Source: a virus
Lineage: Duplodnaviria > Caudoviricetes
Reading direction: 5' to 3' (one strand)
IMG/VR virus record: IMGVR_UViG_3300028585_000507
Location: 1-39,241 of that record
Length of the DNA: 39,241 nt
The position numbers were made by a program, and so were the translations under genes. This document shows, piece after piece, positions 1-39,241 of the stretch (positions within the stretch are counted from its first letter, which is position 1; each line of letters begins with the position of its first letter). The notes beneath the pieces were generated by a model. The model was not told the origin of the DNA. It was given only the letters and a program-made list of their open reading frames with translations, and did no database searches.

Positions 1-1149
1 TTATCGGGAAGCCAATACCCGCCGTCTCGGTGAGGGTTTCGGACCTGTGTGGGCATCGCGAAAGGCGCATGAAATGCGACGGATCTTATCGTTAAATTTA
101 GCGGCGGGCGCAGCGTTGTGCTGCTCTGCCCTTAGCATGGCCTCCCGGACGTCGTCTTCCACCGCGTGCGCATAGCGCGCCGTCGTCGTTATAGTCGTAT
201 GGCCCAACAGCTTTTGCGCGGCTTTCATGTTGCCGGTCGCGCGTAGGACGCGGGTGCCGGCGGTGTGACGGAGATCGTGAAAACGGAAATCGTCGATACC
301 GGCGTCTTCGAGCGCCTTGCGCCATTTGCGCGTCCAGCCCTGTAGCGAGAATGGATACCGCTCGCCCTTGCGTCGCGCCGGCCGATCGCCGCGAGGCGGT
401 GCCGGCCGTTCGCAGACATAGGTGAAAACCTGCGGACAGATCTTCGGCTGGTTGGCGATCAGCGCCACCATGCGCGGCGTGAGCGGGAAGCTATGCCAGC
501 CGCCGCCCTTCACCCGGACGCTGGCCCGGCCGCCCACGAGATCCACCTTGGACCATAGCATGGTGACGATCGATGTCCGCCGCTGGCCCGACAGGATCGC
601 AAATTCCACGATGTTCGCGAGGTCGTCTGGCAGCTGGGCGAAGAGGTCGGTTTCCTCGGTGCTGGTCAGTTCGCGCACGCGCTCGCCCTGCTCTTTCAGC
701 ATCAGCTTTCCCCACGCGACCGGCGCAACGTCGTAGCCGCGTTCCTCGGCATAGCGCCAAACGCGTCGGGCCAGTTCGGTTTCGCGGTTGACGCTGGAGT
801 TTGCGACCTTGGCGCGGCGGCGCGCCACCATCTTGTCGACGTCGAGGAAGGCGATGTCGCCGAGCAGCTTCGATTTGCCCAGTCCGTCGATCAGGTTCGC
901 CAGCTGATAGCGCGACGTGCTGGCGCTCGACTGATGCTTTCCCTTGCCTTCCCACCATAGGCCGCAGGCTTCGTCGACCGTGATCGCGGGCTTCGTGCCT
1001 TCCCCTAGCGCGAGCTTCCGGCGCTGGTCGGCTTCGTACCTCTCGGCGTCGCGCTTCGACGTGCAGCCTGTAGATCCGTGAACGCGACGACCTTTCGACT
1101 GGAAATCGAACTGCCAGTACGGCGATTTCGGCGTTCGGTAGACAGACAC
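1..1149 (-). CDS. int: Tyrosine recombinase (phage integrase)
   Basis: Catalytic motifs SGQRR, FRFHDLRHT, LLGHTTITTTARYAH; N-terminal arm-binding-like segment. Confidence 0.95.
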   Translation of the reverse strand: MSVYRTPKSPYWQFDFQSKGRRVHGSTGCTSKRDAERYEADQRRKLALGEGTKPAITVDEACGLWWEGKGKHQSSASTSRYQLANLIDGLGKSKLLGDIAFLDVDKMVARRRAKVANSSVNRETELARRVWRYAEERGYDVAPVAWGKLMLKEQGERVRELTSTEETDLFAQLPDDLANIVEFAILSGQRRTSIVTMLWSKVDLVGGRASVRVKGGGWHSFPLTPRMVALIANQPKICPQVFTYVCERPAPPRGDRPARRKGERYPFSLQGWTRKWRKALEDAGIDDFRFHDLRHTAGTRVLRATGNMKAAQKLLGHTTITTTARYAHAVEDDVREAMLRAEQHNAAPAAKFNDKIRRISCAFRDAHTGPKPSPRRRVLASR

Positions 1150-1331
1150 GGTTCATCCTTTCGCAGCCGGCTTTCGACGAAATCGTCGCAGTCTTCCGGC
1201 CGGTACATGATCTTGCGATCGGTAATCGCGACATAGCGAATGTCGCCGTTCTTTCGTGCCGCGCGCAAGACTTTCTCGCAGATATGCAAGCGCGCGGCGG
1301 CCTCGGCTGAGGTGAGCAGGATTGCGGTCAT
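1005..1331 (-). CDS. Excisionase-like helix-turn-helix protein
   Basis: LLTSAEAAARLHI...GDIRY...IMYRPEDCDDFVE pattern; immediately upstream of int and overlapping it. Confidence 0.75.
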   Translation of the reverse strand: MTAILLTSAEAAARLHICEKVLRAARKNGDIRYVAITDRKIMYRPEDCDDFVESRLRKDEPCLSTERRNRRTGSSISSRKVVAFTDLQAARRSATPRGTKPTSAGSSR

Positions 1332-1870
1332 GCGGCCTTCACCTGATCGGGGGCGGTCTGTTCGTCGCGCAGCTGGGCATTGATGGAACAGACGATCCGG
1401 AGATCACCGCCCGACCGTTCCTCCCACCACAGCATCGCCGTCACGGCCGCTGCATAGTCGAGCGCGCGCACCCAGCTTTCGGCCGTCGCGGACATGGTCT
1501 GCCCCTGATAATGATCCATGATCAGGCGGTCGCGGTCCGGCAGCGGTGCCTTCGCCGACAACACGCCACGCAGGGCGGTGCCGGCCTTGTCCGCCAGCAC
1601 ATTGGCCCGGTCGCGCGCCATGGTCAGCGTCGCGATGCGGGCGGCGCGGCTGGGGCGGCCGGGGCCATCATCCGGCACGCGACCGTCCTTCGCGGCGCGC
1701 CAGTCATCGGCGATCGCGGCGATCGATGACAGCGCGGTTTCTGCCTCGGCGGTTGACATGCGGCCATCGGCGACGCGGGCCGGATAGGTCGCCGCGCGTT
1801 TCGCGTGAATGTCGGTCGCGACCTGAGCGAGGTATGCCCATTCGTGGCGAAGGCGAGGCCGGCCCGTCAT
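1328..1870 (-). CDS. Hypothetical phage early protein
   Basis: 180 aa; 4-nt overlaps with both neighbours. Confidence 0.7.
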   Translation of the reverse strand: MTGRPRLRHEWAYLAQVATDIHAKRAATYPARVADGRMSTAEAETALSSIAAIADDWRAAKDGRVPDDGPGRPSRAARIATLTMARDRANVLADKAGTALRGVLSAKAPLPDRDRLIMDHYQGQTMSATAESWVRALDYAAAVTAMLWWEERSGGDLRIVCSINAQLRDEQTAPDQVKAA

Positions 1871-2127
1871 GGCTTCGCGACATGATCGAACAGCGTGTCG
1901 ACAAGAACGTGCAGCGCCTGCCGTGGCGAAGTGGCGCGCTTGAGGCTGTTGGCGGTCGCGATGTTGACGGCTACGCTCATGAGTGCGATCACGGTGGCGT
2001 CGAGCGCGTCCGACTGCCGCATCCCGCCCGCGATCTCCGCCGCAGTCGCCTGCGTGACCATCTCCGCCAGTTCGACGCGTTGCCAGTTGACGATCCGTAG
2101 GACGTCGTCGTTGATGTCGGGCGTCAC
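1867..2127 (-). CDS. Hypothetical protein (probable paralogue of 2124-2426)
   Basis: GTG start at 2127 overlapping the upstream TGA (GTGA); 86 aa. Confidence 0.65.
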   Translation of the reverse strand: MTPDINDDVLRIVNWQRVELAEMVTQATAAEIAGGMRQSDALDATVIALMSVAVNIATANSLKRATSPRQALHVLVDTLFDHVAKP

Positions 2128-2426
2128 TGGACCGTCTCCCCGGCCTTGTTGATGCGGCCGGCGTGGTAGGCGATCAGCTGATCGAGCAGGTTGTCGACGG
2201 CGACGTGCAGCGTCTTGCGCACGCGTGGGCAGGTGCTGTCGTGGTCGGCGGTGGCGAAGGTGCACGCCATGGCGATCAGGCCGAAGGTGATGCCATCGCA
2301 GACGACACCGGTCGGGACGCCTTCCGCCGCTTTTTTGTCAGCGATCGGACCCAGCAGTTCACCGATTTGCACGCGGACATCCTCCGCGATCACGCTGGCC
2401 ATCGTATCGGCTTCGGTGACGTTCAT
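2124..2426 (-). CDS. Hypothetical protein
   Basis: 100 aa; coupled overlaps with both neighbours. Confidence 0.7.
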   Translation of the reverse strand: MNVTEADTMASVIAEDVRVQIGELLGPIADKKAAEGVPTGVVCDGITFGLIAMACTFATADHDSTCPRVRKTLHVAVDNLLDQLIAYHAGRINKAGETVQ

Positions 2427-2563
2427 GCGAAAACTCCCATCAACATGATGATCGCCAGCGCGACGCAGACGGCGCGCGTGGTCGACGAGTGGGGGACGGC
2501 GGCCGGGCGGTCGCTGTCGACGGCGCGGTGGTAGGCCGCGCAGGGGACGTCGCCGGGGATCAT
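2423..2563 (-). CDS. Small protein with C-terminal hydrophobic helix
   Basis: MIPGDV...AVCVALAIIMLMGVFA; ATGA overlaps on both sides. Confidence 0.55.
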   Translation of the reverse strand: MIPGDVPCAAYHRAVDSDRPAAVPHSSTTRAVCVALAIIMLMGVFA

Positions 2564-2910
2564 GGACGCGCGCCCTTCAATCGGGTCAGCACGTCGTCGC
2601 CGATCGCCTTCGCCTCCGCTTCCAGCCGATCCGCCATGCGGCAGAGGCTGGCTGCGAGAGTCCGCGCTTCGTCGGGGCCGGGCGTGAAGAGCAGCCCGAT
2701 CCCTTCGCCGGCATTGTCCCACCCATCTTCGAGCAGTTCTTCCGCGCCCATCATGACGTTGATGGCGATGCGGCCGTTACCGTTGGTCTCGATCCGGCCG
2801 ATCCGCATCGCGCGACCGTGATAGACGGTGACCTTCCCGAGATCGGGGTGACGGACCTCGTGCGGCGGGACGCGGACTTGCGTTTCCATCTCGTGGTTGG
2901 CGCAATCCAT
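2560..2910 (-). CDS. Hypothetical phage protein
   Basis: MDCANHEMET start coupled (TGATG) to the upstream stop; 116 aa. Confidence 0.65.
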   Translation of the reverse strand: MDCANHEMETQVRVPPHEVRHPDLGKVTVYHGRAMRIGRIETNGNGRIAINVMMGAEELLEDGWDNAGEGIGLLFTPGPDEARTLAASLCRMADRLEAEAKAIGDDVLTRLKGARP

Positions 2911-3731
2911 CAAGAATCCCCCAACTCGAAGTCGAGACGCGCGGGGTCGATTTCGGCCCATGTCATCCGCACGGCGGTGTCTGTATCTACGAGCATTTCG
3001 GCTGGGTACGTTTGTTGCTCGCGGTTCTGTCCAATCCGCGCACAGAACGCGGCGTGTTCTTCTGCGCGACGTGCGTTTACGTCCGCAAATGATCGCCGCC
3101 ACATCCAGTAGGAGCCGGGCGTGCAAGATGTCGCCGCCCACTGATGACGGCGGAGATAATCGTTTTTCAGTGTCTCCACTTCGCACTCGGCTGCGTTGAT
3201 GGTGTAGTAGATTGCATTGGGCTTCGTGCCATCCGCGACGGGCTGGTTGCCGAGAATGCCGTCGATAGGTCGGACGAGTAAGTCTTCGCGCGCATCCTTG
3301 TCGGCGACGCCGCCCCAAAACGTTTCTCCGCTGTCAGCGACATAGACGTCGGAATAGCGGCCTACGGTCCACCTGATTTCACTGCCGGGGCAGTCAACAG
3401 GACCGATCGTTTCCATGCCTCCATATTCGGTTTTGAGGCCGAGACAGCCATCGAACATGAACAGACCCGGCGGACAGTCGCCTAAGCGGACCGTCTCCCG
3501 CAGCCCCTCCGGGGCGGGCGTGGGGGTGGCGAGAAGCAGGGTGTCCAGCGCGGCCAGCACTGGATTGAGCGACGACAGCGCGACATCGTAGGGATAGCCC
3601 GGAATATGGCTGTTGATAGCCTTTTCGGCTTCGATGTCTTTATAGGCGCGCCGGGCTATGCCTTGCGCCTCGATCAAGCCGCCGCGTGGTGTGTGCCAAG
3701 GCTCTACCGCCGTGGGGGTCTGTTCGCTCAT
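2910..3731 (-). CDS. Hypothetical, apparently mosaic phage early protein
   Basis: MSEQTPT start with ATGA overlap; 273 aa. Confidence 0.65.
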   Translation of the reverse strand: MSEQTPTAVEPWHTPRGGLIEAQGIARRAYKDIEAEKAINSHIPGYPYDVALSSLNPVLAALDTLLLATPTPAPEGLRETVRLGDCPPGLFMFDGCLGLKTEYGGMETIGPVDCPGSEIRWTVGRYSDVYVADSGETFWGGVADKDAREDLLVRPIDGILGNQPVADGTKPNAIYYTINAAECEVETLKNDYLRRHQWAATSCTPGSYWMWRRSFADVNARRAEEHAAFCARIGQNREQQTYPAEMLVDTDTAVRMTWAEIDPARLDFELGDS

Positions 3732-3931
3732 GATGCTGCACCCTGAAAACCGGCGACGATGCGTCCGAGAAACTGGCCGACTGCTTCCGGATTGATGACA
3801 ACCCAAACGGTCGCGCCGATGCAGGCTGTCAGCCACAGGAGCCAGATCACGAAGAAGGCGCGCGCCCTGCGACGGCCGGCGCGACGCATCCGATCGAACT
3901 CGCGATCGAAATCGTTGGACCGGTTCTTCAC
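3728..3931 (-). CDS. Small membrane protein
   Basis: Basic N-terminus, then AFFVIWLLWLTACIGATVWVVI transmembrane helix; coupled overlaps. Confidence 0.7.
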   Translation of the reverse strand: MKNRSNDFDREFDRMRRAGRRRARAFFVIWLLWLTACIGATVWVVINPEAVGQFLGRIVAGFQGAAS

Positions 3932-4374
3932 GACAGCTCCCCGATCAAGGTCAGGTGCCAGACGGTGAAGCGCACCCGGCGGTTGCGGATCAAACCGGGG
4001 CGGCTTGCGCCGGAGGACAGATAGCCCGCGTCTGCTAGTGCGGCGGTGAAGGCGCGGCGGGTGCCGGTGACGGCGCGGTCATAGCCCTGTCGTTCCAGCC
4101 AGCAGGCATAGTCCACGAACAGGTCGGTTTCGTCCGAGCGGCAGAACGGCGTCGGTTCGGGCGTGATGCGTTCGGCGACCCACTCGGCGAACAGGCCGGC
4201 GCCGGTTGCCGGCGAGAGATCGCCCAGATCGACGCGAGCGGAAATGCCGAGGCCGAAAATCAGTGCTTGGCCGTCGTCCGTGCGCTGGTGGATCGTGACC
4301 GGGTTGCCCTGCCACAGGGCCGCTGCGCCTGCGTAGGGGAAATCGGGTGCGGGGGTGTCGGCGTATGCGAGCAT
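3928..4374 (-). CDS. First gene of leftward operon; C-terminal half resembles a D5-primase winged helix
   Basis: GGAGGG RBS before ATG 4374; FAEWVAERI...DLFVDYACWLERQG...RRAFTAALADAGY. Confidence 0.65.
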   Translation of the reverse strand: MLAYADTPAPDFPYAGAAALWQGNPVTIHQRTDDGQALIFGLGISARVDLGDLSPATGAGLFAEWVAERITPEPTPFCRSDETDLFVDYACWLERQGYDRAVTGTRRAFTAALADAGYLSSGASRPGLIRNRRVRFTVWHLTLIGELS

Positions 4375-4401
4375 GGTGCCCTCCGGTTGGTGACCGGACG
4401 C

Positions 4402-4455
4402 ATTTGGCTGATACAGCCAAACTCTGTCAATCAAAGAATTGGCTGGTTTGGCCAA
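4402..4455 (-). promoter_or_regulatory. pL-like promoter with two operators (OL)
   Basis: Minus-strand TTGACA at 4430-4425 flanked by TTGGCTG-ATA-CAGCCAA (4404-4420) and TTGGCTG-GTT-TGGCCAA (4439-4455). Confidence 0.8.
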
Positions 4456-4490
4456 TTCAAATTTGCCGTTGACCCACGTCGCGTTAATCT

Positions 4491-4505
4491 GTTCTAGCTA
4501 TGTTC
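4491..4505 (+). promoter_or_regulatory. Alphaproteobacterial LexA (SOS) box
   Basis: GTTC-TAGCTAT-GTTC, an exact GTTC-N7-GTTC match, downstream of TTGACC (4469-4474) and upstream of the 4524 ORF. Confidence 0.75.
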
Positions 4506-4523
4506 TCATTTTGGGATGTTGCA

Positions 4524-4748
4524 ATGGCTCATAACGGTTTGGTGCGTAGGTCAATCGCGGCTGCTGGCGGCCACCGAAAGCCTATAGGATACGTATTCAT
4601 GATCGGAATGCGGCCGGCAGGTCCGATGCGCGCGACTAGGGACGAGGCCATGAAGGATGCCGTTCAAGCGGAAGAAGCGTGGGTCGATCCACGGTACAAC
4701 GCGATCTTCACTGCGCCACTTACATGGGTCGCAGATATTTGGCCGTGA
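4524..4748 (+). CDS. Small hypothetical protein, putatively SOS-inducible
   Basis: MAHNGL...WVADIWP, 74 aa; GGGA upstream; convergent with cI. Confidence 0.6.
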   Translation: MAHNGLVRRSIAAAGGHRKPIGYVFMIGMRPAGPMRATRDEAMKDAVQAEEAWVDPRYNAIFTAPLTWVADIWP

Positions 4749-4751
4749 AAA

Positions 4752-5369
4752 TTAGAGGTCTGATTGCTGTCCTACAACGCGCCCAAGCGTCGTGAGCGGC
4801 TCGGCTCCGACCGGGATGGGCTTGTGTTTCGGATTGGTAGAGCATGGCTCAAACCTCATCGGGTTTGTTCGGAATTGCTTGAAGGTCGTGTCTCCGTCCG
4901 GCCGCATCATCGCGTAGTATTTTCCGTCCCGCATCTCGCGGTCGTCCGGGTCCACGAAGATCTTTCCCCCAGCGGGTACGATGCGATCCATGCTGTCACC
5001 TTCCGGCTGAAGAGCAAACGTGTTTGGCCCACCGACGGTGCATGGAATCAACTCGATCGGGTCCTCCATCGCAGATTGCCAGTCGCCTGCAGCGATTTTA
5101 CCGATGAGCGGAACGCGACGCGCCGGATCGAAGCGGCGATCGGAGATCAGGTCTTCCGGTGGCACCCCTAGGCCAGCAGCGACCCGATCCATCCAACTTT
5201 TTGTTAGGTTAATTCCGCCTCGCTCCAGTTTTCCAATCGACGAAAGGTCGGTGGATTGACCGGCCTTCGGATGGGGAACGAGCGCAGCTAACTGCTCCAG
5301 CGTAAGCCCGCGGGACTGGCGGAGTTCGCGAATACGGTTTGGTGCTCGTGGGGTTCGTTCGGTAGCCAT
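4752..5369 (-). CDS. cI: CI-like repressor (HTH plus S24 autopeptidase)
   Basis: NRIRELRQSRGLTLEQLA HTH; IAAG cleavage site; GDSM catalytic Ser; TFK catalytic Lys. Confidence 0.92.
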   Translation of the reverse strand: MATERTPRAPNRIRELRQSRGLTLEQLAALVPHPKAGQSTDLSSIGKLERGGINLTKSWMDRVAAGLGVPPEDLISDRRFDPARRVPLIGKIAAGDWQSAMEDPIELIPCTVGGPNTFALQPEGDSMDRIVPAGGKIFVDPDDREMRDGKYYAMMRPDGDTTFKQFRTNPMRFEPCSTNPKHKPIPVGAEPLTTLGRVVGQQSDL

Positions 5370-5375
5370 CCGCGT

Positions 5376-5455
5376 GTTGTAGCTGGATCGGCCAAAAGCC
5401 GTCTTGGCCGTTCCGGCCTTTTTCGCTTGACACCAGTTGGCTGGATCAGCCAATT
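5376..5455. promoter_or_regulatory. OR region: three operators with pR- and pRM-like promoters
   Basis: Operators at 5379-5395, 5404-5420 and 5437-5453 (consensus TTGGCTG-N3-CAGCCAA); TTGACA at 5427-5432; minus-strand GCTACAAC -10-like element at 5383-5376. Confidence 0.8.
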
Positions 5456-5463
5456 CAAGCCGC

Positions 5464-5760
5464 ATGACGCTCAGAGATTATCTGGATCGAGAGGTCCTCA
5501 CATACGCCGCCTTCGCTCGCTCGATAGGCAGTCAGCATGCGCGGACCGTTCAGCGCTACGCTGAGGGTCATCAAGTGCCCAACCCTACCATGATGCGCCG
5601 CATCGCGAACGTCACCGATGGGGCGGTGACGCCGAACGACTTTTATGGGCTGGGCGTGGCTGAGACAGATCATGCCGACGCCAATACCGACCCCGAAACG
5701 ATCACGGCACCCGGCAAATGCCGCGATCTTGCCGCCCTTCATGCGGAGGCGCAGTCATGA
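5464..5760 (+). CDS. cro: Cro-like HTH regulator
   Basis: MTLRDYL...YAAFARSIG...TVQRYAEG...P...VTDGAVTPNDFY; divergent from cI. Confidence 0.85.
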   Translation: MTLRDYLDREVLTYAAFARSIGSQHARTVQRYAEGHQVPNPTMMRRIANVTDGAVTPNDFYGLGVAETDHADANTDPETITAPGKCRDLAALHAEAQS

Positions 5761-5927
5761 TCGAGATCCTGCTGTTCACGCTTTCGGCGCTGGCTGTTGC
5801 GCTCGCGCTCAGCGCGGCACTTGCCGGCCTTCCTCTGCTTCTCCGCCTGCGGCGCTTGCTACGCGAGGATGCCCGCCGCGATGCGATCTCCGAGCGCTGG
5901 TCCATGTATGAAGGGAGTGACGCGTGA
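5757..5927 (+). CDS. Small membrane protein
   Basis: Hydrophobic N-terminus MIEILLFTLSALAVALALSAALAGL; ATGA overlap with cro. Confidence 0.55.
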   Translation: MIEILLFTLSALAVALALSAALAGLPLLLRLRRLLREDARRDAISERWSMYEGSDA

Positions 5928-6136
5928 TGTTCGGTCCTGCCGATGTGCGATTGGTGCGCCCCAGTGAAGGGTTTGCAGATCTTTCGAAAGCAACATTCAA
6001 GTTGTTGACGAACGAACCACTCAAATCCGTTGCTCTCGTTACGCTTAACAACAACGCAGAACCGGCGGGGTCTACGGACTGGCCTAGCATTAAGCTCGCT
6101 TCCTATCACCCTCAAATCGGGACCGCCTCGGAATGA
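5924..6136 (+). CDS. Hypothetical protein
   Basis: 70 aa; coupled to both neighbours; AT-richer than its flanks. Confidence 0.45.
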   Translation: MMFGPADVRLVRPSEGFADLSKATFKLLTNEPLKSVALVTLNNNAEPAGSTDWPSIKLASYHPQIGTASE

Positions 6137-6609
6137 CCGGGCTGTCCCCCATCCTGCAAGGCCTGCGCGGTGCCGCGCGCGCGCTGGTGCGTGCGGTCGG
6201 CGGGCAGGAAGCCGCTGCCGCAACCAGTACGCGGGTGAAACGGCACCAGACGTTCAGCGACTTCGTAAATCCGAACGGCACCGCATGGATGCCGATTGAT
6301 GCCGTGGTCGAACTGGAGGCGGTGACGCGCGACACGCCGTCATGGCCGCAGGTCACCCGCTATCTCGCGCAGCAGACCGGCCATGTGCTGGTGCGGCTGC
6401 CTGACATCACCACCGCCGATCTGGGCGACGTGCGCGAGGCGATTGCGCGCCATGCCAAGGAAAGCGGCGAAGCGACGGCAAAGGCCATCGCCTGCCTGTT
6501 CGAACCCAACCGCGACGGTCGCGCGTGCGCGCTTCGCGAGATGGATGAAGCGATCGAGTGGGCCGTGATCACGCGCGCGCTGATCGAGCAGCTGGGGGAC
6601 GACGCATGA
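6133..6609 (+). CDS. CII (CP76)-like phage regulatory protein
   Basis: LVRAVGGQEAAA...NPN...MPIDAVVELE...LAQQTGHVLVRLP pattern; position after cro. Confidence 0.7.
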   Translation: MTGLSPILQGLRGAARALVRAVGGQEAAAATSTRVKRHQTFSDFVNPNGTAWMPIDAVVELEAVTRDTPSWPQVTRYLAQQTGHVLVRLPDITTADLGDVREAIARHAKESGEATAKAIACLFEPNRDGRACALREMDEAIEWAVITRALIEQLGDDA

Positions 6610-6923
6610 CCCAGTTCGATGTCTGCTCCCGTTGCAGCGCTGGCGTGCTGATCGCCGAAGGCACCTGTCTTCGGTGCGGGGCCGGCCTGCCCGTCCCGGC
6701 AACCGACCCTATCGAGATGCACCCGCAATGCGCGCTGGGCGAAGTGTCCTTTGGCCCGCGGTGGACGGTGCGCGCGCCGGAGGCCGCGGGACTGCCGTTC
6801 CGGTTGGAAAGCGACGGGATCGCGATCGCGCTGGACGTCGCCTATGCGGCCGAACTGCATGTGCAGCTGGGTGCGGCGTTGTCGGCCAATTCCGCGCTCC
6901 GCGCGGCGCAGGTGCGCGCATGA
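6606..6923 (+). CDS. Zn-ribbon hypothetical protein
   Basis: CSRC...CLRC pairs; ATGA overlaps. Confidence 0.6.
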   Translation: MTQFDVCSRCSAGVLIAEGTCLRCGAGLPVPATDPIEMHPQCALGEVSFGPRWTVRAPEAAGLPFRLESDGIAIALDVAYAAELHVQLGAALSANSALRAAQVRA

Positions 6924-7489
6924 CCGTGGCGGCGGCGATCGACGAACGGCGGGTCACCGAGCCGGCCGCCCGCGGGATCGTGGCACGGCCGGACCGGATC
7001 GCCGCCTGGATGCTGGTGGCGCGGCCGGGTGACGAATTCGTCTATGCGACGCGGCTACGCACGGCGGCCTTGCCGAAAGATTCGGCGGGTGCGGCGAAGA
7101 TGCGAGACCTGCACGCCGCCGGTCTGGTCATCCTGTTCCAACGCAACGCGGGCGACAGCGAAGGCCAGTGGCGCAACTATGTCGCGCGGCGGACGCAGGC
7201 GGCGGTTCCGCAACCCAAGACGGCGCTGGCGAAGGCCAGCACGGTCGGGGTCGGTCCGGCGGCGGTGGATGCGGTGCTGGCCATCCTGACGAAGCGGGCG
7301 CGACTGGGCCGGCCCTGCCCGTCCGAGACGATGCTGTCGTCGCTGACCGGGCTGGACGGTGCGGTGTGCGCGGCGGTGATGCGCGTGCTGGTCGAGGATG
7401 GAGCGATCCATGTCGAAACCGCGCCGGCCCCGACCGCGCGGTTCGTGACGATCCTCGCCACCGGCCAGCGGACGGGGGTGGCGAAGTGA
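6920..7489 (+). CDS. Hypothetical protein with probable C-terminal winged helix
   Basis: ATGA start overlap; CPSETMLSSLTG...LVEDGAIHVE. Confidence 0.65.
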   Translation: MTVAAAIDERRVTEPAARGIVARPDRIAAWMLVARPGDEFVYATRLRTAALPKDSAGAAKMRDLHAAGLVILFQRNAGDSEGQWRNYVARRTQAAVPQPKTALAKASTVGVGPAAVDAVLAILTKRARLGRPCPSETMLSSLTGLDGAVCAAVMRVLVEDGAIHVETAPAPTARFVTILATGQRTGVAK

Positions 7490-8061
7490 CGATGCGCGGC
7501 CACCCTTACAAGGCCGGCGAGGCCGGGCGTGGGTTGCGGACGCAGCCGGGTATCGGGGGCCTTTCACGAACAGCCCAAATTCAGTGTTCGGCCTGCCCCA
7601 AGCAAGGCGAACTGAAAATCCGGACTTTGTTCCCGCCTGAGCAAATCGACCAGAAATTCGCGCAATCGGGATGGTCGATCGACCCGCATGTCTGTCCTGA
7701 TTGCCGTTTGATACTTTCAAGGAAAAACAAAATGGCCGCACAGCCCAGTCCGAATGCCATGAAAACGCAAGCCGCGATGTTTCGCCTGCTTTCGAACCAT
7801 TTCGATGTCGACGCCGGGCGTTACGAAAAGGACTGGGGCGATGCGCGCATCGCCAAGGAAACCGGTCTGGCGGTCGCCTTGGTTGCCCAGTTCAGGGACG
7901 CGGGTTTCGGCGAAATCAAGGAGGCACCGGAGATTGCCGGGCTGCGGGCTGACGTCCGCGCGCTGGAGCAGCTCGCGCGCGAGCATCACGAGACGATCAA
8001 GAATGAAATCACCGCCTTGTCGTTTCGGATTGCGAAGGCGACGGGCGAGGGCGGCCACTAA
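7486..8061 (+). CDS. Zn-binding hypothetical protein with C-terminal coiled coil
   Basis: CSAC...CPDC; GTGA overlap (alternative ATG at 7492). Confidence 0.65.
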   Translation: MTMRGHPYKAGEAGRGLRTQPGIGGLSRTAQIQCSACPKQGELKIRTLFPPEQIDQKFAQSGWSIDPHVCPDCRLILSRKNKMAAQPSPNAMKTQAAMFRLLSNHFDVDAGRYEKDWGDARIAKETGLAVALVAQFRDAGFGEIKEAPEIAGLRADVRALEQLAREHHETIKNEITALSFRIAKATGEGGH

Positions 8062-8255
8062 TGGCGGTGCGTCCAGAGCGCTGTTCGTGCGGGCGAATGC
8101 CTGACGTTCGCGCCCGTGCTAGCGGGGGCGATGTGGCAACCAACGTCGTCTGCCCAAACCGCAGCTGCGGCGCGCAGGGTCCGGAAATCATCGATCAATG
8201 CCGCGACGATGTGGCGGCAATTTCGGCCTGGAACAGGGCCGGTGGGAGGAAGTAA
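8061..8255 (+). CDS. Lar-family restriction-alleviation-like Zn protein
   Basis: CSCG...[11 protein letters not shown]...AISAWNR signature. Confidence 0.7.
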
Positions 8256-8725
8256 TGGCGGGTTTGAACAAGGTCATGATCATCGGCCATCTCGGCGCGG
8301 ACCCGGTGGCCAAATCGTTCCAGAACGGCGGCGAAGTCGTCAACATGAGGATCGCCACATCCGAGACGTGGAAGGACAAGAATAGCGGCGAGCGCAAAGA
8401 GAAGACCGAGTGGCATTCGATCGCGGTCTATACCGAAGGGCTGTGCCGTGTGGCCAAACAGTATCTGCGCAAAGGCTCCAAGGTTTATGTCGAGGGAAAG
8501 CTCGCAACGCGCAAGTGGCAGGACCAGCAGGGTAACGACCACTATTCCACCGAGATCGTGTTGCAGGGCTATGACGCCAAGATCCTGATGCTGGACGGTC
8601 GCGAGGGCGGCGATCAGGGCGGCGGCCGTGTCGGCGGTGGCGCAACCAGCAACAGTAGTCCGGCCGAAGGCGCGCGGCGTCAGAGCGCGTTCGACAGCGA
8701 CCTGGACGATGACGTCCCCTTCTAG
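8255..8725 (+). CDS. ssb: Single-stranded DNA-binding protein
   Basis: [31 protein letters not shown], acidic tail DDDVPF. Confidence 0.97.
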
Positions 8726-8785
8726 GGTCTGACCACCCCGCGCGGACGCGGTTCGTCCGCCGCATCCTGTCTCGGGGGTTCCCCA

Positions 8786-11700
8786 GTGAATATCGCGTCC
8801 CTCCCGTCGCCTATGTGTCAGGCGGCGCTTCAATATGCGCGTCGTGGGTGGAAGGTGTTTCCATGCCACGAGCGTGACGAAACGGTGATCGTCCAAGGTA
8901 AGGACGGGCCGCGAGAGAAGCTGCTCAGCGCCAAATCGCCTTACATCGGCAACGGCTACAAGAACGCGACTACGGACGAACAGCAGATCCGCAACTGGTG
9001 GAAGCGCTGGCCGAATGCCATGATCGGTCTGCCGATGGGCGAAAACGGCATGTTCGCGCTCGATTTCGATCCGCGGACCGATGACGACACCGGTGAAGTG
9101 TTCACGCTGGTCGATCTGAAGGCGGCGACCGAAGCGCAGATCGGATGCGCGTTGCCGACCACACTGGCCTCGCTGACGCAATCGGGCGGCGTCCACGCGC
9201 TCTATGCACAGCCGGCCGGTGAACCGATCCGGAATCGCGGCAACCTGCCACAGCATGTCGATGTTCGCGGTCAGGGGGGGTATATCGTTGCACCGCCGTC
9301 CGTGCTGTACGCGGAGGACGGAAGGGAGCGGCGCTATCGCTGGCTGGAAGGCCGGCAGGACAGCAAGCCTGTCGATGCCCCCGCAGAATTGATCGAAATC
9401 CTGCGCGCGCCGAAAGAATCCAAGACAAACGCCGGCGGCGACCAGCCGCCGTCTTCATCACTTTCCCCTCGGCTGGGGGCGGGCCCGGCCGTGGCCGACG
9501 TCGTGCGCAAATATGCGCTGGCGGCGCTCGATCGTGAATTGAGCGATCTTGCCGCGACGCCGATGGGCAACCGTAACAACGCGATCAACGCGTGCGCGTT
9601 TTCGCTGGGCCAGCTGGTCGGCGCTGGCGCGCTGAACGAAGCGCTTGTGCGCGGCATGTTGCAGCAGACGGTGGCCGGGTTCGGCCGTGACTATGACAAG
9701 TGCTGCGACGCGATCGAGAGCGGGTTGACTGCCGGCATGGACCAGCCGCGCGATCTGCGCGCGATCGAGGAGAATGCGCAGCGTCGTGCCGAGCGCGCGC
9801 CGTCGCGATCGGCGTCGTCGCGGCCGTCGCCCTCCCCCGCGCCCGGCCGCGCAGCGGGCGTCGCCAACCCTCCCAATCCCTCCCCTGCCCCCGATCCGGG
9901 GGGGAATTTTCCATCCTCCCACGGCGGGAGGGACGCGATCGAAGCCCTCGCGGCGGGGGAGGCAGCGCAATTGCGGGCTTCGGCCGTCGCGTGGGTGGCG
10001 CGGCGGCTGGGATATGCGGAGCCGAAGAAGGACGCCTATACGAAGATCGCGTTCGGTATCGGCCGGCGGATTGGCGCAGGTCTGTTGGACGCGGCAGCCG
10101 TTAAGCAGGTGCTGCGGGACAGCTATGAGGATGTCGCCGACGTCCAGCATGCGGATATAGACCGCGCGATCGACGACGGGATCGCGCGGGGGTTCGATCT
10201 CGGGCCGATGCTGGTGACGCTGCGGTGCATCCGTTACCCGATGACCGATTTCGGGATCGCGGAACGATTTCGCGACCGGTTCGGGGAGAATTACCGGTTC
10301 ACGACCGGCAAGGGCTGGCTGGGCTGGGACGGGCGGCGCTGGAAAGTGCTGGATCAGGACGAAAAGACGCCGCCGGCGGAAGTGATCGGCGGCGTGTTCG
10401 ACACGGTGCGCATGATCCAGGACGAAGCCCGCCAGATGGCGGATTCGGGCGTGAACTGGACGCTGAGTGAACCGGACAAGAAAGGTCAGCGGCAGCTTGA
10501 TCTCGATCCAGACAATGGCAACCCGTTCGGGCTGGACCGCTGGCTCCCGAAAGGGAAAGGCTGGGAGTTGCTGTCGGACAAGGTTCGGGCGTTCGGCCGC
10601 GCGTCCGAAACGTCGGGCCGGCCGATCGCCATCGCCAATCTGGCGCGCCGGTGGCTTACGGTGCCAATCGAACGTTTCGACACCGATCCGCTGGCGTTGG
10701 GCGTGCTGAACGGGACGTTGCGGTTCACGCGCGGGCTGACGCCGGAAGGCGTGAAGACGGCCACGGTGACGATGTCCCCGCATGTGCGCGAGGATTATAA
10801 TACCAAGCTGGCACCGGTGGTCTACGATCCAGACGCGCCCGAACCCTGTCCGCTCTACGATGATATGCTCGAATGGGCGCAGCCGGACGCGGGGATGCGA
10901 CGCTACCTGCATCAGGTGGGCGGTTATGGGTCAACGGGGCTGACCGGCGAGCATAAGCTCTGGTATAATTACGGTCGCGGCCGGAACGGCAAATCGACGA
11001 CGATTGATGCGTGGTGCTACGCGCTGGGCGATTATAGCGGGACGACGCTGATCGAGACGTTTTTGGATCAGGGCATCAAGAAACGCGGGGATCAGGCCTC
11101 GCCCGATCTGGCGCGGCTTGGCGGTGTGCGGCTGTTGCGCGCGTCGGAGCCGGAGCGCGGGGCGAAGCTGAATAGCGCGCTGATCAAGTTCGTGACGGGT
11201 GGCGAGCCGGTGCCGACGCGAGCGCTACATCGGGGGTTCTTCGACCTCGTGCCGCTCTTCAAGCTGATCATGAGCGGTAACAGCAAGCCGGAGATCCCGG
11301 ATACCGATGAAGGCATCTGGTCGCGCATGAAGCTGGTATCATGGCTGAAAAACATCGACCTTGAATTCAACGAAGATGGCACGCCGAAGAAGGACGTCGA
11401 GCTTCTCAACAAGATCAAGGCGCAGGAGGCGGCGGGCGTGTTCCACCGGCTGGTGGAAGGCCTGCTCGATTATCTGGTGCATGGGCTGGTGGAGCCGGCG
11501 GCCGTCACGGCCGATACGATGGAGTATCGGGACGCCAGCGACCCGCTCGCGCGCTTTCTGCGCCTCTGCACCGTGATCGAGGCGGGCAGCACCGTGCAGT
11601 CCTCGAAACTCTATGACGTGTTCGCCGCCTGGACGAAGGCGGCGGACGAACGCGAATGGAAGCAAAAAGGCTTCTCAAACGCCATGGCGGAAAAGGGTTT

Positions 11701-11887
11701 CAAGCGTCATAAGTCCAGCGGCATGCACTGGCTCGATCTCAGGCTGGTGCGCGCGGTCGGTGACTTCGTCGACGAGCATGGCAACGCCAAGGATATCAGC
11801 ACCGATCAGGGCCAGTCCCTCGCCACCTCCACCCATCCGCCGCCCGATCGGCCGTTCGCGCCCTACGACGATGACGACGTAGTGTAG
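8786..11887 (+). CDS. Bifunctional Prim-Pol primase / D5-like (P4-type) SF3 helicase
   Basis: N-terminal ALQYARRGWKVFP, ALDFD, SGGVH, DVRGQGGYIVAPPS; D5-N region; Walker A GRGRNGKS; IKFVTGGE; C-terminal wHTH. Confidence 0.92.
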   Translation: MNIASLPSPMCQAALQYARRGWKVFPCHERDETVIVQGKDGPREKLLSAKSPYIGNGYKNATTDEQQIRNWWKRWPNAMIGLPMGENGMFALDFDPRTDDDTGEVFTLVDLKAATEAQIGCALPTTLASLTQSGGVHALYAQPAGEPIRNRGNLPQHVDVRGQGGYIVAPPSVLYAEDGRERRYRWLEGRQDSKPVDAPAELIEILRAPKESKTNAGGDQPPSSSLSPRLGAGPAVADVVRKYALAALDRELSDLAATPMGNRNNAINACAFSLGQLVGAGALNEALVRGMLQQTVAGFGRDYDKCCDAIESGLTAGMDQPRDLRAIEENAQRRAERAPSRSASSRPSPSPAPGRAAGVANPPNPSPAPDPGGNFPSSHGGRDAIEALAAGEAAQLRASAVAWVARRLGYAEPKKDAYTKIAFGIGRRIGAGLLDAAAVKQVLRDSYEDVADVQHADIDRAIDDGIARGFDLGPMLVTLRCIRYPMTDFGIAERFRDRFGENYRFTTGKGWLGWDGRRWKVLDQDEKTPPAEVIGGVFDTVRMIQDEARQMADSGVNWTLSEPDKKGQRQLDLDPDNGNPFGLDRWLPKGKGWELLSDKVRAFGRASETSGRPIAIANLARRWLTVPIERFDTDPLALGVLNGTLRFTRGLTPEGVKTATVTMSPHVREDYNTKLAPVVYDPDAPEPCPLYDDMLEWAQPDAGMRRYLHQVGGYGSTGLTGEHKLWYNYGRGRNGKSTTIDAWCYALGDYSGTTLIETFLDQGIKKRGDQASPDLARLGGVRLLRASEPERGAKLNSALIKFVTGGEPVPTRALHRGFFDLVPLFKLIMSGNSKPEIPDTDEGIWSRMKLVSWLKNIDLEFNEDGTPKKDVELLNKIKAQEAAGVFHRLVEGLLDYLVHGLVEPAAVTADTMEYRDASDPLARFLRLCTVIEAGSTVQSSKLYDVFAAWTKAADEREWKQKGFSNAMAEKGFKRHKSSGMHWLDLRLVRAVGDFVDEHGNAKDISTDQGQSLATSTHPPPDRPFAPYDDDDVV

Positions 11888-11900
11888 CGATCAACGACTA

Positions 11901-12176
11901 TCCTCCCGGAATGGGAGGGACGTGGGAGGATTGTGGGAGGAAGAAACGGCGGAAATCCGCGCGTCTGGGAGGGTTGGGAGGATTGTTGTCATGTTCTGCG
12001 TATATGCATGCGCACATGCGCGCTCGCACATGCGCATGTGCGCACGAGACAATATTCATTTATCCTCCCTATCCTCCCAATCCTCCCAAGAAAGTAAGTA
12101 AGTCATTGTTTTGTAAGGGAGTGGGTTATGGTGAACGTGGGAGGATGCAGCCAAAACGTGGGAGGGTCATGGGAGG
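11901..12176. repeat. Putative replication origin: GGGAGG iteron array around a purine-pyrimidine alternating core
   Basis: About 12 (T)GGGAGG/CCTCCC copies in opposing clusters directly after the primase-helicase gene; perfect palindrome CGCACATGCGCATGTGCG at 12025-12042; AT-rich patches. Confidence 0.7.
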
Positions 12177-12661
12177 GTGACGATCGTTGGTCGTTCGTCT
12201 GGACCTTCGCTGTCGTGCAAGAGCGTCTGGTGGACGCCATGACGATGCTGTGGCGGCTGCCGGATCGGGAACGCGGTTGGCTTCGTGCGGGTGTGTCGTC
12301 GATCTGGTCCAACTATCACGAGACGTTCGGCATGAACGCGGTTGAGTTGGCAGCATGGCGCAAGATCAACGCGGACGTGCCGCCTGCCCTGCCCGGACTG
12401 ACGCGGCAGGAAGTGGGCGAGATGGAAGAGGCGCTGGGCTGGATGGAGCATGTTTCGGCCGACGACCGCAAGCTGGTCGGGCTGGCCATTACGGAACTGG
12501 CACGCGGCCATGCGCAGGTGTCGTGGATGCGCCTGCTGCACCCTATGGGGCTGCGTGAGGGCGAGGAAGGCCTGCGCAAGCGCTACGGTCGGGCGATCAA
12601 CCGGATCGTGGTCGCGCTGGAAGCGGCGGAAATTCGCGGGTCCGCCCGTCAACCCCGTTAA
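12128..12661 (+). CDS. Putative late-gene regulator (DUF6362-like, Q position)
   Basis: WTFAVVQERLVDAM..LWRLP and EEALGW motifs; last gene before the packaging module. Confidence 0.6.
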   Translation: MVNVGGCSQNVGGSWEGDDRWSFVWTFAVVQERLVDAMTMLWRLPDRERGWLRAGVSSIWSNYHETFGMNAVELAAWRKINADVPPALPGLTRQEVGEMEEALGWMEHVSADDRKLVGLAITELARGHAQVSWMRLLHPMGLREGEEGLRKRYGRAINRIVVALEAAEIRGSARQPR

Positions 12662-12772
12662 AGTGACGCGATGCAAATTTTGTATGTCCGCCATTCGGGC
12701 AAAAAGGGCCTATAGAACGCCACACTGGGCGGAACCTATGGTAGACAGCCTAGTACCCCTCCCCTGCACCTG

Positions 12773-12812
12773 ACCGCGCCCCGTCCAGCCCCATGCTGCG
12801 GCGGGGCGCGGT
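12773..12812 (+). terminator. GC-rich hairpin in the late leader
   Basis: ACCGCGCCCCG...CGGGGCGCGGT stem followed by GCGTTT. Confidence 0.5.
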
Positions 12813-12828
12813 GCGTTTGGACTAAGCC

Positions 12829-13179
12829 ATGTCGCGCCGACCCGCCACGTTCCGGCCTGCCGGGCTGGGGCCGAAGGTCGAGCGGGACCGGCAGGCTGAT
12901 CGGGAACGTGACGCGGCCAAGCCATATCGGCGCTGGTACAAGACGAAGGAATGGCAGCGGCTCCGCTGGTCGGTCCTGCTGCGCGACCGGTTCACCTGTC
13001 AGATGTGCGGTCATATCGAGCCGGCGACGTCGCAGCTGGTGGCCGACCATCGTCAACGCCATCGCGGCGTCGCGGCGCTGTTCTGGGACGCAGGCAATCT
13101 CTGGACCCTGTGCAAGCCGTGTCACGATGGCGCGAAGCAGCGGATCGAGCGCGCCGCCAGCGCGGACTGGCGCGGTTAA
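12829..13179 (+). CDS. HNH endonuclease (terminase-associated)
   Basis: CQMCG, VADH, LFWDAGNLWTLCKPCHD; upstream of terS as in HK97-like phages. Confidence 0.9.
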   Translation: MSRRPATFRPAGLGPKVERDRQADRERDAAKPYRRWYKTKEWQRLRWSVLLRDRFTCQMCGHIEPATSQLVADHRQRHRGVAALFWDAGNLWTLCKPCHDGAKQRIERAASADWRG

Positions 13180-13280
13180 TGCCCTCCCCCCGGTGGGGGG
13201 GGGTGGGTCAAAACTCCAGCAGGGCCGCCGCCCTAGACCGGCATCGAACACCAAGATTTCCGGCGCGAAATTCGGCGGAA
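13180..13280. other. Probable cos/packaging-site region
   Basis: CCCCCC-GGT-GGGGGGGGG run then TCAAAA in the HNH-terS intergenic space, the usual cos location in HK97-like phages. Confidence 0.45.
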
Positions 13281-13304
13281 TGTTTTTTTAGGGAAGGAGG
13301 TTAG

Positions 13305-13928
13305 ATGCGTGGACGTAAGCCCGAGGCGGCTAGCCTTCAGGAAGCGAAAGGCAACCCCGGTCGCCGTAAATCGGCCGTGCAAAAACGGACCGAAGAGGCC
13401 GAACGGGTCGCGGCGTTGCTCGCCGAGATCCCGGCCAGTGGCGATCCGCTCGCACCGCCCGCGATCATCGCGAAAGGATCGGCGGCCGCCGTCGTCGTGT
13501 GGCGCGATCTTGCGCCGCGGTTGCGTTCGACGCATCGGTTGCAGCCCCATCATCGCCCGATGTTCGCGCTGTTCTGCGTCTACTTCGCCGAATGGGTCGT
13601 CGCGAATGAGGACGTGAATCGCAACGGGCTGACCCAGCGTGTGAAGACGGTGGCCGGCGGGATGATGGAGCGCACGCGCCCCATGGTCACGATACGCGAC
13701 CGCGCGTTCGATCAGGTGATGAAGCTGTCGGAGCGGTTCGGCCTCACGCCGTCCGATGAATATTCGTTGTTCCGCGACCAGGCGGTCGCCGCCGCGCAAA
13801 ATCCCGGTCTGTTCGATCGGGATACGACACCGGCCCGGCGCGAAGCGGAAACCCAACCGGAAGCCGCTTCGGTCGTGGGGTCGCTCGGCGCAATGGATTC
13901 CGCTCCGCCCGCACGACTGAACAGTTGA
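13305..13928 (+). CDS. terS: Terminase small subunit (P27 family)
   Basis: MRGRKP...GNPGRR...FGLTPS; strong GGAGG RBS. Confidence 0.9.
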   Translation: MRGRKPEAASLQEAKGNPGRRKSAVQKRTEEAERVAALLAEIPASGDPLAPPAIIAKGSAAAVVVWRDLAPRLRSTHRLQPHHRPMFALFCVYFAEWVVANEDVNRNGLTQRVKTVAGGMMERTRPMVTIRDRAFDQVMKLSERFGLTPSDEYSLFRDQAVAAAQNPGLFDRDTTPARREAETQPEAASVVGSLGAMDSAPPARLNS

Positions 13929-13929
13929 C

Positions 13930-15714
13930 GTGGCCGCCACGCCCGCGCTCTGCGCGCCGCTGGACCCGGTCGATCTGATCGAGCAACCGGCCGCGCCGGA
14001 GCCGCAGTGGCTGATCGGCGCGAACGATAACGAGGCCTATGATTGGGCGCGGCGCGGCTGGGCGCAAGCCGCGGCGGAACCCGGCGCGTGGTTCGATCAC
14101 GCCAAGGCCGACGCGGTCGTGGCGAAGTGGTCGACATGGTTTCATCTGACGGAAGATCGGTTCGCCGGTAAGCCGTTTCGTCTCAACCGTTGGCAGGAGA
14201 TCATCGTCCGGCTGCTGGTCGGATGGAAAGTGCCGGTCGAGGTTCTCGACCCCGACACCCACGAACCGATTGAACTGCACGTCCGTCTCTTCAAGCGGAT
14301 GATGCTCTGGGTTCCGCGTAAGAACGGCAAGTCCGAGTTCATGGCCGCGTTGGCGCTGCTCTTCTGGGCGGTTGACGGCGTCGTCGGGGGACAGGGTTTC
14401 GTCTTCGCGCGCAACGAGGAACAGGCGTTCACGCCCTTCAACAAGATGAAGGCGATGATCGGCTATCACCCCGATTTCGTCCGCGACATCGGGATGCACG
14501 CCAAGTCGCTGTACCTGAAACCCTTCGCGTCGCCGTTCCTGCTCATGACCGGCGCGGAAGAAGGCAAGCACGGCAAGTCCCCCACGGTCATTCTCGGTGA
14601 CGAGATGCACGAGTGGAAGAGCAAGGTGGTGATGGACACCCTGCGGCAGGGCACCGGCGCACGCCTTCAGGCGATGGAACTCTACGCATCGACCGCCGGT
14701 CTGAAGACGAACCGCACCGGCGTCGAACTATGGGAGGAAAGCCTCGGCATTCTCGAACGGCGTCTAGAAGATCCGTCCACGCTGGTCGTGATCTTCGCGG
14801 CGGACGTGGACGATCGCTGGGACGACGAAGCCGTCTGGGCGAAGGCGAACCCTTCACTCGGGTTGTCGCCGACGATCGCGTTCCTGCGCCGCGAGGCGCG
14901 GCTCGCGCAGGGCAACCCCCGCGCGGAGGCGCACTTCCGGTGCTACCACCTCAACCAGTGGATCGACGCCGCAACGCGGTGGCTGTCCATGAAGGCATGG
15001 AACGCCAGCGACGATCCGCAGACCGACGATCTGTTCGTGCCGTGGAAGGAAGCAGCTTCGCTTCTGAAGGGCCGGCGATGCTGCGGTGCATTCGACGTGT
15101 CGTCGACGAAGGACGTGACGGCGTTGGTCTGGGCCTTCCCCCCGACCGATGCCGACCCGAAATGGCGTCTCGTTTGCCGGTTTTGGGTGCCGGAGGACAC
15201 CATGGCGGAGCGCGTGAAGAACGATCACGTCCCTTACGACCGTTGGGTCGCGAGCGGCGCGATGGAGACGACGCCCGGTGACTGGGTCGATCAGAACTAT
15301 GTTGCCCAGGCCATCCACGACGGCCTCCGCGATTTCGAGGTTTTCGGCATCGGTTACGATGCCTGGAACGCACAGAAGCTGGTCACGGATTTGCAGGCGG
15401 ACGGCGTTGCAGACACGCTGTTCATCGTCGTGCGGCAGGGCATCCAGTCGCTGGGCGAGCCGTCCAAGACCTTCGAACGGATGATCTACGCGGGCCAGCT
15501 GGGCCACGGTGCGCACCCGGTGCTGTCGTGGATGGCCGGTAACGCCGCGATCCGGTTCGACGAAAATCTGAATTTCATGCCCGCGAAAAAGAAGTCCGCC
15601 GAGAAAATCGACGGGATCGTCGCGGCTGTGATGGCTGTGGCGGTTGCCATGAACGACAATGAGGAGGCCGATATGGACGACTATCTGGCCGCCATGAAGG
15701 CGCGCGCGACATGA
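13930..15714 (+). CDS. terL: Terminase large subunit
   Basis: VPRKNGKS Walker A, GDEMH Walker B, STAG, KANPSLG, KIDGIVA. Confidence 0.96.
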   Translation: MAATPALCAPLDPVDLIEQPAAPEPQWLIGANDNEAYDWARRGWAQAAAEPGAWFDHAKADAVVAKWSTWFHLTEDRFAGKPFRLNRWQEIIVRLLVGWKVPVEVLDPDTHEPIELHVRLFKRMMLWVPRKNGKSEFMAALALLFWAVDGVVGGQGFVFARNEEQAFTPFNKMKAMIGYHPDFVRDIGMHAKSLYLKPFASPFLLMTGAEEGKHGKSPTVILGDEMHEWKSKVVMDTLRQGTGARLQAMELYASTAGLKTNRTGVELWEESLGILERRLEDPSTLVVIFAADVDDRWDDEAVWAKANPSLGLSPTIAFLRREARLAQGNPRAEAHFRCYHLNQWIDAATRWLSMKAWNASDDPQTDDLFVPWKEAASLLKGRRCCGAFDVSSTKDVTALVWAFPPTDADPKWRLVCRFWVPEDTMAERVKNDHVPYDRWVASGAMETTPGDWVDQNYVAQAIHDGLRDFEVFGIGYDAWNAQKLVTDLQADGVADTLFIVVRQGIQSLGEPSKTFERMIYAGQLGHGAHPVLSWMAGNAAIRFDENLNFMPAKKKSAEKIDGIVAAVMAVAVAMNDNEEADMDDYLAAMKARAT

Positions 15715-17018
15715 GTTTCGGGCGCAAGATGGCACGCGGTATCAAGACTGCGCTGTCGCTGCTCAGCCCGGCCGGCTGGAAGGGCATCCTTGCCCCGATC
15801 AGTGCGTCCGGGAAGACGGTGACAGCGCAGAACGCACTGACGCTGTCGACGGTATGGGCCTGCACCCGGCTGGTCGCCGGCACCATTTCGTCACTTCCCA
15901 TCGTCGTTTACAAGGACGGGCCGAACGACACGCGGGCGACCTTCAAGGCGCACCCGCTTTACGGGCTGCTCCATGACAGCCCGAACGCCGACCAGTCGGC
16001 GCTCGACTTCTGGCAGTTCCTCTGCGTGTCGCTGGAATTGTGGGGCAACGCCTATGCCCGGATCGAGCGCGGGGCTGGCAACCGGATCATCGCCCTCAGC
16101 CCGGTCCGGCCGGAAATCGTCGCGGTTCGCCGCGCCGAAGACGGCACGATCCGCTATCGCTACGTTGATGCCGGAAGGCTGCACGATCTCGGACAGGACG
16201 AAATGTTTCACGTCCGGGGCTTTGGCGGATCTCCGCTAGGCGGCCTGTCCACCCTTTCCTTCGGACGGGAATCGTTCGGGCATGCGCTCGCCGCAGAAGA
16301 GGCCGCGTCGTCGCTATATCGAAACCAGCTTCGTCCCTCGGGTGTGTTGACGACGAAGGACAATGCGACGCTGAAAAAGGAGCAGCGCGACGACATTTAC
16401 GAGCATGTCGTCAGCCGCTTCGGAAGCGACAATTTCGGCAAGCCGCTGGTGCTGGAAGCGGGCCTCGGCTGGCAGAACATCACGATGTCGTCGGTCGACG
16501 CACAGATGATCCAGAACCGACAGCATTCGGTCGAGGATGGGTGCCGTTGGTTCGGTGTCCCGCCCCACATGATCGGTCACACGTCTAACGCGACCAGCTG
16601 GGGGACTGGTCTGGAAAATCAGACCTTGGGCTTCCTGATCTTCACCCTGCGCGAGCGCTTGAAGCGGATCGAGCAGGCGATTGTGAAGCAGCTGCTGACG
16701 CCAGTCGAACGGCTCACGATCACGATAGAATTCAACATCGAAGGGCTGCTGCGCGCCGACAGCGCCGCTCGCTCCGCCTTCTATTCGCAGATGGTCCAGA
16801 ACGGCATCATGACGCGGAACGAAGTGCGCAGGCTCGAAAATCTGCCGCCGGCAGTCGGCGGCGATGTGCTGACCGTCCAGTCCAACATGATCCCGATCGA
16901 CAAGCTCGGTGACACGCTGGCGACCGGCGAGAAAGCACGCAACGCCCTGATGCACTGGCTCGGCTTCGGCACCGAACCCACGAAATCCAAAGATCACCCA
17001 GAACGCGAGGCGGCATGA
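15711..17018 (+). CDS. HK97-family portal protein
   Basis: STVWAC, PNADQS...FW, WGNAY, FGVPPHMIG, GIMTRNEVRRLENLPP. Confidence 0.96.
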   Translation: MSFGRKMARGIKTALSLLSPAGWKGILAPISASGKTVTAQNALTLSTVWACTRLVAGTISSLPIVVYKDGPNDTRATFKAHPLYGLLHDSPNADQSALDFWQFLCVSLELWGNAYARIERGAGNRIIALSPVRPEIVAVRRAEDGTIRYRYVDAGRLHDLGQDEMFHVRGFGGSPLGGLSTLSFGRESFGHALAAEEAASSLYRNQLRPSGVLTTKDNATLKKEQRDDIYEHVVSRFGSDNFGKPLVLEAGLGWQNITMSSVDAQMIQNRQHSVEDGCRWFGVPPHMIGHTSNATSWGTGLENQTLGFLIFTLRERLKRIEQAIVKQLLTPVERLTITIEFNIEGLLRADSAARSAFYSQMVQNGIMTRNEVRRLENLPPAVGGDVLTVQSNMIPIDKLGDTLATGEKARNALMHWLGFGTEPTKSKDHPEREAA

Positions 17019-17713
17019 TGCTGATGCACTACAAGCATGGACAGCTGAAAGTCCGCGACTTCAGCCTGTCGATCAAGGCGAGCGACGTTGCTGATGATGG
17101 CAGCTTCTCCGGCTACGGATCCGTTTTCGGAGTGACCGACAGTTATGGCGAGATCGTCGCGCCGGGGGCGTTCGCGGCGTCCCTCGCCGACCTGAAGGCC
17201 AAGGGTCGCGTCGTTCCGGTGCTGTGGCAGCATCGTTCATCCGAGCCGATCGGCGTCTACGACGCGCTGTCTGAGGACAGCCACGGCCTCAAGGTTGCCG
17301 GCCGGCTGCTCAAGGACGACGTCGCCCAGGCACGCGAGGCACACGCGCTGTTGAAGGCCGGCGCGGTTACGGGCCTGTCGATCGGCTACTGGGTCCGCGA
17401 AGCCAGCTATGACGAAAAGACCGGCATCCGCACGCTGACCAAGCTGGATCTGGTCGAAGTCAGCCTCGTGACCTTCCCCGCCAATGACGACGCACGCGTC
17501 GAGGCGGTGAAGTTCAAGCTGGAACGCGGCCAGCTTCCGACGAAATCCGAATTCGAAAAGGCACTGCGCGAGGCTTTTCCTTTCTCGAAATCGCAGGCCG
17601 CGGCGATCGCCAGCCACGGCCTCGATCATCTCCTGCGGAGCGAGTCCGTGGGGGCCGGCGACCTGAAATCCATTTCCGAAACCTTGGCAGGCTTTTCGCT
17701 GCCCTCGCTCTGA
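17015..17713 (+). CDS. HK97-family prohead protease
   Basis: FSGYGSVF, LWQH, GLSIGY, EVSLVTFPAN. Confidence 0.95.
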   Translation: MMLMHYKHGQLKVRDFSLSIKASDVADDGSFSGYGSVFGVTDSYGEIVAPGAFAASLADLKAKGRVVPVLWQHRSSEPIGVYDALSEDSHGLKVAGRLLKDDVAQAREAHALLKAGAVTGLSIGYWVREASYDEKTGIRTLTKLDLVEVSLVTFPANDDARVEAVKFKLERGQLPTKSEFEKALREAFPFSKSQAAAIASHGLDHLLRSESVGAGDLKSISETLAGFSLPSL

Positions 17714-17724
17714 AGGATCTACCC

Positions 17725-18966
17725 ATGAAGGCACCCTATTTCGTCGACGGCATCCCCGGCGGCGTCGAATTCGGCCGCAAGGATGGCGGCAACGAACCCG
17801 ACATCAAGGCCCTCTCGCGCGACCTGAAGGCCGCAACCGACAAGGTGAAGGAATTCGCCGAAGAGGTGAAGGGCAAGCTCGCCAAGGGCGAGGATCTGTC
17901 GAACAGCGCCAAGCAGTCGGCCGACGAGGCGCTGGTGAAGTTCAACGAACTGTCCGCCCAGATGACGGAGGTCGAGCAGAAACTCGCGCGTCGCGGCGAA
18001 CAGCAGCCCGATCGCCGCAAGTCGCTGGGCGAGACCGTCACCGACGACGATGCGGTGAAATCGTTCATGGCCAAGCCGCCGTCGAAGGGTTCGGTCAGCT
18101 TCGAAGTAAAGGCGATCATCAACTCGGCAACCACCGATGCCCTCGGGTCGGCCGGCGATCTGATCATCCCCGACCGCCAGGACGGCATTGTCGCTCCGCC
18201 CCAGCGCCGCATGACCGTCCGCGACCTGCTCACGCCCGGCCGCACAAATTCCAACGCCATCCAGTATGTGCAGGAAACCGGGTTCGTGAACGCGGCGGCG
18301 GCTGTCGCCGAAATGCTGCAAAAGCCGCAGTCCGACCTGAAGTTCGACCTGTTGACGAAGAACGTCGCGACGATCGCGCATTTCGTGATGGCGTCGAAGC
18401 AGATCCTCGCCGATGCCCCAATGCTGCAAAGCTATATCGACGGGCGGCTGCGCTATGGCCTCGCCTATGTCGAGGAATTGCAGATCCTTAAGGGTGACGG
18501 ATCGGGTGCGAATCTGCTCGGCATCATTCCTCAGGCGACCCCCTATGCGGTGCCGGTCGGCGCGGCCGCGCCGACGAACGCGCTCGACAAGCTGCGCATC
18601 GCGATGTTGCAGGCCGTTCTGTCCGAATATCCCGCGACCGGCCACGTCCTGAACCCGATCGACTGGGCCAATATCGAAACGCTGAAGGACAGCGCCGGCG
18701 GCTACATCATCGGCGACCCGGCCGATGGTGCGGCACCGCGGCTGTGGCGTTTGCCGGTCGTGGAAACCCCGGCCCAGACCGTCAATCGCTTCCTGACCGG
18801 CGCATTCCGGCTCGGCGCACAGTTGTTCGACCGCGAAGATGCGAACGTCGAACTCTCGACCGAAGATCGCGACAACTTCATCAAGAACATGGTGACGATC
18901 CGCGGCGAGGAACGTCTCGGCCTCGCGGTCTATCGCCCCGAAGCCTTCGTCTTCGGCGCGTTCTGA
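17725..18966 (+). CDS. HK97-family major capsid protein
   Basis: N-terminal coiled-coil delta domain, SKQILADAPMLQSYI, EERLGLAVYRPEAF. Confidence 0.96.
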   Translation: MKAPYFVDGIPGGVEFGRKDGGNEPDIKALSRDLKAATDKVKEFAEEVKGKLAKGEDLSNSAKQSADEALVKFNELSAQMTEVEQKLARRGEQQPDRRKSLGETVTDDDAVKSFMAKPPSKGSVSFEVKAIINSATTDALGSAGDLIIPDRQDGIVAPPQRRMTVRDLLTPGRTNSNAIQYVQETGFVNAAAAVAEMLQKPQSDLKFDLLTKNVATIAHFVMASKQILADAPMLQSYIDGRLRYGLAYVEELQILKGDGSGANLLGIIPQATPYAVPVGAAAPTNALDKLRIAMLQAVLSEYPATGHVLNPIDWANIETLKDSAGGYIIGDPADGAAPRLWRLPVVETPAQTVNRFLTGAFRLGAQLFDREDANVELSTEDRDNFIKNMVTIRGEERLGLAVYRPEAFVFGAF

Positions 18967-19029
18967 TCTGCCGTTTGGGCGGCTTCTGATCGGGGCCGTC
19001 CAACCTACTTCCGGAAGGAAACTCGAAAC

Positions 19030-19503
19030 ATGCGTAGCTATCTGGTTGTCGACAGTCATCTGGGCGACAAGCTCTACAATATCGGGGACACTCGCGAGGC
19101 GGACCCCCGCACCGTCGCCCATCTGGTTCCGTCGTTCCTGATGCCCCTTGGCAACGATGCCGATGATGCAATGGCGATGGACGAGCGGGACAAGGAACTG
19201 GCGCGGCTGGCAACTTTGCTCGACGAAGCCACGAACAGCGCAGCCTCGGAGATCGGCGAGTTGAAGACGGAAAACACCGATCTTGTCAGTCAGATCGTGG
19301 CCGTCACGACCGATGCTCAGGTCAAGGTCAGCGAAGTCGAGAAGAAGCTGGAAGACATGACGGCTGAGCGTGACCGTTTTCTGAGTGAACTGGAGGCGGT
19401 ACGTTTGGCGGCTGGTCAGGGTGATAAGGACGGGGCTGAGCCTGAAAACAAGGCTGCGCCGGTGGCCGCCAATAAGGCGAGCCGGACCGCGCCGAACAAG
19501 TAA
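19030..19503 (+). CDS. Capsid-adjacent hypothetical protein with coiled coil
   Basis: GGAAGGA RBS; central heptads; ENKA/ANKA-type tail. Confidence 0.7.
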   Translation: MRSYLVVDSHLGDKLYNIGDTREADPRTVAHLVPSFLMPLGNDADDAMAMDERDKELARLATLLDEATNSAASEIGELKTENTDLVSQIVAVTTDAQVKVSEVEKKLEDMTAERDRFLSELEAVRLAAGQGDKDGAEPENKAAPVAANKASRTAPNK

Positions 19504-19554
19504 GTTTTCGTCTTCGGGCGAATGCGCCGCGCGCGCAGTTTGAGGGAAATCATT

Positions 19555-21150
19555 ATGGCAATGACTCGTGCGTCCAAGCTGCGCGCGCGCAACTATTTCG
19601 TTCGCCGGGGTAATGGTGGTCCGATGCGTTGGGGGATCGCGGGCCTCGGGCCTGAAATCGGCGGCCTGCAAACCGGAATGGGCCAACGTAATACCGGCTT
19701 CCAGTTTTTCGCCAATCAGGCCTGCCTTGCAACTTGCGGCATTGTGGGCACGAAACTTCGTCTGAGGTTCGCAAACGGATATTTCCCGCTCGGCATTTTT
19801 ACGCCGAACACAAATCCGGTGAATATCGAAGGCGCAGACATTGTGCTTGGCTCGGTATTCGATCCAGTCGCGAAGACTTGGAGCGGTGGCACCATCTATC
19901 CGATTAAGTTCGATGGATCCACGACCTATACCTTTGCTGCCGGTGAAGAACGCTTCGCTGATGACATTGAAGCACCATTCACGCCATTCTCAATGATCCG
20001 CATCCGGATGGCCGGCAACGTCGCTGCGGGCGATCGTCTTCCCGGCCACCGTTATTCGCTGAAGGCTTTGATTGGCGAAGGTTCGAACGACGGCGGCGGC
20101 TCTCAGATTGCACGGCTGGCTACGCCGGCCGGCACGATCACCGCAGGAACCGGCAACTTCAGCGGCGGCGGGTTCACTGCGGTTGCGGCGTTCTTCAACG
20201 TCAAGACGGGCGGGGTGATCGTCTTATCGGACAGCCGGTTCAAGGCGGGCGAGCATCCCTCGTTGGCCACGGATCGCGGTGCCATGGGCTTCATCGAAAA
20301 GGCATACGACTCCCCGACGAACGGGCGCGTCCCCGTCTGGCTGATCGGGGCTCCATCGAGCAGCCTGAGCACGATGCGTAACGGCGGCAATCCCGGCACG
20401 CCGTGCGTGCCGTGGGTTGTGAACATCTGTGCGGCGCTCGGTCAGCGCCCCTTTGACAATGTCGACGTTCATCTGGGCACCAACGATCTTGCGGGCGGCG
20501 CGACTGAGGCGAGTTTCGAGGGCCATTATCAGGGCCTTTCCACCACCTTGCGGAGCATTGAACCGTCGCGCGCCCTTCGCATCACGGCCGGCACCATGGG
20601 GCCAACCACGACGCAAGATTCCGTCAGTGCGCCGGGCAATTTCGGGGCGACGGAAGCGGGGCAGACGATATGGGTCCGCGCTACGCAGGGGCCTGATCCG
20701 TCCTCGCGTTCGATCGTCAACACTCGCCTTCTGGCGGGCGGGTTCGCCGCTCAGGGGATCGATGGCGTCAGCAACGTTGGCGGGGTCGCGGAGGGCGTCA
20801 CCAAGGCAAAGGTGAAGTCGACAGGGTTCGTCGGTCAACTGGCGCAGGCCATCCCGACGGCTGGCAATATCTCGGTCGCCGTTCTGGCGACGCAAGCTAC
20901 TGTGGGCGAAGTGCTGTTGTTCGAGCAGGATGACGCGACCAACTTCGACGTCGATGGCTCTTATCAAATCCTCGGCATTTCCGGGTCGGCGGGCGCATGG
21001 TCGCACACCTTGGCTCGGACCGTGAAGAAGATCCACGCTGCTGGTGTCTCTGTAAAGACCACCAACTCGGTCGACTCGCTTCACTACCACGGCAACATCC
21101 ATAACCAGCAGGCCGATGTTCTGGCCGCCACGAAGGTCGCCTTGATATGA
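19555..21150 (+). CDS. SGNH/GDSL hydrolase-domain protein (putative virion-associated esterase)
   Basis: Block I VIVLSDS, block III HLGTND, block V DSLH; Gly/Thr-rich beta regions; GAGGG RBS before ATG 19555. Confidence 0.7.
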   Translation: MAMTRASKLRARNYFVRRGNGGPMRWGIAGLGPEIGGLQTGMGQRNTGFQFFANQACLATCGIVGTKLRLRFANGYFPLGIFTPNTNPVNIEGADIVLGSVFDPVAKTWSGGTIYPIKFDGSTTYTFAAGEERFADDIEAPFTPFSMIRIRMAGNVAAGDRLPGHRYSLKALIGEGSNDGGGSQIARLATPAGTITAGTGNFSGGGFTAVAAFFNVKTGGVIVLSDSRFKAGEHPSLATDRGAMGFIEKAYDSPTNGRVPVWLIGAPSSSLSTMRNGGNPGTPCVPWVVNICAALGQRPFDNVDVHLGTNDLAGGATEASFEGHYQGLSTTLRSIEPSRALRITAGTMGPTTTQDSVSAPGNFGATEAGQTIWVRATQGPDPSSRSIVNTRLLAGGFAAQGIDGVSNVGGVAEGVTKAKVKSTGFVGQLAQAIPTAGNISVAVLATQATVGEVLLFEQDDATNFDVDGSYQILGISGSAGAWSHTLARTVKKIHAAGVSVKTTNSVDSLHYHGNIHNQQADVLAATKVALI

Positions 21151-22010
21151 TCCGCTTCATTCTCGCCATGCTGGCGCTGGTCATTCCAGCGTCAGTCTTT
21201 GCCGCTCCAACGGTCGAATACGAGCAGCACTTCAACGGTGCTCTCCCTGCCGACTGGTTCAACGGGGCGGAACGCTACGCCGGTTATCCGCACACGGAAA
21301 CGCGCCCCGGCAACAAGGAATATCAGCAATATCTTCCGTCGCAGGCGGCAACGGAGATGGGCCGTCTGAAGCTGAGGGCGCAGCGCATGACGACGGCGCA
21401 ACACTTGCTGTGGGCGCGCCGCATCGACAACCCGAAGGCCGCTTATGCCACGGGCCTCCGGGCCGCTGACGGGGGGCTGATGTATGGTCCGGTCCTTTCG
21501 GACCTCGAACGCGTCGATTGGGTTTCCGGCCAGATTTCGTCCTGGCCGAAATTGCCGGTCGCACCCGGCCGGATCTTCACTGCACGCTTCCGGCTACCGG
21601 TCGGCGCGAACCTGTTTCCGGGGATCTGGGCGTTCGATTATGCAGGTTCGACGGAAGTCGATCTGATGGAGGGTTCGGGCCGCGCGGCGTCGGACCCATT
21701 GGGAAATGTCTCGCAGGGCATCCACGACTTCAAATCCAACATCCACACCGGCTGCGCGAAGAAGTCGATCCCGACCGCTGGCGAACACACAGCAAAGCTC
21801 GACTGGTCGGACCCGACGAAGATCGATTTCTACATGGACGGGCTGCTGAACTGTAGCGTCAAGGCGACTGCCAACATGACGCGCCCGATGGCCATCATCA
21901 TCAACCTCGCAGTCGGCTCCGGTGGCTGGCCGTGGATCGGCATCCCCTCGGCGGCGACACCGAACCCTGCAGAGTTTCTGGTCGATTACGTCAAGGTGGA
22001 GAAACCCTGA
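21147..22010 (+). CDS. Secreted GH16-family glycoside hydrolase
   Basis: Signal peptide MIRFILAMLALVIPASVFA; SGQI, LFPGIWAF, catalytic EVDLME, FYMDG, IIINLAVG, FLVDYVKV. Confidence 0.82.
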   Translation: MIRFILAMLALVIPASVFAAPTVEYEQHFNGALPADWFNGAERYAGYPHTETRPGNKEYQQYLPSQAATEMGRLKLRAQRMTTAQHLLWARRIDNPKAAYATGLRAADGGLMYGPVLSDLERVDWVSGQISSWPKLPVAPGRIFTARFRLPVGANLFPGIWAFDYAGSTEVDLMEGSGRAASDPLGNVSQGIHDFKSNIHTGCAKKSIPTAGEHTAKLDWSDPTKIDFYMDGLLNCSVKATANMTRPMAIIINLAVGSGGWPWIGIPSAATPNPAEFLVDYVKVEKP

Positions 22011-22543
22011 TGGCAGAGCCGGTTTCCCTCCTTCAGGTCCGCCGGCAACTCCGCATCGATCCCGACGCCGATACCGACCTTCTGACCGGGTACGTGGCGG
22101 CGGCGCGTGCGCATGTCGAACAATTCACCGGCATCACATTGAAGCCGAACACAATCGTCGAACTGCACGACGGGTTTCCGGAGATGCTTCGTTCGTGGCC
22201 CGTCGAGCCGGCAACGGCCGTCATCCGCTACCAAAATGGTAGCGGATCGGACGTCGAATATGTCGGCGCGCGGATCGGTGGCGGCCGCCCTGCCCGCCTG
22301 TCGCCGGCACCGTCGACCAGCTGGCCCGCGACGTTGGCGGGCGCACGCGAGACGGTCGCTGTCCGGATTGATGCGGGATATGCCGATCCCGCCGCGATCC
22401 CTGCCGATATTGTTCAGGCGGTCCTGATGCTGGTTGCGCACTGGTATCGCAACCGGGAGGCGGTCGTGATCGGCGCAGCCGTCGCCGAATTGCCCATGGC
22501 CGTTCAGGCGCTGCTTGCACCGCATCGTCGGTGGTATTCCTGA
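22010..22543 (+). CDS. Head-tail connector (gp6-like)
   Basis: VSLLQVRRQLRID...AARAHVEQFTG...AVLMLVAHWYRNRE. Confidence 0.9.
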   Translation: MAEPVSLLQVRRQLRIDPDADTDLLTGYVAAARAHVEQFTGITLKPNTIVELHDGFPEMLRSWPVEPATAVIRYQNGSGSDVEYVGARIGGGRPARLSPAPSTSWPATLAGARETVAVRIDAGYADPAAIPADIVQAVLMLVAHWYRNREAVVIGAAVAELPMAVQALLAPHRRWYS

Positions 22544-22893
22544 TGCCGATCAACGCGGGCGATCTCGACAAAGAGATCACGTTCCAGCGCAAGGTTGCGG
22601 ACGACAGCTTCACCAGCGCCGGCAAGGAGAAATGGGAGACGGTCGTTGCCGGTGTTTATGCCGAGGTGAAGGACATCCTCCCCAGCCGGGCAGAGAAACT
22701 CGCGGACGGCCTTACGATCGCCAACCGCCCGGCACGGGTCCGCATCCGGTGGCGCGAAGGGATCACCGCAGACATGCGCATCCTGTTTGGAACGCGAACC
22801 ATGCAGATCGTCGCCGGACCAGTCGAACTGGATCGGCGCGACGGCCTCGAAATGATGGCCGAAGATTACTCGACAGCAGGAGGGAGAGTGTGA
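22543..22893 (+). CDS. Head closure protein (SPP1 gp16-like)
   Basis: AGDLDKEITFQ...RIRWREGITADMRI. Confidence 0.88.
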   Translation: MPINAGDLDKEITFQRKVADDSFTSAGKEKWETVVAGVYAEVKDILPSRAEKLADGLTIANRPARVRIRWREGITADMRILFGTRTMQIVAGPVELDRRDGLEMMAEDYSTAGGRV

Positions 22894-23078
22894 TGCGACC
22901 TTCGGAAATCACCGTGTCGCCCGCCGATGTGATGCAAAAGATGGTCTTCAAGGTTCGGGTTACCGGCATGCGTCGGTTCCGGATTTGCACGTGGATCGCG
23001 GTACGGCTTATTTCTTTGGCTGGCATCATGCTGGGAAAGAGGGCCGACATCGAAGTCGACCTTCGCCGCGCTGAGTGA
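22893..23078 (+). CDS. Small hypothetical protein
   Basis: 61 aa; TGATG/GTGA coupling on both sides; AGGAGG upstream. Confidence 0.55.
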   Translation: MRPSEITVSPADVMQKMVFKVRVTGMRRFRICTWIAVRLISLAGIMLGKRADIEVDLRRAE

Positions 23079-23605
23079 GCGCCCGCCTGACGGGCCGCAG
23101 CGACCTGAACAGCTTCATGGTGCAATTCCCGGAAAAGCTGTTGCCGAACATTCTGCGGCCCGCCCTTAGAGCAGGAGCGGAAGAATTTGCGGAGGGCGCA
23201 CGGGAGGCCTGCCGGTCGGAAGCGGTGCGCGCGTCTATCAAGGTCACGACGCGCATGGCGAACGGCACGTTGACCGCGACGATCGCGCCGCAGGGCAAGG
23301 CCGTCTCGCTCGCATGGTGGCTGGAGTTCGGCACCGATCCCCATTTCATCACGGTCGACGGCGACCAGCGCGACGGTCGGACGGTCCGGCGGATCAACAA
23401 AGCCGAGAATCACGGATCACTGATGATCGGCGGCAAGTTCGTCGGGTCGACCGTCTATCATCCGGGTGCGCGGCCCTACCCCTTCATGCGTCCATCCGCT
23501 GACACCCGGCGGGGTGCCGCAATCGCGGCGATCAGCGCGACGATCTCGATGCGGCTCAGCAAAGCTGGCCTTTCGGCACCCGTCGCGTCCGAGGCGGACG
23601 CATGA
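23075..23605 (+). CDS. HK97 gp10-family morphogenesis protein
   Basis: LRPALRAGA...WLEFGT...HPGARPYPFMRP. Confidence 0.88.
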   Translation: MSARLTGRSDLNSFMVQFPEKLLPNILRPALRAGAEEFAEGAREACRSEAVRASIKVTTRMANGTLTATIAPQGKAVSLAWWLEFGTDPHFITVDGDQRDGRTVRRINKAENHGSLMIGGKFVGSTVYHPGARPYPFMRPSADTRRGAAIAAISATISMRLSKAGLSAPVASEADA

Positions 23606-24000
23606 GCGGCGTCGTGATCGCCGGCACGCTGCTGGAAGCGTCCGCGCCGCTGGTCGCCGCGGTTCCGCTCATTAAGGCATGGGTTCTGCCGCAAGGCGCG
23701 GCGCTGCCGGCGGTCGTCGTCACGCGGATCAGCCGCTCCGAACAGCAGTTCCTTGCCGCCCAGCCGGTCCGGCTGGTGACGGAGCGGGTGCAGGTGACGA
23801 TCCGTGCCGGGACTGGCGACGATCGCGAAGCGATCCTCCGCCTTGCCCGGCGGGCTTGCGCGGACCGGACCGGCACGATTGCCGGCTTTGCCAATGCCGC
23901 GGTGCTGCTCGCTGGCGGCGGGCCGGACTTCATGGACGACGCCGCGACGATTTTCATGGGCAGTTTCGATCTGCGGATCAGCTTCAACGAGCCTGCCTGA
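23602..24000 (+). CDS. Tail terminator/completion protein (DUF3168-like)
   Basis: LPQGAALPAVVVTRIS...RVQVT; position before the tail tube gene. Confidence 0.8.
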   Translation: MSGVVIAGTLLEASAPLVAAVPLIKAWVLPQGAALPAVVVTRISRSEQQFLAAQPVRLVTERVQVTIRAGTGDDREAILRLARRACADRTGTIAGFANAAVLLAGGGPDFMDDAATIFMGSFDLRISFNEPA

Positions 24001-24023
24001 CCCTTCCCAAATGGAGAATGACG

Positions 24024-24227
24024 ATGAAAAAGAACGCAGTGGCCCTGCGCGCCTTCAACCATGCCGATGACCGCTTCGCCAAGGAACAGGTGATCCTTGG
24101 GCTGGATCCCGGTCATTTCAACGACTGGTCGGCCAAAGGCGTCGATCTGGTCCGCGAGGCGACCGCCGAGGAAGTGAAGCAGGCGCAAGCCCTCGCGAAG
24201 AAGGCGTCGGACACGCCGGCCGACTGA
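24024..24227 (+). CDS. Small hypothetical virion-module protein
   Basis: GGAG RBS, MKKNAVALRAF..., 67 aa. Confidence 0.6.
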   Translation: MKKNAVALRAFNHADDRFAKEQVILGLDPGHFNDWSAKGVDLVREATAEEVKQAQALAKKASDTPAD

Positions 24228-24288
24228 TCCCCCTTGCCCGCCGGGCACACCCTCCCGCTGACGCGGGCCAATATTACGGAGAGACCCC

Positions 24289-24738
24289 ATGACCAGTTCG
24301 ACTTCGGCGGGCAGCACGATCGCCCTTTCCGCCGCTTTGCCTGCCGCCCAGACGGAGGCCGGCTTCATCGCGCTCGCCATGACCGAGATCGGTGGTGTCG
24401 AGAGCATTCCCGCCTTCGGCGCGCAGACGGCGGTGAACACGTTCCAGCCGCTGAAAGGCCCGCAGGAAAAGCATAAGGGGCCGGTCAATTACGGCTCGCT
24501 CGCGATCCCCATGGCCTATGACAAGGCCGATGCCGGTCAGACGCTGCTGCGCACTGCCGCCGATCCGGACAACAACGCCCTTTATGCGTTCCGCGTCACC
24601 TTCCCGAACGGCGATCGTCGCTACTTCCTGGGCCGCGTGTTCGGCAATCAGGAAACGATCGGTTCCGCGACCAACGTGCTGATGATGAACAGCACGGTCG
24701 AGATCAACACCAAGCCGATCAAGGTCGACGCGGCCTGA
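24289..24738 (+). CDS. Major tail (tube) protein
   Basis: KHKGPVNYG...DAGQ...FRVTFPNG..RYF; position before the chaperones. Confidence 0.85.
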   Translation: MTSSTSAGSTIALSAALPAAQTEAGFIALAMTEIGGVESIPAFGAQTAVNTFQPLKGPQEKHKGPVNYGSLAIPMAYDKADAGQTLLRTAADPDNNALYAFRVTFPNGDRRYFLGRVFGNQETIGSATNVLMMNSTVEINTKPIKVDAA

Positions 24739-24848
24739 TCTTACCAGTTCCGGCGCCCGCGACGCCGACTTTCTCATGCGTCGGTCCGTCCCGCTGTCGC
24801 GGGCTGGGGACGGATCGGCGCGCCCATCTCCCGCGAGGATGAAACATC

Positions 24849-25277
24849 ATGTCCGTTATCGATCTTTCCGCTTTCGACCCCAACGACACTACGTTCATGC
24901 AGATGACGAACCCGACCAACGACGAGCCGATGACCGTCGATGTCGGCGGCGAGAAAATCCCGGCTGGCATCACCTTTCACGCGCCCGGCAGTGAAGCCTA
25001 TGTCGCCGCCGAAAAGCAGCAGGACAATCGCGGCCTCGCGCGCGGCAAGCGCAAGATCCCTCTGACCGCCGATCTGCTGCGCGCCGATCGCGTCACTTTC
25101 CTATCCGATATCACCGTGTCATTCGATCATCTGGGCTTTCCGGCCCCGGAAGGCGCGACGGGCAAAGCCGTGTTCAAGGCGCTCTATGCCGATCCGAAAA
25201 AGGGCTGGATCGTCGCGCAGGCCAATGAGCATCTGGCAGACTGGGCGCATTTTATGAAAGGCTCGGCAAGCAGCTGA
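24849..25277 (+). CDS. Tail assembly chaperone (gpG-like)
   Basis: Located between tail tube and tape measure genes; GAGGA RBS. Confidence 0.8.
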   Translation: MSVIDLSAFDPNDTTFMQMTNPTNDEPMTVDVGGEKIPAGITFHAPGSEAYVAAEKQQDNRGLARGKRKIPLTADLLRADRVTFLSDITVSFDHLGFPAPEGATGKAVFKALYADPKKGWIVAQANEHLADWAHFMKGSASS

Positions 25278-25693
25278 GCCTTTACGTCCGGCAGTCGGCG
25301 TGGCTGGTGGCGATCCCAAAGCATCGGGACGCCGCCGGCAAGGAAACGCCCCTGCCCGCGCGGATTACCTCCTACCGCGCCGATCAAACCGATCCGCCCT
25401 TGCCGCACCTTGAACATCATCGGCTGTTCGACTGGCTGATGGATGCGGGGCCGGTGGAAAGCGGCCCGATGGGGCAGGCGGCGCTTAGCTGGTGCGAAAT
25501 CGACGCTTGGGCGGCGCGCACCTTCACGCGGCCGTCCGCGTGGGAGGCACGAACCCTCCACCGGCTTTCGGCCGAGTATCTGGCCGAGTTGCGCGCGGCG
25601 GAGGATCAACATCGGCCGCCCCCATGGGGCCAGCCCGGCGCGGAAGTCGACCGCGCGACCGAAGAACGGCGGCTCCGGGCCGTCCTGGGATGA
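25253..25693 (+). CDS. Tail assembly chaperone extension (gpT-like; probably a -1 frameshift product)
   Basis: The -1 frame is open from after the TGA at 25226-25228: YERLGKQLSLYVRQSAWL...LSWCEIDAW...WEARTLHRLSAEY. Confidence 0.7.
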   Translation, partial: YERLGKQLSLYVRQSAWLVAIPKHRDAAGKETPLPARITSYRADQTDPPLPHLEHHRLFDWLMDAGPVESGPMGQAALSWCEIDAWAARTFTRPSAWEARTLHRLSAEYLAELRAAEDQHRPPPWGQPGAEVDRATEERRLRAVLG

Positions 25694-25705
25694 AGGAAGT
25701 CGACC

Positions 25706-28700
25706 ATGGGCCAGAAGCATCAAGTCGCGACGATGTCGATCGAAGTGGCGATCGAGACCGGGCAGGCGTTGGCGGACATGGCGCAGCTTGGCGGCGTGGT
25801 CGACAGGACGACGGCGGAGGCCGCTCAGAAGTTCGACCGTATCGACGCGGCGATCAACGGCATGACTGGCATGGAAGGCCTGACCGCCAGTGCCGTTCAG
25901 GCCGAAGCCCAGTTGAAGAAGACGGCTGCGCAGGTGCGCGAGGCGAACAAGGCGCAGCGTGAATATGAGCGCGTCGAGCGCGCTGGCGAAGGCATGGTCG
26001 GCCGGCTGGAGCGTGAGCTTTCGGTTTACGGCAAGACGTCCTCCGAACTTCGGCAGATGCGGGCGGAGACGGCCGCGGTGAATGCCGAGCGGCAGGGCCA
26101 GATCGAACTGGCCGGCCGCATTCGTGCGGCCGAACAGGCGATGTACGATGCCGAGTTCGCGGCGATGCGCCGCGCGCAGCAGGCGGCGGACGCGCTGGCG
26201 GAGGAAAAGGCCGCCGCCGCTGCGCAGGCGGTTCGTGATGCCGAGCGCGAGGCTACCGCCACGCGTGAGGCCGCGCACGCCTATCAGATGTTCGAAGCGC
26301 GCGTTCGTGACGGTGCTGCGGCCCTGCGCGAGCAGGAGGCGGCTGCATCGCGCGATGCGGTCAGCCTGCAACGCCTGCGCGAGATGCTGGACCCGACCGG
26401 GGCCGCGCAGGAGCGGTTGAACCGCGAAATGGCAGAATCGCAGCGTGTCATGCTGGCAGCGGGCCACAGCGTGGAAGACGTCGCCCGTGCCCATACGATG
26501 CTGACCGAGCAGCATATCGGCACGGTGCGCAGTTCGGGGCAGGTCAAGGCCGGCATGCAGCAGCTTCAGTATAATCTGAACGACATGGCGACCATGTGGG
26601 CGATGAACGCCAAGCCCATGCAGATTTTCGCCTCTCAGGCGGGTCAGGTCATCCAGGCGGTGCAGCTGATGACGGCGGAGTCCAAGGGCCTGCTCGGGGT
26701 GCTGGCGGGGCCGTGGGGGCTTGTCATCACGACGGCGATCGTCGCGCTGGCACCGCTGGTCGCCAAGATGATCGAGAGCAATCACGCGCTGGATGACGCC
26801 GTGGACAAACTGAAGAAGGACGCTGCCGAAACGGACCTGAACGCGCGCGCGAAGAACGCCTTTGCGCGGACGATCGACGGCGTCACGGCCGCGATCAAGG
26901 CGGAGACGGCCGCCCGCAAGGAAGCCATCGCCAGTCAGCGCGAAGCCTATGAACAGGATTATCTGCGTGCGCAGTTTCTGCGCCGCAATGCGGAAACGGC
27001 GCGCGTCGCGGCCGAAACCGAACTGGCCAATGCCAAGCTGCTGCTGGCGGCCGACAAGGCGCGTGCAACGCGTCCGGGTGGTGAAGTGGCCAGTGCGCGC
27101 GTCGTGGACCGGTTCGTGGAGGTGCGCGCGCTCGAAACCCGGCTCGCGGGTCTCGACAAGAGCATCGCCGCTGCGCGTGCGCTCGAAACCGGAGCGCTCG
27201 CCGATGCGGCAGTGGCGACCGCAAAGCGCATGATCGATCCGCTGGCGCGGATCAATGCGCTGTACGATCAGCGGCGCGATGCGACCGTTGCGGCAGCGGA
27301 AGCGGCGGCAGCGGCCGGCAAGACCATCAGCGGAGCGTTGACGCAGGAACTGTACGCGATCGAGCGCACCCGTCAGGCCGCGATCCGTGCCGAACAGGAC
27401 AAGACGGCCGCAGCCAAGACGACCGCCAACCAGATCGGCCGCAACATCACGCTGGCGGAGGCGCGCAGCATCGCCCAAGGGGTCGACGGGCGCGTGACCA
27501 GCGATCACCGCAGCCTTGAAGAGCAACAGCGGCTCTATGCCAAATATCAGGCCTATCAAGCTGGCACCGGCCCGTGGGCCGCGCTGGCGGCGAAGCCGGG
27601 CACGTCGAACCACGAACTCGATCGCGCGATCGATATTGCCAAGGGTGACGGGATCACGCTCAAGAAGCTGATCGGCGCTTACCGGGCCGCCGGCGTCAGC
27701 CTTGTCGAGGCGCTCGACGAAGGCAGCCATTACCATCTGGCATGGAAGGCGGTCGGTACGCAGGCACGGCAGGAGACGTCTGCGCGCACGGAAGCGGTGA
27801 AGGCCGTCAAGGCGGCAGCGAAGTTCAATAGCGATTTGCTTGCCCAGCACGGTGAATTCATGGGCGAGCAGGCCCGCCACGTGCAGGAGTTGATGGAGAA
27901 ATGGGGCCAGTCCGTGCTGGCGGACGGCAGCAGCCTTGACGCGGGCATGGAGAAGATCCGCGGCTGGATCGATCATCACGGCCCCATCGCTGAACTGAAC
28001 AAGGCGCTTGAGGAACAGGCCGCCTGGTGGGACGATCTTGGACAGCGGGCATCGGAAAGCGCGTCCAATATGGAGCGCGCGTTCGGCCGGGTCGGCGGCG
28101 CGATCGGCGAGGCCATGCAGGTGCTGGTCGATTTCGGCGCGCGCCAGCAGCAGATCCACGATGATTTCATCACCGGCAAAAAGACCGAGGCGGAGGCCAG
28201 CCGGGCATCCGGCGACCTCCAGCTTTCGTCCATGATCGGGCTGACCAGTGCGGCCAAGGGCCTCTTCTCCGAACATTCGAAGGGCTACAAGGCGATGGAG
28301 GCGGCCGAAAAGGCGCTGACGCTGGTGCAGCTGGCGAACACGGCGATCAGCGTCGCGGCGGGGGCTGCCAAGATGTTTGGGCAACTCGGCGTCGGTGGCT
28401 TCCCTGCGGTCGTCGCTATGGGTGCGGTGATGGCGGGCCTCGGGTTTGCCGTTTCGGCCGGTGGCGGCAAGAACGATCTGCCCGTGTCCAACACCGGGAC
28501 CGGCACCGTGCTGGGCGATCGGAATGCCCAGTCGGAAAGCGTCACGCGCGCGATCGAGCAGCTGGCCGACATCGACAAGGTGACGATGACGCATAGCGGG
28601 GCGATGCTGTCGTCGCTCCGGTCGATCGAGCAGAAAATTGGCGGCCTCGCCTCGCTGCTGGTGCGCACCGGCAATATCGACGCGTCGGGCGGCGTGACCA

Positions 28701-30889
28701 GCGGGTTCAAGACGGACGCTGCCGGCGACACGCTGGGCTTCCTCGCCTCCGGTGGCGTGCTGGGTTCGCTCGCGCGTGATATCCCGGTTCTGGGCGGCAT
28801 CCTCGACGGGATCAGCGGCGTCGTGAAGTCGATGTTCGGCACGAAAACCAGCGTCGTCGCAAGCGGCCTGTTCGGCGGGCCGCAGACGATCGCCGATGTG
28901 CTGAATGCCGGCTTCGACGCGTCGTATTTCAGCGACGTGAAGAAGACGAAGAAGTTTTTCGGTGTCAGCGCCGGCACGAAATACAGCACACAATATGGCG
29001 ATGCCGACAGCGAAATCGAACAGCAGTTCGGCCTCATCCTGCGCGGGTTCGTCGACACGATCGGCGCGGCGGCCGGTCCGCTCGGGCTGGCAACCGGTGC
29101 CGTCGAGGATCGTCTGTCCAGCTTCGTGGTGGATCTGGGCAAGATCGATCTGCAAGGGCTGACGGGCGACGAAATCAGCGAAAAGCTGACGGCCGTGTTC
29201 GGCAAGGCGGCGGACGACATGGCGCGCGCGGCGATGCCGGGGCTTGAGCAGTTCCAGCGCGTCGGCGAAGGCTATTTCGAGACGCTGACGCGGGTCGCGG
29301 TCACGATGGAGACGGTGTCGACATCGCTGGGGCGGCTGGGGTCCAATGCGCAGGGGCTTGATATCGCGGCGTCGATGGGGCTGGCCGGGCTGTTCGACAG
29401 CCTGTCCGACCTGACGTCGGCGTCCGACGCCTATTTCCAGACCTATTACAGCGCGGCCGAACAGACTGCGGTGCGAACGGCGGAAATGACGCGGGCGTTC
29501 GGCGCGCTGGGCACCGCCATGCCCGGCAGCTTGGCGGGCTTCCGCGCACTGGTGGAGGCGCAGGATCTGACGACGACGGCAGGCCGGCAGACCTATGCCA
29601 GCCTGTTGCAGATCGCGCCGGCATTCGCGGATCTGAATGGCGTGCTGGGCGACGTCGCCGATGCGTCCCGAAGTGCGGCGGACGTCCTGCGCGAGCGTCA
29701 GGGGCTGGAACGCGACCTGTTGCAGGTCAATGGCGACACGGCGGCGATCCGGGCGCTGGATCTGGCCGCGCTGGATGCGAGCAATCGCGCATTGCAGCAG
29801 CATATCTGGGCGGTGCAGGACCAGCAGGCGGCGACCGAAGCCGCAACGCAGGCGGCAGCGGCGGCGGCGCAAGCGGCCGAACAGGCGGCTGCTGCCGAAA
29901 AGGCGCGCACCGATGCGATCCTGTCCGAACGCGCCGGACTGGAGCAACGGTTGCTGGAAATGTCCGGGGACACGGCGGCAATCCGGGCGGCGGAACTGGC
30001 GAAGCTGGACAAAAGCAACCGTGCGATCCAGTTGCGCATCTACGCGCTGACCGACGAAGCGGCCGCGACGCAGGCCGCGACGGCTGCGGCAGCGGAAGCG
30101 GCTGCGGCTGCTGCGGCGGCGGCGGCCAAGGTGCAGGCGGTCGCTGGCGAGCGTGCCGGGCTGGAACAGCAACTGTTGCAGTTGCGGGGCGATACGGCGG
30201 CGCTGCGGGCGATCGAACTGGCGAAGCTGGACGAAAGCAACCGCGCCTTGCAGCAGCAGATCTATGCGTTGCAGGACGCGCAGAAGGCGGCCGAGGCGGC
30301 CAATGCGTTGCGCGAGGCGTGGCAGTCGGTCGGGGACACGATCATGGAGGAGGTTCGCCGCATTCGCGGTCTGACCGAATCCGCACCGGCCGGGTTCGGG
30401 CTGGTGATGGGTCAGTTCAACGCCGCCACGCTGGCCGCACGGGCTGGCGATCAGGAAGCGGCGAAGTTGCTGCCGGGCCTGTCGAAATCCCTGCTGGACG
30501 CCGCCGCGCTGGCTGCGACCAGCCGGCAGGAACTGGACCGTTTGCGAGGCCAGACCGCCGCCAGCCTGGAAGAGACGTTCCGGATGATCGAACGGGTGAT
30601 GATGGTGTCGGCCACGGCGACACCGGCTGACGAACCCGATCAGGACGGTGAGCGCTGGTGGAATGCGCTCGCCGCCAGTCAGCCGTCGGTGACCGTCGCG
30701 CCTGCCAGCAACGAGGCGGCCCGGAATGACATGGTGGACCTGCGTTCGGAAATGGCCGGGCTTCGCGAGGATCTGCGCACCGGTCTTGCGGTAGTGGCGG
30801 GCAATACGGGCAAGCTGGCGCGCATGGTGGACGGTGTGACCGGCGACAGTGGCGGGAGTGCGATCACGGTGCGGATGGAGGCAGCATGA
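25706..30889 (+). CDS. Tape measure protein with embedded M15-type peptidase domain
   Basis: 1727 aa, Ala-rich helical; follows the G/GT chaperones; TSDHRS..EQ..LY...AAKPGTSNHELDRAID...EGSHYH. Confidence 0.92.
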   Translation: MGQKHQVATMSIEVAIETGQALADMAQLGGVVDRTTAEAAQKFDRIDAAINGMTGMEGLTASAVQAEAQLKKTAAQVREANKAQREYERVERAGEGMVGRLERELSVYGKTSSELRQMRAETAAVNAERQGQIELAGRIRAAEQAMYDAEFAAMRRAQQAADALAEEKAAAAAQAVRDAEREATATREAAHAYQMFEARVRDGAAALREQEAAASRDAVSLQRLREMLDPTGAAQERLNREMAESQRVMLAAGHSVEDVARAHTMLTEQHIGTVRSSGQVKAGMQQLQYNLNDMATMWAMNAKPMQIFASQAGQVIQAVQLMTAESKGLLGVLAGPWGLVITTAIVALAPLVAKMIESNHALDDAVDKLKKDAAETDLNARAKNAFARTIDGVTAAIKAETAARKEAIASQREAYEQDYLRAQFLRRNAETARVAAETELANAKLLLAADKARATRPGGEVASARVVDRFVEVRALETRLAGLDKSIAAARALETGALADAAVATAKRMIDPLARINALYDQRRDATVAAAEAAAAAGKTISGALTQELYAIERTRQAAIRAEQDKTAAAKTTANQIGRNITLAEARSIAQGVDGRVTSDHRSLEEQQRLYAKYQAYQAGTGPWAALAAKPGTSNHELDRAIDIAKGDGITLKKLIGAYRAAGVSLVEALDEGSHYHLAWKAVGTQARQETSARTEAVKAVKAAAKFNSDLLAQHGEFMGEQARHVQELMEKWGQSVLADGSSLDAGMEKIRGWIDHHGPIAELNKALEEQAAWWDDLGQRASESASNMERAFGRVGGAIGEAMQVLVDFGARQQQIHDDFITGKKTEAEASRASGDLQLSSMIGLTSAAKGLFSEHSKGYKAMEAAEKALTLVQLANTAISVAAGAAKMFGQLGVGGFPAVVAMGAVMAGLGFAVSAGGGKNDLPVSNTGTGTVLGDRNAQSESVTRAIEQLADIDKVTMTHSGAMLSSLRSIEQKIGGLASLLVRTGNIDASGGVTSGFKTDAAGDTLGFLASGGVLGSLARDIPVLGGILDGISGVVKSMFGTKTSVVASGLFGGPQTIADVLNAGFDASYFSDVKKTKKFFGVSAGTKYSTQYGDADSEIEQQFGLILRGFVDTIGAAAGPLGLATGAVEDRLSSFVVDLGKIDLQGLTGDEISEKLTAVFGKAADDMARAAMPGLEQFQRVGEGYFETLTRVAVTMETVSTSLGRLGSNAQGLDIAASMGLAGLFDSLSDLTSASDAYFQTYYSAAEQTAVRTAEMTRAFGALGTAMPGSLAGFRALVEAQDLTTTAGRQTYASLLQIAPAFADLNGVLGDVADASRSAADVLRERQGLERDLLQVNGDTAAIRALDLAALDASNRALQQHIWAVQDQQAATEAATQAAAAAAQAAEQAAAAEKARTDAILSERAGLEQRLLEMSGDTAAIRAAELAKLDKSNRAIQLRIYALTDEAAATQAATAAAAEAAAAAAAAAAKVQAVAGERAGLEQQLLQLRGDTAALRAIELAKLDESNRALQQQIYALQDAQKAAEAANALREAWQSVGDTIMEEVRRIRGLTESAPAGFGLVMGQFNAATLAARAGDQEAAKLLPGLSKSLLDAAALAATSRQELDRLRGQTAASLEETFRMIERVMMVSATATPADEPDQDGERWWNALAASQPSVTVAPASNEAARNDMVDLRSEMAGLREDLRTGLAVVAGNTGKLARMVDGVTGDSGGSAITVRMEAA

Positions 30890-31776
30890 AGATCATCCGA
30901 CCGGTGACGGTGGCGGACCCGGCGCTGGTGTCCAGCAATATCGTGGAGGCGGATGCGGCCGCGTGGTCTGCGTCCGCCAGCTATGCGGCGGGTGCGCGCG
31001 TCGTGCGGGCGCACATGGTCTATGAATCGCTGGTCGCCGGGAATCTGGCGAAGGATCCCGTTGTCCATCCGGAGGCATGGGTGGCAGTCGGGCCAACCAA
31101 TCGCTGGCGCATGTTCGACAAGGCGGTGGGGACCGCCAGCACGGCCACCGGCCGGATCGATATCGTGCTGGCGGCCGGCGCGATCGATGCGCTGGCGGTG
31201 CTCGATACCGATGCCGAAACCGTCGCCGTGTCGATGACGGTCGGCGGTCTCGAAATCTATGCCCGGAGCCAGTCGACCAATGCCGGCGGGCAGGCGATCG
31301 TCGACTGGTTCACCTATTTCTTCGAGCCGGTCGGCACGGTGTCGACGCTGACCTTCATGGACCTTCCCGTTTATGCCGACAGTCAGGTCAGCGTGACGAT
31401 CAAGGGTCGCGACCCGGACGGCTCGGTTTCGGTCGGCACGCTGATCGTCGGACGGCAGATGGATCTGGGGCCGGTGGAAACCGGCGCGCAGATCAGCATC
31501 ATTGATTACAGCCGCAAGGTCACCGACGATTTCGGGACGACGGCCGTCGTGGAACGCGCCTGGGCGAAGCGGATGGCGGTGCGGGTGATGGCGAAGACCG
31601 TGCTGGTGGACGGTTTGCAGCGGTCGCTGGCGGCGTTGCGGGCGCAGCCGATCCTCTGGATCGCGCAGGAGGGCTATGACAGCCTGACGGTTTACGGCTT
31701 CTACAAGGATTTCTCGATCGACGTGGCTTACGGCGCGAACAGCTATGCCAGCCTGACGATCGAAGGTCTCATCTAG
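30886..31776 (+). CDS. Tail tip/distal tail protein with N-terminal CBM5/12-like motif
   Basis: AWSASASYAAGARVV...VYES; IIDYSRKVTDDFG; directly after the tape measure gene. Confidence 0.7.
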   Translation: MKIIRPVTVADPALVSSNIVEADAAAWSASASYAAGARVVRAHMVYESLVAGNLAKDPVVHPEAWVAVGPTNRWRMFDKAVGTASTATGRIDIVLAAGAIDALAVLDTDAETVAVSMTVGGLEIYARSQSTNAGGQAIVDWFTYFFEPVGTVSTLTFMDLPVYADSQVSVTIKGRDPDGSVSVGTLIVGRQMDLGPVETGAQISIIDYSRKVTDDFGTTAVVERAWAKRMAVRVMAKTVLVDGLQRSLAALRAQPILWIAQEGYDSLTVYGFYKDFSIDVAYGANSYASLTIEGLI

Positions 31777-31788
31777 GCGGAGATATCC

Positions 31789-32616
31789 ATGATTACTGCA
31801 CTGCCAACGCCCCCGTCCCGTGAGGACGCGGGCAACTTCGCCGCGCGCGGAGACGCGTTTCTTGGTGCGCTGCCACGGTTCGCGCTCGAAGCGAATGCGC
31901 TGGCCGCAGCCGTCAATGACAGCGTCGATGCAGCGACGGCCGCCGCTACAAGCGCCGTGAACGCGCCTGGCACGAATGCGACCAGCGCGACCAGCCTTAC
32001 GGTCGGGACCGGATCGAAGATGCTGGCGATCCAGCCCGGCAAAGCGCTGGTCGCCGGTCAGTTCGTGACGATCGCGGCGGCGGCGGATCCGGCGAACTGG
32101 ATGGTCGGCTGGATTAGCAATCATGACGACGAGACGGGCGCGTTGACGGTGTGGGTGATGGTGTCGAACGGGGTCGGGACGTTCACGTCCTGGGTCATCG
32201 GCTTGAGTGCGCCGCTCCGGTTTGCCGCCGCTACGGCGGCGCAGATCTTCATCGGCCTTTCCAATGTCGTCGGGGTGACCCCCGCAAGCCTGCGCGCTGC
32301 GATGACACCGGTCGCGGTCCCGTTCGCCGCATCGATCACGCTTGACGGGACGACGTTCATCAACGCGGACATCGGCGACCTGACGGGCAATTTCTCGCTA
32401 CCGTCCCCCGTCAACATGGCCCCCGGCATGAACGGTCGCATCCGTTTCCGGCAGGATGCGACCGGCAACCGGACGGGATCGTTCGGCGCGGCTTGGGATT
32501 TCGCGGGCGGGCTGGTGCCGACCTTCTCCACGCCGGCCGGCGCGGTCGACGAACTGCACTATTTCGTCAATTCGCCGACCAGTATCAGCGCGTTCCTGCG
32601 CAAGGCGGTGGCGTGA
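31789..32616 (+). CDS. Tail fibre/receptor-binding-associated protein
   Basis: Ala/Thr-rich; C-terminal LTGN...QDATGNRT...FAGG..PTFSTPAGAVD module. Confidence 0.65.
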   Translation: MITALPTPPSREDAGNFAARGDAFLGALPRFALEANALAAAVNDSVDAATAAATSAVNAPGTNATSATSLTVGTGSKMLAIQPGKALVAGQFVTIAAAADPANWMVGWISNHDDETGALTVWVMVSNGVGTFTSWVIGLSAPLRFAAATAAQIFIGLSNVVGVTPASLRAAMTPVAVPFAASITLDGTTFINADIGDLTGNFSLPSPVNMAPGMNGRIRFRQDATGNRTGSFGAAWDFAGGLVPTFSTPAGAVDELHYFVNSPTSISAFLRKAVA

Positions 32617-33008
32617 TGATCCCGTTCGCAGGGAGCCTGATGATGGGCGAGGATGCGCCGCCGCCGATCCCGCCCACGACGATTAGCGTCACGCCGCGCA
32701 GCCGGTTCGGGGTCGGCCAGTCGGCCAGTTTCGATGTCGGTCAGTTCACCTTCAGCGCATCGACCGATGGCTACGGCCCGGACGCGTTCGAATACCGGTT
32801 CTCCCGGATCGATGGATCGACGCGAACCGGAATCAGCCCGACCGTCATTCCGGTCGGGGCGGCCAGCCGCACCGGGATCGGGCGGGTGTTCGATCTGGCG
32901 GCCGGCGAGGATCTCACGTCGCGCTGGTATGTCGATATCCGAATCCCCGGCGTTCCGGGGCGCGGTGGGAGCGCCGTCATCGAAATCGGCGGCTATCGCC
33001 AGACCTGA
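32616..33008 (+). CDS. Hypothetical beta-rich tail-associated protein
   Basis: TGATG coupling; 130 aa. Confidence 0.55.
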   Translation: MIPFAGSLMMGEDAPPPIPPTTISVTPRSRFGVGQSASFDVGQFTFSASTDGYGPDAFEYRFSRIDGSTRTGISPTVIPVGAASRTGIGRVFDLAAGEDLTSRWYVDIRIPGVPGRGGSAVIEIGGYRQT

Positions 33009-33032
33009 CCCCCTACCCCATCGGAGACGATC

Positions 33033-33644
33033 ATGGCCTATGCACGCAAGGTGGACGGACAATGGTCCGAACTGACCGGACCCTTCCGGGTCGCGGACCT
33101 GCAATATCCACAGAACTGGCCCGATCTGGCGACGCCTGTCGAACGGGCGGCACTCGGCATCGTGGAAATCGAAGAGCCACCGGAAGCGCCGGCCGGTGCC
33201 GAGGTGATCGGGACGAACGTAATCGGGACCGATCGGCCGCGGCGGATCCTGCTGACGCAGCCTTCGTCCATCGCGGATCTACGCGGTGCGCGCTGGGCGC
33301 TGGCGAAGGCGGTTCGCGAAGACCGAATGGGCGGCGGATGCATGACTGCGCTGGGTCGCGTCGACACCGATCCGGACAGTCAGCGCAAGATCGTCGGCGC
33401 GGTGACGGGTGCATTGATCGCGCAGGCGGCGGGCGCACCCTATGCCATCGACTGGACGATGTCGGACAATCGCGTCGTCGCGCATGATGGTCCGGCGATG
33501 ATCGCGCTCGGCGTGGCGGTGTTGGCGCACATCAACGCCTGCCAGTCCGCAGGGACCGCCGCCCGGCTCGCGATCGGGAATGCGGTGGGCGTGGCGGACC
33601 TCGCCGCCGTCGATATCGGGGCGGGCTATCCGGCAGACCTATAG
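33033..33644 (+). CDS. DUF4376-like tail fibre-associated protein
   Basis: QYPQNW...ERAALGI; DTDPDSQRKIVGA...IDWTMSDN; GGAG RBS. Confidence 0.7.
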   Translation: MAYARKVDGQWSELTGPFRVADLQYPQNWPDLATPVERAALGIVEIEEPPEAPAGAEVIGTNVIGTDRPRRILLTQPSSIADLRGARWALAKAVREDRMGGGCMTALGRVDTDPDSQRKIVGAVTGALIAQAAGAPYAIDWTMSDNRVVAHDGPAMIALGVAVLAHINACQSAGTAARLAIGNAVGVADLAAVDIGAGYPADL

Positions 33645-33779
33645 GCTTTCGTCTTCGTCGCGTTCCTTCACCGATCGCCGGGCTGATCGCACGGCCGTCG
33701 CGAAGATGATCGCAAGGGCGGCGATGGGCACGATGATGACCACCCATGCCAGCGGGTCGAGGCTCGCAATGTAATCCAT
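33639..33779 (-). CDS. Small single-pass membrane protein (moron)
   Basis: MDYIASLDPLAWVVIIVPIAALAIIFATAV plus charged tail; opposite strand between tail and lysis genes. Confidence 0.55.
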   Translation of the reverse strand: MDYIASLDPLAWVVIIVPIAALAIIFATAVRSARRSVKERDEDESL

Positions 33780-33841
33780 GGCCGGCTGAACGCCGCCCCC
33801 GCCGGGATCGATCCCGGCCAATATCCAACAGGAGATAACCG

Positions 33842-33886
33842 ATGATCGAAACGTGCCTCCGGCGCGGCGGAAGCCTTGCGCCATGA
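33842..33886 (+). CDS. 14-codon minigene coupled to the lysis cassette
   Basis: AGGAG RBS at 33830-33834; MIETCLRRGGSLAP; its TGA overlaps ATG 33883. Confidence 0.45.
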   Translation: MIETCLRRGGSLAP

Positions 33887-34338
33887 ATAGCGTCACCGCA
33901 GCCGCCGTCCCGGTGAGCATCCATGGCTTCTCGCTCAACAGCGCCCTCCTGATGATAATCGCGATCATCAACGGCACTGCGGTAGGCCACTGGATCAAGA
34001 ACCGGCCTGCTATGCGGAAGCTCGGCAAGGAGGCAGACGAGAAGCTGCGTGACGATCTGATCCTCCGCATCGAGAAGCTCGAGCAGAAGCTGGACGAAGA
34101 ACGCGCGTCTCACGATGCCGTTGTCTCGCTGATGCGCCACCGTCTTAACAACAGCGACCAGTGCATCGAGGCCTTGCTCTTGGTGCTGGATGACGATGAT
34201 CTGCCGCCGAAGGTGAAGCGCGCCGTCGCGGCGATCAAGGCCATGCGGGAGCGCCAGCGCTCGGACGAGGCGATCGAGAAAGCGACGATCCACGCGGCGC
34301 GGATTGTCGCGACAGCCTCAGCGGAGGAAGGGAAATGA
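33883..34338 (+). CDS. Membrane-anchored coiled-coil protein of the lysis cassette
   Basis: One transmembrane segment (ALLMIIAIINGTAVGHWI), then heptads; ATGA overlap with the endolysin. Confidence 0.7.
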   Translation: MNSVTAAAVPVSIHGFSLNSALLMIIAIINGTAVGHWIKNRPAMRKLGKEADEKLRDDLILRIEKLEQKLDEERASHDAVVSLMRHRLNNSDQCIEALLLVLDDDDLPPKVKRAVAAIKAMRERQRSDEAIEKATIHAARIVATASAEEGK

Positions 34339-35009
34339 CGATTAACTGGCGCGAAACCCAGCGCCGCCTCAACATCACCCCTGACGGCATCGTCGGACGC
34401 AACACTTATGGCGCACTGCTGGCGCACATGAGCGCGATGGCGAAGCCAGACACGCTCCAGTCGCTCGCCAACGCATGCGCAGTCCATTTCCCCGAATACG
34501 GAATCGCCGACAGCGCGACGCGGCTGGCCGACTTCCTGGCTCAGACAGCGAACGAGACAGGCGGCTACACGGTGTTCGTCGAGAACCTGAACTATTCGGC
34601 GGAGGCGCTGGCCCGGACGTGGCCGTCGCGCTTCCCGATGGCGAAGGCGAAGCTCTATGCGCGGCAACCTGAGAAGATCGCGGCGGTGGCTTACGGCGAC
34701 CGCATGGGCAACCTGACACCGGAAGAGGGCTGGCTGTTCCGCGGGCGCGGGATGCTACAACTCACTGGCCGGGCGAATTACGAAGCCGCAGACCGGCGCT
34801 TGGGCGTTGGGCTCGATACGAACCCCGAGTTGGCTGCGGTGCCGGCCCTGTCTCTGCTCATTGCCTGCGACTTCTACCGTGACCGGGGCGTCTTGAAGGC
34901 TTTGGATCGCGGCGACACGGATGGTGCGCGCAAGATCACGAACGGCGGAGCGATCGGGCTGGCGCATGTCGACAAGCTACGAGCGCGTGCGATGGAGGTG
35001 TTGCGGTGA
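34335..35009 (+). CDS. GH19 endolysin with N-terminal peptidoglycan-binding motif
   Basis: QRRLNITPDGIVGRNT; FLAQTANETGG; ENLNYS; FRGRGMLQLTGRANY; ITNGG. Confidence 0.92.
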   Translation: MTINWRETQRRLNITPDGIVGRNTYGALLAHMSAMAKPDTLQSLANACAVHFPEYGIADSATRLADFLAQTANETGGYTVFVENLNYSAEALARTWPSRFPMAKAKLYARQPEKIAAVAYGDRMGNLTPEEGWLFRGRGMLQLTGRANYEAADRRLGVGLDTNPELAAVPALSLLIACDFYRDRGVLKALDRGDTDGARKITNGGAIGLAHVDKLRARAMEVLR

Positions 35010-35320
35010 CCGACCTGAACCCGGACGTCCCTGACAAGCCGATCGAAGTGGCTGTGTCTCCCGCCGGCGCGCAGGCTTCAACCGCCGCCCGCGACGTGGC
35101 GCTGATCCTTGCCATTCTCCCGGCACTGATTGCCGTGATCGGACAGCGCGACCTCATTGCGCTCATCCGCTTCATCGGCAGCACGGAATTTGCCCCGGTG
35201 CTGGGCCTCATCGTGGCAGCAGCGGTCCCGCTGTGGCGGCAATGGCTCGCCCGGCGGAAGCACGCGAACGACCTCAAAATGGCGAAGTCGGCGGACGATA
35301 GTGTGGCGGTGGTGAAGTGA
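35006..35320 (+). CDS. Putative holin
   Basis: Two hydrophobic helices and a basic C-terminus; between endolysin and spanins. Confidence 0.65.
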   Translation: MTDLNPDVPDKPIEVAVSPAGAQASTAARDVALILAILPALIAVIGQRDLIALIRFIGSTEFAPVLGLIVAAAVPLWRQWLARRKHANDLKMAKSADDSVAVVK

Positions 35321-35832
35321 GCATCGTTGCGGTCATCGGCCCAGTTCGCCGTTACTGGTGGGTCGGCCTGTTAGCCATTATCGCCGCGCTCTCACTCAAG
35401 CTGGCATCGCGAACGGCGGCGCTCAGTGACATGGCCGCGCTCCGCATGGCTGAGCGTCGCGCCCATGAAATCACGCAGAGCAACTACCGTGAGACGCTGG
35501 CCACCGCCCGCGCCGCCGATGCCGAGCACGCCCGCGCCGTGGAAACTGCGCAACAGGAGGTCACCAATGCTGTATCGTCCGATTATCAGTCTCGCGTTGC
35601 TGCCGTGCGCGCTCGCTATGACAGCCTGCTCCGGGACGTCCGCGTTGAAGCCGCTGCCGGTGGTCGCGGAAGCACGGCAGTGCCCGGCGTTCCCGTCGCC
35701 GCCAGCGGACCTGATGCAGCCTCCGCGCAAGCTGGACTTCCTGCCGGAGATGCGTTGATCGCTACGGAGCAAGCGTTTCAACTGGAAGCGCTGCAATCCT
35801 GGGTGCGCGGGCAGGGTGCGGTAAGCCGGTAG
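35317..35832 (+). CDS. Inner-membrane spanin (Rz-like)
   Basis: N-terminal transmembrane helix, periplasmic coiled coil, QLEALQSWVR terminus. Confidence 0.8.
   Translation: MSIVAVIGPVRRYWWVGLLAIIAALSLKLASRTAALSDMAALRMAERRAHEITQSNYRETLATARAADAEHARAVETAQQEVTNAVSSDYQSRVAAVRARYDSLLRDVRVEAAAGGRGSTAVPGVPVAASGPDAASAQAGLPAGDALIATEQAFQLEALQSWVRGQGAVSR
35567..35758 (+). CDS. Outer-membrane spanin lipoprotein (Rz1-like), nested in the +1 frame
   Basis: AGGAGG RBS at 35555-35560; lipobox AMTAC; Pro-rich mature part. Confidence 0.82.
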   Translation: MLYRPIISLALLPCALAMTACSGTSALKPLPVVAEARQCPAFPSPPADLMQPPRKLDFLPEMR

Positions 35833-35846
35833 CTTAGGTGAGGATG

Positions 35847-35882
35847 CCTGCCGGCCCCTTTCATACGAGGGGAGCCGGCAGG
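35847..35882. terminator. Hairpin at the end of the late operon
   Basis: CCTGCCGGC-CCCT...AGGG-GA-GCCGGCAGG stem after the spanin stop; no clear U-tract. Confidence 0.5.
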
Positions 35883-36026
35883 ACTGCGCAGTCGGTCGGG
35901 CCTCCTACGGTGATGCGGCAATAACGACCCGATTTGCGATTTGCATCTGTTTTGAGGTCGCACTGGTAGACGGACGCCGATGTTTCGATCATTAGGCCCT
36001 AACCGAATCTGTTGGCGGGGCCGACC

Positions 36027-36596
36027 GTGAAAATCTTGTTCTCGATCGCTTGTGCGGCATTTTCTCTGGGGGCCGGTTCTGCTCAAAGCGCTATTGTTAC
36101 GCAATCGTTCAGTCTCGCAACAACGCCCTTCACGTCGTCAAGCTTTCTACCGCAATTCCCATACACGGCGTTTACCGGTAAATTTCGCATTTCCTTTGAT
36201 AACAGTTCGTCAATAACCAAATCTAAAGCGGGATTGACGATATCCGGTTTCAATGGGGCGAGAGATTTTGACCTGAGCTACGCATACGACAAGGGCACAG
36301 ACTCTTTCACGATTGCAACTAGCCCAGAACCATACCGATGCCTCTTGTCGGACACGTCCTTTTGCTTTTTTGTTCCGAATGCGTCGACTACGTTGAAGTC
36401 GGACGGAGTAACGACCGATCGAATTTATTATAGTTTACCGGGGGCGTATGGCGTTTCCCAGAACTATGCCGCAACGAGGGCAATTTTACAGACTACGGCT
36501 GTTCCGGAGCCGTCAATGTGGATGCTGTTTCTCGGCGGCTTCAGTCTTCTAGGCGCGTCGATGAGGCGACGCCCCCTGGCCCCGCGGCGCGCCTGA
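36027..36596 (+). CDS. PEP-CTERM (PEPxxW-type) exosortase-sorted surface protein
   Basis: Signal peptide ending AQSA; C-terminal VPEPSMWMLFLGGFSLLGASMRRR; AT-richer than the phage core. Confidence 0.9.
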   Translation: MKILFSIACAAFSLGAGSAQSAIVTQSFSLATTPFTSSSFLPQFPYTAFTGKFRISFDNSSSITKSKAGLTISGFNGARDFDLSYAYDKGTDSFTIATSPEPYRCLLSDTSFCFFVPNASTTLKSDGVTTDRIYYSLPGAYGVSQNYAATRAILQTTAVPEPSMWMLFLGGFSLLGASMRRRPLAPRRA

Positions 36597-36719
36597 CCTC
36601 GGCCAGCGACCGCATATCGGCCAAGATATCACGCCATATTCCGCTGGACCGCCAGCGTGCAGCTGATTCCGGACAGGCATAGGCCGAGCGGCTTGAGGCC
36701 GCGCGGCAAGAGTGCCGCT

Positions 36720-36956
36720 TCATTCGTCCGGCAGCCCGAGTTGACGCAAGATGCCACGGAACGCCGGCCGGGTATTCTGCGATCGTCCAATATCGTTCTC
36801 GCTATCGGCGCAGTCCCAGAACCAGTCCAAGGGCCATCTTTCCATATGAGGTCGCGCCGCCATAAGCGCGGCGCGGACCTCGGGCGTCTTCACCTTCTCC
36901 CGTGTCGAACGCTCGACCGCGTCGCGCAGGATCTGGACAGCTTCTGTCCGGTTCAC
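36720..36956 (-). CDS. Small hypothetical protein
   Basis: GTG start overlapping the upstream TGA; 78 aa. Confidence 0.55.
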   Translation of the reverse strand: MNRTEAVQILRDAVERSTREKVKTPEVRAALMAARPHMERWPLDWFWDCADSENDIGRSQNTRPAFRGILRQLGLPDE

Positions 36957-37105
36957 AGATCCAGATCGCGCCGCTGGATCTCCGCCAAAGCCTGTTCCTG
37001 CTCCGGCGTCGGATCGCCGTCCACCGCGTCCCAAATGGCGATCAGCTGATCGTCCGTCATGGCGGCGGGGTTGTAGTCGGTCGGGCGGTGCGAATCAGTC
37101 ATCAT
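36953..37105 (-). CDS. Small acidic hypothetical protein (50 aa, absent from the ORF track)
   Basis: GAGGA RBS; MMTDSHRPTDYNPAAMTDDQLIAIWDAVDGDPTPEQEQALAEIQRRDLDL. Confidence 0.6.
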   Translation of the reverse strand: MMTDSHRPTDYNPAAMTDDQLIAIWDAVDGDPTPEQEQALAEIQRRDLDL

Positions 37106-37284
37106 CTTTTCCTCGCTCTACGGACTGAGGCTAATCGAACACGTCGCCGGCAGCGAGGCCGGCGGGGTGCCATGTTCGTGCATGGCAACCGGCGGGAGGC
37201 TCCCCCGCCACGCGCGGCCGACCAGCCGCTTGCGCCCGCACCCGGCAGCGCCGGGCGGCTGCTATAGAGAGCACAATTTCCAAC

Positions 37285-38025
37285 ATGTATTCCAGAATCG
37301 ATTTCAGCGCGCCGCCGACCGGCGTGGCTGGCGAGGCCGCCGGCTACCTCTTCGATCAGGCAAGCGACCTTTTCGGCAATCGGGAATGCCTCGGCTTCGG
37401 TAGCCCTGCGTTCGCGGTGGTGCTGCTTGATCGTGAGCAGGCGAACGCGATCGTCATGGCAAACCACTATAGTCGCCGCATTACGAGCGGATCGACCTTG
37501 CATCTGGGCCTTTGGCTCGACGGCGTGCTGTGCGGTGTCCTGCAATATGGCAACGCGATGAACCCGGCGTCTGCGCCCACTATCGTCGCCGGCACCCTCA
37601 TGTCCGAATATCTCGAACTGAACCGTATGTGGCTGTCCGACGACGCGCCCCGGAACAGCGAAAGCAAGGCGCTCGCCTACTCGATCCGGCTGATCCGCCG
37701 CGTTCGCCCGGCGGTGAAGTGGATACAATCGTTCGCCGACGAACGATGCGGACTGTTCGGGACGGTCTATCAGGCTGCCGGCTTCACCTTTCACGGCGAG
37801 CATATCGGGCTGTTCTGGGAACTGGACGGGGACTGGTATCACAATAGCCTCATGACGCGCCGCAAGGATGCATCTGGGCCGCGTGCAGCCCGGTTGCTGG
37901 CGAACCGGGAACGCGCCGTCCTTCACCGCCTTCGCCAGTTTAGATATCTGCGTTTCCTACAGGTCCGGTTCGAGCGGGCCTGTCTCTACCCGCGACAGCC
38001 CTTCCCGAAGCCCGACTATCAGTAA
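37285..38025 (+). CDS. mom: Mom-family DNA adenine hypermodification enzyme (Mu Mom homologue)
   Basis: NHYSRR, LHLG, GVLQYG.A.NP, YLELNRMWLSDDAPRNSESKALAY, WIQSFADERCG..GTVYQA, ELDGDWYH, LANRERAV.H...Q.RY.RFL, QPFPK match Mu Mom motifs as recalled. Confidence 0.92.
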   Translation: MYSRIDFSAPPTGVAGEAAGYLFDQASDLFGNRECLGFGSPAFAVVLLDREQANAIVMANHYSRRITSGSTLHLGLWLDGVLCGVLQYGNAMNPASAPTIVAGTLMSEYLELNRMWLSDDAPRNSESKALAYSIRLIRRVRPAVKWIQSFADERCGLFGTVYQAAGFTFHGEHIGLFWELDGDWYHNSLMTRRKDASGPRAARLLANRERAVLHRLRQFRYLRFLQVRFERACLYPRQPFPKPDYQ

Positions 38026-38068
38026 GGCGCTGGTTGCCTTGTAGGATTGTTCAGACGAACTGGGGAGC

Positions 38069-38138
38069 GCGGCCCGTCCAGTGGACGAGCCCCCGTCCAG
38101 GGGGTGCGAGGACGGCGCGACCCCGTCGGGCCGCTCCA
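38069..38138 (+). ncRNA. Atypical tRNA-Gly(UCC)-like RNA, putatively non-proteinogenic
   Basis: Acceptor stem GCGGCCC/GGGCCGC plus discriminator T and CCA; anticodon arm GCCCC-CGTCCAG-GGGGT (TCC at 38096-38098); T-arm GACGG-CGCGACC-CCGTC; mini D-arm GTCC-AGT-GGAC. Confidence 0.8.
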
Positions 38139-38143
38139 TGCGA

Positions 38144-38365
38144 TCAGTAGCTGATCCAGTCGCTTTCTGCGTCGTCGACCGCCTCGAACATATCCCCTTC
38201 GGCCATGGTTTCGCGGAGACGCTTCCGGACGTCTTCAGGTGTGCCGCCGCGCGGAAACTGCCGATCGCTCTTCGCGGCCTTTACCAGATCGCCGACCCAA
38301 CCTTCCCGATCGGTTTGCGCCAGTAGCCAAGCGCCGAAGGTTTCACCCTTGTCGTTCGTCATCAT
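38144..38365 (-). CDS. YozE SAM-like small protein, putatively SOS-inducible
   Basis: TFGAWLLAQTDREGWVGDLVKAAKSDRQFP...AESDW pattern; GAGG RBS; LexA box upstream. Confidence 0.75.
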   Translation of the reverse strand: MMTNDKGETFGAWLLAQTDREGWVGDLVKAAKSDRQFPRGGTPEDVRKRLRETMAEGDMFEAVDDAESDWISY

Positions 38366-38394
38366 CGTTCCGGCCTCTCATCGAATCGAAATGC

Positions 38395-38409
38395 GTTCGC
38401 TTTTCGTTC
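38395..38409 (-). promoter_or_regulatory. Alphaproteobacterial LexA (SOS) box
   Basis: GTTC-GCTTTTC-GTTC (GAAC-N7-GAAC on the minus strand) about 30 nt upstream of the YozE-like start. Confidence 0.72.
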
Positions 38410-38665
38410 CCATAGCGAGTGTGCTCGCGATCGACCAGCGGTCTGGCGGTATGTTCGGGTTGAGGCGTACTGTTATCGCCTATCTAGCCGACCCGAACCT
38501 ATCCGAAGATCTCCGATGGCCACTCCTCAGCTACACCACGTCACGGGACACGACCCCAACACGCCTTTCGCTCGCGTTTAAAAGCTGCTCTGCGTAAGGG
38601 CTTCGGCAGTCCGGGAGTGGCGAAACCTGGCAGCCCGTCCCGGTTTGGGAACAGTACTTGCAGTA

Positions 38666-39241
38666 TTATCTCCAGAGATCCGTAGCCAAAAAGATAAGGG
38701 GGCCAGCGACCATTAAAGGCTGGTACGGAAGCTTTACGAACGGCAAACACATTTCGGACCAAACACTAGGCATATCGCGCATTTGCTTGACGCTTTCTGA
38801 CCAGTCGAGGGATTGGAAGGGATGCTTTAGCCTATATAGGCCAGCAAAATGATCCTCGATCGCGTTAATGCGCGGGCCGAACGAGTGTTGAAAAACCTTC
38901 CATGTTCCTTCGAGATACCAAATCGAAAAAAGCACCACATCAAGAACGATTGCTTTAGCTAGCCATGGCATTGATGAACTTGCGGACGCAATAATTGCGG
39001 CGGCGCTTCCGCCGGCCATCCAGCCCTTGATCGATAGCGCACGTCGGTCGAAATCGTCCCATATTGCCATCAACATCTTATATTCGTCGGCAAGACGCTG
39101 ATCGACCACGTCAGATGCTGCCTCCTCCCCTACAGGCGGCCAAGGCATAGCGGCGCGACGACGATCAGACGCCGGACTGACCAAGCTGTCGAGCCTGCCT
39201 GTGAGCCATGGACTGGGCCGTTTCCGTTGCAGCCATTTCAT
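38666..39241 (-). CDS. Hypothetical multi-pass membrane protein (start uncertain, at window edge)
   Basis: EYKML...FDRRALSIKGW followed by two or three hydrophobic helices; lower GC. Confidence 0.65.
   Translation of the reverse strand: MKWLQRKRPSPWLTGRLDSLVSPASDRRRAAMPWPPVGEEAASDVVDQRLADEYKMLMAIWDDFDRRALSIKGWMAGGSAAAIIASASSSMPWLAKAIVLDVVLFSIWYLEGTWKVFQHSFGPRINAIEDHFAGLYRLKHPFQSLDWSESVKQMRDMPSVWSEMCLPFVKLPYQPLMVAGPLIFLATDLWR

Follow-up and report, generated by a model that had tools for sequence, protein, structure and literature searches.

A tRNA-Gly-Like RNA Beside a Phage mom Gene as a Candidate Non-Translating Glycine Donor for DNA Modification

Introduction

The Mom protein of phage Mu moves glycine from Gly-tRNA-Gly onto N6 of adenine in double-stranded DNA, and a subsequent rearrangement yields 6-NcmdA (PMC13219725). 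All three E. coli tRNA-Gly isoacceptors work in this reaction and Gly-tRNA-Ala does not, and it is the authors' conjecture that Mom recognizes chiefly the acceptor end of the tRNA (PMC13219725). The initial annotation of the DNA analysed here had pointed to reported work on Gly-tRNA-Gly as the Mom donor, and this is that paper. The Mom of the present locus belongs to the same protein family as Mu Mom, retains its active-site residues and is predicted to use the same donor chemistry. However, Mu relies on host tRNAs and encodes nothing of this kind near mom, whereas in the present phage the gene is accompanied by a tRNA-like RNA that the phage itself encodes.

Three other systems resemble parts of this arrangement. 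Staphylococcal tRNA-Gly NP1-3 have a six-pair anticodon stem, a five-base loop and TGC/TGT T-loops (PMC7826273), which agrees with the annotation's remark on non-proteinogenic tRNA-Gly species with altered T-loops. These tRNAs serve GNAT Fem transferases, and the phage RNA shares with them the six-pair anticodon stem, G55 and a weak 51-63 pair. Nonetheless, NP1-3 are chromosomal, have a full-size D arm and a peptidoglycan acceptor, and their function has been demonstrated (PMC7826273), whereas the phage RNAs are 68-73 nt long, lack the 8/9 linker, carry any base at position 34 and have a proposed role. The position of the RNA recalls selC within selB of Alphaproteobacteria, i.e., a tRNA gene nested in frame at the 3' end of its partner, for which separated and reversed forms also occur in relatives, as they do for mom and its RNA (PMC8124441). 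However, tRNA-Sec translates, SelB is an elongation factor, and the RNA of the locus studied here is not nested. Finally, allo-tRNAs and irregular tRNA polycistrons are likewise odd cloverleafs from phages and metagenomes, some of them charged but non-translating; they differ in their 8/4 and 9/3 architectures and do not have glycine identity (PMC5389517, from which the word 'Mom' is absent).

No phage-encoded tRNA beside mom is mentioned in the main text or two supplementary files of PMC13219725 or in the main text of the preprint, and the accessible parts of the wider literature, including PMC5389517, PMC7609411 and few subscription papers, describe no mom-linked tRNA-like RNA. It appears that tRNA-dependent Mom and non-proteogenic tRNA-Gly are each known, whereas their coupling and the RNA family are new.

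The Phage Record and Its mom Gene

The window, i.e., the whole stretch of DNA analysed (39,241 nt), is the record of a 39-kb temperate phage with an integrase at its left end and mom near its right end; the genes follow the order integrase, repressor, primase, terminase, portal, capsid, tape measure, endolysin and mom. The host is probably a sphingomonad, since the named close relatives of its Mom come from Sphingomonas and Sphingobium.

37285..38025, plus strand: mom, 246 aa, TAA stop; Mu-like GNAT DNA adenine modifier

The mom product matches Pfam Mom (PF25680; E 2.2e-61, 207.5 bits against a curated cut-off of 27.1), is assigned to PHROG 1384 and is 48% identical to Mu Mom across 212 aa. 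The Mu Mom activity residues R111, S124, D149 and R151 correspond to R114, S127, D152 and R154, and H58, Y59, Y159 and W181 correspond to H61, Y62, Y162 and W184; the dimer residue W48 is replaced by E51. The protein looks intact and is predicted to form 6-NcmdA on double-stranded DNA. If the Mu target context holds, the 4,978 SAS sites counted in the window are relevant. Between the lysis genes and mom lies a gene for a PEP-CTERM protein (36012-36596, plus strand). A 73-aa ORF on the minus strand (38144-38365), which is also found in close relatives, ends 5 nt from the CCA of the RNA described below and has a weak YozE SAM-like match that falls below the cut-off.

A 70-nt Cloverleaf Downstream of mom

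The RNA and its parts are located as follows:

38069..38138, plus strand: tRNA-Gly-like RNA, type I; 70 nt; 85.4 bits with covariance model R1 (the RNA is an R1 training sequence)
38069..38075, plus strand: 5' strand of the acceptor stem (G1, C2, G3, G4), pairing with 38128-38134
38076..38088, plus strand: shrunken D arm; 3-bp stem 38076-78/38084-86, 5-nt loop, GA linker to the anticodon arm
38089..38105, plus strand: anticodon arm; 5-bp stem extended by a 32-38 pair; positions 38097-38098 are C35/C36
38111..38127, plus strand: T arm; G49-C65, A50-U64, C51-G63; loop CGCGACC
38135..38138, plus strand: discriminator U73 (38135) and encoded CCA (38136-38138)

The initial annotation had described a 70-nt cloverleaf 43 nt past the mom TAA, and most of its description stands: the coordinates hold, the acceptor stem forms 7/7 pairs, the D region between acceptor stem and anticodon arm counts 13 nt, the T-loop of the window copy reads CGCGACC in place of TTC, and U73 and the encoded CCA are present. 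The C32-G38 pair that it considered possible is borne out by the family, in which a 32-38 pair forms in 45/51 sequences and leaves 4-5 loop bases. Two points have to be amended. The supposed substitution of G for U8 is rejected: a 3-bp GUC/GAC stem with a 5-nt loop directly abuts the acceptor stem, so the 8/9 linker is rather lost, and the D arm of type I RNAs may be read as a canonical D stem minus this linker. As for the UCC anticodon, the loop CGTCCAG does contain C35/C36, but UCC is not specific, position 34 being free in the family.

The window RNA lacks the canonical tRNA marks U8, GG D-loop, U33 and TTC T-loop and, as had been anticipated, standard finders miss it (0 ARAGORN calls; no match of the Rfam tRNA model at the site). 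When the geometry of the site itself was used for a fixed-geometry scan, 21/21 pairs formed there, compared with 18 at the runner-up among ~78,000 window positions; because the geometry was derived from the same site, conservation is the real test of the cloverleaf. Single-sequence folding is unremarkable (z = -1.47), and the cloverleaf lies 3.3 kcal/mol above the predicted MFE, with the inner arms at ~37% probability. Since such folding of a lone sequence is unconvincing, the case for the RNA rests on its relatives. The letters from 37200 to 38137 are identical in contigs of two sequencing runs (one possibly the source), and contigs of other phages match exactly from 38069 to 38138 and diverge outside. 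No RNA run is listed among the sequencing runs that carry the sequence, which has no bearing on expression.

The RNA Family and Its Linkage to mom

Absence of a similar cloverleaf beside other mom genes had been named as an argument against a Mom-related role; instead, a family of such cloverleafs adjoins many mom genes. The family comprises 83 distinct sequences of 68-73 nt. From the RNA side it was searched with a pattern that fixed only the acceptor stem, two D-stem bases and TCCA. The pattern had 52 matches in IMG/VR, namely 49 family members, two array tRNA-Gly genes called by ARAGORN (L119 and L128, dropped) and one chance match without a cloverleaf (L106, also dropped). A mom gene lies within 2.5 kb of 48/49 of these members, and the sole member without one (L139) sits on a 5.5-kb fragment. 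In GTDB (42/64 parts searched), the pattern gave 120 matches; the T stem is complete in 21 of these, every one of which is located no more than ~500 nt from mom. The other 99 were left out as members and used as a control, and 0/99 of these chance matches lie near mom (67 with flanks of <=1,500 nt and 32 with <=300 nt).

The linkage can also be approached from the protein side. Viral Mom homologs carry the RNA at 22/80 loci. Among the 20 closest, at 60-73% identity, 17 have it, and the loci of the other three offer only 0, 0 and 274 nt downstream; among the more distant homologs the RNA occurs in only 5/60. For metagenome Mom loci, the window's own contig excluded, the count is 38/79, i.e., 24/24 of the closest homologs and only 14/55 of the others. 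A Pfam Mom match was found in 19/401 sphingomonad-family genomes (20 loci); the RNA is present at all four high-scoring loci, one of which is the seed genome, and at 0/16 low-scoring Mom-like loci. The low-scoring proteins without the RNA (L390-L405; open frames of 275-530 aa) may be another enzyme subfamily. A covariance-model search of 151 sphingomonad-family genomes gave three strong matches, all adjoining mom, and a weak one, to a canonical tRNA-Gly. Cultured phages and plasmids yielded no useful BLAST match to the RNA, whereas the covariance model did find the copy in phage Pan3 (see below). Type I RNAs span three Mom lineages that are ~20-25% identical. Because the loci are related by descent, locus counts do not equal independent events. 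A 19-kb record without mom holds a 5'-truncated copy (L097:1414-1471, minus strand), which looks like decay after loss of the partner.

Covariation and Fold

The annotation had proposed a check for stem covariation, and compensatory changes are found in the anticodon and T stems. The alignment (A2) contains 51 sequences, 6/57 having been removed for length (L116, L118, L119, L126, L128 and L259). In total, 97.9% of its cells pair, and 183 cells are changed on both sides compared with 55.5 in shuffles; slid controls collapse, and RNAalifold recovers the identical four stems. These figures should be read with the selection in mind: the search pattern had already dictated six acceptor pairs and some of the D stem, and the filter had dictated the T stem. 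The anticodon arm, which was set by neither, has 92.8% of its cells paired, and 6/6 of its pairs show two-sided changes. The D stem, with two pattern-fixed bases, is paired in 51/51 sequences and shows a two-sided change in one. In the set found through mom (51 distinct sequences), the three counted T-stem pairs are formed in 51/51, each in more than one combination of bases. In the acceptor stem, two-sided changes occur at pairs 4, 5 and 7 and are absent from 1-72 and 3-70. The two-sided stem changes over 51 sequences, together with the conserved end-to-end boundaries, demonstrate selection on the RNA.

Position Relative to mom

When Mom proteins with the RNA are grouped at 90% identity, the RNA starts in frame within the mom 3' end in 42 of the 69 clusters, usually immediately behind the final P-(Y/F)-P-K-P motif. 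It is separate in 23 clusters (by 1-959 nt), lies in the 5' end in three and is convergent in one; two further convergent loci were seen outside this tally. Unlike the 42 nested cases, the window RNA lies outside the mom frame (43-nt gap). An RNA family is hidden within annotated mom ORFs, and it accounts for their odd C-terminal tails.

38034..38068, plus strand: possible RNA promoter; TTG ~35 nt before G1; putative, weak in the window copy

Upstream of free-standing copies, T occupies -35 in 29/39 distinct sequences and TTG recurs there; relatives often have TTGCAG ... CAGCAG, with a CAG-rich stretch near -10. A sigma-70 promoter and terminator scan of the window site found none, and we infer from the recurrence among relatives that the TTG/CAG region may be the promoter of free-standing copies. 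The region before these copies is CAG-rich, CAG being a Mom target context, and it is conceivable that modification feeds back on the RNA promoter. At one locus (L013, ~2760-2860), tRNA pieces occur in an odd order, T-arm-like before D-arm-like, between mom and the RNA.

Charging Determinants Are Kept and Translation Features Are Lost

The GlyRS identity elements listed by the annotation (U73, the first acceptor pairs and C35/C36) are all present in the window and match the published set, in which C35, C36 and U73 are among the synthetase determinants (PMC9976931, PMC10464925). They are nearly invariant among the 83 distinct sequences: G1-C72 in 83, C2-G71 in 82, G3-C70 in 83, C35/C36 in 83 and U73 in 83 (51/51 in the mom-found set). 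The encoded CCA is present in 81/83 (49/51 in the mom-found set). Purine-4/pyrimidine-69, which is favoured by a heterotetrameric GlyRS (PMC9976931/PMC10464925), is found in 82/83 sequences, the window included. The reduced D arm is a possible complication. The L. plantarum GlyRS, which depends on the L shape, hardly aminoacylates a tRNA devoid of its D arm, although the same work refers to a minihelix that the E. coli enzyme charges (PMC9976931/PMC10464925); given the poor charging by the L. plantarum enzyme, the shrunken D arm could hinder charging.

Features associated with translation show a different picture. Position 34 is free (U 47, A 17, C 14, G 5), U33 is present in only 36/83 sequences and a TTC T-loop in only 11/83, the GG D-loop is absent from type I RNAs, G55 occurs in 71/83, and the G51-C63 pair is found in only 5/83. 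On an EF-Tu energy table built for canonical tRNAs (PMC3239215), the summed term is +0.1 kcal/mol for the window and +0.46 on average for the family (range -0.4 to +1.1), whereas six sphingomonad tRNA-Gly sequences of host type sum to between -0.6 and -0.9 kcal/mol; the pairs of the staphylococcal non-proteogenic tRNA-Gly (from PMC7826273) sum to +0.6 kcal/mol. Type I RNA is therefore predicted by this canonical-tRNA model to bind EF-Tu more weakly than host tRNA-Gly does. Two structural features of non-proteogenic tRNA-Gly, a six-pair anticodon stem with a reduced loop and a TTC-less T-loop, are present.

A Likely Glycine Donor for Mom

We consider it likely, with a probability of about 0.7, that the 70-nt RNA is a chargeable, non-translating glycine donor for Mom, and the computational checks that had been proposed for such a glycine shuttle all came out in its favour. 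The RNA would be transcribed with mom or next to it, and its ends trimmed to the encoded CCA. Host glycyl-tRNA synthetase is predicted to load it with glycine. The charged RNA, predicted to be a poor partner for EF-Tu and the ribosome, would then pass its glycine on to Mom, which would use it to modify adenines in the DNA of the phage. The benefit would be that glycine is supplied without competition from EF-Tu during the modification of thousands of adenines in every genome copy, and the modified DNA would presumably be protected from restriction. Since Mu Mom takes glycine from each of the three host isoacceptors, and Mu and a large Mom clade (45 clusters) do without the RNA, it is an accessory to Mom and not a requirement, and its exclusive use by Mom, as put forward by the annotation, is conjectural.

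If this reading is correct, a virus supplies a purpose-built non-translating tRNA as the co-substrate for a chemical disguise of its DNA, and two known ideas, tRNA-dependent Mom and non-proteogenic tRNA-Gly, are joined in one module. The family would then be a natural series of RNAs that separates the parts of a tRNA needed for charging from those needed only for translation. It also bears on points left open by the Mom paper, namely what Mom reads on the tRNA and how Gly-tRNA passes EF-Tu.

Alternative Explanations

In two other readings glycine plays no part. The RNA might be an uncharged decoy or brake that limits DNA modification, or the drain on tRNA, in a lysogen. Such a role would account equally for the linkage to mom; free-standing and convergent copies must own a promoter and could differ from mom in timing, and the shrunken D arm may impair charging. 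However, there is no obvious reason for a pure Mom decoy to keep the anticodon determinants of the synthetase, and yet C35/C36 are invariant (83/83), while Mom accepts all anticodons and is suggested to read mainly the 3' acceptor end (PMC13219725). The conserved anticodon cytosines thus favour charging over a pure decoy, which we regard as unlikely. A slightly smaller chance still is given to a main role in cis regulation, in which excision of the tRNA-like fold leaves a non-stop mom mRNA and so limits Mom. It would fit the 42/69 clusters with the RNA nested in the mom 3' end, all 42 of them in frame, and has a precedent proposed for selB-selC (PMC8124441). Processing in cis would not need glycine identity, however, and the RNA is equally conserved where it lies outside the ORF or on the opposite strand, as in the window, 22 other clusters and the convergent loci. 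This conservation favours action in trans, and a cis effect may be a side effect in nested loci.

The RNA could also be a working or formerly working tRNA. It is improbable, to about the same degree as the decoy, that it is a functional spare tRNA-Gly that resists nucleases and serves translation, or a decoy against a tRNA-targeting host defence, kept near mom only because Mom drains the host Gly-tRNA pool. tRNA-Gly genes are common in phages, those in the arrays of L119 and L128 share the acceptor stem and have no mom in the fragment, and near-canonical copies exist in a fourth Mom lineage (L472, Pickles13). However, the anticodon loop of type I RNAs has 4-5 nt after the 32-38 pair, U33 is kept in 36/83 and A34 occurs in 17/83, there is no GG D-loop, and the EF-Tu pairs are weak; type I RNAs are therefore unlikely to decode. 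Derivation from a host tRNA-Gly, as a decayed att-site duplicate or a pseudogene, was raised by the annotation as a competing identity and is hardly credible. It is true that the RNA lies near one prophage end with the integrase at the other and that a 5'-truncated copy without mom exists (L097), but no 12-mer of the RNA recurs elsewhere within the window, and in five sphingomonads the main tRNA-Gly genes differ from the RNA in their acceptor stems and have loops of the normal kind. This explanation is rejected in view of the covariation and the conserved boundaries.

Other RNA Types, the Mom Tree and Cultured Phages

A scan of divergent Mom proteins yielded 80 loci, 60 of which carry a tRNA-Gly-like RNA at the mom end. 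Two of these RNAs are type I, and the others are 74-78-nt forms or D-less forms of ~67-72 nt. The 74-78-nt type has a T-stem mismatch and bulge, and in a distant Mom lineage many loci (within L416-L488) have a deformed tRNA-Gly of one of these types nested behind the PYPK motif. The model used for these forms (R2) was trained on 22 of the 60 loci and also scores canonical tRNAs (29-38 bits), so the claim for the divergent types is carried by position and sequence. Of 50 distinct RNAs tallied, 49 start with GCG, all 50 carry U73, and CC occurs in the loop, as placed automatically, of 45; 15/15 tested proteins from these loci are Pfam Mom. At three loci (L443, L451 and L473), two mom-like genes lie in tandem, and only the second of them has the RNA at its end.

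A FastTree tree of 179 clusters, which is unrooted, has long branches and reflects sampling biased by the searches used, places type I in three deep lineages, while other types fill 50/57 clusters of a fourth, the lineage of the near-canonical copies (L472 and Pickles13). A clade of 45 Mom clusters has no such RNA in any of them. The tree omits 15/194 clusters, including Mu and JD024, that lack the RNA and have <500 nt of downstream sequence. Ancestral pairing of mom with the RNA and later loss is plausible, and only that, because of the missing root, the long branches and the biased sampling. We would go further only tentatively, and with the odds somewhat against it: Mom might ancestrally have been an enzyme with a private aminoacyl-carrier RNA cut from its own mRNA, whittled in each lineage (near-canonical, short-D, D-less) to the minimum that GlyRS charges and EF-Tu ignores, with the cognate Mom preferring this RNA over host tRNA and with Mu having lost it.

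Near the mom genes of Mu, PAN70, JD024 and pAEv1818 there is no R1 or R2 match, and five of nine further cultured phages have no tRNA-Gly-like RNA at mom. Cultured carriers of the mom-RNA pair do exist: Pan3 has a nested type I RNA, and in Martha and Wyborn a tRNA-Gly-like RNA spans the mom stop. Cultured sphingomonad lysogens with the pair are S. rubra CGMCC 1.9113 (L200), where the RNA is nested, Sphingobium chungbukense DJ77 (L161), where it is separate, and S. aquatilis DSM 15581 (L255), where it is convergent. The copy in Pseudanabaena phage Pan3 (L499:1619-1687, plus strand; 78.5 bits) is unannotated and sits inside a 'hypothetical protein' similar to divergent Mom proteins, which offers a cultured test system. 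Microbacterium phage Pickles13 has an annotated tRNA-Gly(CCC) (L502:1651-1725, minus strand) that is convergent with a Mom-like acetyltransferase gene and lies 32 nt past its stop. ARAGORN also calls tRNA-Gly(TCC) with GCGGC-type acceptor stems at L119:2501-2573, L128:2501-2573 and L359:1501-1574; two of these lie in phage tRNA arrays with no mom in the fragment, and all three are candidate sources of type I.
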